From Rebecca billardiae RCC1528 (lineage: Eukaryota; Protista; Haptophyta): a stretch of 64,000 nt of DNA. Under the pieces are notes generated by a model that saw only the letters and a list, made by a program, of their open reading frames with translations, had not been told where the DNA came from and ran no database searches. The stretch lies in the NCBI GenBank assembly GCA_965240325.2, contig OZ251228.1:1550001-1614000 (forward strand). Direction: 5' to 3'. The position numbers were made by a program, and so were the translations under genes. Of the stretch, positions 1 to 64,000 are shown piece by piece (within the stretch, counting starts at the first letter, position 1; every line of letters begins with the position of its first letter).

Positions 1-336
1 GGCGCCCTTGCGGCTTGCAGCGGCACGACTGCGGTCGTCCCTTCGCTCTTCACGCCATTCCGCTGAGGAGAATGGGGAGAACAGCAAAGCGTCAGGTGCT
101 TATGGCTCATGTCACGAGCAGGCGCAGCACGACGATGATGAAAGTAGTTAGTGCCGACGTTGGTCGTTGAACCGCGTAACGTCGTTGTCGGTCATGGCCA
201 CTTGCGGCGCCGAACTCCTTTCTGGCAGCAATGGTGGCCTTGGGGCGCGCCGAGCAGCGACGCCCGTTTTCCACGTCATCGACCGGCGTCGGCGCCGTTG
301 CCATCATCATCGCCCGCTCGCAGAGTCGCAGCCTCC

Positions 337-930
337 TCACTCACGGGACGAGGGCCGGGCATGCAGCTCGGCCGTGGCTCGGATGATGGCGTGGCAGAAG
401 GGCGTGAGGTCAGCGGGCGTGCGCGCGGTTATAAGCGGGTAGTCCACGACCACGGGCTCATCGCACCACGTCGCCCCGGCGTTGATCACGTCGTCCTTGA
501 TTGCGACGAAAGACGTGACGCGCTTGTTTGAGCAGACTGGCAGGCCGCTGTCTGGCATGCGCGCGGAGCACAGCATCCATGGACCATGGCAGATGCTCGC
601 AACGGGTCGCCCGAGCTCGATCATGCGCACAATGAAGGCAAGCATGTGTGCATTGCGCCGCATGTAGTCTGGCGCGAAGCCGCCCGGAATCACGAGCGCA
701 TCGAAAGCGTCCGCCTTCTGCTCAGAGATGGTCGCCGCGCTCACCACGGGGATGCCATACTTGCCCGTGTACTTCTGCCCGGCGGGGTGCGCACCCATAA
801 GCACCACGTGTGCGCCCTCCTCCTCCAGGCGGCGCTGGGGGTACATGACCTCACTGTCCTCGAAGCTGAAGTCGACGAAGAGGGCAATCTTCCGCCCCAC
901 AAGCCGCGGCGTGAAGTTGATGCCCGCCAT
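337..930 (-). CDS. pfpI: PfpI/DJ-1 family (type 1 glutamine amidotransferase-like) deglycase/protease
   Basis: 197 aa intronless ORF with FEDSE, DALVIPGG.APD and nucleophile elbow ASICHGPW, plus LITARTPADL, all typical of PfpI/YraA. Confidence 0.92.
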   Translation of the reverse strand: MAGINFTPRLVGRKIALFVDFSFEDSEVMYPQRRLEEEGAHVVLMGAHPAGQKYTGKYGIPVVSAATISEQKADAFDALVIPGGFAPDYMRRNAHMLAFIVRMIELGRPVASICHGPWMLCSARMPDSGLPVCSNKRVTSFVAIKDDVINAGATWCDEPVVVDYPLITARTPADLTPFCHAIIRATAELHARPSSRE

Positions 931-1853
931 CGTGGTGGCTTCGAGCGCGCGCGGAGCGGCAAACGCGCGCGAAGCAAGGGCCGCGAAGGAGGTATATCGA
1001 TCGTCTGTATGGATAAGTAAAGGGCGGTCATTTCACTATTATAAACTGTCAGGCAGCCGCCATCGTGCGACGACGTGCCACGGCCCCGTGCGCGAATTTG
1101 TGCGACGGCGGCAGCGACGAGGTCGCGGTCCCCGGCCGCTCCGACGCGCTCTTTACATCCGCGTGGGCCGTGCGGGTGTAAAGAACCCATCCTACTCGTC
1201 GACAGTGCCGACCTCGCCGCTAGCGGCGTCGCACAAATTTGATGATTGGTACCTCGGGCATGGCCCGTGGCCCGCACGCTAGGTCCGCGCGGCGCTCTGT
1301 GGGCAAGCGAGCCAAGGGGCGCAGCGAGTCCGGTGCGGCTGTCGTACGGGTCCATCGCGAGCGCCGAGTCGCAGCCGCGCGCGCGCCGCGCCGCTGGCGC
1401 CGGGTCGCCCGGGGGAGAAGGCGCAGCTGCAGTGCTCCTCCGCCACCACGCGATCCGCCGGCAGAAAGACCTGCTGACTTTGCGCCCGCCAGTTTTGACC
1501 AAAACGATGATGTTTTTTTAATTATCGGCGGGTGTGCTTGTGTGGACGCCTCTAATTAATCTTCTACTGTCGCCTGCCTGAGCTGTGTGCGTCTCTTAAT
1601 TCTTAGTAAACTGTATCTACAATAGCTATGTGCCGTACCCGGATGAAACCAGATCTAACGAATCCGGCGGTGCGGGCGGCGCTATTTTAGTATTTTCGTC
1701 GGATCTGCTGCTATTCATCAACGGAACGTCCAATAATAATAATAGAGCCGGCGAGAGTGGGAGCTGCGCATCCGGACTCACAGAACGCCAACTTGCTGGC
1801 AACGTTGGCACCGAGCCTTGCCTACCTCGGCCGCGGGCTGGGGGCGTGGCGCC

Positions 1854-4210
1854 ATGGCGGGTGCTGGCTCGCGGGGCCGCTCACCGCCCAAGCAGGGCGG
1901 CTCGCCGCTGCACATGGCGCTGGCCGTGCCCGATATACCCCTGCCGCCCCTCGGCTCCCCCTCGCTCGGACGCCAGATGCGCGTGACGCGAGCGCCCGAG
2001 TGGCCGCCCGACGATGACGAGTACCGGCGCCCCTCGGAGATGACCATCGAGCGCGTGCAGGCGCAGCTGTCGGAGGCGCGGCGCATGGGGCGTCTCCACC
2101 GGCTCCGATCGGCCTTGCCGCCCATCCTGCTCGGCATCGGCTTCGCCGCCGCGGCCTTCACCCTGTACGTCTCGACGCCGCCGCGCTCGGTCGAGTGGTT
2201 CTGCGGCGTGTTCGCCTGGATGTTCGTGCCGCCGCTGCTGCTGATGCTGCTGCCGCCGACGGAGGCGCACGTGGTCGAGTTCACCTCGCTTTTCGCCGTC
2301 GTCTTCCTCGTCGGCAGCGCCTCCGTGAACCTCGGCTGGGCCGCCGCCATCGGCGCGCAGAGCGTGCGCGCGCGCTCATGCTGGGCGGTGCAGCACGTGC
2401 GCGCCATCGTGCTGCCGCTCGTGCTCGTGGCGACGGTGGGGCTGGTCACGGCGGTGGCGGTGTTCGTCGCGCTGGTGCGCCGGCGCATGCGCGCCCTCGA
2501 CCTGCGCGCGCTCGTCGAGCGCCTCTGGCTCGCGATGGGCACGCAGTACGTCGCGCACTGCGCTCTGTCGTTCTACATCGGCCTGGCGAACGCGCTGATC
2601 GCCCCGCCGCAGTACTGGATGCCGTTCCTGCCGCACGTCCTCGGCGCGATCGTGATCTTCGCGCTGGGCGCGCTGTTCTGCCTCCACCCCTTCGTGCGCA
2701 CGCGCGCGCACGCCTGGCTCGCCTCGCGCGGGGAGGGTGTCTCGGCCGCGGCGGGCATCGCCGCGCTGCTAGGCAGCGCGCAGCCCGAGTCAGCCGTCGC
2801 GATGGCGCGCGAGCGGCTGCGCTCGATCGACGCGTCGAAGCTGACGCGGGACATCTTCGTGGCGAACGAGCGCGGGGACAACCGCTGGTTCGACCGCTCG
2901 AGCCGCGCCGAGCTCGAGGAGATCGACGCCTTCGTCTCGCACAGCTGGCATGACAACCCGGGGCATAAGTGGCACGCCCTGCAGCGCTGGCGCGAGGGCT
3001 TTGTCGCCGTGCACATGCGCGAGCCGAAGATCTGGCTGGACCGCGCGTGCATCGACCAGCAGAACATCCAGACGGACCTGCAGCACCTGCCCATCTTCCT
3101 CGCGGGCTGCCGCTCGCTGCTCATCCTCGCCGGGCCCACCTACTTCGAGAGGCTGTGGTGCATCATCGAGCTGTTTGTCTTCGACCAGATGCATCCGCAG
3201 CCGTACGACCCTTCGAGCCCGCTCACGATCGCCCGGCTCTCGCAGAGCCCGGCGAAGCGGCTGTCGAGCGTGGCGCCGGCGGCGCGGGACGGGGCCGACC
3301 CGCGCGCGCGGCTGCAGCGCGCCGTGGGCTCGCTCGGCTCGCTCAAGGGCATCCCGCTGGTGGGCGGCGGCGAGGGCGCGGCAGCGGGCGGCGCGGCGCT
3401 GTCGCAGCCGGCGCACGCGCGCGTCGACCCCGCGCTCGCGACCGGCTCGGGCTCGCGCGACGCCTCGCGTCGGCAGAGCGTCGGCTTCGCCGAGGCTGGC
3501 GCGGGCGGGCACGGCGCGTCCGCTCTGCCCAAGGTGCCCTCGCTCAAGGGCACGTGGTCCTTCGTGAAGCACCTCTCGCTCCGGCGGATGTCGGCAGAGG
3601 CGCGCGTCGCGCCCGAGCCCGGGACTGACGACGACGACGCCGAGCTGGGCGATGGCGACGGCGAGGACCCGGTCACCGCGTTCGACCCGAGCGCGCTGCA
3701 CGCGCAGGCGTCGGCGTCGCGCCTCTCGTTCGTCTCGACCAGCTCCGCCGGCCGCGGCGCGCGGCCCAGCTTCCCGCTCGGCGCGCTGAACGTGATGGCA
3801 CCGGGAGACAAAGTCGAGATGCGACTGCTGCCGGGGGTAGCGGAGGACGCGCACGCCAGCTTCGACTCGACGCGGTGCAAGTGCGCGCTCAAGGCGGACT
3901 TCGACCGGCTGCGCACGTGCATCGAGGCGGCGAGCGGCTCGTTCGAGAACTTCAACGAGCGCGCGCGCGAGCTCCTCGACGAGGCGACCAAGCACCTGCC
4001 GTACGCGGCACCACAGAACACCTCCTTCTCGTCGCAGCGCACGCCCAACTCCGGGCGCACGCCCAACGCCAGCTTCTCGGCGCACACGCCGCAGTCGGCG
4101 GCGACGCCGACGCTCTCGCGCTCCGCGTCCGCGCGCGACGCGACCGCTCGCGACGCGAGCGCGCTCCTCAGCCCGCCGCTGCTCGGGCGCGCGCTGAGCC
4201 AGCTCGGACT

Positions 4211-4250
<40 letters not shown>

Positions 4251-5063
4251 CACAGCGGCGCGGGGAGCCGTGACGGCAGCAGCAGCCCGCACGCGTCTTC
4301 CAGCAACGCGCTCACGCCGACGGCTGACCAGTCGCTCGGCGAGGGCGCGCGCGCGGAGCGCATGTCTGGGCAGACGACCAGCTCGGTGACCCCCAGGACG
4401 AGCGAGTACAGCATCGCCACCGCGACGCCGCGCGCGAACGAGCGACACGCGCGGAGACGCAAGGCGACGCGCGCGGCGCCCTGGCTCTGCCTGGCACTCC
4501 TGTACTGCTGCGCGTGCGCCGTGGCGGCGTGGTGGGCGTCCGAGCCCGGCGCCGCGGACTGCCGCGCGTGCGCCGCGCTCGTGGAGCAGCTGCCCGCCTC
4601 TGCCGACGGCAACTGGCTGGGTGCGCCCGGCGGTCGGCAGTACGCGCGCGCGAGCGGCTCGAGCCCGCTCGGCTGGGCGGAGGCGCGCGCGAGCTGCGCA
4701 GCGCAAGGCGCGCAGCTCGTCAGCGTCGCGGACGCGGCGGAGGACCGGCTGCTGCACTGCATCGCCACGCGCGAGACGCCCGACCTCTGGCTCGGCCTCA
4801 CGCAGAGGCGAGGCGCGAGGCGCGCGCGTGACGGCTGGGAGTGGCAGGACTCATCACTCCCGCCGCCCGCCACGCGCGCGGCGGCCAAGGACGGCGCGCG
4901 CACCGGCGGCGGCGGCGGGTATGCCAACTGGGCCGAAGGCGAGCCCTCGGCGCTCGACGGCAGCGGCGAGCCCCGGTGTGCGGCGCACACGCCGTACGGC
5001 TGGGTGGCTGCGTCGTGCGACACGTTCCCGATGCTCTTCGTCTGCGAGCGCTCGGCTCCATGA
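1854..5063 (+). CDS. Multi-pass membrane protein: ~6 TM helices, TIR-like domain, low-complexity linker, TM helix, C-type lectin domain
   Basis: Uninterrupted ORF (ATG 1854 or 1914). TIR-like motifs DAFVSHSW (~2925), WLDRACIDQ and [12 protein letters not shown] (~3141-3173). RRRK followed by a hydrophobic helix (~4450-4535). CTLD motifs [34 protein letters not shown]...C...FVCE. Confidence 0.8.
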
Positions 5064-5170
5064 CCGAGGCACGAGCCGCTGCACGCGCGCATGACGAGTT
5101 TCCGCCGCAAGCAGTACTTAAACATCCGCCCGCCAACATCGCCATATGATTTATTAGCTTTGAACAGTGC

Positions 5171-5233
5171 GGGCCCGCGGCGCGGGCTCCACGCTGCGCG
5201 CTCCGCCCTGGTCAGCCCGGCCACCGTGGGCAC
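5171..5233 (-). mobile_element. Remnant related to the 5' end of the Helentron-like element at 21159
   Basis: 5182-5210 is an exact 29-bp reverse complement of 21172-21200. Confidence 0.55.
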
Positions 5234-5402
5234 AATAATAACGAATATAACTATAAGCGCTGCCGGAGCCGTTACTGGTATGACGAGCCGTAACTCCGCG
5301 GTAACTCGTAGTAAGGCGATATAGTGCGTCGTTATGTTAAATAGTATATATATATATAGTGGCGGCCCGCGTATGCCCGCCCGCCTGCCCGGTAAGCTAT
5401 GG

Positions 5403-5516
<114 letters not shown>

Positions 5517-5786
5517 GGCGTATGCCGTGACACACTACGACACAGTGACCGTAATCTAATTTAATATGAGTCACATCACACCGTTAATGTTATACTCGCC
5601 TTACGGACAGCTAGGTGCCAGATAGATTACTGCAGGCGAGCAGCATGGATTGAGGAGAGCGACTTTGCGCACGGCGATGGGCGACGGCGCCCCAGACGAC
5701 TTGATGTAGTACCACGCTTCGCTGCGGCAGCGCGGCAGGGGCGGGCCAACACCGTCGACCACGCCCACCATCTGCTGCCCGTGAGC

Positions 5787-7539
5787 TTATGAAACCTCCA
5801 TTGGCACAGGGGCACCCGCGTCGGCCGCGCCAGCAGCCACCGCGCCCGCTGACTCCGTCGGCTTCGACCCGGGCTGCGCCCCCGCCTCGCCGGGCTGCGC
5901 GGCGTGAAGCTCGGCGTAGAACTTCATCGACAAGTCGAAGTACTGGTTGGGGTGCGTGATGCCGCCCATCTCCGTCTCCGTGAGCGCGGAGCCCGCGTGC
6001 CGAGCCTCGAAGTAGAGACTGCGCGCGGCGTGCACGCGTGCGGCGGGCGGAGGGCGGTGTGTGCGGCGCGGCGCGCAATCGATCAGCGCCACGCCCGCGC
6101 CCGCCACGCTGCCTCCGCCGCCGCCGCCGCCGCCGGAGCGCGCACCCGCAGGCGACCTGGTAGTGGTGCTCAGTCGCCTTGAGGACGATGCGCGACACGT
6201 CGGCCGGCTTGACAGAGTGGCGCGAGAGCATCGCGCGCAGCTGCTCGGCCGAGTGCGTGCGGAAGGGGCAGCCGTGGAACTCGCCCTGGTTGGGGGAGAA
6301 GGAGATCACCTTGGCGCAGCTATACGGCGTGTAGTTCTTCTTCTGGCCCTGCGCGGCCCCGCGCGCGCGCCGGCGCGCGACCGGCGCTCGCGCGCGCGCT
6401 CAGCACTCGGCGCACACGCGTGCAGCGCGCGCGCGGCGCGCGCGCGCGTGCACCTCGAGGCCGTAGTTGTACCGGATGTTGTACCGGTGCTCCTTGTCGA
6501 ACTTGTCGGCGGGCATCGCCTTGGTGAAGAGCGAGCGCCAGAACTGCAGCGACTCCTCGTACGACAGCCCGATACCCTTAAGGAACAGGCCGAGCTGGAT
6601 CCTCCCCTGGTGCTTGAGGTGCGAAGCCTCCTGCAGCTTCGCGTTCAGGTGGGACATGCACAGCGGGTACGAGCGCTTGGCGAGGGTGGGCAGCTGCGCG
6701 AGGCTGACCTCGTGCGCCGCGCCCTTCTTGTCCGCCGCGTACTCGTCCACCATGTACTGCGTCGAGCAGTGCTCGAGGAAGGCGGTCAGCCGGTCCGCCT
6801 CCGCTTCCTTGAGTGCGGGCCACGCGCGCGACGCCTCGACGAGCGCGCGCGAGAGCCGCGCGCGGAACTGGCCGCCCACGATGGAGATCAGGTCGGAGTG
6901 GGGCACGTACGCCCAGCCGGCGCGCAGGAACACGCGCCTGCCGCGCACCAGGTCGAGCACCTCCTCGAAGGGCACCTTGTAGTGGTCCTCGAGCCGGGGC
7001 AGCGCCGCGGCGCCGTCCTTCCGCCGCGCGGCGTGCTTCATCTTGTGCAGCTGCGGCTCGATCTCGGCGAGCTCGACGGCGCTGATGGGCTCGTACCCCA
7101 GCCCGTTCTCGCGCAGGAAGCGCGCCACGTTCGTCTCCGTCGCGAAGCGGTGCTTGAACAGCTCGTGCTCGTTCGCGAGGAAGTAGCGCCGCAGCTCCTC
7201 CGAGCGGCAGAAGGCGAGGCGCAGCATGAAGTGGGCGCACTGGTCGCGCACGAGCTCCTCCTCGGACCACCCCGACGCCGCTCCGGAGAGCGTTGTGAGC
7301 GGCTGGCGCACGATGTCGCGCTCGGCGCTCGCGATCGCCTTGGTGAGCGCCTCACCCTTTGTGCCCTTCGCCTTCGCGTGGTCGATGCACCGCAGCAGGC
7401 GGAGGCGGGCGTAGCAGCACTCCTCGACCTCACTCATGGAGAGCTCGGCCTCGGGAGGCTGCGCGTACATCGACAGCCCCGATCGCTTCGGCCCGTCGCC
7501 GAGCGACGCGCGCGAGCGCTTCGCCGGCAGCAGCTCCAT
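5787..7539 (-). CDS. PRIM2: DNA primase large subunit (3 exons; introns 6349-6453 and 6019-6145)
   Basis: Motifs HFMLRLAFC, YPLCM, HLKHQGRIQLGLFLKGIGL, YNIRYNYGLE|GQKKNYTPYSC, HGCPF, HYQVAC and HPNQYF. The GT-AG introns restore the frame. Confidence 0.96.
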
Positions 7540-7697
7540 CGCCGCGCTCGTCGAGCCCTGGTGCCCACCCGTCACTCTTGCCTCAAGGTGCTGACCAACG
7601 GTATGGCAAGCGAAAGTCCTGAGCATTGAGCAACCCTTCGGGCGGCTGTGCCGCGCCCGGACTCGCCCGACACAGCACAGACTCGACTACCATCACG

Positions 7698-9164
7698 ATG
7701 GCCTCGGCCACGGAGGCCTCCGAGGCGAGGATCCGCTCGGGCGTGCGGTTCCTCGCCGATCCACGCGTGCGCGTCGCGCCGATCGACGAGCGCTTGGCCT
7801 TCCTCCGCGAGCGTGGCGGCCTGTCCGAGCAGGAGGCTTCCGAGGCCGTGCGGATCGCGCAGATTTCGGCCGAGGCCCTGCCGCACGCGGCGCAGAGTGG
7901 CGGCGGGTGGGGCTGGTGGGGTGCGTTCGCCGCATTTGGCGCTGTCGTCGGCGGCATATTCGCGCTCGTCGGCCGCGAGCTGCCCCCGAAGGACGACGGC
8001 CGCCTCTCGCGGAACCCGGCCGATGCGTCGCAGGCCGCGCAGCCTGCCGCGCTGCATCAGACCGGAGACGGATGTCCTGCGACAGGCGCGCTCGGCGCTG
8101 AGGCCGTCGCGGCCGACGTCGTCGGCGCAGTCCGGACGCTCCTCGACGTACGCGCGGACGTGCAGTCCGCTGAGAGCCGCCGCGTGCGGGAGGAGATCGC
8201 GCTTCTGCGCGACGGGCAGCACCGGACCGCCGCGGCGCTCGATTCCCTCAGCACCCGAATGGCTGAGCTGGCGGCCGCACTCCGTGCCACGGATGGTTCG
8301 CGGGCATCGGCGCCTGCGGCGCTCGCGCCCGGGGCGGCGTCCGCCCGCGGCGTCGGCGACGTCCAGCTCGACGCCGCGAAACCAGCTGCGCCGGCGGCAC
8401 CGCCGGCGCATCCGTCCCCATCGAGCGCCGCGTCGGCGCCGACGCCGACGCAGCAGCAGCAGCAGCAGCCTCCGGCACTGTCTCGCGAGGACGTGCTGGC
8501 CCTCGTGCAGAAGGGCGCGCCCGTCCCGGGCTTTGTCGCCGTCGACGAGTCCCCGCTCTCCGCACACGGCATCACGCCGCCGAGCCAGCCGGTGCGCGCC
8601 GCGCGGCCGAAGCCTTGGGAGCGGGCGGCCGTTGAGAGCTTGCACGGCGCGGGCGGAGCCACGCCGCCCTCGCCGGCGGACGGGAGCCAGTCGGGCATCT
8701 CCCCGCTGAGCGCGTCGGCGTTTGCGCCATCCGCGTCGTTGGGATTGAACGCCATGGACGGCCGTCAGCCGCTTTCCCAGGCCGAGGAGGGGGCGCAGCG
8801 GGCCAATGTGGACGTGCCCCGAATGCCACGCTTTGACGAGGCGCCGGCTACGGATGCCGACGCTGTCGCCGCAGACGCCCGACCTCAGCCGCACGATGCT
8901 GCTCACGCCGCGGGCCCGGGATCATTGGGTCTGAGCGTGAGAACGACCTCGGCCGCTGCTGCCCCGTGGTCATCCCCGGTCGCACCCGACGCCTGCACCG
9001 CGACAACGCCCTGGACGTCGTCTGAGCCTGCGGTGGCAGCGGCATCATTGCCATTGGCAATGTCACCAGCAGCACCGGCTGCTGTCGTGCATTCTGCTGC
9101 TGCTAAGGCGGGATCCGTGACCGGATCCGGTCAGGATCAGCATCACGGGCTCCATGAGTCATGA
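7698..9164 (+). CDS. PEX14: Peroxisomal membrane docking protein PEX14-like
   Basis: N-terminal RIRSGVRFLADPRVRVAPIDERLAFLRERGGLSEQE (Pex14_N), then a TM segment, a coiled coil and a KPWE-type motif (VLALVQKGAPVPG...RPKPWE). Confidence 0.85.
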   Translation: MASATEASEARIRSGVRFLADPRVRVAPIDERLAFLRERGGLSEQEASEAVRIAQISAEALPHAAQSGGGWGWWGAFAAFGAVVGGIFALVGRELPPKDDGRLSRNPADASQAAQPAALHQTGDGCPATGALGAEAVAADVVGAVRTLLDVRADVQSAESRRVREEIALLRDGQHRTAAALDSLSTRMAELAAALRATDGSRASAPAALAPGAASARGVGDVQLDAAKPAAPAAPPAHPSPSSAASAPTPTQQQQQQPPALSREDVLALVQKGAPVPGFVAVDESPLSAHGITPPSQPVRAARPKPWERAAVESLHGAGGATPPSPADGSQSGISPLSASAFAPSASLGLNAMDGRQPLSQAEEGAQRANVDVPRMPRFDEAPATDADAVAADARPQPHDAAHAAGPGSLGLSVRTTSAAAAPWSSPVAPDACTATTPWTSSEPAVAAASLPLAMSPAAPAAVVHSAAAKAGSVTGSGQDQHHGLHES

Positions 9165-9325
9165 GACGTGCGCCGCGCTGCCGCCTTCTCGTCTTCTCCG
9201 ACTCCAAAGGCGCCGCCAGTCGGCTTATAGTCGGGCGGCAGCGTGACAGTGTGATGAGCCGTAGTTTATGACTGAGTCAGACTGACTGAGCAGTGACGCT
9301 GACGATATCGATATATATATATATA

Positions 9326-10047
9326 TGTCTAGCCGTCCTCGAAGCGCCTGCGCCATCCAGATGCAGTGAGGAGGCGAGGCACACGCCGGGGCAGGGCGGA
9401 GCCATCACGCGGCGAGAGACCAGACTCTATACATTGTATGGGATTTTTGTTCGTCCTCGAAACAAAGTGCGAGCGGCAGCTGTGCCAGCAGCGCTCGGGC
9501 CGAGCGCGCGGCAGGACTGGCCGCTCGACGCCGCAGCTTGGACGACGCAGCTCGAGAGCCGCCACGCCGCACGACAGCGAGGCACGAATGACATCGTGCA
9601 CAGGGCGCCTCAAAGCTGCGGGCCGCCGGAAATAGCTGCAGCCATCAGGACAGTGGGCGCTTCCGAAGGGCGCTCGCTGCGAGTGAGCGGGAGGCATGCA
9701 GCAGCGACGGTAACGGTTGGCTCGGCGCCTGATGAAAAACCCAGTTCACGAATTGATGGCCGTCCTGATCGCCATGCCAACCTTGCCTAGTTAGCCTATC
9801 ACCCTATGGCCCAGGAGCAGCGCAGTGAGTAGGTCGTTCTAGGCCGCCGTGCGTGCGCACAGAGCACGGGCTCGAATAAAGTCCCTCGTGGCACGAGAAG
9901 AGGGTGGCCAAGATGGCAGCCGGACTTGAGCTCGGCCGCCTGGCTCAGGCTGAATGGCAGGCAGGTGTTGATACGGCGCATTGCGCTCCCATCACCGTCC
10001 TGTCTTAGACAATCAGTTATATATAATGTGCCATCAATAACCCCACA
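9326..10047. mobile_element. TGT...ACA-bounded element (solo-LTR-like) in a microsatellite, copy 1
   Basis: Shares the 5' end tgtctagccgtcct and the 3' end ttagacaatcagttat...aataaccccaca with 46531-47012; flanked by (TA)n and (TG)n. Confidence 0.6.
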
Positions 10048-10053
10048 CAGCGC

Positions 10054-10062
<9 letters not shown>

Positions 10063-10132
<70 letters not shown>
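10063..10132. repeat. (TG)n microsatellite
   Basis: Seen directly. Confidence 0.99.
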
Positions 10133-10134
<2 letters not shown>

Positions 10135-10257
10135 AGACTCAGTGACAGTGATGTGTGTGTGTGAATAAAATATATGACGATGTGTCGAACTACGACGACT
10201 CGGTCCGGACGACGAGCCTACGCGCGAATCGATACGCCCTGAGCCAAATCGTGTATA

Positions 10258-11595
10258 TTATGACTCATCACATCCTCCAGCCTTGTCGAGCAGCCGAATG
10301 AGCGAAGAGTCATCAGGCAGCCGCAAGTCGAGCGCTCGCATCGTGCGCAGCATATCCTCCGGTGGTGGCGCACACACGACCAGTCGGGGGCTGGCGCTGT
10401 TGCAGGGCTCGTCGTTCGGCTCAGCGGCCGGCGAGACGCCCCCTGCGTGCACGGGCCGATCGCACTCCAGGCGCCAGGCGTGCAGCGCGTGCCGATCCAG
10501 CAGCTTGCTCTGCACTCCGTACACGTCGTCAGCGAGCAGTGGCAGCCCGGCATGCGCCGCGTGGATTCGGATCTGGTGTGTGCGGCCGGTGAGTGGCCGG
10601 GCCATCAGCAGCGCCGTGCACCCGCTCACGTCGAGCACGCAGAAGCGCGTGATGGCCTCCTTGCCGTCCGCATGCACGGCGTGACGCGAGCGGTCGGCAC
10701 GCGCGATGCCCTCGCGCACGTCGAACCACTGGCTGGCGCCGTCGCGGCGCGCGGCCACAGCCTCGAGCGCAGCGGCCGCGGCATCGCCCGCCCGCGACTG
10801 CTCGGCTGGCGCGACTTGGCACAGCGCGAGGTACGTCTTGCAGACGGTGCCGGGCTTCCTGAACTGCTCGGCCAGCTCGATCGACGCGTCGCGCCGCTTG
10901 GCGAAGATGGCCACGCCGCTCGTGTTGTAGTCGAGGCGGTGCACCACAAACGGGCCCTGCACGCTCGAAGTGTCCGCAGCCGAGCCCGCCGACGCCTCGA
11001 CGTGGTGGCGCGCGCGGTTGACGAGCGCGCCACCGCGGTGGCGGTTACGGGGCGTCATGGGCACCCTTGGCGGCTTGGCCACGGCCAGCACGGCGTCATC
11101 CTCGTACAGCACGCGCACGCCCGCCGCGTCCGGGACGGCCGGCAGCGCCTGCAGGACGATCTGGACGATCTCGGCGACGCGGTACGGCTCCAGATCGACC
11201 AGCGCGCCGATCTGCTCGACCGACGCCTGCGCCGCGCCGTCGAAGCCGAAGCGGTGCCGCATGATGCGGGCCTCGACGGTCTCCGCGCCGTATCGCTGCC
11301 GGATGTGCTCCCAGACGCCCTGCGCGTCCTCCGCCCACGTGGCGGGATCGAGCACATCCGGACAGCACCGCGCCATGTGGCGGCGCCAGTTCTTCATGCG
11401 CGTGCCACACGCGGGGCAGCTGGTCTCCTCGCCCATCCGGCTGCGGCTTGCGACGCTGGCATCCCACACGGGTGGCTTGCCCGCCTGCTGCGCCGATGTG
11501 ATCATGCTCCGCGCGCCCGAGGCGGTGCACCGGTGGTGCGGCGCGGTGAGCACGTGCGCCACGCGCACGAGCATCTGCAACGCAAGTGGGCACAT
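10258..11595 (-). CDS. RluA-family RNA pseudouridine synthase with N-terminal Cys/His knuckle and sigma70 region-4-like HTH; probably organelle-targeted
   Basis: Motifs VLYEDDAVLAVAKP, catalytic VHRLDYNTSG, KTYLA, PLTGRTHQIRIH, DDVYG and HALHAWRL. Confidence 0.9.
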   Translation of the reverse strand: MCPLALQMLVRVAHVLTAPHHRCTASGARSMITSAQQAGKPPVWDASVASRSRMGEETSCPACGTRMKNWRRHMARCCPDVLDPATWAEDAQGVWEHIRQRYGAETVEARIMRHRFGFDGAAQASVEQIGALVDLEPYRVAEIVQIVLQALPAVPDAAGVRVLYEDDAVLAVAKPPRVPMTPRNRHRGGALVNRARHHVEASAGSAADTSSVQGPFVVHRLDYNTSGVAIFAKRRDASIELAEQFRKPGTVCKTYLALCQVAPAEQSRAGDAAAAALEAVAARRDGASQWFDVREGIARADRSRHAVHADGKEAITRFCVLDVSGCTALLMARPLTGRTHQIRIHAAHAGLPLLADDVYGVQSKLLDRHALHAWRLECDRPVHAGGVSPAAEPNDEPCNSASPRLVVCAPPPEDMLRTMRALDLRLPDDSSLIRLLDKAGGCDES

Positions 11596-11600
11596 CGTGC

Positions 11601-11741
11601 TCACTGATTCCCACTTGCAATGTCACGCAGAACGGCCTCGCGCATGCGCTCGCGCTCGGCTGCTTGCGAGTAGTGCACGTACGCGATCGTCGCGACGGTG
11701 AAGGCCGTGCACGCAGCCAGGATCCGATGAGCTGGGCGCAT
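11601..11741 (-). CDS. PET117: Cytochrome c oxidase assembly factor PET117-like microprotein (46 aa)
   Basis: MRPAHRILAACTAFTVATIAYVHYSQAAERERMREAVLRDI fits the Pet117 pattern: TM helix, VH..Q..ER..M...V.RD. Confidence 0.75.
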   Translation of the reverse strand: MRPAHRILAACTAFTVATIAYVHYSQAAERERMREAVLRDIASGNQ

Positions 11742-12391
11742 GATCGGCCCGCGCACGCACCGCGTGGCCAGTCCACTCTGCCATTCATTCTCGACGCAGA
11801 TCTTGCTTGCTGCATCAATGGGAAATGGGCAAATGGCAGTGCTTGGTACCGTGCAGAGCAGCATTGCACCGCAAGCTTTGACCCATTGATGATTTTATGA
11901 CCACCACCCGCTCGCTCGCCAGCACTGGTTGGTTTGCTGCGGCCTGCGTGCTGCTGACGACTGCTTTCCAGCAATCTGCTGAGTCTGGATCTCGGCGATC
12001 TCGCGCGCGTCCCCGGAGCAGGCCGCAGCCGCCGCAGGGGCGCTCGCGAGCCACTCCGTGTCACAGAGTGCTCAGCCTCGTACTACTACTAGTGCAGTCT
12101 CGCAGTCACATCACCGCCAGCGCCCGAACAGGCCGAACACCGTATATACACGGGGCACTACACGGCTGCCACTCATCCGAGACTCACCAGTACTCACTCA
12201 CAGTCTCACTATTACTAACTCAGGCTCAGCGGCTGAGCGGCTCAGCCGCTCAGCCGGTGCGCGGCGGCGGCGGCTGACACGTCTCGGCACTGGCGAGTAG
12301 CTACGGCTGATAAAGCGCCAGCTTCAGTGACTCCTGAGCCACTCTGACTGGTGCGCACGTAGCATGCAAGCTAATAATAATCTCTGATGAG

Positions 12392-14328
12392 CTAGTATCG
12401 TGCTGAGCCGTACCGCCTGCTGGCCGCCGCGCTGCCGCGTGACGCGTACGCCGACAGGGAGGACGACAAGGGTGCCCGCGCCGGGGGCGCGTCGGGTTGC
12501 GGGATCGTCTTCGTGGTGCCGCCCTCGAGCGCGTCGTAGTGCACGCCTGCAGTCACGGGGCCAGGAGCGCAAGGACGGCGCGCCGCGATCAGACGGAAGG
12601 TCCTGGCCCGCTCGATGTGGCGCGGTCATGCCTCGCACAGCGACACGCGCGCGGGGCGCGCGCGAGTGCGCGCAAGACAGCGCACGGGGCGGGCGCGCCG
12701 CGAGACGCACCTCCTCGGTACAGGACGTTCACGGTCACATCCGCGTCGGGGCACACAAACTGGCTGATGCGCTTGAGCGAGTCCGAGCCGCGCAGCGCGC
12801 CCTGCTCGTACACGCTCACGTTGACACGCTTCATCTGCGAGACAGCCGCGAGCTCGATGCCGCCGCCCCACTGCCCGCCCGCAGACATGCGCCGAGCGTA
12901 CGTGCCCACCGCGGTGCCCGAGTCCCACCGGACCCACTCCTTGAGCGGCGTCGACGAGATCTTGGTGTCGGCGTGCGCCTCGATCCACGAGGCGATCTCG
13001 CGGCGGAGCGAGCCAGCGCTCGAGCCGTCGCGCAGCCCGTGGCACAGCGAGTGGAAGAGGCAGTTGCCGTCGCCCGGCTGCGGCCGGATGCGCGCGCCCA
13101 CCAGCACGACCGCGCGCCCGTCCTCGTCGTCGCCGCCTGAGCCGAGCCCGCTCGGCCGGCGCAGCCGCGCGTCCGGGTGGTCGTCGCGCTCGTTCGGGAA
13201 GTGCGGGCAGCGGTTCGTCTGGTGCTTGCCGTCGCACTTGTCGCACTTGAGCACCGCCCCCGAGCCGTCGCCGCCACCCGGCGGCGCGGGCGGAAGGGCG
13301 AGCATACGCTCGCGCGGCGGCCTGCCTGCGGCCGAGTGCGGACTGGACACGCTGGCGCTCGACGACGACGACGTGGCCGACGTGGTGAGCGAAGACGCCG
13401 CCGTGCTGCTCACCTTCGCCGCGTGCGACCCGGCGCCCGACGGCACAGCCGCGCCCAAGCCCAGATCGACGCTGCTGCCGCGGCGGAGCGTGCTGGCGCC
13501 GGGCTGCGGCGGCGCGTGCCGGTCAGGAAGGAGCGAGCGGGGCGCGGCTGAGGAAGGGTCCCGTCGGTCGGCACCTTGCGTGGGCACCGGGTAGCGGTGC
13601 GATGTCGAGTGCGCACTCGACCGCTGGCACCCAACACCGACGGTCCCACCGCCGCCCAGCTCGGCGCCGCCCGGCGCGCTGCGCGCGCCCCAGTCGAGGC
13701 CGGCGCCACTCCCCCTGCGCGAGCCGCTGCCGCCGGAGGCGCCGCCGGAGGCGGCCACGCCACCGGCGCGCGGGGCCTCGCCGGTGCGCCGTCCCACCCG
13801 CGCACTGGAGACACGCGTCTCGCCCACGGCCGACGCGCCGCGCGACCCCGCGCCGGCAGCGCCGCCAATGTTGGCCAGGTGGACGCGCGCCTGGGCCGTC
13901 GCCGGCGTGTAGGCGGGTGGCATGGTGGAAGCCAGCAAGCTCGTCGCCGCTGGCTGGCGGGCGCGCGTGCCAGAGAGCTTGGCTTGCGGCTTGTCGCCCG
14001 CGCTCGAAAAGCTGCCCGACTGCGGCTCGCCAGCTCGTGGCAGCGTGTGCTGCAAATGCTCATTCCGTAAGGTGCCGATGCGGCCGTTGCCCGCCCCGCC
14101 GATGCTTGTAGAGGACGCGCCAAACCGGCTCGACGAGTCCATCTGCGGCCGAGCCGAGGACTGTAACAATATCGCCACGCCTTCGGCCTGCGACCCCGGC
14201 GGCCTGCGTGGTAGGCTGCCATTCCTAGCCGCCTGGCTGCTGCCCAATCGGGCGCCGGATCCACTTCGCGAGCGGCTGCGCGGCACGGGGACGGCTGTTG
14301 GCGCGTACGCGCCGGTGTGCCCGTACAT
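12392..14328 (-). CDS. OTU-family cysteine protease/deubiquitinase with a CxxC...H...C knuckle (intron 12547-12710; start uncertain)
   Basis: Cys loop GDGNCLFHSL, WGGGIEL, and spliced His box YRGG|VHYDAL. CDKCDGKHQTNRC lies upstream, after a long disordered N-terminus. Confidence 0.85.
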
Positions 14329-14551
14329 GGGCCTCGGTGGCAGCCAAGATGGCCTGCTTTTCTTGGGCGCTTCACCGTCACGACGGTCAGCAGCAGTGAA
14401 GCGCCGCGGGAGTAACCGGGGGAAGTGATGCACCTTGCCTTGCTGGTGCTCACTCGGCCACTCAAGTAGTTCTGTGGGGCGGCCGTCAAGACAGTCCGGC
14501 TGCCGTCCCTGGAATCTCTCGATCGCTCGGCAGCTTGACGAACTACAGAAC

Positions 14552-15664
14552 CAAGGGGAGTCAGGGTACAGCACGTCCAGTTGGGCTGCAGCTGGAGCTT
14601 GGGTCCAAAAGCTTCCCGCGGCGCAGCGGCACTCGCCGCCGCCGCCGCCGTCGAGGGGCGGTTGTGGCGCGCACGGCGTGAGCCGCTGCGGGCGCTGAGG
14701 TGCGCGCGACGGCGGCGCGCCCGGCGGCGCTGCTGTAGGAGGCCACTGCCCTCCTCTCTGCCCCGCGCGCTTCGCTCGTCGTCGCCGTCTCCGCGCCTGC
14801 GACTCAGCGCGCACGCGAGCGCGGCACCGCCCGGCCGCCGGGGCAATCTCAGCCGTGACTGCGCATGTGCGTCGCGACCTGGTCGGCCCAGCGCGCGAGG
14901 CGCGTGTGGGCGAGGTAGGGCCAGTATGGGCGCGCGCCATGCCGCCTCGACCTTGCGCCGGTGGGCATGTCGCGGGCCTTGCACCTCTGTCGACAACGTT
15001 GACAAACATGTGGCACCCAAGCGCAGACGTCAGTGTGCACGATCGAGGCAGTAGGCGTACAGACGCCATAGTTGCAGAGCCTTTTGTGATCGTTCGAAAC
15101 ATACATCGTCAGTGGCTCTCGTCCAGGTCGTCTGCGCGCGGAACTGACGTTTTGACTGAGTGCCTCGAAATCGCCTCGACGATGGCCCGTGCATTGCTTG
15201 AACACAGTCCAAGCGGCCAACCAGACACGCGTGCTCAGTCTCCTGATGTACGCTCTGATGGTTACTAGAGGCGGCATGGCGCGCGCCCATACTGGCCCTA
15301 CCTCGCCCACACGCGCCTCGCGCGCTGGGCCGACCAGGTCGCGACGCACATGCGCAGTCACGGCTGAGATTGCCCCGGCGGCCGGGCGGTGCGGCGCTCG
15401 CGTGCGCGCTGAGTCGCAGGCGCGGAGACGGCGACGACGAGCGAAGCGCGCGGGGCAGAGAGGAGGGCAGAGGCCTCCTACAGCAGCGCCGCCGGGCGCG
15501 CCGCCGTCGCGCGCACCTCAGCGCCCGCAGTGGCTCACGCCGTGCGCGCCACAACCGCCCCTCGACGGCGGCGGCGGCGGCGAGTGCCGCTGCGCCGCGG
15601 GAAGCTTTTGGACCCAAGCTCCAGCTGCAGCCCAACTGGACGTGCTGTACCCTGACTCCCCTTG
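14552..15664. mobile_element. Non-autonomous foldback/MITE with ~397-bp TIRs and a 7-bp TSD
   Basis: Arms 14552-14948 and 15268-15664 are near-perfect inverted repeats beginning CAAGGGGAG. ACAGAAC is duplicated at 14545-14551 and 15665-15671. Confidence 0.93.
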
Positions 15665-15750
15665 ACAGAACAGAGGTCCGGACGCGCTGCGGCGAGCGTC
15701 TCGGTGGTCCAGTCAGCACGGGAGGCTGCCGCCAATCCGCTGCCTGCCTC

Positions 15751-16571
15751 ATGCGCAACTTGGTCGAGACGCGTGCAGCCCCGGGGCTTGACGCGGACCA
15801 GTGGTACGAGATCGGTTACGATGCGCTCATCACGACGGCAGTCATGACGGCAGCACTAGTTCCCGCCCTGGTCCTCGAACGAGGTGCGCATGCGCGCCGC
15901 ACGCGCGCCGCGCGCCGAACATATTGAGCTCTTACCATCCCGCTGTGGATGTGCGCCGCTTGCCCGCGGCCGTACGCGCAGCCAAGCGCGTGGATAACAA
16001 GGCAGTATCATATGCCATGTCTCTCGCCTGCTCGTTTGCCATGACTGTCTCGGGCGCGTGCACGGCCGTGCCAACGTTTGCGGGGCACGGGTTTGACATC
16101 ATTGAGATGCTCGTCGACTCGCGCTTCGACCGCTTCATGCTGACTTTTTTCAGCACCTACCTGGTGCTCGACCTGGTCTACGGGGTGGCCTTGTACCGGA
16201 GGCAGATTGATATGCTCACCGGCTGGGTGCACCACGCCGCCTACCTCTGGCTGATGGCGTACCTGCACTGGTACCACATCCCGCGCGGTTTCTCGCTCTT
16301 CCTGATCGAGGAGCTGCCGACCAGCCTGCTCGCGCTCGGCAACGTCGCTCGCGGGTGGCGGACAAATATCCTGTTTGGTGCCTCATTCGCCTCCACCCGT
16401 CTGTTGTGGCACGGGATGCTCCTCATCAAGTTTTGGAATGCGAGATCTCGCACGGATCTGACACTTTGGCCACCGATTGCGGTGACGATGGCGCTACACG
16501 TGCACTGGTTTTCGGGGTTCGTCGCACAGCAGCTGCGCCGCGCTCGTCGCTCGGCGAGAGCTCGGGCGTGA
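15751..16571 (+). CDS. TLC (TRAM/LAG1/CLN8) domain membrane protein (intron 15884-15981)
   Basis: Multi-TM protein with YLVLD, WVHH, ELPTSLL, FASTRL and LHVHWF motifs. Confidence 0.8.
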
Positions 16572-17610
16572 GCGAAGCGCCCTGAGTGGGAGCCGCGCCG
16601 GAGGTCCTACGCTCAGATTGGTCTCGTCTGCGTCACACCGACGAGGCCAGCTCAGTATGGCACTCGGAGCGAGTGTACCTCGGCCTGCCTCGGGGAATCT
16701 GATCACTGACGGCCAGGCCGCGCTGAGCGGTGACCGGCGTGATCACTGACACTGCTGACCACAGATCTGACGATGCTGCAGTCTCTGAGACTGAGATCAG
16801 CACCAGGCGACACGCCGACACGGCGCCGCTCTGATGACAGATGAGCGGGACTACTCCGGCCTCCGGGGCTCCGGGCGCACTCTGCGGGCACTCGTCTGCG
16901 CAGCTCTAGCAGGCGGCCGATCGCGTCTGGGCCGCCTGGCGTCGCCGACGTCACTGTCAGTCAACGGTGATCGTCAGGCAGAATCCGAGCAGGAGACCCG
17001 CATCAGCAGAATCCGATGAGCAGGATTAGACCCGCGTCGTCCTACCTCAGCATGTCGTCGTTAAATCCGATAGACGAATGCGGAATCGGGAATGTATAAT
17101 AATAAGCGATCCCGGGTATCGTCGACATCCAGTGTGATAGATCAGTGATATATATATAGCGCTGCTGCTATGCATAGCTTATATATGACTTATTTCTTGT
17201 GAGCAATATAATAATAGTTACAACTTTAATTCAGGGCTGGGCCTCGTGTCCCTCATTCAAGGACAAGGAGTATGATGACTCGGATCATCACGCCCACGGA
17301 TATAGTATTCAGTATGGTGCCCATCTAATGGCAGCCTGGCAGGCATGGCAGCTAAGCCGCCACGGGCCCGCGTGAGATTGAGACGACGACGAATGGCGCC
17401 ACGAGTCGCGGATCGAGTCAGGAGTGAGACTGGCAGGAGTGAGACTCTGCTGCTGATAGGCACTCCGCCCATCAGCACCTAGGGCCCCTCTGCTGATGGG
17501 CGGAGTGCAGGAGTGCCCGCCGAGTGGCACTGGGGATCAGACAAAGAGTAGCGCGGGGGCCGCGGCTGGCAGGAGCGGGCGTCCGCTGTGCGCTGTCGTG
17601 GTGCTCATCG

Positions 17611-18561
17611 TCATCCGAGCGCTTCGTGATGCGTCGTAGTAGCCGCGCACGGAAGCGGGCAGCGTAAGCGCAGCTCCCGCCGACGGCGCAGCGGGCACGC
17701 GCCCGACTGATCGACACCATACTTACGCACATCGCTCCAGAATCTCGCCAGGGCAAACTTGTACAAGGGGCCGTCCAACTCTGAGTCCATGGGCAGCCCA
17801 CTCAGGTCGTCGTTTACCACTGCGCGGGCCTCCGCGGAGCGCTCAACCTGCCCACCACGACCGGCGGTGGACGTGGGGCGCATGTTCTTGAGCTGCGCCC
17901 GCGTGACAAAGGCTAGGCCTGTCGTGAGCTTGTTGAACAAGCAGATGCTGAGCTGCCACTCGCGCTGAATCCCAACGAATCGGAAGCGCGACACGCGGGC
18001 CATGGCTGTACGCGTGGCGGCTTGCCGCTGCCCAAGGGTCGCATTCGCAAACACCGCCGACATGCACCCAAAGCCGAGGACCATGGCCACCTGGCAGCCG
18101 ACAAACGGGCCGAGGACTCGGTCCGGCGGCTGGCCCTGGGCTGCGGCAGCCTTGACGCGCGCTTCCTGCGATGCCGTCCATCCCCAGTCGGATCCGCAGC
18201 AGCGAGGCTGGACAGCGAGCCATCGGTATGCCGACAGCAGCCGCTCCTCTGGCTGCCGGAACATTGCACCAACGAGCTCTGCGTCCGCAGCGCGTCGCAG
18301 GGGGACGTGGTTGTCCTCGACAGCGTCCTTGGCGTACTCTCGGCCTCCAAACATGCCCACCGAGGCGCAGAAGCTCGTGCCCGCCTTCGGAAAGTGCAGA
18401 AACTCGGTCGGCCGCACCCCTTGCGGGCAGGGATTGGCGCCGCACGTGGCAATATGCGACGCATTCGACGCGAGGCAGCCAATGCGCACAGCGTCCGCGA
18501 CCTGCTCACGAACAAAGCACAGAGAGACCAGCAGCGCGATCCAGACCGTCGACGACCTCAT
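17611..18561 (-). CDS. Golgi-type carbohydrate sulfotransferase (Sulfotransfer_2/HS2ST-like)
   Basis: N-terminal signal anchor; 5'-PSB motif FLHFPKAGTS; 3'-PB motif MFRQPEERLLSAY; later FVGI and LDGPLYKFA. Confidence 0.82.
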   Translation of the reverse strand: MRSSTVWIALLVSLCFVREQVADAVRIGCLASNASHIATCGANPCPQGVRPTEFLHFPKAGTSFCASVGMFGGREYAKDAVEDNHVPLRRAADAELVGAMFRQPEERLLSAYRWLAVQPRCCGSDWGWTASQEARVKAAAAQGQPPDRVLGPFVGCQVAMVLGFGCMSAVFANATLGQRQAATRTAMARVSRFRFVGIQREWQLSICLFNKLTTGLAFVTRAQLKNMRPTSTAGRGGQVERSAEARAVVNDDLSGLPMDSELDGPLYKFALARFWSDVRKYGVDQSGACPLRRRRELRLRCPLPCAATTTHHEALG

Positions 18562-18819
18562 GATCGAGCCACGCCGACGGGCCGATCGCACCAGCAAAGT
18601 CCCGCCCAGTACCCCGCAGAGAAAGCCGCGTGCCCGCGTTCCATCCGCCCCGGCGCGGCGGTGCGTCCCGCGGCGGCGCGGCGTGCTGGCCGCTCCCGCG
18701 CGTTTACTTGTACTCAGGAGGGAGTCGCCGTTGGCCAGCCGCGCCTTGCCGACCCGCCGCCGCCGCGGCGCGCACGCCCGCGGTGCTCGTGCCGCCGTCG
18801 AGCAGTAGTTCCTGTGCCG

Positions 18820-20975
18820 ATGTGGCTGCTCACCGTGCTCGAGCCGCCGAGCGACGCGCACATGCGCCTGTGCCTGCCGACATCCGCAGCTCGGGAGTTC
18901 TCGATCGGGCGCAAGGAGTGCGACGTGACGTTTCCAAACGATCAGAAGGTGTCGCGTGTGCACGCGAAGCTGCGCGTCGAGCCGGCAGGCACGCCGGCCG
19001 CGCACGCGGGCAGCATACCGGTACCTGCGCTCACGCTCATCGACGTGTCACGCTGGGGCTCTTTCGTCCATGCCACCAAGGTGCTGAAGGCAGAGCACAC
19101 GCTCAGATCAGGAGATGTCGTCAGCGTCGGCGACCGCCGCTTCCGCCTGGACTGGCGGCCGGTGTGCGTGTGCTGCTCGCACGTGGATGCGAAGACGAAG
19201 GCGTTCGTCTCGAGCATGGCCGAGCGCGTGGGGGCGCAGGTCGTCGGCACCGTCTCTGAGCGCGTGACCCACCTGGTCATGGGGGTAGCCGCGACCACGC
19301 CCAAGCTGCTGCAGGCTCTGGCACGGGCGATCCCGGTCATCACGCCCTCGTGGCTGCAGGTGCGTTTCCTCACGCGCTGCGTGCCACTCGCGCCGCGCCC
19401 TGCGCCGAGCGTGCCCGCCGCCGCCGCTGACGCTGGTCCCGCGTCGCGTGCTGTCGGCGCGCGCGCGCACACGCGCGCAGGCACTGGAGGCAGCGCTCCG
19501 CAAGTGCGGCCAGCTGCCGGATCCTCTCGGCCCGGAGTACGTGCCGCCGTCGTCCTCGCGCGTGAACGCGCGCACCGCCGCGGAGCTCGCGCCGCAGCCA
19601 GCGCGCGCCGGCCTCTTCTCGCGCTACGCCTTCGACTTTTCGCCGCTGCTGGACTCGGGCGCGCCACGGCAGGATCGGGAGCTCGCGCCCCTCATGCGCG
19701 AGCTCGCCGCTCTGTGCGGGGGGCTGGTCGCTGCGGCGGAGGGCGGCGGCGAGGCGGGCGAGGCGGGCGCGCGGACGAGGGTGCGCGTCGAGCCGCTCGC
19801 CAGCGCGGCAGGGGCACCGCACGGCGGCCAGACGCAGCACATGGGCACGCAGGCGGAGGACGGAAGCGCGAGCGCGCGTGCGCGCGACAGGACATCATCA
19901 TCTCGTGTCACGACCGACACGATCAAGTTGTGCGTGCTGGCGGCCTCGCCCGCCCCGCTCGACGGCGTGCTGGCTGCGGCTGCAGCGAGCAGCGGCGATG
20001 GCCCGGGCGCGGGCGACATCTCTGCACGCGCTTCGGCTCCTGCCGAGGCGGATGCCTGCACCAACGCGCGAGCGCCCACGCCCACGCGCGCCGGCTCCGC
20101 TCCACCCACCTCGGCCTCAAAGCCGCGTGCTGCTGAGGGCCTCGCGCCAGCGCTCGCGCAGGGCAGGGGCGTGCGAGAAGCTGCTTCGCCGCCGGTTCCC
20201 GGGTCAGCCCCGCAGCCGGCTCCCTCGCCTCAGGCCGGGGCGCCGACGACGCACGCCACGCCTGCCGGCCCCGCGGAAGGGCGCGCGCTCGAGACTGACC
20301 CAAGCCGCCGCGCAGCGCAGCCGCGGGCCGAGGCGGCCGCGGAGTCAGCGGCTCGTGCGCCGACAGTGCCGTCGCCCTCTCCGCACCGCCGCCAGTCCGC
20401 CCCAGTCGTGGTCGCAGGCTGGCGCCGTCGCCGCACGCTCGCGCCGGTCGACGGCCATGATGCCGAGGACCCGAGCGCGCGGGGCCCCAGTGCAGATGCT
20501 AGCGCACACGACGACGAGCACGCTGCCCTGGACACGGACCGCGGCGCAGAGGAGGCGCCCGTGGTCACGCGACCTCTGCTCGTGCCGCCCGCGCCTTCGC
20601 GGACCAACACACCCCGTCCACAGCCCGGCGTGGTCACGTCGTCGGGTCGGCCGCACGGCAAGCGCTTCAGCAAGGTGCTGCTGTGCGAGCGAAGGCGTGG
20701 CCCCGCACGTGCGCACTTGCCATGCATTGCGTCACATAGCCCCTCCTCCCATCTTCCCTCCCCTTTGTGCCGCGCGCGCGCTGCAGGTGCCCGTTGCTCG
20801 CGCGTCGCGGGCGTACGTCCCGCTGCGCCCGTACGAGAACGAGGATGGAGAGGGTGGCGACGACTACATGCGCGAAGTCGAGGAGGAGCAGGCGTACGAG
20901 GAGCAGGCCGAAGGCCTCTACCGTGGCGTCGCTGACATCTCGAAGCCGGCAGCCAGCAAGAGGCGCAGGGTCTGA
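18820..20975 (+). CDS. NBS1: Nibrin/NBS1-like (FHA-BRCT; introns 19360-19480 and 20675-20786)
   Basis: FHA motifs IGRKECD and DQKVSRVHA; BRCT motifs VTHLV and TPKLLQALARAIPVITPSWL; Mre11-binding-like GKRFSK; acidic C-terminal EEQAEGLYR resembling the ATM-binding tail. Confidence 0.8.
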
Positions 20976-21158
20976 TGACGACGACTGATAAATAATAAAC
21001 TACAATGAAATATATATTTATTATAATTATATAAAATTATGACGCGAATATATAATCGTCTGGGCGGGCAATGCGCCTGCGGCGGACTCGCGCCGCCTAG
21101 CTAATAAATACTGGCTAATAATTAGCTAGGCTAATTCGTCGCAGTAAATAATTCGATT

Positions 21159-23006
21159 ATGGCCCGCGGTGCAGGGCGGAGCGCGCAGCGTGGAGCCCGC
21201 ACCAGCGGGCCCGAACCACGTTTCAAAAAGATTTTGATCAAGAAAAAAGGGACGGGGGACGATTTTCAGGGCTGGAGGAGACCGAGTTTCGAATTTTGAG
21301 ACCGCACTAGAGGTATCCATCCGGCGACAAAGGTCGCGCCCACGACAAGTTCATATTGGAGTGACGCCCGTCCAAAAAACTTCACGCCCTTTAGGATCCA
21401 TAACGTAACGAACCGTTACAAGCGATTTTTTCCAGCCAATGAGATTGCCGCAAGGTCATCAAGGAGCGATGACGACGTATCTAGATAGCCAGCCGGCACC
21501 GCGGGCCATTAGTTCATTACTTGTGTGCTGGACTGCGCTTGTTATTAATTCGTCATTACTTGTGTGCTGGACTGCCGCTAGCTTTTGCGGGTTCTGATCA
21601 TCAATCACCCAGGGCCCGGTCTGGTCATAAATGAGCCGCCCGCCGTTTATGACGACCCATTCATGTACATGTATGAACAATGGGTCATTAGACCGCGTCG
21701 TATCTAAAAAAAACCGCTTCACGTTGCACCGCGTCGTATCAATGCTCGTAAATGAAATTCTATTCTACCGCTTCACGTAGTAACCCTGATGATGATCATA
21801 GATTATTGAAGATGCTCGCGTCGAGTCGTCGCGGCCCCGTCACCGACGCAAAACAACAGAGGACAGAGGTGGGCCCGATCGCACGTGGGGGGCGATGGCA
21901 AGCAGCACCTCGACCGGCGACGCCGACCAGGACTACGTTCGCCGCGTATTGAACGCGCTGCTCGACTCGAGGACGGTGACGCGGGTGAACAACACCACGT
22001 TCCAGAGCACCGCTGCCGCCATCTCCGTCGCCAGGCACAAGCAGACCATCCCCGGCGCCGCGAGCGAGTACGGCGTGTCAACAAAAGCGATCAAGCAGCT
22101 CCTTGGCCAGGTCCGCAAGGTGCTGGCGGCGGAGGGCGCACTCGGCAGCGGTGGCGCTGCGCGGTTGATCACCGACTTCACCACGCGCCCCGCAGGCCAG
22201 CTCCCTCCCTCCTCCTCATCCGGCCCAACAGCTGGCAGCCGCTTCGAGGCACTCGCCGCGCTCGGCGGGGAAATGCCCGCTGCAGAGCAAGCACAACCGC
22301 AGCGGGGGCGCCCGGCCGGCTCGCTCAGCCTGCTGGGCACGCTCAACCTAGGCGTCACGTGCTACCTCGGCTCGCTGCTGGCCGCGCTGCTCGCGTGCCC
22401 TTCCATCGTCTCGCTCGCCACATCTGCCGCGGCGGAGCAGTGCACCAACCCCATCGTGTCCAGCATGCTGCGCTCGCTGGCGCTCGCGCATGTCAACTGC
22501 GAGTGGCCCAGCGAGGTGGGGCCGACGCGTAGCTTGCTCAAGCCGCTCCACGACGCGATCGCGGAGGTCTGTCGGTGGACAACGGCGTTTGGGCAGCAGC
22601 AGCAGGACGCGTGCGAGGTGCTGTACAAAATCATGGAGGCCCTGGCTGGCTGCGACGAGGCGTGCTCATACCTTGGCTTGCTCGAGTGCCTCGGTCAGCT
22701 GGCGAGCGAGCAGCCCTCGCAGCAGCAGCGCGTGCCGACGCCGACGATCTCGCAGCAGCAGCGCGTGCCGACGATCTCAGTCGGCCATGACTTCGACTGT
22801 ACACAATCGGCGCCTCGCCGGCGGCTGCGATGGGCCCGCCCGGCCGCGCGGCGGGCGGCGGCGCGCCGCTGGAGTCTACTCGCTGCCGGGCTCGCGGCCG
22901 GGCGGGCCCACTCTCGATCGCGACGGAGGGTGCGACGGAGGGTGCACCGCCACCGCGGGCCCCGAACTACGTTCGTTCTACGGAAAAGGACCGCGGAACG
23001 CGGTCA
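21159..23006 (+). mobile_element. Helentron-like non-autonomous element
   Basis: TT|ATGGCCCGCGGTGC 5' end folding with a nearby IR; 3' subterminal IR caccgcgggcc (22951-22961); terminal hairpin gaccgcg-gaa-cgcggtc (22989-23005), then TT. Confidence 0.6.
21895..22800 (+). pseudogene. HTH plus truncated ubiquitin-specific protease (C19) cargo ORF
   Basis: psq-like HTH (AISVARHKQTIPGAASEYGVSTKAIKQLL), Cys box [18 protein letters not shown] and QQDACEVL box. No convincing His box. Confidence 0.6.
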
Positions 23007-23061
23007 TTATATTGATTATTCGAGCCGCCCGGTGGCCGGTGATATACCAAATAAGCAATGA

Positions 23062-23235
<174 letters not shown>

Positions 23236-23343
23236 CTGCTGATGATGTGACATCAATGATGACGACCATCTCACGCCCGCCGATGACAACCGATGACGAA
23301 TATCAAACCAGATCAGTCATCCGACTGCACGTGCAGCGCTCGC

Positions 23344-25803
23344 TCACGGGCCGTTGTCGAGGAGCGGTGCGCGGCCCTGCGCCGACATCGTGCTGCCGCC
23401 GCCAGCGCCGCCACACCGCGCGCGCGCTTCCCCCGCACCCGCCCGCCCGTTGCCCGCCGCGGCGCTGCCGCCGCCCGGCGGCGGCTCGGTGGCATCGACC
23501 CAACGCTCCGAGGCGCGCGTCCCGTCGGCCGCCGAGCCTGGCGCGCGGGCCTCCGGATCAGCAGTGTCGTCTTCGTCCGCCTCGAGCGCGTCCTCAGACC
23601 ACATGCGCCCGAGCTCGCCGCGGCTCACGCCGACGAGGACGACGGGGAGCAGCGTGCACGGCACGAGGTAGAGCAGCGCGGGCTGGCCGCGTACGCCGTT
23701 GAACGTCAGGCCGATCAGGTTGGCGAGCAGCGCGAGCATCAGCCCGACCGCGTACCCCACCGACACGATGGCATAGTACCAGGGCGCGCACCGGCCCGCG
23801 CGCGCCGCCGCGTCGGCGCGCTCGGCGTCTGCGCGCTTGGCGCGGCCGAAGCACATGCCGCACGCGCCCCGCGGCGGGCCACGCGTGAGCAGGTCGTAGC
23901 GCAGCGCGAAGCAGACCAGCAGTCCGGGCATCACCACGTCGCCCAGCCCGAGCATCGAGTAGCCGCCGCCAAAGTCGAAGCGCGGCAGCATGAAGAGAAC
24001 GGGCATGCGCTCGCCCTCAATGTGAGCACACGTGCGGCCGTCGGCGGAGAGCTTGGCGCGCGCGTTGCCCGCGGCGCCCGCCGTGGCCACCTCGACCATC
24101 ACCGACTTGCGGAAGATCAGCGGCGAGATGAACACCATGAAGATGTCGTACACGAAGAAGACGCACAGCAGCACCGCGGCGACGCGCACGCTCGGCAGCC
24201 GCACGGTCTTGAGAAAGAGCGCGCACATCGAGAGAGCCATCAAGTCCTGCAGCGCCCACGCGTACGGCGCGTGGCGGCAGACGTAGTACCACACGACGAG
24301 GCCCGCCGCGATGGCGAAGGCGATCACGTCGGCGGCGGTGATCGTGCCGAACGTCTCCGTGTGCACCAGCGCCGCGCGGCGGAAGAGCCTGCGCGCGCGC
24401 GGCGCGCGGCGACGCGCGAGGGCGGCGGCGCGCGCGCGCCGTGAGCGCGACGCCGCGCGCCGCGCCGTGGTACTGGCGGCGGCGCGGGCGGGAGGGGCGC
24501 GCACACCTGGGGTTGAGCCTGTGCACGAGCGGGAAGCTGCCAAACTGGAAGATCGCGGAAATGCACCCCAGGCAGAAAAAGATCTGGATCACGCGGATCA
24601 CCCAAAAGGCTCCGAGCTGCGCGCGGCGCGGCGCGGCGGCGCGGCGCGGCGCGCGGCGGTGCGCATGAGCCGTGGCGGTAGGCGCGTCAGCCGCCATGCG
24701 CTGGCGTGGACATGCAAGGGTGCGCACGCGGCTGGCGCGGCGAGGGGCGAGCGCACCTGCAGCAGCACGAACATGACCACGAGTGAGATCGACGCGACCA
24801 CGACGAAGCCGAGCGCGTGCGTCGCCGTCAGGTCGAGCGTCTCTTCGTCTGCGCCGCCGTCCGCGGCCGGGGCGCGCGCATCCTCTCCCCAGCCCGCAGC
24901 CTTGCGCTCGGCCGGTGAGGGCAGCTCGGCGAGCGCGCGCTCTTTCGAGGTGGCGAGCCACGACGCGGCGACGACGGCAAAGACGCCCAGCGCCCAGATC
25001 AGCACCACCGACGGATCGATCGCCATCCGCCTGCGCTCGGACGCGCGCACGCGCTCGCGGCGAGAGGCCGCTGCGCGGAGCACGTGCGCGTCCGCCCGCC
25101 TCACGTACACGGCGGGGATCATGCCGGCCATGTCGATCTGCTCGCCGAGGTTCATCACCATCGGCTCGTCGAGCAGGCAGCACACGGTGAGCGCCTGCCC
25201 CGCCGTCACCGCATCCGACGGGAGCAGGCCGGCCACAGCGCACTCCCCTGAGGGGCACGTGCCGCCACCGCCGCACTGCTGCGCGAAACCGCCGAGCCGT
25301 TGCGCGGTGGCCGCGGGCGATGCCGGGTCGCCGGCTGCATGCACCTCGTGCGAGGCACGCGCGCAGTCGAGAGAGCATGGATCCGTCAGCGCGTACGAGC
25401 TGCTCACGTTCGTGTACGCCGCGCCCAGCGTGCTGTACACGCCGACCAGCGATGCGCCGGCGCGAATGGCCGCCGCGACCTTGTCGCCAAAGTTGCAGCC
25501 GCCACGCTCGGCGATGACGGCGAAAGGCGGCGCGTCGGGAGCACTGAGCTCGAGGGGCAACTCCAGCTCGCCACATGCGTCCGCAGGCACGGCATCGACG
25601 AGGAGGAGCTCGACCTCGCCAGCGCCGTCAGCGACGGTTGGGAGGGAGACGAGATTCGCGCGCGTCGCGAGCACCTCGTCGACGCCGTCGGGAGCGTTCG
25701 GTATGCGAATGATGAAGTCGGCGACAGCTGCTTGCGCCCGCGCCCTGGCCACGCCGCCGGCGAAGGCGACGAGCGCCAGCGCGAGCCGCTGCGACCAGCG
25801 CAT
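23344..25803 (-). CDS. SPPL2: Signal peptide peptidase-like 2 (PA domain plus GxGD aspartyl protease; introns 24617-24756 and 24389-24506)
   Basis: Signal peptide; PA motif [10 protein letters not shown]; catalytic [10 protein letters not shown] and [10 protein letters not shown]; [10 protein letters not shown]. Confidence 0.93.
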
Positions 25804-25962
25804 GGCGGACGTGACGACAACGTGAGGCGCCGGGATGGCAGCGCTCCCCCTTCGGGCCGCGTCAGCAATCCAGCTCCCGGACTTCGCCCTTCGACCTTCG
25901 GGTAGCGGCCCGGACTTCGATTTGAACACTGCTGTCTTGGCCGTCGCCGCTCGATCAACACC

Positions 25963-26610
25963 ATGCTGTCGCTCCTCGGGCGTGCGTGGAGCGCGTTGCC
26001 CTCGCTGTTCAGCGAGCCGGAGCCGGAGGCGCCCGAAGCGGGGGCAAAGGGTAGGTCACCAAAGAAGTCTCCGGCGAAGGCGCCGAAGCCAGCGCCCAAG
26101 GCGGCGACCCCTGCAAGCGCAGCGCGTGCCGGGAAGGGCACACCCGGCACGGGAAAGGCGCGGCGGGAAGCAAAACGCGACAACCTCACTTCGGAGGACT
26201 CGAGCGCGTACTCGGTGGAGCTGCGGATGGACGGAGACAAGACCGTCGCGGTATGGTCGCACACCGCCTGCCGCCCCGGCGACGTTGACGCGTGGATCGG
26301 GCTGCACGCGATCCTTGGCGACGACCATGAGGACGAGGTCACGCACAACGTGGGATCCCTCGTTGTGTCGGGGCGCCTCCTCTACAAGGCTGTGCGTGCA
26401 AGGAAGCTCGAGGGTGAGACGTCGTTTCCAATCAACCCCGAGAGGCTCGAGGACGGCCAGTACATCCTCGCGCTGCACAACGCCGGCGGTGGGCGCGTGG
26501 GGGACGAGAACCTCTTCCTCAGCACAAGCGACCCGTTCACCGTCAAGGGCACAAAGCTCCTGAGCGTCAAGTCGGGGGCAAAGAGTCCACTCAAGCGCGC
26601 CAAGAAGTGA
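25963..26610 (+). CDS. Hypothetical protein: K/A/P-rich N-terminus plus SKICH-like beta-sandwich
   Basis: 215 aa with good codon usage; DAWIGLH...GETSF...GQYILAL...STSDPFTV resembles a SKICH domain. Confidence 0.6.
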   Translation: MLSLLGRAWSALPSLFSEPEPEAPEAGAKGRSPKKSPAKAPKPAPKAATPASAARAGKGTPGTGKARREAKRDNLTSEDSSAYSVELRMDGDKTVAVWSHTACRPGDVDAWIGLHAILGDDHEDEVTHNVGSLVVSGRLLYKAVRARKLEGETSFPINPERLEDGQYILALHNAGGGRVGDENLFLSTSDPFTVKGTKLLSVKSGAKSPLKRAKK

Positions 26611-27059
26611 ACACGCTCACATTGATTGCCGAGCGAGCGCGACGAAACGCATGAGCTGGCGCGTGGCTCGGCGGCGCAGGCACGATCGACAACGCCCGTC
26701 GGGCAGAATGCGAGAAGCCGAGAGGCGAGATCGATGATGTTCTGCTAATTACTGGCGGACCCAGGAGCCGTCGCCTGCACCACCGGCACCGGGGTGCGGC
26801 CCATCGATTATCGAATATGTTCGCGTCAAGTTAGTTACTAGCTAGTAGTCACTGCAGCATGTATATATATATATATATATATCGACGATGAATCGATATT
26901 CACAGACTACCGCATACACAGAGTAACAGACTTACAGTAATCAGAATCTTGAGCACGGCCGTACCGCCGGTACGGCTAATAGTAGCGTGAAGTGAAATCT
27001 CAGGATTCAAACCGGTCGGCTAATCAACTGCTCAATTATAGCAGTTCATCACTCAGATT

Positions 27060-28956
27060 TAGGTGGGCCCACTGGCCACTGTGGGATTATAGTGACGCAG
27101 AGCGCGAGCTCATAGCGCGATGTTTACTTTCGTCTCGAGCTGGATTCCAGCCCCAGGAGATGGCCCCTGGCCTGCCTGGTTAAAAAACCAGTGGTACATG
27201 CTGTAAATATAGGGAGTAACGGTGGTCCTATTTACTTATTGGAAATGGCCTGTGACCAATGTAACGGCCATGTAACGGGCGTCTTAAACGTGATATATAG
27301 GGTCGACAGACGTCACTTTGATATAGCACTTTGATGAGCTGATCATAGGTCTTCAGCAGCATGCACACCCATTGTCACATATACGGCGTATATGGGCACT
27401 GTGAGAATACGGGATAACGGCCGTTACACCCGTGCGTTACATATACACCGCCATGCTGATCAGCATGGCTGCCATAGTATTTCAGACTGTTTCAGACTGC
27501 TCTCGTAGCAGCCGTACGGCGTGCATGTGACACCTAAGAAGTTTTCCAACCCTTCTACCCTCGAAGGAGGAGTCCTAAGGAGCCGTGGGCAAAGATTGAG
27601 CCGCACCGAGTCGCGGCGCCAGCCCGCCCGCCGTGGTCAAGGCAAGCAGGAGTGGTGCACGCGGCGCCGGGCCCATCCAGCAGCCCGCAGCGTAAACACG
27701 GCGGACAAGGTTCGTCGAGAGCTCATCTGTGGCGTTCAAGGCAGGCACTGCTATGCATCGAACGCCTTTTCTCATGCCCCGACCTAACCGTTGCTCTACA
27801 CTGCGACCAAGCTGTGTCCGAGCTGTCCTCAGCTGGACCGTCCTTTGCCTAACTGTGCGCAACGGCCGCTTCGTCGCAGCGCCGAGCTGGCTCGCCGTGG
27901 TGCGCGCGCGCGTGTAGCGATGTGCACTCATCACCGCTTCCTGCATGATGGCAGGGCAAGACATGGCTCGCAGGTAAGCTGATACGCCTGCTGACCGTGC
28001 ACCGGCGTCGGCGGCGCCACCAACGTGCTCGGGCAGGCTCACGAAGGGCTCAAATCACTGGTGAACGCATCAACTGTACCGTCCGCAGCGAGCACGGCGC
28101 ACAGCGGATGACCAAGCAGAGGCGGGGCGACTGCTGTGCGGCCGCGCGGGGGGAGTAGCTGGGCTCTTGAGGTACGCGTAGAGCCACGACAGGGCTCAAC
28201 AAGCGCATCAGCTGCGATCTACCCGGCTTGACGCGCAGCCCGACCTCGTGCAATCGTGTGGCTCGAGGCCCTCCAAGGGGCTCGTAGCTTCCAAACACCT
28301 GAGGTGCGTCGGCACTGAGAGTTGAGTCGAGGCCGGGGAGGTAACAGACGGCACACGCATCCACTTTGACCGCTGTTTGACCATCAGATCCTTCCCCAAG
28401 TGCCCACGATCATGTGAACAGCCACAGCGTTCGGTCACACCGCACAGACTTCCGGGGACCTGACCGACGAGGCGGGTCTCCGCAGGGCCACAGAAGTAGC
28501 TGGGCCTTGCCAGGATACCATGCATATGCTGTCCGAGTAACGCTCCGGAGTGTCCGAGTTGATTCGAGTGCGTCCCAAGCCCGCGTTGTGCACGCATTAC
28601 AATCCTCAAAGCTGTTCCGGTGTTTGAACGCGCGACTGTCGGCGAGAGATGGCGGACCGGGAAGATGACCCAGGGATGAACCGTTCGCATGGCTCGTTTC
28701 AGAGGGCTACGCAGTATGCCACGGGCGTGCGGCGCAGCGTGCCTCGCATGGTAGGCGGGCAAGCGCGGCGGACAACGCGCTGACGACGCGCACAGGTCGA
28801 TCCCGGTCATCGTTTTCGCGAGCGACCGGCTTCCCGGACCGGGAGTTTGGCGGCCTGGAAAAAGGGACTTCAGCGCGAGAAAAAGAGCACGGCTGCGGTC
28901 CGAAAAAGCCAGAGAGATTGTGCGTTTTCATTTTTAAATGGCTGTGGGCCCACCTA
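27060..28956. mobile_element. Non-autonomous TIR DNA transposon with a 7-bp TSD
   Basis: 13-bp perfect TIR TAGGTGGGCCCAC. TCAGATT is duplicated at 27053-27059 and 28957-28963. TAACGG subterminal repeats are present; no recognisable transposase. Confidence 0.8.
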
Positions 28957-29635
28957 TCAGATTCTGATGTGAATTCGATCAAGATTTCAGTTCCGATGTC
29001 GCAGTTGTCACTGTTAACTTGTCGACGAGACTAGCCACTAGTTAGTCACTACGTCTACTGCCGCACTCTACTGTAGGCTAACTAGCGTAACAGTGCTCAC
29101 TCAGTGTGACTGTCATGACTGTCTGACCAAGCCCTGTCCGCAACTCCTCGGACTACTCACTCTCAGCAGGCCAGCTCAGCAGCCGCGTCGGACTCGGCGT
29201 GAGGCCGTGAACAAGCGACACAGGTCATCACTCTCAGTGAGACACTCTGGTCAGACTCAGACGGGCTCCGAGAGCGTCCGCGGCTGGCCGCGGCCGCGCC
29301 GTGCCCGTCGGCGTCGGCCGGGCACGGGGCAGGACAGAGGCCGCGCCGCGGGCCGTCGCTGCCAGCCAGCGCCAGCGTCAGGGTGACGCCGTTATGAGTG
29401 GCAACAGTGTGCCAGAGTGGTCATCCACTCCCAGGTGAGTCTCTTGAGCGCCGAGCGGTCGCCGGGTTGGCACGTACACCGCACAGCCTGAGCCACAGGG
29501 GTGACAGGCCGACCCTGCGGCCTGCCCCTGGCCTGCGTCGCGCCAGGCGGCCCGGGGGTGATCAGGACCGGCAGGTTCGGAACGCAACCACCGTCGATGG
29601 CCGGATGCGTCGTCGAAGCGACGATGAGCGCCTCG

Positions 29636-30963
29636 TCACACCATCTTTGTGTTGGCCCCCTTCTTTGCGGCGGGCTTGGTGCCGCTGGCCCCCTTCTGCG
29701 TGCCCTCCGCGTATGGCTGATACTCTCTCCGGTTCGGGCCGCAAGGGTCGGCAATGCCCGCGCCCGGAGCGGGCATGATGGCGTGCATGGTGAAGCGCAC
29801 GACTGCAGCGACCCAGCTGTGCGGGCAGGGGCGGGGCGGCCGCGTGCGTCAGAGCGCGGCCGGTTGGGCGAGCGCGCGCGCCCGCGCCGCGGGAGGCGCG
29901 AGCCCGCACCAGACGCAGTATGCCAAGAAACCCGGCCCCGAGATGTAGCCCGTGCCAATATCTGCCTCGGCGAGCATCTTGGAGGTGCACTTGGCCGAGA
30001 AGGTGAGGAGCGCCATGCCGAGCGTGAAGATGCCAATCATGTCGGGGAACGTGCCGATGATCTTCTGGAAGTTGGTGTCCGCGCGCTTGCGGATGCGCGT
30101 CAGGCAGCCGATCAGCGCAAAGATCAGCGTGACCGCCGTGATCAGCGCGCCGAACTGATTCGCACTCGCCTGCATCGCGCAGTACTCGAGCGCGTCACAC
30201 GGGTACCCAAACGTGTCGGCGTCGTGCCGCGCGGAGGGCGCGCCGTGGCAGCCGGCGGTGACGTCTGACCACCAGTGCGCCTCGAAGTGGCAGCCGTCCC
30301 ACTCGTACCAGTCATCCCCTTCGAGCGCGTCCGAGCAGTGCACCATCACCAGCCGCGTGAGCCCGACGTAGGCGATCCTCCCCTGGCCGTGGCGCCGCAG
30401 GAAGCCGATGGCCCACGCGGTCTTCTTCACGACCTCGGGGTGCGAGGAGAGCGAGAGGCTGCCGTAGCCCGTGACGATGATCGAGACGACGGTGAAGGCG
30501 AGTGCCGTTCCCATCAAGGCCTTGCGCTCGCGGTCGGCGGCGTGGAAGCCGCAGTTGCCGATCTTCTCGACGTACTCGTTGTCGTTGAGGTACTTGTTCT
30601 TGCGCCCAAACACCCACGAGAGGATGGGAAAGGGCGGGACTGCGGACGCAGGTGGGCAGGCGTCGCATGGCGCAAGGGATGGCACGATCGATCAGACCTC
30701 CGGCGTACACGGCCGCGCGCCTTGGTCGCGCAGCCCGGCGTCGCGTGCATGGCGCGCGCACCGCCCTCGTCCTGCCAGAACGCCGGGCAGCATGCCTCCT
30801 CGTCTGGGCAGCCGCATCGCTCGCAACCGTCGCCTTCGTTGGGCAGATCTTCGACGGAGCGGACGCCAGTGCGCTCGGCGGGGACGACTGCGCTCTCTGG
30901 CGCGGCGGCCTCTGCCGCCGGCGCTGCCTCGATCGGCTTGGGCCTCGCACCACAGTTCCCCAT
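29636..30963 (-). CDS. Four-TM claudin/PMP22-like membrane protein with MGNC acylation-type N-terminus (introns 30640-30761 and 29817-29909)
   Basis: Spliced ORF with TM1, a W...YVGL...C loop, TM2, TM3, then GPGF-TM4. Confidence 0.65.
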
Positions 30964-31211
30964 CGCGGCTTTGCGGCGGCACGACTGAGCGGCTTTTGGC
31001 CGGTGCTTCCCGCCTGTTCACGCCCGCCTGTTTCAGTTTGAATCCACGGCCGAAACCGTCGAAAACGTCCAGTCTTGTCATCGATCAAGAGGCCGCCCGT
31101 CTCACTTTTATTCCGCGCGATGATAATAAGGCCGGTGCGGGCGTGCGGCGGCGGCGGCGGCGCCGGCCCGGGCCCGGGCGGGGGCGATCTCTTTGATCTC
31201 ACTGGGTGATC

Positions 31212-32093
31212 ATGGAGTCCGCCCCACCCCGGCGGTGGGTGCGCCCGCGCTCGGCGGTGCTCGCGGGCGTCGGCGCGTGCGCACTCGTCGCGCTGGTCGC
31301 GCTCGTGCGCTTGCGTGAGCTGCCCGCCTCGCGCGTGCGCTTCCATGCCACTTCGGACACTCTGGCGTGCTGCAAATACGTCGACGACGGGATGATGGAC
31401 GTGATCGATTGCCGCAACCACACGCACAAGCGCTGGTGCCAAGATCTGTGCTCGCACCAGAACAGCGATGACCCGCCGCCTTGCTTCAGGGCACATGCTG
31501 TGCCCACGAACGCGGCCCCGATCATCTCGCCGGAGCTCAGCGTGGGTGCACCCATGCACACGCTCCGCACCGAGCAAGGCTATCATCTGTGCCCGCAGCG
31601 CGGGTCCACTGCGCGGAGTTATCCGAATGTGCAGGCGTCGTGCAACCCCGCGTACTTTGGCCGGCACGGTGGGCACTGCACCAAAGTCGTTCACTGGATT
31701 CCGGAGCCGGACCAGGCGCGCCAAACATCGGAGCCAGGCTGCACCATGACGTGCATTGACCCCGCAGGCACCAACCACATCGGGCTCAACCGCGACTACG
31801 GCGCCTCGTGCTGGGCCAAGGACGGGTGCTGCCCGCCGCAGTACACGCGGCCGGCCGGGTACACGCACGTCACACAGTTCTCCGCGACCGGCCATTCCCT
31901 GGGCATCCGCCACTCGCTTCGCTTCGTCATCGACCCGGACTACCCCCTGTTCAACGGCACATACATTAAGGATGGAAAGCCTGCGGAGCCCACCGACAAA
32001 TCACGCAATGGCCGTCCTAATTGGCCAGACGAAGCGGCGGCAGAACCCGACACTGCCACCGAGCGCTGGAAGAGCAGCCGCTGGGAGATGTGA
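31212..32093 (+). CDS. Cys-rich type II membrane/secreted hypothetical protein
   Basis: N-terminal hydrophobic anchor followed by a Cys-rich region; coding-like codon usage. Confidence 0.7.
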   Translation: MESAPPRRWVRPRSAVLAGVGACALVALVALVRLRELPASRVRFHATSDTLACCKYVDDGMMDVIDCRNHTHKRWCQDLCSHQNSDDPPPCFRAHAVPTNAAPIISPELSVGAPMHTLRTEQGYHLCPQRGSTARSYPNVQASCNPAYFGRHGGHCTKVVHWIPEPDQARQTSEPGCTMTCIDPAGTNHIGLNRDYGASCWAKDGCCPPQYTRPAGYTHVTQFSATGHSLGIRHSLRFVIDPDYPLFNGTYIKDGKPAEPTDKSRNGRPNWPDEAAAEPDTATERWKSSRWEM

Positions 32094-33007
32094 CGCCGCG
32101 GCGTCGAGGCGCACGCGCACCTCAGCACGCTGGGCGCCGCCAACGCTTCGCAGGTGGGCTGCTCGGGTACCAGCGGCGGCCGCCTACTGGAGTTGGACCC
32201 GGCTCCCGCTGGGCCCGCGGACCGTGGGCGACTGGGCGACGACACCGACCGGGCGACACGGTCACGGCGACCGCTTTGTCGGCGGCGTCGGGAGCAGTGA
32301 CCGGCGGACGACGACGAATGAATCGGATCCCGGATCACTGCAGACATCACTCTAAGTAAGTGGCCATCGCGTTAGTTGTCTGTAGTGTCTGTCTGTTGAG
32401 GGCGCTAACTGGGCACTACCACTCACACTGGATTCTGTCATCTGACAATTTCTGACATCTGTAGTCGGTCACTACTATGATAAGTCTCTGACGAATAACT
32501 TCTGTCGTGCCGAACGGTGCGTGAGTACGGTGCCGACTCACGACCGCACTGCCACTGTGACTGGTTATTGTCGCCCTGCGGTCTGTGCCACAGTCTGAGT
32601 CTGTGGCCTCCCGGCGGCGGGGTGCCTGCGGTAGTGGCCTGTGGGCTCGGAGTGGCGCCCTGGCACTAGTCACTCAAGTCAGTGCGGCAGCTTGTCGATT
32701 CCGGAGTCGGTCCGCGGACGGCTGCGCAGCAACAGCAGCAGTGAATGAAGCTGCGGCCTGCAGCCTTCCAGCGCCGACAGGTCGGCAGCCGGCCGCGCCC
32801 CCGGCCGCCGGCCGGGCCAGAAGTCTCCGGCCCAGACTCCAGAGGGTAGGAGGGAAAGCACGCTGCGCACTGCCGAGACAGCGGCAGGCAGTCCGCCACG
32901 GCGGCGAATCGGCTGAGGCGGCCCTGGATCGGCAGATGAGCCGCAATCCGAGTGCAAGCACAGCGCACACTCCCAATGCGACCCCACAGCACGGCTCGCG
33001 CGCGCGC

Positions 33008-34632
33008 CTAGGCGTCATCCTCTGCGAGCAGGAGGATCGCGCTCCCGCTGTCAAGGAGCCCACTCAGCGGGCTGTCAAACCCGCGCAGCTCGCCCTTTGG
33101 AATCGTCTGCACGAGCTTCCACGCGCGCGCGCTCGACAGGCGGTGCCCGCTCGCGTGCACGTGCGCGAGGACCGCGCCCATGGGCGTGCTGACCTCGAAA
33201 ATGCGTGGCGCCGACCTGCGAGGGACGGACGGCGGGACGGGGCGCGCGGGGCGCGTGGTGACTGACTGCCGCGCGCGCCTCGACTTGCGCGCGGCGTGCA
33301 GCCTGGGGCGCGCGGCCGCGGGTGCGCACCTGGAGCCATCTGGCAACCTGAGCGCAAGGCGCACACAGCCGGGGCCGGCACCCGCCGGCTCTGGGCCCGG
33401 CGCGCGCTCCGCCCAGAACGCGTCGTCCGCCGCTGGGTCGGACGGCGCTGGCTCCGCGCCGGAAGGCGCCGAGCCGCTGCCGAGCGTTCGTCCGGGCGGC
33501 GAGGCCGCAGCGTCCGTGGCTGCCAGCCCCGGCGCGGCGTGGGCGGGCATGGCGGAGGCGGCGCCCGCGCGGACGGGCGAGTGCGCGGGCAGCGCGTTGA
33601 TCGAGGGCATCGGCTGCAGGTCCTTGTCCGCGTACGTCATCAGCAGGTCGAGCAGCCGCTCCGCCGTGACGAAGCCCGTCATCGCCTTGCACAGCTCGCC
33701 CGTGCGCGGGTCGAGCACACCGATGTGCGGCAGCTGCTGGCTGTTGCGCAGGTAGTAGGAGACGTAGCGCGAGCCGTGCTGCGAGTCGTGGTACTGCTGC
33801 CAGAAGAGGAAGTGCGCGCCGATCACCGCTCTGCGCGCCGAGTCGGCACGCACCAGGCGCGGCGCCAGAGCCGGGAGCGCGCGGGGTGGGAGGGGTGGGC
33901 GGTGAGTGAGTGATGCGCCATAGCCTGGCCTCCGCTTCGCCGCGCGGCGCGAGCGCAAGCGCGCGCGGCGCACCGCAGGGCCTCGTCGCGCCAGGTGTCC
34001 GCATTGAGCTGCTGCGACGCGAACTCGATCGGCGACTGGATGTTCACCAGCAGCCACCTGCCCTGCTCCTGCCCCGCGGCGCGCAGCTCGTCAAAGCCCG
34101 ACGGAAAGCACAGCTCAGTCGGCGCGCGGTAAATATCTGCGAGGTTCTTGGGCTTCTTGGCGCGGTCGACGGGATCCTCGGCGGCCGACGCGCGCTCCTG
34201 GAGATCGTTCGCCTCCTGCTCAAAGTCGCGGAACGCCTCCTGCTTGTGCACGACCGGCCCCGACGGCAGCCCCGGCACGGCGCCCGGTATCGGCTGCACG
34301 TTGGCCGCGTGGTGAGAAGGCACATCGACCAGCTTGTGGACACGCTGCGGGATGGGCGCGCGCACGACTTCCTCCATGTCGCCCGCCATCATCGAGTCGT
34401 CGAGCTCCGCGATGGCCCGCGCCGTCGCGGCGTCCATGTCGTCAGTGGCCGCATTGCCCACCCCGCCCGCCGCGGCCGGCACGGCCGCAGCGTCCCCAGC
34501 CGCGAGGAAGGTATTGATCGCGCGGTCGAGATCCCAGTTATTGGCCTCGAGGTACGACAGGGCCACGGCGTCATCGCACCCCGCGACCGCGAGGAAGGTC
34601 GCCACCTTCTCGCCGCGCTCCGCCTCGGACAT
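33008..34632 (-). CDS. UBXN7: UBX domain p97/Cdc48 adaptor (UBA-like, UAS and UBX domains; 2 introns)
   Basis: UBA-like TFLAV...YLEANNWDLDRAINTF; UAS WLLVNIQ...FASQQLNADTW and HIGVLDPRTGE; UBX LALRLPDG. Confidence 0.85.
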
Positions 34633-34834
34633 CGCCCGCCGCCAACGACCTGCACGCGCGGCGGTCGTCCGCGCTTCGGCAGCGGCCAAGCGGCAAGCGG
34701 GTAGTACCAAGCACCTGGGTAAAATCGCGCGCGGCGCGGCGGCGGCCATCGTGCTCGCGCGTCGATTTCACGCACTCTGACCGAGCACGAGGCCGCTCGA
34801 CGTCGGCCGGAAGCTTCGTCATTAGACGACGACG

Positions 34835-35295
34835 ATGGGCTCCGCACGCATGCCGCTCGTCGCGTGGAGCATGGCGCTCGCGGTGGTCGTCGGCGCGGTG
34901 TGCTCATCGGCGCATACGCACGTGCGCTCGGCCGCATGCCCCTCGCGGACCACGCTGACGCCGCGCGCGCGGCTCGCGACGACGGCCCCTGCTGAGCCGC
35001 CCCGCGCTCGTAGCGCGCTCGTCTCTCGCATGCTGTGCACGATGTCGTCCGACGTGGACGTGGGCACGCAGCGTGACGGCCCCTCGTCGTCCACGGAGGA
35101 CGGCAGGAGCCCAAACAGGGAGAACTCCGACGGCAGGAGGAGCCCGCGCAGCGGTGGTGGCGGCGGTGGCAACTATGCCGGCCGCGGCGGCCAGCAGCGT
35201 GGTCAGCGCCGCCCGCCGCCAGGCGGCAACCGGCGACCGCAGGAGGCCGCCATCGAGCTGAAAGAGCCCATGGTCTTCGTGCACCGCAGTGAGCT

Positions 35296-35332
<37 letters not shown>

Positions 35333-37876
35333 GGGCGCGGCGATGGGCGCGGTCAGCGCCCGCAGCAGGACCGCGGCGGCGGCGGCGGTGGCAGGCCGGG
35401 CGCCCGCACCGACGGCCGGAGCGGGGGCGGCGTGGGCACCGCGAGCGCAGGCGGCGCCGATCGCTCGCCGTCCGCCCCGCGCGCCGATCCGCCGGGCGGG
35501 CGCGACGTGCCCCCGAGCAAGCGCTTCGCCAACAACGCGCCGCGCGGCGCCGCAAAGGGCAAGAAGGACTGGGCCTCAGAGAAGCGCAAGGAGCCCAACC
35601 AGAAGCGGCTGCTCAAGTCGAAGCTCTCGTCCGCCGACGCGATGGACGGCGACGTCAAGTTCAAGGGGCGGCGCAAGGGCAAGTCCGGCGGCGGCGGCGC
35701 GGGGCGCGTCCCCGTCAAGCCCAAGCTCACCGAGGTCACGATCCCGGAGGTGATCACGGTGGGTGACCTGGCGACCACGCTCGAGTCAAACGCTGCCGCT
35801 GTGATCAAGGACCTGATGAAGATGGGCGTGCTCGCCTCGGTCTCGCAGCCGATCACGGGCGACCAGGCCGCGGCGGTGGCGGAGGGGATGGGCCTCACGG
35901 TCAACCGCGGCACCGACGTCGAGGCCGAGACCCGCGCCCTCGAGGTGGACGAGGACTCTGCGGAGGAGCTGGAGGAGCGCCCGCCGATCGTGACGGTGAT
36001 GGGCCACGTCGACCACGGCAAGACCTCGCTGCTCGACGCGCTGCGCTCGACCCGCGTGACGGCGGGCGAGGCCGGCGGGATCACGCAGCACCTCGGCTCG
36101 TACCAGCTCACCACCGACGACGGCAAGCTCGTCACCTTCCTCGACACCCCCGGCCACGCCGCCTTCTCGGCTATGCGCTCGCGCGGCGCCAACGTGACCG
36201 ACATTGTGATCCTTGTGGTGGCGGCGGACGACGGCGTCAAGCAGCAGACGGTCGAGGCGATCAAGTGCGCGCGGCGCGGCGTGCGCGGCGCGGCGTGCGC
36301 GGCGCGGCGTGCGAGGCGGCGGGCGCCGGCCGGAGCCGACGAGCGCGGGCCGTGCCCGCGGCCGGCTCCCCGCGCGAGCCGGCGGCTCACGCGCCGCCGC
36401 GCGCCCCGGTGCATCCGCGCACGCACGACCCCCGCCCGCGCCTCTGCCTCGCGGCGCGCAGGGCGGCCAAGGCGGCCGGTTGCCCGATCATCGTCGCCAT
36501 CAACAAGGTGGACAAGGAAGGGGCCAACCCGGAGAAAGTCGGTGCGTGCGGGCCGCGGGGTCGGCGAGGCGCTCGAGCCGGCGCGCGCGCGCGCGTGCCC
36601 CGGGGCAGGCATGATGACCCAGTCGCCGCGCGCTCGCTGCCGCGCCCGCCTCCGCGCAGGCCTCGAGCTGCTGGAGCACGACGTGGTCCTCGAGCAGTTC
36701 GGCGGCGAGATCATGTCCTCCGAGGTCTCCGCGCTGCAGGGCCAGGGCCTCGACGGGCTGCTCGAGAAGATTGGCCTGCTCGCTGAGCTGCTCGAGCTGC
36801 GCTCCAACCCGAAGCGACCGGGCGAGGGCGTGGCGGTCGAGGCGCGGATGGAGCGTGGCGTCGGGCCGGTGGCGACGACGATCGTGCAGCGGGGCACGCT
36901 GCACGTGGGCGACATCGTCGTGGCCGGCTCGACGTGGGGGCGCGTGCGCAAGCTCGTCGTCAACGGCGACGAGGTCGAGGCGGCGCCGCCCGGCTGCCCG
37001 GTTGACGTGCTCGGGCTGCAGGGCGTGCCCAACGCGGGCGACAGCTTGCGCGTCGCAGACTCTGAGCAGCTCGCGCGGCAGATCGCCGACGTGCGCGCGC
37101 AGCGCGACCGCGAGCAGCGCGCGGCGGTGCTCTTCTCCGCGCAGGCCGACACGGCGCAGAAGGAGCTCTTCGGCGAGCTCCAGCGCGACTACAAGGCCTC
37201 GTCCATCGACGTGGTCATCAAGGCGGACGTCCAGGGCTCGGCCGAGGCGCTCCAGTCGGCGATCGAGGGGCTGGCGCAGACGGACTCGTTCGGCTACTCG
37301 GCGACGTGCCGCGTGCTGCGCGCCGGCGCGGGCGAGCTGACGCTGGAGGACATCCAGCTCGCGTCGGTCTCGGACGCCCTCGTCGTCGCGTTCAACACGC
37401 AGCCCTCCGCCGCGACCCTCGCCGAGGCGGAGCGGCTCGGCATCACCATCGTGAAGCACTCGATCGTGTACGACGCGCTCGACGACGTGAGCGCGCGCCT
37501 CTCCGACCTGGTCGCGCCGCCCGCGTCCAAGTGGCTGGGCACGGTGACCGGCCGCGCGGACGTGATGCAGACCTTCAAGATCGGCAAGGGCATCGGCATG
37601 GTCGCGGGCTGCAAGGTCACCGAGGGCAAGATGCAGCGCGGCTCCAACCTGCGCGTGATCCGCGGCAAGCAGGTGATGCACGAGGGCAAGATCAACCAGC
37701 TGCGCTATCTCAAGGACATCGTCGAGGTGGTGGACGAGGGCTCGGAGTGCGGCATCTCCTTCGACACGTTCGACGGCGTCAAGGAGGGCGACGTCGTCGA
37801 GTGCTACGTCGGCGGCGGCGGCGGTGGCGACGACGACGACGACGACAGCCCGGCGAGCGGCAGTGACGACGAGTAG
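34835..37876 (+). CDS. infB: Organellar (likely plastid) translation initiation factor IF-2 (introns 36265-36461 and 36542-36659)
   Basis: Motifs [34 protein letters not shown], spliced AINKVD, KADVQGS and GSECGI; signal-peptide-like leader. Confidence 0.96.
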
Positions 37877-38408
37877 TGAGTGACCTGAGTCCTGACGTGT
37901 CCCGCGCCTCCGCCGCCCGTACGCCGTCGCCGACGGTCTACCCCGCCGCCGCCGGCCGCCTCCCGGCCGCAGCCATTACTGTGTTGACGGCGAGAAAGCT
38001 GACATTCGATGAGGACTGCTAAGTGTCACGCCGCTGCTACTTCATCTGCTTACTGTCGTCGCGTCATCATTATAATGCTGGTCAAAAATTTCTGCTAGCT
38101 ATTGGTAGTTCGTGAATCGTCATCGTGGGCGTGCCGCGCGAATATGAATAACTAATTATATAATAAAACATATATATATATATTAAATATATATATTTTA
38201 AAATATAAATAAGCTGTCAAACTACTGACAACTGTGCTAGCGCAGCAGACCGCCTAGCTATAGTTAATAGCAGCTGCTGCTACGTACGTCGACGTATAAA
38301 TAGTCGCGTATATGGTACTGATGAGTCGGATGAGGTGACGGGACGAGAAGCCCGAGGCCTATCTTTCGCTCGTTCAGGCACGCACGACCGTATACCACGT
38401 CCACGTTA

Positions 38409-41381
38409 TTATGCACGAGGAGCGCCAAAGACGACGAAGGGCGCCCAGTGGCGCACCTTGAAGCGCCGCCGGGGCGCGTCGCGGGCCTCGCTGGTGGCAG
38501 CGCCGCCTGAGGCGGTGCCGACGCCTCGATGTCGGCTCAGAAGGGCGCACATCGTCTCGCGCATCGCGGCTGCGACGTCGATGGTGCCGTCGTTCGAGCC
38601 GCCCGCGCCCGCGTCGGTGCCGCCCCGCAGCCGCCGCAGCTGTGAGCCGAGCTCCCCCGTATACAGCTCGGCCATGAACCGCTCGGTCTGCTCGTCGTTC
38701 ACCGGCCACAGCGAGGCGACCAGCGTCTGGCAGCCGGCCGCGAGGAAGGCGCGCGAGATGCCGAGCAGGCCCTCCGCGCTCAGCCGGCCGCGGAATGTGT
38801 CGCACGCGCTCAGCAGCACGAGCCGCGCGGCGCGCAGGTCGAGCTGCTGCACGTCGAGCACGCCAAGCAGCGCCTCCGCCTCGCTGCCGCCGTGCAGCAC
38901 GAGGCCACTCGGTGAGCCGTGCACCGCCAGGTGCACCAGGTGCTTACTGCCCAGCTCGCGCAGCACCTCCGCCTTCGTCGCGGCCGCGCCCCGCAGGCAC
39001 GCCACGTGCACCGCGTCCGTTCTGTCCAGCCCGAAGTCAACTTTCAGCGCCTCGATCTGCGCGTGCTCCAGATCGCTCAGCGCCTCGCCCACCACGTCGC
39101 CCACCGCCAGCTGCTCGGCGATTTGCTCGCGCTCGGCGCGGCGCAGCTCGCCCAGCTGGATGCGCGTGCTACCGTCGATCGCACGAGCCTCCACCCACCT
39201 GCACGGCGAGCCGCGGCTCGAGGCGCGCACGTCCCTGCGCGCCGCGTCGACGTCCTCTTCAGTCCGCAGCGTCCACGGCATCGCCTGCGCAGAGTAGTCC
39301 GACACGCCCGCGACCAGCGCGTGCAGTTTCCCCTCGTCGCCGAGCGGCGTCGGCCGCGGCCGCGCCTCGAGCTGGAGCAGTGCGCCCACGGACGGAGCGA
39401 GGCACAGCGGATGGCGCTGGATCAGGTACTGCCCGTGCGCGTCGCGCAGCGCGGCGAAGGGCAGCGCGTACAGGTGGCTGTCCGGCAGCACGACCAGCGT
39501 CTCCCCGTGCCCGAGGGCGTCCCCGAAGGGCTCGACCAGCAGCTGATGGCACTGGCGGAGCAGCGCGTCGGCGGCAGCGTCGGCGTCTGCCTCGGCGTTG
39601 CGTTCGTACTCATCGCGCGGGCGCTTGCCCGCGCGCCCGCCCCCCAGCCGCACGGACGCCCGAACGCACTCGTCGGGCACGTTGGCGTCGTCCTCGTCGC
39701 ACGGCTCGCCCCGCGTCTCGACTGCGGCCGCGGGGGGCCCGGCCGGCTGCACGCCCTCGGCCTGGGCGCCGCTCGGTGCGCCGGTTGCCCTGCCTGCGGG
39801 CAGTATCCCAGCCACCGCGTCGCGAGTCGCCTGCACCAGCGCTTCGAGCGAGTGCTCGCCACGCCAAGCGAGATCACGGAAGAGCGGCTCGTCGTCCGGC
39901 GCTGGCCGCACCAGCCACGCCAGCACGCGCCTGTCGCCCACCTCCGAGAAGACGAGCAGGTGCGCGCGCTGCCGTACCGCGTACTCGCGCATCTGCTGCC
40001 ACGTGCGCGCTGGCTGCTGAGCGAGGCTGCGCTGCGGGCTCGCGGCTGCGGGTGCAGACTCCGCGGAGTGCTCGCCGTGGTGCCCCGCGAGGAGGAGCTC
40101 GAGGGAGCGCGCTCTGCTGCGCTCGGCCTCCTCGAGCGCCTCGAGCTTCCGGTCCAGCGCGACGAGCTCTCGCTGCAGCAGCTGCACGCACGAGCCTCGC
40201 GGCAGTCCGCGGTCGCCGAGCGCAATGCGCCAATCGTCTGAGCCCAGCCCGTGCCAGATGCGGTCATGGACGCGCAAGGCCTCGCGGCAGAAGTCCACCG
40301 CGCGATCGTGCTTGTCCTGCGCGGCACACGCCTTCCCGAGCAGACTCAGCGTCGTGTACTCGCCCGCAGCGTACCCGATCTCGCGGCTTATCTCGAGCGC
40401 CTGCTCAAAGCGCGGGATGGCGCGTGCCGGCTGCTCGAGCTCGAGGTACGCGTTGCCCAGGGCACACAGGGCCGTGCCCTCGCCGTGCCGGTCGTTGATC
40501 TCGCGCGTCGCGGCGAGGTGCTGCAAGTGCTCGTCCAGGCTGCGAATGTGGCCGCGCGCTTCGTCCACCTTGAGCTGTGTGATCACCTGAAAGCGCGGGT
40601 TGCCGCTCCTGCGGCTCACGTCGAGCGCGGGCTCAAGATGGCGGAGGGCATCCTCGCGCCGGCCGAGCTCCAAATATGCACTGCCCAGGCAGTCGCGGAT
40701 GCTCCCAACCACGTCCTCGGAGCTGCCGTAAGTCTCACAGTAACTGAGAGCGGACGTGCACGCCTCGATGGCCATCTCGTACTGGCCAAGGAAGCTGTAG
40801 ATGATGCCGAGGTTTTGCTTGGCGTTGATCACTGCGGTGGGGTCGGCGCAGCCGCTGCTGCTGGGCACGCTGGCGATCATGTCAAGGGCCCGTGCGGCGG
40901 ACTTGATGGCAGATTCGTGCATGCCACGGTGGGACAACACTAAGCTGAAGCTTGCTGCCACACGGGCCGCGCGCACCGCATCGCCGTGCCTGTACGCCAG
41001 GGGAAAGGCACGTTCGTAGCTCACCGATGCTGCCCGGTACCATCCCAAGGCACAGTGCACATGGCCGAGGCTCGTGTACTCGTCGACTACCTGTGACCAC
41101 ATGCTCGAATCGTGGTTCATGAGGTTTTCTTTCATTATAACCGCCTTCTGGTGATGACGGCATGCGTCCTCAAGCTGCCCGAGGCCCAGATACGCGCGGC
41201 CGAGTTTGCCCAAACAGGTGCTCAGGCCGTAGACGAAAGGAGCAGCGTGTGACTCACGAAGCAGTATCCGCGCGAACGTGTAGGACTCAACAGCGCGTTG
41301 GAGGTCGCCAGCGTCTAGGCAGGATGAGCCCTCTTGGATGAAAGGCTCGATCGAGGTGAGCAGCTGCTCTCGTTCATCCAT
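38409..41381 (-). CDS. TPR-repeat plus CHAT (caspase-like) domain protein
   Basis: Several TPRs (e.g. EGTALCALGNAYLEL), AERSRARSL, LPFAAL, catalytic His in VHLAVHG and Cys in VLLSACDT, ASLWPVND and HWAPFVVFG. Confidence 0.92.
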   Translation of the reverse strand: MDEREQLLTSIEPFIQEGSSCLDAGDLQRAVESYTFARILLRESHAAPFVYGLSTCLGKLGRAYLGLGQLEDACRHHQKAVIMKENLMNHDSSMWSQVVDEYTSLGHVHCALGWYRAASVSYERAFPLAYRHGDAVRAARVAASFSLVLSHRGMHESAIKSAARALDMIASVPSSSGCADPTAVINAKQNLGIIYSFLGQYEMAIEACTSALSYCETYGSSEDVVGSIRDCLGSAYLELGRREDALRHLEPALDVSRRSGNPRFQVITQLKVDEARGHIRSLDEHLQHLAATREINDRHGEGTALCALGNAYLELEQPARAIPRFEQALEISREIGYAAGEYTTLSLLGKACAAQDKHDRAVDFCREALRVHDRIWHGLGSDDWRIALGDRGLPRGSCVQLLQRELVALDRKLEALEEAERSRARSLELLLAGHHGEHSAESAPAAASPQRSLAQQPARTWQQMREYAVRQRAHLLVFSEVGDRRVLAWLVRPAPDDEPLFRDLAWRGEHSLEALVQATRDAVAGILPAGRATGAPSGAQAEGVQPAGPPAAAVETRGEPCDEDDANVPDECVRASVRLGGGRAGKRPRDEYERNAEADADAAADALLRQCHQLLVEPFGDALGHGETLVVLPDSHLYALPFAALRDAHGQYLIQRHPLCLAPSVGALLQLEARPRPTPLGDEGKLHALVAGVSDYSAQAMPWTLRTEEDVDAARRDVRASSRGSPCRWVEARAIDGSTRIQLGELRRAEREQIAEQLAVGDVVGEALSDLEHAQIEALKVDFGLDRTDAVHVACLRGAAATKAEVLRELGSKHLVHLAVHGSPSGLVLHGGSEAEALLGVLDVQQLDLRAARLVLLSACDTFRGRLSAEGLLGISRAFLAAGCQTLVASLWPVNDEQTERFMAELYTGELGSQLRRLRGGTDAGAGGSNDGTIDVAAAMRETMCALLSRHRGVGTASGGAATSEARDAPRRRFKVRHWAPFVVFGAPRA

Positions 41382-41506
41382 CGTGATGCGAGATCCGGCC
41401 GCGCAGGGGCTGCCACCGCAGTGCCGCCACCTCCGGATGCGCACCGAAGTTGCGGAGGCGTCCCACGACGAGCGATTCACGATGGCGGCGAATACGCGCT
41501 GAGAGC

Positions 41507-43390
41507 ATGGATCTTTGGGACGATCTGCGCGACGCGACGCAGCAGGACGAGCGCGGCTGCGGCTGGCTGGCGCCGAGTGCGCCACCGAGCTCACCCGCGC
41601 CGCCGCCGAGACGCTGGCCAGCACCGACCCCGCCGCCGCCGGGCACGCCCGCCGCGCCGCCGCCGAGGCTCGTGATGCACGTGGATGCGGATCGCTTCTT
41701 CCTCGCCGTGCACGAGCGCGAGGATCCGACGCTGCGCGACCAGCCCGCGGCCTTGTGGCAGTACAACCACGTCGTGTGCGCCTCGCACGACGCGCGCGCG
41801 CTCGGTGTCACCAAGCGCATGGGGCCCGAGGCCGCGGACAAGCTCCTGCGGCCGGCCGGGGGCCGGCTGCTGCACGCTTACTCGCGGCAGTGGCCGGGGC
41901 CGCGCGTGTGCTACGCGCGGTACAACGCGGCGTCGCGCGAGCTCTTTGCGGCACTGCGCGCCGCCATGGACGAGTACGCGCCCGGCTCGGTGCTGGAGCG
42001 CGCGTCGATTGACGAAGCGTACGTCGAGCTGACCGACGCTGCGCTCGGCGGCGCGGACGGCGCGGGGCGCGCCGCGGCCGCGGAGGCAGCCGCCGCCGCG
42101 ATCGCCCGGCGTATCCGCGAGCGCGCGCGGCTGCCTGTGAGCGTGGGCCTCGCGCGCACCAAGGCGCTCGCCAAGCTCGCCTCGTCCGCCGTCAAGCCCT
42201 CCGCCCAGACGCCGTCGGAGCGCGCGGCCGTGCGTGCGGTGTGGACGGGTGCGGAGGAGGAGGTGCTGCTGCAACAGTCGGCGCCGACCAAGCTGCCGCC
42301 GCTGAGCGGGCGCGGCGAGTCGCTGGCTGCGCTCGGGGTGCGCACGGCGCTCGAGCTGCGGACGCGCTGGCCGAGCGCGCGCGCGCTCGGCGCGGCGCTC
42401 GGCCTCTCGCCCGACGCCGCCGAGCTGCTCTGGCGCCGCGTGCACGGCTCAGACGAGCAGCCGGTGCGAGAGGTGCGGCCGCAGTCTGTGAGCGTCACCT
42501 CGTGGTCCGGGCACTGCACGCTCGGGGCGCTGGTGCGCCGCGCGGCGGACGGCGACGCGTGCGGCGGCGACGGCGAGGGCGCGGTGTGCGTGGGCACCGG
42601 GCGCTGGCGCTTCGTGGGCCACTCGCACGCGCACGCGCACCGCCAGCGTGGCGCGCACGAGCTGCACCTCTTGGCGGCCACCCCTGGCCTCAGTGGGAGC
42701 GCGCTCGATCGGTGCAAGTGGATCGTGCTCGCGCTCAGCGCCGACCTGGCGGAGCGCGTGGCGGACGACGCGCGCGCGCACGCGCGGCTGCCCACCAAGC
42801 TGGCCGTGGGCGTGCATGGGCCAGGCACGCGGCTCGAGCCGGGCCCAGGCTACACAGACGGTCACACGCGCTCACGCACGTGCGCGTTCCCTCGCGCGCC
42901 GTTCGCCCTCGCGGCAGCCGGTGTCGCTGACGTGCCCGAGCTCGCAGCGGATGGGCCCTCTCTGCTGGACGACGCGGTGCGCGGGCCGCGCATCGGCGCG
43001 CTGGTCGACGCGGTGTGCCGCGTGCTCGAGCAGTGGGCACGCGCTGAACCTGCGAAGCGCGCCGCGCAGCTCACCCTGACAGCCTCGAGCTTCTGCGCAG
43101 TCGAGAGGCCTCGCGCACACCCTGCGGCCGTCGCTTCCCCACGCGCCGAGCTGGCGGCGCGCAGCCAGACGCCGACAGCCGCAGGTGACCTGGGCAGGCC
43201 CATCACGGGACGGGTCTCATCTGCGCCCGCCGAGCAGAGGGATGGCGGGCTAGGATCGGCAGAGGCCGTTCGGCGCCCCCCGCCAGCCGCCGCCTTGTTG
43301 AAGAAAGGGAATGCCGTCCGGCCCACGCCCACTGCCAAGCGGCAGCGCTGCATCTCGGACTTCTTCATCCATCATCATCAGTCTCAGTGA
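41507..43390 (+). CDS. Y-family translesion DNA polymerase (eta/iota-like)
   Basis: Motifs HVDADRFF, QYN..VCASHDARALGV, SIDEAY and SVGLARTKALAKLAS; C-terminal PIP box QRCISDFF. Confidence 0.88.
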   Translation: MDLWDDLRDATQQDERGCGWLAPSAPPSSPAPPPRRWPAPTPPPPGTPAAPPPRLVMHVDADRFFLAVHEREDPTLRDQPAALWQYNHVVCASHDARALGVTKRMGPEAADKLLRPAGGRLLHAYSRQWPGPRVCYARYNAASRELFAALRAAMDEYAPGSVLERASIDEAYVELTDAALGGADGAGRAAAAEAAAAAIARRIRERARLPVSVGLARTKALAKLASSAVKPSAQTPSERAAVRAVWTGAEEEVLLQQSAPTKLPPLSGRGESLAALGVRTALELRTRWPSARALGAALGLSPDAAELLWRRVHGSDEQPVREVRPQSVSVTSWSGHCTLGALVRRAADGDACGGDGEGAVCVGTGRWRFVGHSHAHAHRQRGAHELHLLAATPGLSGSALDRCKWIVLALSADLAERVADDARAHARLPTKLAVGVHGPGTRLEPGPGYTDGHTRSRTCAFPRAPFALAAAGVADVPELAADGPSLLDDAVRGPRIGALVDAVCRVLEQWARAEPAKRAAQLTLTASSFCAVERPRAHPAAVASPRAELAARSQTPTAAGDLGRPITGRVSSAPAEQRDGGLGSAEAVRRPPPAAALLKKGNAVRPTPTAKRQRCISDFFIHHHQSQ

Positions 43391-44101
43391 GTGCCAAGTC
43401 TCAGTGCATGCGCCGGCGGCGTTTAGTAAATTCGGTTCAGCGTGATGACGAGATAATGCGGCAATACTTTTTATTTTAATAATATTGCGGCGCTGCTCGG
43501 CAGAGTCGGCTGCTGGCGGATGCCATGATGAATAATATTTATATTAATATATATTATAATATATATTATAATAAAACCCGAGCCTTGTCGTTGACTGTCC
43601 GTTGACCAATAACTGACTGCTAAGTCTAAGAGTGTGACTGTGACTGAGCCCCGAGACACAGTGAGTGACCGAACTGGACCTGGTGTCGCATGGCTTTAGG
43701 CTTAGCGCCCGACGCCACTTATTAGCACTGATCTAACACCCAACGCGGCGACACCGCCGCTGCTGCACGGGTGCTGAACGAACTTGAATCGGCTGACCCG
43801 TTGTCTGTTGATGATGACCGTGATGATGTACGTGCCAAGCCCAGTTCGCCGGCAGCAGACAGACAGAGACTCACAGAGAGTTTAAAGTACGGACAGACCT
43901 CGGTGAGCCAGATCGCACTTGCTGGTTGTTGGGAAGCACGCAAGTGGAGCGAAAGCGAAAGCAGGTTCGTGTTGCGCGCTGCCTGCTATGCGCATCGGCA
44001 CCGTCGCCCACGGCGCGTTTGTCGGCAGCACGCGCACGCTCGCCGCGCGCACGGCGCAGCCACGCGCTCAGATGGCGCACCCGCCGCGTCGCGGCCGAGC
44101 C

Positions 44102-44833
44102 TCACGGCCGCTGCCGCGCCTCGAGCTGGTCCACAAGCATGTCGAGCTGCATCACGAGCTCGTCGGCAGTTGGCGACTGGCCTGGCAAGTTGAGCGGCTC
44201 GACCGATCCAGACCCTGCGTGCGCCATCGCGTGCAAGCGCTCGAGCGAGGCGCGCAGCCGGCCGTGTGCCGCGCCCGACATCTGAACCGCCGTCGCCACT
44301 GAGGCTGAGGGGGGCCGAGCCATTCGGCCCTGCGGCGTGCTCGAGCCGGGGTGCGCTCCCGAGGTGTCGGAAGAGTGCGCCGACGAGCCCGGGCGGATCA
44401 TGACCGGCGTGCTCGGGGCCGAGTGGCGCATCATCCACCGGCGGGACGGCCCGGTGATCTGCAGCCCGCCCATGGTCGCCACAGCCCACGCCGAGTCATT
44501 TGCGGCGTCGACGTGCAAATCGGTGACAATGTCGCCCGCATGGTCCGGGGTCTGCGGGGCATAGATGCGCGGTGGGACCGACGTCTCCTCCTTCGAATCC
44601 CCGCCGAGAGGTGACGGCCGCGGAAGCACACGCGACGACGTCACAGGCGTTGGTGTGTTTGTCACGCGGAGCATGGGTGGGGTCGACGGTGCCGCGTGCC
44701 GCATGATCGCACGACGCGATGGGCCCTGGATCATGAGACCGCCCGTGGTGGCAGATGCCCAGTCAGGAGACGCCGAGATCGTCAGCGGAGAGAGCCCCCC
44801 TGGGGGCCGAGGGAGCGTCGTCGTCTCCGCCAT
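44102..44833 (-). CDS. Hypothetical protein with two ~28-aa internal repeats (3' end uncertain)
   Basis: WASATTGGLMIQGPSRRAIMRHAAPSTP and WAVATMGGLQITGPSRRWMMRHSAPSTP. Confidence 0.55.
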   Translation of the reverse strand: MAETTTLPRPPGGLSPLTISASPDWASATTGGLMIQGPSRRAIMRHAAPSTPPMLRVTNTPTPVTSSRVLPRPSPLGGDSKEETSVPPRIYAPQTPDHAGDIVTDLHVDAANDSAWAVATMGGLQITGPSRRWMMRHSAPSTPVMIRPGSSAHSSDTSGAHPGSSTPQGRMARPPSASVATAVQMSGAAHGRLRASLERLHAMAHAGSGSVEPLNLPGQSPTADELVMQLDMLVDQLEARQRP

Positions 44834-45047
44834 CTCCTCGCTGCTCACGAGCGGGCGCGGCGGCAGGTGAAAGAGCGCCTCGCCAGAGCCGGCAAAAGCT
44901 GCGCACGCTCCGGCTGGAACCACTCCGACTCCCGGATCGAGAGTGTGCCTCGTCACTGGGCTTTATTCCGGTCCTGCTGCTCGAGACTGACTCTTTGCCG
45001 CTCGCGCAGCCCGCGGCGGGAAGCAAGGAGTGTCCGATCGACGCGCC

Positions 45048-46043
45048 ATGGGCCTGCTGCCCTCCGTCGAGGCGGAGCATGAGGAGATGCTGGACGTCAT
45101 CGGCAAGGAGCACGGCTACCGCGTGCACCACGTGGAGCCCGGCTCCCCCGGGGCTGTCGCGGGTCTCTCCTCCATCTTGGACTACATCGTTGTTGCCAAC
45201 GGCATTCGCGTGGACCAGGACGACGGCCGTCTGGTGGAAATGATCACCGAGTCGAAGGACAAGCCACTGCGACTGTGCGTGTTCAATACGCACACGCTGC
45301 GCACGCGCGAGCTCACCGTCGTGCCCAGCGAGTCGTGGGGCGGCCAAGGCCTGCTCGGCGTCACCATCCGCTTCGACGTGCTGCACAGCCCGGACAAGCA
45401 CACGCTGCACGTGCTCGACGTCTACCAGAACTCGCCCGCCTCGGAGGCAGGGCTGGACCCGTACAACGACTACGTCCTCGCAGTCGGCGACCTCTTGTTC
45501 TCCGGGCTCAACGAGTTCAACGACATCATCCACCACAACATCCACCGCCAGGTGCGGCTGTACGTGTACAACGCCGCCACCGAGACCGTGCGCGAGTGCA
45601 CGATTGTGCCCAACAACCGCTGGGGCGGCGAAGGCGTGATCGGCTGCGCGCTCGGCGCGGGCTACCTGCACTCGCTCCCGCAGAGCCGGCTACGCGTCAC
45701 TCGACCGTGTCTGCCGACGGCCACTGCTTCCGAGTCAGTTGGCCCGACCTCTCCCGCCCCGCTTGGCACAGGCGCGCTGCCCTCTCCGGCGCCCTCACCG
45801 CAAGCGCCGGCACCAACGCCGCTGCGGGTGGCCGAGGCTCCGCCGATCGCGCAGCAAGCTCCGCTCGAGAGGCCTGGGGATGGCACGGAGACGGGCAATA
45901 TCCCGTTCACTAGCGAACCGGCGGGCGCTGCGTTGCGGCAACCGAGCGCCGCTCCATCTGCCGTCGGTACAGCCCTCAGCGACGCTCCGCCGGGCACCCC
46001 GCTGCAACCTCCGCCCGTCACGGTGGCGACCGAAGTGGGATGA
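45048..46043 (+). CDS. GORASP: Golgi reassembly-stacking protein GRASP55/65
   Basis: Tandem PDZ-like domains: GYRVHHVEPGSP, WGGQGLLGVTIRF, HVLDVYQNSPA and WGGEGVIGC..GAGYLH; Pro/Ser-rich tail. Confidence 0.94.
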   Translation: MGLLPSVEAEHEEMLDVIGKEHGYRVHHVEPGSPGAVAGLSSILDYIVVANGIRVDQDDGRLVEMITESKDKPLRLCVFNTHTLRTRELTVVPSESWGGQGLLGVTIRFDVLHSPDKHTLHVLDVYQNSPASEAGLDPYNDYVLAVGDLLFSGLNEFNDIIHHNIHRQVRLYVYNAATETVRECTIVPNNRWGGEGVIGCALGAGYLHSLPQSRLRVTRPCLPTATASESVGPTSPAPLGTGALPSPAPSPQAPAPTPLRVAEAPPIAQQAPLERPGDGTETGNIPFTSEPAGAALRQPSAAPSAVGTALSDAPPGTPLQPPPVTVATEVG

Positions 46044-46481
46044 AGCCTGGCACATGCCGCAGTGGCTGGTGCCGCCGGCTCACGGCACGGCCGGCGGCAG
46101 CGAGCATGCCATGCATTATCCGCACACGGCACTGAGGCTTGGTGGTGCTCCTCGCGCCAGCTCGATCCAGACATGGCGCCGATCAGTGAGCCCCGCATGC
46201 AGGCGCGCGACCGACTACGCCTATCGGCTACCCGCGTACAGTGGTCGCGACACTCAGCTCAACATATATGACACTGCTGCGCTGTCACTCGACCAGTTGA
46301 CGTCTGGCCAGTCACAGTGGCACCGCAGTGCCCGTGGTGGGGCGGCTGTCCGGATTACCGTCGGAGACGGAGTGGCCCCCAGATCGACCGTTACGCTACG
46401 GCGTGACTGTGAGAGTGAGTAGTGACAGTTCCGAGTTCGGACCTCGCGGTTATGGCGGGTTATTATACTACACATTTGCTG

Positions 46482-46484
<3 letters not shown>

Positions 46485-46532
<48 letters not shown>
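46485..46532. repeat. (GT)n microsatellite
   Basis: Seen directly. Confidence 0.99.
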
Positions 46533-46534
<2 letters not shown>

Positions 46535-47012
46535 TAGCCGTCCTGGCGAGTGAACGCCGACGCCAACTGCTGGCCGAAGGTGGGCACGCCGCCTGGCATG
46601 TCGATGCTGAGGCGGCTGCGTGTGTTCCTACTCAGTGGGATTTATGTGTCCTCATGCCTAGCACCAGACCAACGGGCCGCCTGGGTGGGCGGGTCGCCGA
46701 AAGATGTTGGTCGGTGCACGCGACGCGCCACTCGCGTGCGAGCCGCCGCCGCCGGCGACGCAGGACGAGCTTGGCTGGAGCCACCTCGCACGCCGCGCCT
46801 GGCGAAGCAGGCGGCAGAGGCCGGCGCCGGAAACCGATCTCCTGGGCGGCAGAAAAACCCGGACACTAGACTGTTTGTCCGGGAGCAGCCCTTTGAGGGC
46901 TTTGAGGCGATGGTCTGTTACAGGGCGATGTGGCTGATGAGCGGCGCTGGCGCCCGGCGTTCTTGTCGTCCTCGATTAGACAATCAGTTATTGTACCGCC
47001 AATAACCCCACA
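46531..47012. mobile_element. TGT...ACA-bounded element (solo-LTR-like), copy 2
   Basis: Same termini as 9326-10047; flanked by (TG)n and (TA)n. Confidence 0.6.
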
Positions 47013-47217
47013 TATATATATGCGGTTCGGTTCGCCGTGCACCAAGTGCAATCTCCTGCGCAGGAGCACACGAGACAGCGTGGTCTCTCCCGTGCGGTCT
47101 CCCCACCTGGGAGAGACCAGGCGGGGAGAGAAAAACCTCGCGACAACAAATCCGTCAGAACACTGCTGGACAGGACTGCAGCCCCTCCCAAAGTATCCAA
47201 CAGGGGACTTACGGTTA

Positions 47218-47343
47218 TGTCGGAGGGGTTGATGAGCCCGAAACGACTGAGCTAAATCGGTTCGAGCCCGAAACGACTGAGCTAAATCGGTTCGCGCGAA
47301 CCGATTTAGCTCAGTCGTTTCGGGCTCATCAACCCCTCCGACA
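47218..47343. repeat. Perfect palindrome with a 30-bp tandem duplication in one arm
   Basis: tgtcggaggggttgat[gagcccgaaacgactgagctaaatcggttc]x2-gcgc followed by the reverse complement. Confidence 0.95.
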
Positions 47344-47445
47344 CCACCTACAAAAATCCCCCAGCAAATCCTGCGCGCATCCAATTTTTTTGATTTTGCG
47401 GAGCTCGTGTGCCGCCCCCCGGCTTTCGCTCACGCTCAGACCGTT

Positions 47446-47446
<1 letters not shown>

Positions 47447-47483
<37 letters not shown>
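47447..47483. repeat. Poly-G tract (~37 nt)
   Basis: Seen directly. Confidence 0.95.
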
Positions 47484-47486
<3 letters not shown>

Positions 47487-48552
47487 CGTGGACCAGGGTG
47501 GTGACGTCGACATGGCCTGATGAGCCGTGTGTGCACTTCAATAACTTGATGTAAAACTGCACTCGCTCCGATGAGCACGATCGAGAATGACCGACTCGCC
47601 GCGAGCGAGTGGCGCCTGCCGATGGTCAGCGGCCACGAGCACCCTGACGTATAGTATTGTGATGCTCGAGCGCGTCACACGGCTTGACGGCTCACTCACA
47701 CGGTGCATCCCTGCGCACCTGCAGTGTCATGCCCGTGCATGCAGTACGCAGTATGCCGCCGCGACTCTCAGCTGCAGTCAGTCCTACCGAGCAGCGCGCA
47801 CTCACGCGCGCATGCCAAAGCGGCACCAGCTTATCTGTTCTGCGGTGCATCCGCAGCGACTCTTTCGCGGCAGACGCGGGGTGCGCACGCGCGGCAGCGC
47901 AGCCGGCACACCTGACACCACTCGGACACGGCGCTGAGTTGGGTGGTGTGCCGGCTGCGCTGCCACTCGACGAACCGCGTACTCCGCTCCGGCCTCGATT
48001 CACCATCACTCACCCCGATGCCGAGCGTTCGGAGCACGCCACGCTCCACCGTGCACGGATGTCGGATCGCGAGCACGCTGCCAAGTCCAGTCGGCGGAAG
48101 GCGTGCAGCGAAGAGCGCCGTGAGGCGCGAGCTCGCCCGCGAGCACGCGTGACGCGGCCATTACGGCAGACGTCAAGATCCGATACCTTATTACACGATT
48201 GTGTGCTTGACGAGAACCTTGTCTGTGGGTATATATATATACAAGTAATATGGTTGGAGATGAATAATGCTCGCCAAGATAGATCTGGTTGATGAACCTT
48301 CGTATAATGAAGAGGGTAGGATGCACCTCGGGAGCCGTTCATCTGTTAATGATCGGATACGTCGAAAATGACTGATGAATCCGACTCGTATTCAAAGTGG
48401 GTAAGTTTACCCAGTCGTTCATGAACGTAGGGTACTGTACGTATCGGACCATATGTAGTTCGGTCATTTGAGATTGTCGTATGAACCCACCGGATCTGCT
48501 GCGCACCCGGATACTGTACCAATCTCGGCCGACGTCGTCGCAAAGCTAAAGG

Positions 48553-49758
48553 ATGGACAACCACGAGGGGGGCGACGCAAGCACGCCGGTCAGCGAGATC
48601 GACCGGCGGCCCCGCACGTGCGATCATGTTGGCTGCGTGAGGTGCCCATCATACGGCACGCCAGATGATGCGCGCGCCAGCCTGTGCGCTGAGCACAAGC
48701 TGCCCGGCATGATCGACGTGATGGGCCGCATGTGCGATCATGCCGGCTGCACGAAACGGCCATCGCACAGCATGCCGGGCGACATGCGCGCGAGCCGGTG
48801 CGCTCATCACAAGCTGCCCGGCATGATCGATGTGAAGAACCACACGTGCGAGCATGCCGACTGCGCCACGCGGCCATCATACGGCATGCCTGGCGACACG
48901 CGCGCCAGCCGGTGCGCTGAGCACAAGCTGCCCGGCATGGTGGACGTGAAGAACCACAAGTGCGAGCACGCCAGCTGCGCGACACGGCCATCCTTCGGCA
49001 TGCCGGGCGAGAAGCGCGCCTGCCGGTGCGCTGAGCACAAGCTGGCTGGCATGATCGATGTGAGGAGCCGCAAGTGCGAGTATCCCGGCTGCATGAAACA
49101 ACCATCACAGCGCTTGCCCGGCGACGTGCGCGCCAGCCGGTGCGCTGAGCACAAGCTGATCGGCATGGTCGATGCGAAGAACCAAAAGTGCGCTCATGCA
49201 GGCTGCGGTACGCGGCCATCATTCGGCATGCCGGGCGAGACGCGCGCGAGCCGGTGCGTCGAGCACAAGCTGGCTGGCATGATTGACGTGCTGAGCCGCA
49301 AGTGCGATCATGCCGACTGCACGAAACGGTCGTCACACGGCATGCCGGGCGACAGGCGCGCCAGCCGGTGCGCTGAGCACACGCTGCCCGGCATGATCTC
49401 CTGGCATACGCTTGCCGTGCACAAGCGCAAGCTGGAACAGCACCCAGGCTACAACTGTGTGCTCCCTGCCAAGCGACAGCAGAAGCACACCGACCACGGA
49501 GCCTGCGCTGCTGCACTTGGTCACCCTGCACAGCTGCAGTGGCCGTTGCAGCTGCAGCAGTCGCCGCTGCCGCCACAGGCTTCGCCGCTCCCGCCGCCTC
49601 TGGACACAGCCCAAGCCGTGGTCTGGCGCTTGCACGATGGAGTCGTCATCCACTACTACCGCAGCCACTCCAGCGCCGAGCAAGTCCTGCCGCAGGCGCA
49701 GCCGCAGCATACTGCACAGAGTGCACTAAGGCAGGACTCCACTAATAGTCCACTCTAG
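48553..49758 (+). CDS. EsV-1-7 cysteine-rich repeat protein, copy 1
   Basis: Seven 38-aa repeats of the form C.H..C..RPS.GMPG..RA.RCAEHKL.GM.DV. Confidence 0.9.
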   Translation: MDNHEGGDASTPVSEIDRRPRTCDHVGCVRCPSYGTPDDARASLCAEHKLPGMIDVMGRMCDHAGCTKRPSHSMPGDMRASRCAHHKLPGMIDVKNHTCEHADCATRPSYGMPGDTRASRCAEHKLPGMVDVKNHKCEHASCATRPSFGMPGEKRACRCAEHKLAGMIDVRSRKCEYPGCMKQPSQRLPGDVRASRCAEHKLIGMVDAKNQKCAHAGCGTRPSFGMPGETRASRCVEHKLAGMIDVLSRKCDHADCTKRSSHGMPGDRRASRCAEHTLPGMISWHTLAVHKRKLEQHPGYNCVLPAKRQQKHTDHGACAAALGHPAQLQWPLQLQQSPLPPQASPLPPPLDTAQAVVWRLHDGVVIHYYRSHSSAEQVLPQAQPQHTAQSALRQDSTNSPL

Positions 49759-50211
49759 CTCGCTACTACGGTTACTGTCAACCGTCTAGCAACCAAGCAG
49801 TAGTGCTAGCAGTTGTTGGTGAAGGGGCGAGTCGATACTGATAGGTACTTAGCCGCGTCGTCGAAGAGGTAGTAGTCGGAGCCGAGCCCACTAGAGAATT
49901 GTCAAGTATTGTGCCTGCGCTAGTGCGGCGGAGCTCCGGAGGCCGAGGGCACGTCGGCCGGGCGGAAGAAGAGCGTCGCCGGCGAGGGGGAGAACTACAT
50001 GAGTGAGTCTCGTTGGACAGGAGGTGGACTGCTTGGCCTCGGCGTCGAAGTGTCGGTTAGCCCAGGCTGCCCCAGCGTCATTTGATCTGGGCATTCAGGT
50101 CATAGTCTCGATCCGTCGAGACGCTCGCGACCCTAGCTAGACGCATCTCGGCCCCCGGCCGGTCACCCGCAAGCTGCCGGAGACCTCTCCTTACCATTAT
50201 TTTGTAATATG

Positions 50212-52055
<1,844 letters not shown>

Positions 52056-52383
52056 GCAAGTTACTTCGCAGGCCGCAACGTGCTGGCCCATCGATCGTCC
52101 GATCATGATGATGCTGATGATGCTGATGATGATTGCATGATGATGGACTCATTCGGCGGCACGGGCGCGAGACGCCGCTGCCGAGCGTTGCCCTCGGCCG
52201 TCACTCATCGCCGCTCCACTAGCTGTCGGGTGGATCCGTCGGAGTCAGAGTAGTCATCACGACGTCGGAGCCGACGGCCGGGCCGGAAGGCACTTCTGGC
52301 TGCCACTTACGGTCACAGCTTGCTAACTCTGATGCCTGCCAGTTGCATACCACGTCGTTAGTATATATATCGACGAAACTATA

Positions 52384-55301
52384 CCGCTGCGTTCCTGAGC
52401 CCCAGCGCCAGAATTACGCGAGAATAAAGCCGCGGAATTGTTCACATACGAAGAATCGCACTTTCAGCGCACCCGCATCGGTTGGCGGTCTTCGATTGAT
52501 GAGCGAACGAGCCCAAAGCCGTGCTATGCGGGCGAGGCAGATCGCGAGAGATTGCCACCGAGGGTTCAAGAGGCCAAGACGAGAGTGTTTTGTCGCCGGT
52601 CGTCGGCGGGCGGCAGGGCTTCGAACGCAGCCCGGCCAGGCCAGGCCGCCAGAGAGTCTCTGCGACATTGCTGGCGTGGCTGAGGAGCTCTCGCGCGGGT
52701 CCAGGGACATCAGCGCTCAGTGTCAGCCGCGTGCACACCTTCGTAGGTCCACATTGGGCGTCGCCCTTTGCTTGCACACGCGCGTGCGCACCTGGTCCCC
52801 TTCTGCGGCTAATGCGCACTCCGCAATCATTGCTCCTGACGCTGATCGTGCAGGTGCGGGCGGGGGGGGCGAGCCTGCCAGCAGTCGGCGTGCGATGTAC
52901 GGCGAGTCGCACGTTTCCTATTCGGCCCCGATAGCGGCCACTTGAGCTCTTTCCTCGCCGTCGGACACTCTGTGCCCACGCGCCTACAGAGGTCACGGCC
53001 CAGATCCGCAGAAAGCTGCCGCCAGTTCACATCCTCACGTTGTGCCTTCGATCGGCTTGGCGTGCAGTGTCAACAAGCGGTGTGCAGTACTCGTAAGGTC
53101 ACGCACCAGCTGCAAGCACACCTTCGGAGCCCCAGGCTGGCTCCGGGGGCTGCACGCGAGCGCACGCAATGCCTGTACCGCCCGTACCGCCTTGGCCGGC
53201 GCCCGCGGCTCGACTCGCTGACTAACTCTGACAATCCAGTCGGCTCGACCGCTGCCAGTGCGCGGGCGCCCGTAATCTGCGACTCAGACTGGAGGCGTAG
53301 CCGGGTCAGCCGTCGGCGTGTTGCCGGCGCACGCCCGCCGGGCCCAGTCACTGCAACATTTACTACGGAGCCTCGGTACGTTAACGTACCGGGCGCGGGG
53401 CTTTATTATAATTATTTATAAGACTACTGCTCATCACTCGATACTGCGGACCGTCCGCACTATTCACTAACGGGCACGCGGCTAAGGTTCCGTTGACCGT
53501 CTGTCCGTGCGCGCGCAGCTGATGCTGACACTTGACAGCATTGCCATTATGCACGGCTGAATACTGATGATGCAGCAGTCAGCACGCGGACCCAATATGA
53601 ATAAGGTGAGTCACGCTATACGCGGCATGCTGCGCTAAATGCATGATGACGACTGTACCGTAGTGACGACCGTGTCTGTGATCGAATATCCTGACTCCGA
53701 TGAACCGCACCACATGTGACATTCCAGCGGCGCCACCGGAGTCCGGCCGTCCTCCGCCTCCTCGGGCTCAGACTCTGCGGCTCGCGGTGATGCATGACCG
53801 GGCGCGCACCGATGCGCTGCGTGCCCCGCGGTGCCGCCGCGGCGCTGAGACCGCCCACCGTGCATGTCTGGCGCTGCTTCGGAGTACGTATGATCGCAGG
53901 CGCATAGAGGGTAGGGCGCACGACTGTTCTCGGTAGCGCCGACGCTTCGCGCAGCCCGTCAGCCATGAAGCTGAGCGCGAGTCGGCGGCACGTTTGAGTC
54001 GATGAGCGCTGCCACGGCCCGCGGCGCGAGCGGGTCGCCCCGAGCCGGCAGAGCAGCACCGCCACTGGTCCAGAGGGCAGCGGCACTGAGCCGTCGTGCT
54101 ATGTGACCCGGGGTCTTACCGTCTTAGGCCAGGCCTCGGCGTGGGCAGAGGCGGCCCAGGCCCTGTGGGCCGGCAGGCCCAGGCCCAGCGGCGAGCGAGT
54201 GTTGCTCTGAGCCGCGCCGTCCAGTGTCCGAGACAGCGCGTGGCCCGGTCAACGAGTGCGTCGTGACTGCGCCAGGCGCCGCGCCACGTCTGCGACACAG
54301 AGCCAAGCACTGCCACTGACGACTGCCGCCGTGCCGACGCATCCACACATCCAAGTCAGTAGGGCTTTGCCATGCCGCACGTACAACGGTGCCCACAGAT
54401 GAGCGTGAGATCCTGTCTAATGAGCCATGAGCATCGACGTGTGATGCAGCACGTCCGGTGGCGGGTAGCTGCGGCACGCGGCGGCGGCGGTCATGAGAAG
54501 TATGCTCGTTGCCACCGACCGCAATATCGCTGTAATCGCTGTGGCCCATCCTCTGCACTGCAGAGGTGAAGAGCGACTGAGCAAGCCATGCCGACATGCC
54601 GCACCGTGCAGCTGCCGGGACGCGCGCGCTGTCACGAGGGCACGCAGGCTGTCGAGAGCAGCGCGGTGGGCAGCATCGAAGACAACTCAAAATGGGCCCG
54701 GGATGCCCACCTGAGTGGTGGCTGAACCTTCAAATCGCGCCCTTCGATCACCAACTTGTCGGCGGCGCTGGCAAGTTGTCGGGCCACGCGCGGCACGGAT
54801 GATGAACGGCGCAGGCGTGGCAGGCAGAAACAACAGGAGCTGCAGGGACTGCGTCGGCCGCGCCTGCCCGCAGTCGTATCGAGCGAGGCTACGCGCACTC
54901 AAACATCCCCTAGTCCGTGCACGAGCGTTTGTTCGCCATCGACCTCGTACTAGTGTGCCGGGGGGGCGTCGCCTGTCGCCACTCGTAGATCGTCCGCCGA
55001 CGAAGGGTCTAGGAGCGTTGAGGGCCTGCAGGATCAACCGATGGAGAGATGCTGCTGTGTATCCTCACAAAAGCGACGCTTCGGGGCAGATGTTCGAGAG
55101 ATCGGACGATCAAGCGAAAGTCATAGGTTGCAATTTTGGGCCCACTACGGCGAGACTTACTCACGTCATTAACAAAAGGTTACCCGCTGCTCAACTTTCG
55201 GCCCCCTTCAGCGACGTCTCGACCAATGGCGCGCGTGGGAGGAAAGAAAGGTTCTCTGATCTCGCGTAATTCTGGCGCTGCGGCTCAGGAACGCAGCGCC
55301 G
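52384..55301. mobile_element. Tc1/mariner-type non-autonomous TIR element (TA TSD)
   Basis: ~40-bp TIR gctgcgttcctgagcc(c/g)cagcgccagaattacgcgaga; TA duplicated; empty site gaaactaTAggcg at ~59053-59065. Confidence 0.88.
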
Positions 55302-55679
55302 TAGGCGACTCCCGAGCCGCCGGATCGTGTAAAATGGCGGTGTAATTAAATCGTAATGGCAGAGTTATTATCAACGAGTCTGCGGTACCGAGTCGGCGAG
55401 TCCGAGCCGTGCCGTATGATTAATAATACGTACGTACTCTCCCGGCGTCACTCTTCACTCTCGCCGGTGGCGGCCCGGCTTTTCTGACGATGCGTGACCC
55501 GCGTGATGATATCTGTGAATTCTGTGATGTGACCGGTAGCTTACGAGTCATCAGGCTGCTGCCAGGCTTCATAGATCTGATGAATCCGCTGATGTCGCCG
55601 TCGGCTGTGGCAGGCGACGCACCCGGCACCGTCTGCGTTCTGCGCTCGAGAGGCTCCGGCGCACACCGCCAGCAGGCGA

Positions 55680-56281
55680 TCAAACATGATGCTCCGACGC
55701 GGTGACGCCTGCGGCTGCAGACTCTGAAGCCCCGGGCTCGCTGACACGGGGCATGGTCTGTGCAGGCTGCCCAGCAGGGGCCATTGTCGTCGATGCTTCC
55801 GCAGGGCGGGCAGGCTCCTGCGACCCTGCACCAGTGGACCGCGGTGGGGCACGCTCTTGGTCCCCTGCCGCATCGCCACGCGCCGCTGCCGCGGGCGACG
55901 TGCCCGCCGCGCTTTGGCTTGACTGCCGCTTGACGACCTTCTCAGTCGCCCAGGAGTTGACCATGTCGTTGACGCAGAAGCACACGGACAGGACGGTGAA
56001 GACCATGGTGATGGCGGTGAAGATCACCGATGAGCCGGAGCGCGACAGGTAGATGCCCTGTAGCACGAGCTGGGGGATATCTTCCATGAGCCGCGCGGCG
56101 AAGAAGAGGAGCATGCTCCTCTCCGACGGCATGCCTTGCCTGTGCTTCGGGTCTGTGAGCCCTTCCGGCCACGGCAGCGTGCCGAGGGCGATCGGCACAA
56201 AATATGCGCACAATTCCATCATCCGCATCACCCCGAGGATCATGCCGCGCTGCTCGTCGCGAACCATGCGCATCTCGTCCC
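55680..56281 (-). pseudogene. 5'-truncated duplicate (exon 2 only) of the XK-like membrane gene
   Basis: Matches exon 2 at 59438-60040; the duplication breakpoint lies in the intron just upstream of the acceptor. Confidence 0.85.
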
Positions 56282-57064
56282 CCTGTGGCGAGCGGTCAGC
56301 CCTACTGAGCAGCGCGCACGCACGCGCGCATGCCAAAGCGGCACCAGCTTATCTGTTCTGCGGTGCATCCGCAGCGACTCTTTCGCGGCAGACGCGGGGT
56401 GCGCACGCGCGGCAGCGCAGCCGGCACACCTGACACCACTCGGACACGGCGCTGAGTTGGGTGGTGTGCCGGCTGCGCTGCCACTCGACGAACCGCGTAC
56501 AGCGTACTCTCCCGGCCTCGATTCACCATCACTCACCCCGATGCCGAGCGTTCGGAGCACGCCACGCTCCACCGTGCACGGATGTCGGATCGCGAGCACG
56601 CTGCCAAGTCCAGTCGGCGGAAGGCGTGCAGCGAAGAGCGCCGTGAGGCGCGAGCTCGCCCGCGAGCACGCGTGACGCGGCCATCACGGCAGACGTCAAG
56701 ATCCGATACCTTATTACACTATTGTGTGTTTGACGAGAACCTTGTCTGTGGGTATATACAAGTAATATGGTTGGAGATGAATAACGCTCGCCAAGATAGA
56801 TCTGGTTGATGAACCTTCGTATAATGAAGAGGGTAGGATGCACCTCGGGAGCCGTTCATCTGTTAATGATCGGATACGTCGAAAATGACTGATGAATCCG
56901 ACTCGTATTCAAAGTGGGTAAGTTTACCCAGTCGTTCATGAACGTAGGGTACTGTACGTATCGGACCATATGTAGTTCGGTCATTTGAGATTGTCGTATG
57001 AACCCACCGGATCTGCTGCGCACCCGGATACTGTACCAATCTCGGCCGACGTCGTCGCAAAGGG

Positions 57065-58237
57065 ATGGACAACCACGAGGGGGGCGACGCAAGCACGCCG
57101 GTCAGCGAGATCGACCGGCGGCCCCGCACGTGCGATCATGTTGGCTGCGTGAGGTGCCCATCATACGGCACGCCAGATGATGCGCGCGCCAGCCTGTGCG
57201 CTGAGCACAAGCTGCCCGGCATGATCGACGTGATGGGCCGCATGTGCGATCATGCCGGCTGCACGAAACGGCCATCGCACAGCATGCCGGGCGACATGCG
57301 CGCGAGCCGGTGCGCTCATCACAAGCTGCCCGGCATGATCGATGTGAAGAACCACACGTGCGAGCATGCCGACTGCGCCACGCGGCCATCATACGGCATG
57401 CCTGGCGACACGCGCGCCAGCCGGTGCGCTGAGCACAAGCTGCCCGGCATGGTGGACGTGAAGAACCACAAGTGCGAGCACGCCAGCTGCGCGACACGGC
57501 CATCCTTCGGCATGCCGGGCGAGAAGCGCGCCTGCCGGTGCGCTGAGCACAAGCTGGCTGGCATGATCGATGTGAGGAGCCGCAAGTGCGAGTATCCCGG
57601 CTGCATGAAACAACCATCACAGCGCTTGCCCGGCGACGTGCGCGCCAGCCGGTGCGCTGAGCACAAGCTGATCGGCATGGTCGATGTGAAGAACCAAAAG
57701 TGCGCTCATGCAGGCTGCGGTACGCGGCCATCATTCGGCATGCCGGGCGAGACGCGCGCGAGCCGGTGCGTCGAGCACAAGCTGGCTGGCATGATTGACG
57801 TGCTGAGCCGCAAGTGCGATCATGCCGACTGCACGAAACGGCCGTCACACGGCATGCCGGGCGACAGGCGCGCCAGCCGGTGCGCTGAGCACACGCTGCC
57901 CGGCATGATCTCCTGGCATACGCTTGCCGTGCACAAGCGCAAGCTGGAACAGCACCCAGGCTACAACTGTGTGCTCCCTGCCAAGCGACAGCAGAAGCAC
58001 ACCGACCACGGAGCCTGCGCTGCTGCACTTGGTCACCCTGCACAGCTGCAGTGGCCGTTGCAGCTGCAGCAGTCGCCGCTGCCGCCACAGGCTTCGCCGC
58101 TCCCGCCGCCTCTGGACACAGCCCAAGCCGTGGTCTGGCGCTTGCACGATGGAGTCGTCATCCACTACTACCGCAGCCACTCCAGCGCCGAGCAAGTCCT
58201 GCTGCAGGCGCAGCCGCAGCATACTGCACCGTACTAA
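57065..58237 (+). CDS. EsV-1-7 cysteine-rich repeat protein, copy 2
   Basis: Same seven repeats; differs by 3 aa and a shorter C-terminus. Confidence 0.9.
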   Translation: MDNHEGGDASTPVSEIDRRPRTCDHVGCVRCPSYGTPDDARASLCAEHKLPGMIDVMGRMCDHAGCTKRPSHSMPGDMRASRCAHHKLPGMIDVKNHTCEHADCATRPSYGMPGDTRASRCAEHKLPGMVDVKNHKCEHASCATRPSFGMPGEKRACRCAEHKLAGMIDVRSRKCEYPGCMKQPSQRLPGDVRASRCAEHKLIGMVDVKNQKCAHAGCGTRPSFGMPGETRASRCVEHKLAGMIDVLSRKCDHADCTKRPSHGMPGDRRASRCAEHTLPGMISWHTLAVHKRKLEQHPGYNCVLPAKRQQKHTDHGACAAALGHPAQLQWPLQLQQSPLPPQASPLPPPLDTAQAVVWRLHDGVVIHYYRSHSSAEQVLLQAQPQHTAPY

Positions 58238-59437
58238 GGCAGGACTCCACTAATAGTCCACTCTAGCTCGCTACTACGGTTACTGTCAACCGTCTAGCAA
58301 CCAAGCAGTAGTGCTAGCAGTTGTTGGTGAAGGGGCGAGTCGATACTGATAGGTACTTAGCCGCGTCGTCGAAGAGGTAGTAGTCGGAGCCGAGCCCACT
58401 AGAGAATTGTCAAGTATTGTGCCTGCGCTAGTGCGGCGGAGCTCCGGAGGCCGAGGGCACGTCGGCCGGGCGGAAGAAGAGCGTCGCCGGCGAGGGGGAG
58501 AACTACATGAGTGAGTCTCGTTGGACAGGAGGTGGACGGCTTGGCCTCGGCGTCGATGTCGGTTAGCCCAGGCTGCCCCGCCCGAGGAGCCCCAGCGTCA
58601 TTTGATCTGGGCATTCAGGTCATAGTCTCGATCCGTCGAGACGCTCGCGACCCTAGCTAGACGCATCTCGGCCCCCGGCCGGTACTCGCAAGCTGCCGGA
58701 GACCTCTCCTTACCATTATTTTGTAATATATATCGGCAAGTTACTTCGCAGGCCGCAACGTGCTGGCCCATCGATCGTCCGATCATGATGATGCTGATGA
58801 TGCTGATGATGATTGCATGATGATGGACTCATTCGGCGGCACGGGCGCGAGACGCCGCTGCCGAGCGTTGCCCTCGGCCGTCACTCATCGCCGCTCCACT
58901 AGCTGTCGGGTGGATCCGTCGGAGTCAGAGTAGTCATCACGACGTCGGAGCCGACGGCCGGGCCGGAAGGCACTTCTGGCGGCCACTTACCGTCACAGCT
59001 TGCTAACTCTGATGCCTGCCCGTTGCATACCACGTCGTTAATATATATCGACGAAACTATAGGCGACTCCCGCGCCGCCGGATCGTGTAAAATGGCGGTG
59101 TTATTGAATCGTAATGGCAGAGTATTATTATCAACGAGTCTGCGGTACCGAGCCGGCGAGTCCGGCGAGCCGTGCCGTATGATTAATAATACGTACGTAC
59201 TCTCCCGGCGTCACTCTTCACTCTCGCCGGTGGCGGCGGCTTTTCATCTGACGACGATGCGTGACCCGCGTGATGATATCTGTGATGTGACCGGTAGCTT
59301 ACGAGTCATCAGGCTGCTGCCAGGCTTCATAGATCTGATGAATCCGCTGATGTCGCCGTCGGCTGTGGCAGGCGACGCACCCGGCACCGTCTGCGTTCTG
59401 CGCTCGAGAGGCTCCGGCGCACACCGCCAGCAGGCGA

Positions 59438-60446
59438 TCAAACATGATGCTCCGACGCGGTGACGCCTGCGGCTGCAGACTCTGAAGCCCCGGGCTCGCT
59501 GACACGGGGCATGGTCTGTGCAGGCTGCCCAGCAGGGGCCATTGTCGTCGATGCTTCCGCAGGGCGGGCAGGCTCCTGCGACCCTGCACCAGTGGACCGC
59601 GGTGGGGCACGCTCTTGGTCCCCTGCCGCATCGCCACGCGCCGCTGCCGCGGGCGACGTGCCCGCCGCGCTTTGGCTTGACTGCCGCTTGACGACCTTCT
59701 CAGTCGCCCAGGAGTTGACCATGTCGTTGACGCAGAAGCACACGGACAGGACGGTGAAGACCATAGTGATGGCGGTGAAGATCACCGATGAGCCGGAGCG
59801 CGACAGGTAGATGCCCTGTAGCACGAGCTGGGGGATATCTTCCATGAGCCGCGCGGCGAAGAAGAGGAGCATGCTCCTCTCCGACGGCATGCCTTGCCTG
59901 TGCTTCGGGTCTGTGAGCCCTTCCGGCCACGGCAGCGTGCCGAGGGCGATCGGCACAAAATATGCGCACAATTCCATCATCCGCATCACCCCGAGGATCA
60001 TGCCGCGCTGCTCGTCGCGAACCATGCGCATCTCGTCACCCTGTGGCGCGCGGTGGGGGGCGTGCGGGCGGGCGGCGCGTCGGTGCTGAGCCGCGCACGC
60101 TTGCGTCGCGGCACATGCCGCCGCGTGGTCGCACCATGTCACTCAGAATGGACGCCGTGAGCCAGTTGGCAAAGTTGATGATCGTGGTTGCGACCAGGGT
60201 GAGGATGGATGCGATCATCATGCCCTTGAACCCCTCAAGGCTCAGGATGATCGTGAATATGATGTCCGAGGCAACATCCACGCCCTCGAGTACGAGCTGG
60301 AAGAAGGCGCGCCGCAGCTTCGACGCGAATCGCTTCGACACGTCATTGACGGCATGACAGCCGACGACGAAATTCAAGGCGAGCAGCAAGATCGAGAAGA
60401 GGATGGCGCAGAGAAGGAGCAGGAGGATCTCCGTCCGATCGTCCAT
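59438..60446 (-). CDS. Multi-TM membrane protein with XK-related-like motifs (intron 60041-60134)
   Basis: TM helices with DVASD and EDIPQLVLQ; the GT-AG intron keeps the frame. Confidence 0.7.
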
Positions 60447-60851
60447 GGCTACGCTCCCACGCCCACGGGGGAGGAAGGGGGCACACGTCCGGTGCCCTGG
60501 CCGTCAACCCGCGCCCGAGCTGGGTAACGCGGTTGCATTTGCTAGTGAATTGCTGGTATTCGAGCTCGAAATTGATGGGGCGAACCGGCAATAATGACCG
60601 ATGGATTGACGAGCACGATCACGAGACACGATGGCGGCGCACCAGATCCATCCGCGCATTCGATCCGATGACGGCTGGCTGCGCCTGAGCCACCCGTCCC
60701 AGCTCCAGTACATCAAGTTCCGCGTGGGGCCGCTCGGCCCAGCCGCTCGGCCCAGCCCGTGGGCCGCGTGGTGCCATCGCCGCATCGGTCCCGGCGCGGA
60801 CGCCGCGCCTTGACTTAGTCGGCCCAGTCTCAGACAGGGGCTGTTGACATT

Positions 60852-62373
60852 ATGGCGGGCCGTAGGTCCGCCCCTTGTAGTGCCCGGGAAAAGGATAAGA
60901 AAAAGAAAAGGAAAAAAGAAAATCGCCTCGCAAAGAAAAGAAAATCGCCTCGCTCACTGCCGGGTCGCTTCGCTCACTACCGGGCGCCCTCGCAGCTCCC
61001 ACTGGGGACGCTCGGCCGAAAGAGAGTCCTGGATGGCGCGGAGCGCGTGGGCCGCGCGCGCCGAATCCAACGCCGGAGCGGACATCGTGAGAAGACTCCC
61101 GAGGGGGGTTTTCGCCCGATTCGCGATTGCTGCCCTCGTCGTCTCGCGTGCAGGTCGAACGGGGGCTAAATCGACGCGTTTGGAGCGGTACGCTCGGCGC
61201 GTCGACACGATCGTGCGACCTGGGGCGATCCTCGCCTGACGTGCACGTCGAAAGCTCGCACCGGCCATAGCATCAAGCGCTGCGCACGATGGCCGCCTCG
61301 CTCGATTCACCGTCGCGCGTCGGGCTCGGTGCGGAACGGCCCTCATCACGAGGCGTCTCGCGGGCGGGAAGCGCCATCGCACGCGACGCAAGATTTGGCG
61401 CGGCCTTCTGAACACCATAACCGGAATCCACACACCGGACTGTCGCGTGCCCCGGTCCAGTGGTCAGCAAGGTCGGGCGCATGCAAATCCGTTTGCTACG
61501 ATCGGTGGTGTTCCAGCGCGGGCGATCATGTTTCGCGCTCGCGAGCTCGCGGCCAAAGATCGCTCGGCGCTCGAGGGCCCACGTCCGGCCTGCATGGCGC
61601 CGACGGTGACCAATGCGACGGAGGGGCAGCGCAAAGCGGCGTACGACGCGCACCGCACGCACCTCCCGGGTTTGCAGCCGTGGAAGGTGACCGCGTCTTG
61701 GCGAGTCGGCGGCCCTCGTCGCACAGCGCTATGACCGATTGACCGATCCCAGAGGCGCATCCGCGACGAGCTGAAACGCCGAGCGTGCAACATTGTCGCC
61801 CCATCCTCCACCATGTCACGAGCGCTGCGGGACGAGGCCGACGTCGTGAAGCCAGTGGCACATGCGCTGCGCTTCCTGTGCCTGCTCGAGCAGCGCGTGC
61901 CGGCACCCTCGATCGCGAGTGGCACACGCTCTCGCACTGCGCGCGCGCGCACCGCACTTCCAGACGACCTAAACAAATGAAACATGACATCACACTCCGC
62001 CACCACTGTTTAGCTCCGAGGACATTGAACCGTCACCGTCAGGCGTCACAAGCAAGCCGCCGTCGCACGCCAATCAGTTATTGGCCAGTGCGTGCGCACA
62101 GTCGACGGCTCGGCTGTCGGCACCCGGGATGACGAGTAGCGCCGAGTGGGTGCACGAATACACGCGCAATCACACTGTCGGTGAGATCACCAGAGTCATC
62201 TGTCGCGTTATTATTCGTCAGTGAGTCAGGTAGCTCACCATCATCTGTGTGTCGATTGTAGTATTCGTCATCCTGCCCGTCAAACCGCTAAATAAAAGCA
62301 GCGCGAACCCGCTGGGGAAATATTGCGACAGCACTGGCACGGCCCGCCGACCCCCCCGCCCGCCAGGGCAGAG
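60852..62373 (+). mobile_element. Helentron-like non-autonomous element, unit 1
   Basis: TT|ATGGCGGGCCGT-AGGTCCGCC 5' subTIR plus IR; 3' subTIR ACGGCCCGCC (62339-62348); hairpin gccc-gcca-gggc; then a T run. Confidence 0.65.
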
Positions 62374-62377
62374 TTTT

Positions 62378-63909
62378 ATGGCGGGCCGTAGGTCCGCCCC
62401 TTGTAGTGCCCGGGAAAAAGATAAGAAAAAGAAAAGGAAAAAAGAAAATCGCCTCGCAAAGAAAAGAAAATCGCCTCGCTCACTGCCGGGTCGCTTCGCT
62501 CACTACCGGGCGCCCTCGCAGCTCCCACTGGGGACGCTCGGCCGAAAGAGAGTCCTGGATGGCGCGGAGCGCATGGGCCGCGCGCGCCGAATCCAACGCC
62601 GGCGTGGATATCGCGCGGAGACTCCCGAGGGGGGTTTTCGCCCGATTCGCGATTGCTGCCCTCGTCGTCTCGCGTGCAGGTCAAACGGGGGCCAAAGTCG
62701 ACGCGTTTGGAGGTACGCTCGGCGCGTCGACACGATCGTGCGACCTGGGGCAGTCCTCGCCCGACTTGCACGTCGAACGCTCGCACGGGCCATTGTATCA
62801 AGCGCTGCGCACGACAACCGCCTCGCACGATCCACCGCCGCGCGTCGGGCTCGGTGCGGAAAGGCCCTCATCACGAGGTGTCTCGCGGGCGGGAAGCGCC
62901 ATCGCACGCGACGCAAGATTTGGCGCGGCCTTCTGAACTCGATCGCCGGAATCCGCGCACCGGACTCAGTCGTCGCTCGCGGTCCCTCAGCCGAAGCCCA
63001 CGTCCGGCCTGCATGGCGTCGACGGTGACCAATGCGACGGAAGCGCAGCGCCAACGGCGTACGACGCGCAGCGGACGCACCTCCGGGGTCTGTCGCCGTG
63101 ACAGCAACCGCGTCTTCGCGAGTTGGCGACCCTCGCCGCAGCGCGACACAGACAAGCCCGTGATGCCATCCGCAGAGAGATGAATCGTTGAGCATGCAAC
63201 ATCGCCGCGCCATCCTCGTCCATGGCGCAGGCGCTGCGGGACGAGGCGGACGTCGTCACGCCGGTGACGGATGCGCTGCGATTCGTGTGCCTGCGTGAGC
63301 AGCTCGTGCCCAATCTCGATCGCGAGTGGCACACGCTGTCGCTGTGCGCGCGCGCGCGCACAACCAACAGCTCCTCGTGCCGCCAAACACGCGGGCGCCA
63401 GACCTGTCGAAAAGGCGAAGAGCGACGACCGCGTGAACGTCAACGCGCTCGTGCTCAGCGTGGCGGCCGTGTACGACGTCAACGCGACCTGCGCCGAGCC
63501 CATCATGCCCGGAGCGGACATCGGCAAGCATCCTCGCAACGACCGCTCTCGGCTGGCGGCAGGAGGACATGCACACGATCTACTCTGGCGGCTTCGTCGG
63601 CGGCGAGGCGCTCGATTACGCCATCGCGGTCGAGATGCGGCACATACAGCGCGTACCCGCGCTCGCGCGGAGCAACGGGCTACCCGCCCCGCCCCGCGTG
63701 CTGCACATTCCCTCGTGGGTGCGGGCCTTGCTGATGCGCACAGACGTGTGCGTCACGTCGGGCCGGAGAACTTCAGGTGTCACTGGTCCTCGGACTGTCC
63801 GTCGCCCACGGCCACGAGCGAATGTGGAAAGACGCGAACCCGCAGTAGAGAGGAAACATTGCGACAGCACTGGCACGGCCCGCCGACCCCCCCGCCCGCC
63901 AGGGCACAG
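62378..63909 (+). mobile_element. Helentron-like non-autonomous element, unit 2 (head-to-tail with unit 1)
   Basis: Same ends (3' subTIR 63875-63884); the body is homologous to unit 1 but diverged, and contains frameshifted coding remnants. Confidence 0.65.
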
Positions 63910-64000
63910 TTTAATAAAGGCCAGTCGGGCCACTGCGGACCCGAGCGGCAGCGGCGCGGACTGATCTAAGTAACTTTCTTACAGAGTTACATGAGACTGC

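Follow-up and report, generated by a model that had tools for sequence, protein, structure and literature searches.

The window, the whole 64,000-nt stretch of DNA that was analysed, carries on its + strand an ORF (1818..5063) that reads from an ATG at 1854 through 1069 codons to a TGA stop. As the earlier note had stated, positions 1854-5063 form one stop-free frame, with zero stops before 5063. The GC3 lies between 0.90 and 1.00 in every 50-codon segment of this interval and is about 0.55-0.6 in the flanks; since it is high throughout and falls on either side, we assign 1854-5063 as one coding exon. Two blocks that the homologs lack, aa 460-655 and 715-866, were considered as unspliced introns and rejected, because the GC3 stays at 0.94-0.95, in frame, through both; these linkers are therefore coding. 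The opposite strand offers long ORFs of 655 and 797 aa and a further one at 1781-3139. A Pfam search of these three gave zero matches and their high GC3 mirrors that of the + frame, so they were rejected as genes. Only the + frame at 1854-5063 has homologs (best E value 1e-63) together with an unbroken GC3. The locus is a real, single, intron-less predicted nuclear gene of a GC-rich haptophyte-type alga, and no paralogs of it were found within the window. The features of the gene and its product are listed in Table 1.

Table 1. Features of the predicted gene and of the protein that it encodes.
Feature	Position (nt)	Strand	Basis
Complete single-exon CDS (1069 codons + TGA)	1854..5063	+	Stop-free; GC3; homologs collinear over full length
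N-terminal tail, aa 1-85, basic, predicted cytosolic	1854..2108	+	14 K+R before TM1
Six-helix TM bundle, aa 86-278	2109..2687	+	Hydropathy; AlphaFold2 model
Juxtamembrane helices, aa 279-322, with conserved AAAGIA motif	2688..2819	+	Model: three short helices
Core of the TIR fold from strand A to strand D, aa 323-459; motifs [16 protein letters not shown] and RLWCIIEL	2820..3230	+	Foldseek; VIA-align; TIR_2 in relatives
Glu439, where TIR NADases have their catalytic Glu; W435 four residues earlier	3168..3170	+	Conservation; profile alignment
Disordered Ala/Gly/Ser-rich insertion in the TIR fold (~196 aa), aa 460-655	3231..3818	+	Alignments; pLDDT; GC3 0.95
TIR-fold domain, C-terminal block, aa 656-714, pattern F..C....D...L..IE..G...FN	3819..3995	+	Conservation; model
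Ser/Ala/Gly/Thr-rich linker, aa 715-866	3996..4451	+	Composition; GC3 0.94
Basic cluster RRRK, aa 867-870, then TM7, aa 874-896	4452..4541	+	Hydropathy
C-type lectin-like domain (CTLD), aa 897-1069, predicted extracellular; EPS 4941-4949, WVA 5001-5009	4542..5060	+	Pfam; PDB sequence matches

The same order of TM segments, TIR-like domain and Lectin_C domain occurs in eight other proteins (P0001-P0003, P0031, P0077, P0136, P0071 and P0018). This architecture, for which the earlier note had proposed a search across haptophytes, is present in Diacronema lutheri and Pavlovales sp. CCMP2436. In D. lutheri KFE25_010547 (P0077) the fused architecture is encoded in a single exon. We considered whether the window gene might be this gene with blocks annotated as introns; the two proteins are only 39% identical and the idea was rejected. 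Contig L005 represents mRNA across a whole ORF and, since three genomic gaps of ~117-151 nt present in L001 are skipped, we take it to be a spliced mRNA. In a FastTree tree calculated from the 6TM and TIR part alone, the CTLD-bearing members (eight compared) form one split with 98% support. From these sequence comparisons they appear to constitute a small Pavlovales-type subfamily, which arose by one fusion of a TM and CTLD module onto the C-terminus of a 6TM-TIR protein.

These data bear on whether the frame is a high-G+C artefact, or else two genes, a 6TM-TIR gene followed by a TM-lectin gene starting near Met837 (nt 4362). The local G+C around 1854-5063 is 72-79%, a range in which long chance ORFs are common, and neither linker block has homologs in the alignment. 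Against this, there is no stop between the domains, the GC3 in the linkers is well above that outside the gene, the fusion recurs in the eight other proteins, with a single-exon gene and a spliced mRNA among them, and it is monophyletic in the tree. We regard this explanation as largely refuted and highly improbable; continuous coding-type GC3 through both linkers, the lack of a stop and the collinear architecture of the relatives argue for one gene, as had been claimed.

Hydropathy analysis identifies five strong N-terminal TM segments (aa 88-106, 115-133, 140-158, 190-208 and 259-277) and a weaker sixth at about aa 225-248, the counterpart of TM5 in the aligned homologs. Six long N-terminal helices with pLDDT ~90 are seen in the AlphaFold2 model, and the approximately six N-terminal helices described in the earlier note are thus borne out. 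So too are the Ser/Gly/Ala linker, the RRRK cluster and the TM helix that directly follows it. For the six-TM bundle, comparison with solved folds gave nothing convincing, Foldseek returning only weak, GPCR-like rows. GLIC, which appeared in a full-profile PDB search, was rejected as a match of the bundle since the similarity was compositionally biased, with a per-domain E value of ~0.4. In the juxtamembrane region that follows, Ala299, Ala300 and Ala303 are invariant in the nine-sequence alignment and at least 90% conserved among 88 and 120 relatives.

The N-terminal tail carries 14 Lys and Arg residues ahead of TM1, and an Arg-rich cluster precedes TM7 in most of the aligned CTLD-bearing relatives. 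Hydropathy, K+R counts and this basic cluster together suggest a topology with the N-terminus inside, the TIR-fold domain in the cytosol, and the CTLD and C-terminus outside. Such an arrangement agrees with the positive-inside rule, and the placement of a cytosolic TIR and an external lectin put forward in the earlier note probably holds.

The motifs that had been called TIR-like all lie where they were placed, with [10 protein letters not shown] at aa 358-367, WLDRAC at 394-399 and RLWCIIEL at 433-440. In two AlphaFold2 models the core of this domain has pLDDT values of 80-97. These models and the structure searches point to a TIR-type fold, flavodoxin-like with alternating beta and alpha elements. 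Foldseek, which the earlier note had suggested for the region at ~2900-3200, places TIR domains at the top (RUN1, RPP1, SNC1, L6, ThsB, AbTir and SARM1) with probabilities of 0.98-1.0, and E values of just ~0.03-0.07. The top four VIA-align matches are the TIRs of SARM1, IL-18Rbeta, RPP1 and MyD88, with 113-136 aligned residues and Z scores of 8.2-8.6, a value of about 8 being the border of significance as stated by the tool. Sequence profiles are less decisive. The Pfam TIR profiles (TIR, TIR_2 and ThsB_TIR) do not match the window protein, even with the isolated domain searched to E ≤ 10, and in a PDB profile search the TLR15/TLR2 and SIGIRR TIRs reach only non-significant E values of 0.2-0.4. 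Among 88 relatives, TIR_2 is matched by 11 at E ≤ 0.01 (best 6.6e-6) and by 35 at E ≤ 1. The assignment of a TIR domain therefore stands as regards the fold given by structure searches and not as a canonical TIR by sequence.

The Pfam HET profile (PF06985) aligns with the window domain over 19 residues only, at the WLDRACIDQ block, with 12 bits and E 0.27, below the gathering score of 22.5 bits. Weak HET matches occur in 39 of the 88 relatives, so that the family matches HET, weakly, about as often as TIR_2. Fungal HET and the window family appear to have in common three short blocks with similar spacing, which we treat as a lead only. Judged from the models, the middle of the protein has a TIR fold of a divergent TIR/HET type, and the family falls between the TIR_2 and HET profiles. 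HET is itself regarded as a remote relative of TIR that is sufficient for cell death, and for which no enzymatic activity has been demonstrated (PMC10197012).

This relationship allows a second explanation, in which the protein would be a fungal-HET-like executor of cell death or of self/non-self recognition, set off through the membrane parts, the six-TM bundle being the effector (by membrane permeabilisation, for example) and the CTLD a polymorphic recognition module. The weak matches in the relatives and at the WLDRACIDQ block, the capacity of HET to cause cell death (PMC10197012) and the variation of the recognition site within the subfamily (EPS, NPS, QPD or EPN) are in keeping with it. 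However, no HET match is better than E 0.01 or attains the gathering score, whereas TIR_2 reaches 6.6e-6. We judge this explanation to be quite unlikely. The window family is algal and membrane-embedded, unlike HET, which is found in soluble fungal NLR or allorecognition proteins.

The TIR-fold domain is interrupted. The residues of the insertion have pLDDT values below 50 and are absent in all of the homologs compared (alignments A1 and A2); an insertion at this position could affect assembly. Beyond it, the block at aa 656-714 has a pLDDT of ~84 and is packed against the TIR core in the model, with Phe670, Cys677, Asp682 and Phe700 invariant in the nine-sequence alignment.

The Glu that the earlier note had located at 3168-3170, in a WCxxEL-type motif, is Glu439 of RLWCIIEL and is conserved in the family. 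The alignments (A1-A5) include sets of nine sequences and of 88, 120 and 81 relatives; Glu439 is invariant in the last three of these and Trp435 likewise across the 120, despite an overall identity of ~30%. By sequence and profile alignment Glu439 falls on the Glu of the WC..EL segment of the TLR15/TLR2 TIR, which puts a predicted catalytic-type Glu in the helix after strand C. The TIRs of SARM1, RUN1, RPP1, RPS4, ThsB and AbTir, the best structural matches, share with the window domain the conserved Glu in the helix that follows strand C and, four positions ahead of it, an aromatic residue. The window protein differs from these enzymatic TIRs in lacking NB-ARC, ARM/SAM or SLOG partners, in having SHSW as box 1, and in carrying a HET-like W.D..CI.Q block and the 196-aa disordered insertion ahead of the last strand and helix. 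The conserved Glu is the accepted indicator of TIR NADase activity, with algal and TLR TIRs included (10.64898/2026.04.20.719644). The TIR-fold domain may thus be an NADase.

A further alternative retains the architecture and assigns the TIR-fold domain to a non-enzymatic assembly or scaffold module, with the CTLD serving in adhesion (to the cell's own scales or covering, to gametes or to other cells) and not in pathogen sensing. The TIRs of animal TLR and IL-1R have classically been assumed to be homotypic scaffolds. The distance of the domain from TIR enzymes that have been characterised (for the window protein neither Pfam nor PDB sequence matches are significant) and the large insertion inside the fold are compatible with such a role; so are the non-canonical sugar site of the CTLD and the loss of its loop in half of the subfamily, described below, which suggest protein or other ligands. 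The invariance of Glu439 and Trp435 at ~30% identity is, on the other hand, what one would sooner expect in an active site than at a surface interface, and Glu-dependent catalysis is reported even for TLR TIRs (10.64898/2026.04.20.719644). We consider a purely scaffolding and adhesive protein unlikely, if less so than a HET-like executor.

The C-terminal domain is well defined. Pfam Lectin_C (PF00059) matches aa 939-1066 with 38.1 bits in the window protein and with 38.1-42.2 bits across searches, against a cutoff of 22.6, and the Cys framework is present, with Cys and Trp positions conserved across the subfamily. PDB sequence matches include PLA2R, DEC-205, the mannose receptor and DC-SIGN, the carbohydrate-recognition domain of the last aligning end to end with the window CTLD at E ~4e-6. 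The binding site is another matter. Alignment to MBP-C and CD23 places EPS (aa 1030-1032) where canonical lectins have EPN, and WVA where they have WND. Three of the five canonical Ca2+/sugar ligands are therefore gone, and only two Glu residues are kept; the combination of EPN or QPD, WND and Glu that forms Ca2+ site 2 in carbohydrate-binding lectins is absent. In relatives the site reads NPS, QPD or EPN, with WYV, WHD or WFG, or the long loop is absent, as it is in half of the CTLD-bearing subfamily. The earlier description of a complete C-type lectin domain is accurate for the fold but not for the sugar site, and the proposal that glycans gate the receptor is weak, the site being depleted in the window protein and variable or deleted in relatives. 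As far as these residues suggest, the ligand of the CTLD need not be a sugar held in the classical Ca2+ site.

Among animal C-type lectin receptors, the window CTLD has the fold, long-loop region and Cys framework of DC-SIGN, the mannose receptor family, CD23 and MBP, with significant Pfam and PDB sequence matches. Apart from the substitutions in the EPN and WND motifs, it differs in being coupled to a TIR and not to ITAM or hemITAM-type motifs. Relative to TM7 the window CTLD is type I-like, with the C-terminus predicted to lie outside, whereas DC-SIGN, CD23 and other myeloid C-type lectin receptors are type II proteins.

In Toll-like and IL-1 receptors a domain for recognition outside the cell is joined through a membrane span to a cytosolic TIR, and ligand binding activates them by bringing the TIRs together. 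By its predicted topology the window protein follows the same general plan of ectodomain, membrane and cytosolic TIR, and the family profile finds its best PDB sequence match in the TIR of TLR15/TLR2, although at a non-significant E value of ~0.2. It has, however, seven TM helices in place of one and neither an LRR nor an Ig ectodomain; Pfam finds no LRR, so that the N-terminal LRR, single TM helix and C-terminal TIR of a Toll-like receptor are not what is seen. The order is reversed, with the ectodomain C-terminal and the TIR internal. To call the protein TLR-like, as was done at the outset, is reasonable as an analogy; domain order and membrane anchoring differ.

Closer parallels are found in Gephyrocapsa huxleyi, the membrane TIR proteins of which have either several N-terminal TM helices, or an extracellular region and a TM helix, followed by an intracellular TIR (PMC12489294). 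They keep the catalytic-type Glu and have been proposed to act as receptor-like signal producers in virus infection, to which the multi-TM TIR genes respond early; the study names no further known domains in these proteins (PMC12489294). Likened by description, the window protein adds TM7 and a predicted extracellular CTLD after the TIR, and since these follow it the TIR is held between two membrane anchors. We did not find fusion of a lectin to a multi-TM TIR protein in the literature. The suggestion that the architecture is new thus applies to the fusion; haptophyte TIR proteins with several TM helices had appeared in print in 2025 (New Phytol; PMC12489294), and lectin-bearing homologs are already in GenBank as hypothetical proteins, the named ones being from Pavlovales.

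The wider family is very large. A profile search at E ≤ 0.001 gave 6,079 clusters of 6TM-TIR proteins at 50% identity, the nearest ESM Atlas clusters being mostly from Haptophyta. The window protein bears the marks of this family, namely the six-helix bundle, AAAGIA, the SHSW, W.D..C and RLWC..E motifs and the C-terminal F..C....D block. We see here a mostly haptophyte family that joins a six-helix bundle to a TIR fold with an invariant catalytic-type Glu, of which one Pavlovales-type lineage gained an external CTLD. The result is a candidate receptor with recognition and TIR signalling in a single polypeptide.

Taking these observations together we favour, with a probability of roughly 0.6, a seven-TM surface sensor in which a ligand-clustered CTLD would switch on cytosolic TIR-fold signalling. 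A multivalent external ligand would bind the CTLD and cluster the protein, and clustering would bring the cytosolic TIR domains together. Their oligomerisation might then lead to Glu439-dependent cleavage of NAD+, to production of a signal nucleotide or to TIR-TIR scaffolding. We infer the enzymatic activity, the existence of a ligand, activation by clustering and an immune role from the features set out above.

TIR domains are common to the innate immunity of bacteria, plants and animals. A more ambitious version of the sensor, which we put forward tentatively and hold to be doubtful, is a self-contained algal pattern-recognition receptor of reverse topology. An extracellular CTLD whose binding site evolves fast would capture a viral, bacterial or prey surface ligand, the clustered TIRs would act as an NADase or cyclase, and the product, or the loss of NAD+, would act on the protein's own six-helix bundle or on downstream effectors. 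If true, the 6TM-TIR proteins, with their more than 6,000 clusters, would amount to a major system of innate-immune signalling in marine phytoplankton that has gone unrecognised. Work on the role of TIR domains in marine microalgae has only just begun, the one transcriptome study being that of G. huxleyi in 2025. Whether algal TIRs are enzymes, and what they sense, bears on host-virus dynamics in phytoplankton, with the reservation that the expected 'lectin' chemistry is unsupported by the binding-site residues.

Two smaller observations concern the start of the coding sequence and its linker. The homologs begin about 40 aa upstream of TM1, the N-terminal tail of the window protein being 85 aa in length, and translation could in fact begin at an in-frame Met further downstream. 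Within the Ser/Ala/Gly/Thr-rich linker, a tandem-repeat search identified an in-frame (CGG)13 poly-Gly run at 4211-4250.

The stop-free frame at 1854-5063 reported in the earlier note is real, and every motif picked out in it was found where it had been placed (see the table). From the first codon to the stop codon, nearly all 50-codon windows of the plus frame have a GC3 of 0.90-1.00 (the opening window has 0.86), against about 0.55-0.6 in both flanks; such a profile is the hallmark of a single unbroken coding exon. G+C content is 72-79% across the region, and the opposite strand also carries long ORFs, of 655 and 797 residues, neither with a Pfam match. No stop codon lies between the TIR-fold domain and the C-type lectin-like domain (CTLD). 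Two low-complexity blocks missing from homologues, residues 460-655 and 715-866, were considered as in-frame introns and ruled out by their coding-type GC3 of 0.94-0.95.

Features of the gene and its neighbours (positions in the window unless marked aa)
Feature	Position	Strand	Remark
ORF	1818..5063	+	ATG at 1854, 1069 codons, TGA stop
Motif [10 protein letters not shown]	aa 358-367	+	
WLDRAC	aa 394-399	+	
RLWCIIEL	aa 433-440	+	Glu439 = nt 3168-3170
Ala/Gly/Ser-rich disordered insertion, 196 aa	3231-3818	+	within TIR fold
Met837	nt 4362	+	
RRRK	aa 867-870	+	
TM helix (TM7)	aa 874-896	+	
EPS	aa 1030-1032	+	
DNA primase large subunit	6403-7686	-	Pfam E 2e-52
Signal peptide peptidase	23347-24588	-	Pfam E 4.5e-63
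IF-2-type translation GTPase	34826-37873	+	high-GC3 ORF

Antisense ORFs of 264 and 188 residues at 1781-3139 (-) have a GC3 of 0.92-0.97 because their third codon positions coincide with those of the plus-strand gene. They have no match to the 6TM-TIR family (a six-helix bundle plus TIR-fold domain, mostly haptophyte), and such ORFs are a trap for ORF-based annotation of the Rebecca billardiae genome. A perfect (CGG)13 microsatellite at 4211-4250 encodes, in frame, the poly-Gly run of the linker that leads from the TIR-fold domain to TM7; its length is likely to vary among strains.

A word-indexed search with residues 60-470 gave eight relatives, three of which (P0001, P0002, which is Pavlovales sp. 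CCMP2436 T492DRAFT_914248, and P0003) are collinear with the window protein and end in Pfam Lectin_C. The family's best 150 representatives include further CTLD-bearing members: P0031 (CCMP2436 T492DRAFT_1125318), P0077 (Diacronema lutheri KFE25_010547), P0136, P0071 and P0018. The P0077 gene is one exon of 789 codons, and its product is collinear with the window protein at 39% identity. P0003 is encoded by contig L005. The alignment of this contig with genomic locus L001 of CCMP2436 consists of four blocks and skips three genomic gaps of about 117-151 nt, which identifies L005 as a spliced mRNA that spans the entire 6TM-TIR-TM-CTLD ORF. The earlier note had allowed for a second, lectin gene starting near 4362, where Met837 lies. 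The open frame, the continuous GC3, the recurring fused and collinear architecture and the spliced mRNA argue against this, indirectly but along several independent lines, and make such a gene very unlikely; an artefact or a two-gene locus seems to us highly improbable.

Two other family members differ in layout. The top-scoring P0009 (1110 residues, an ENA metagenome protein) has the membrane-bundle and TIR-fold unit twice in tandem. P0008 (859 residues) begins with a signal-peptide-like segment, and the N-terminal part ahead of its membrane bundle is Cys-rich; this may be an alternative ectodomain solution within the family.

An exhaustive profile search with the TIR-fold domain, clustered at 50% identity, returned 6,079 clusters at E ≤ 0.001, of which 1,256 reach E ≤ 1e-30. 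In most, the protein is 300-600 residues long and the domain follows a membrane part of about 200-300 residues. Haptophyta are commonest among the nearest ESM Atlas structure clusters, one of which (116 members) has Lectin_C in 22%. In a FastTree tree built from the 6TM and TIR part alone, which has many long branches, a single split, with an SH-like support of 98%, unites the eight CTLD-bearing sequences; none of 500 label shuffles was as clustered. This is consistent with a single CTLD fusion event.

The middle domain had been called TIR-like, and the fold bears this out, although the window protein itself has no Pfam TIR match. An AlphaFold2 model of residues 60-460 (120 relatives) has a mean pLDDT of 90 and a pTM of 0.79; in a model of residues 283-714 (nine-sequence alignment) the conserved parts reach pLDDT 80-96 and the 200-residue insertion is disordered. 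Foldseek against the PDB returned almost exclusively TIR domains (RUN1, RPP1, SNC1, L6, RPS4, ThsB, AbTir, SARM1, MyD88, SPARTA) at probabilities of 0.98-1.0, yet with E-values of just ~0.03-0.07. Independently, VIA-align over 48,161 representative chains ranked the TIRs of SARM1 (Z 8.6), IL-18Rbeta (8.4), RPP1 (8.2) and MyD88 (8.2) above nucleoside deoxyribosyltransferases. Family profiles placed the TLR15/TLR2 and SIGIRR TIRs first among PDB sequences, not significantly (E 0.2-0.4), with box 1 on FDAFISYSEHD and RLWC..E on WC..EL. A HET-like cell-death or allorecognition device would suit the isolated domain's only Pfam match (HET, E 0.27, over the WLDRACIDQ block) and the counts for 88 relatives at E ≤ 1 (HET 39, TIR_2 35, TIR 5, ThsB_TIR 3). 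At E ≤ 0.01 TIR_2 matches 11 of the 88 (best 6.6e-6) and HET none, and we regard that device as improbable. Among the first eight homologues only P0008 has TIR/TIR_2 matches, which are weak. Together, the Pfam, profile and structure searches point to a TIR-fold domain of divergent type that is also HET-like; HET itself counts as a distant relative of TIR with no known activity (PMC10197012).

Glu439 is invariant in sets of 88, 120 and 81 relatives, where identity is otherwise about 30% over the whole 6TM and TIR region. F360, H363, W365, W394, D396, P413, G427, R433 and W435 are likewise invariant; D367 is so in the sets of 88 and 81 and nearly so in the 120. This conserved Glu is the accepted marker of catalytic TIRs, and a recent study reports Glu-dependent cADPR production even in TLR TIRs and in a clade of algal TIRs with haptophyte members (10.64898/2026.04.20.719644). 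From this conservation we infer a putative Glu439-dependent activity. The 196-residue insertion lies between strand D and the conserved C-terminal block (residues 656-714); its coding-type GC3 indicates that it is translated, and none of the relatives compared has an equivalent.

Hydropathy gives six N-terminal TM helices in P0001-P0003; in the window protein five are strong, and one weaker helix aligns with TM5 of those proteins. In the AlphaFold2 model, six long helices lead into three short juxtamembrane ones. The N-terminal tail has 14 Lys plus Arg, the TM4-TM5 loop has 6 and TM6 is followed by RTR, whereas the alternating loops have 1, 3 and 0; most CTLD-bearing relatives have a basic cluster ahead of TM7. 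The predicted topology from these simple rules, with the N-terminus inside, the TIR cytosolic and the Cys-rich CTLD outside, fits that proposed earlier. Foldseek found no convincing solved relative of the bundle, just weak GPCR-like rows, and GLIC matches of the full profile were judged compositional. An L-A-x-L-P-x-D-x(4)-R motif between TM2 and TM3 (residues ~131-142) is conserved family-wide (alignments A3 and A4); its sole PDB sequence match, the GLIC M2-M3 region, also looks compositional.

The predicted CTLD fold is solid: Lectin_C scores 38-42 bits (cutoff 22.6), CTLDs of PLA2R, DEC-205 and the mannose receptor family are among its PDB sequence matches, and over its full length it can be aligned with the DC-SIGN CRD (E ~4e-6). 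The claim of a complete C-type lectin with EPS thus holds for the fold and the motif, but not for the sugar site. Compared residue by residue with mannose-binding protein C and CD23, it has EPS for EPN and WVA for WND and keeps the downstream Glu, so three of the five Ca2+-site-2/sugar ligands are replaced. Across nine CTLDs (alignment A6) the long-loop members almost all differ in the first motif (EPS, NPS, QPD or EPN), and the second, never WND, reads WVA, WYV, WHD or WFG; the branch of P0001-P0003 and P0077 lacks most of the long-loop region. Conservation in the subfamily extends to the CTLD scaffold, the TM helix and a juxtamembrane ADC..C pair, but not to the classical sugar site. The variation and loop deletion suggest either that a binding site is under diversifying selection or that constraint is relaxed. 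The data do not support a mannose/glucose-type lectin, and a C-type lectin-like domain of unassigned ligand is the description that can be defended.

Our model is of a ligand-clustered CTLD receptor with a TIR response, at a probability of about 0.6, with a lower one for the enzymatic step. In this model, CTLDs would be bound or cross-linked by an external ligand; this would bring the tethered cytosolic TIR domains together, and their assembly would start the response through Glu439-dependent NAD+ chemistry or TIR-TIR scaffolding. A non-enzymatic adhesion or scaffold protein, which the altered sugar site would suit and the invariant Glu439 speaks against, is unlikely, if less so than the HET-like device.

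Multi-TM TIR proteins of Gephyrocapsa huxleyi, expressed early in virus infection, are reported with no additional known domains (PMC12489294), so the 6TM-TIR kind is known in outline. Unlike these, the window protein holds its TIR between two membrane anchors and has a C-terminal ectodomain. The earlier description, a TLR-like receptor of an architecture not known to have been described in algae, survives in part: our literature searches found no TM and CTLD extension of TIR proteins, but the protein lacks the TLR architecture and its likeness in working to Toll-like receptors is analogy alone. Sequence databases already hold 6TM-TIR-TM-CTLD proteins as hypothetical proteins.

The 64-kb window holds no paralogue of the protein, and Pfam matches neither of two further high-GC3 ORFs, at 29852-30691 (-) and 41914-42849 (-). 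The neighbours in the table are ordinary nuclear housekeeping genes.
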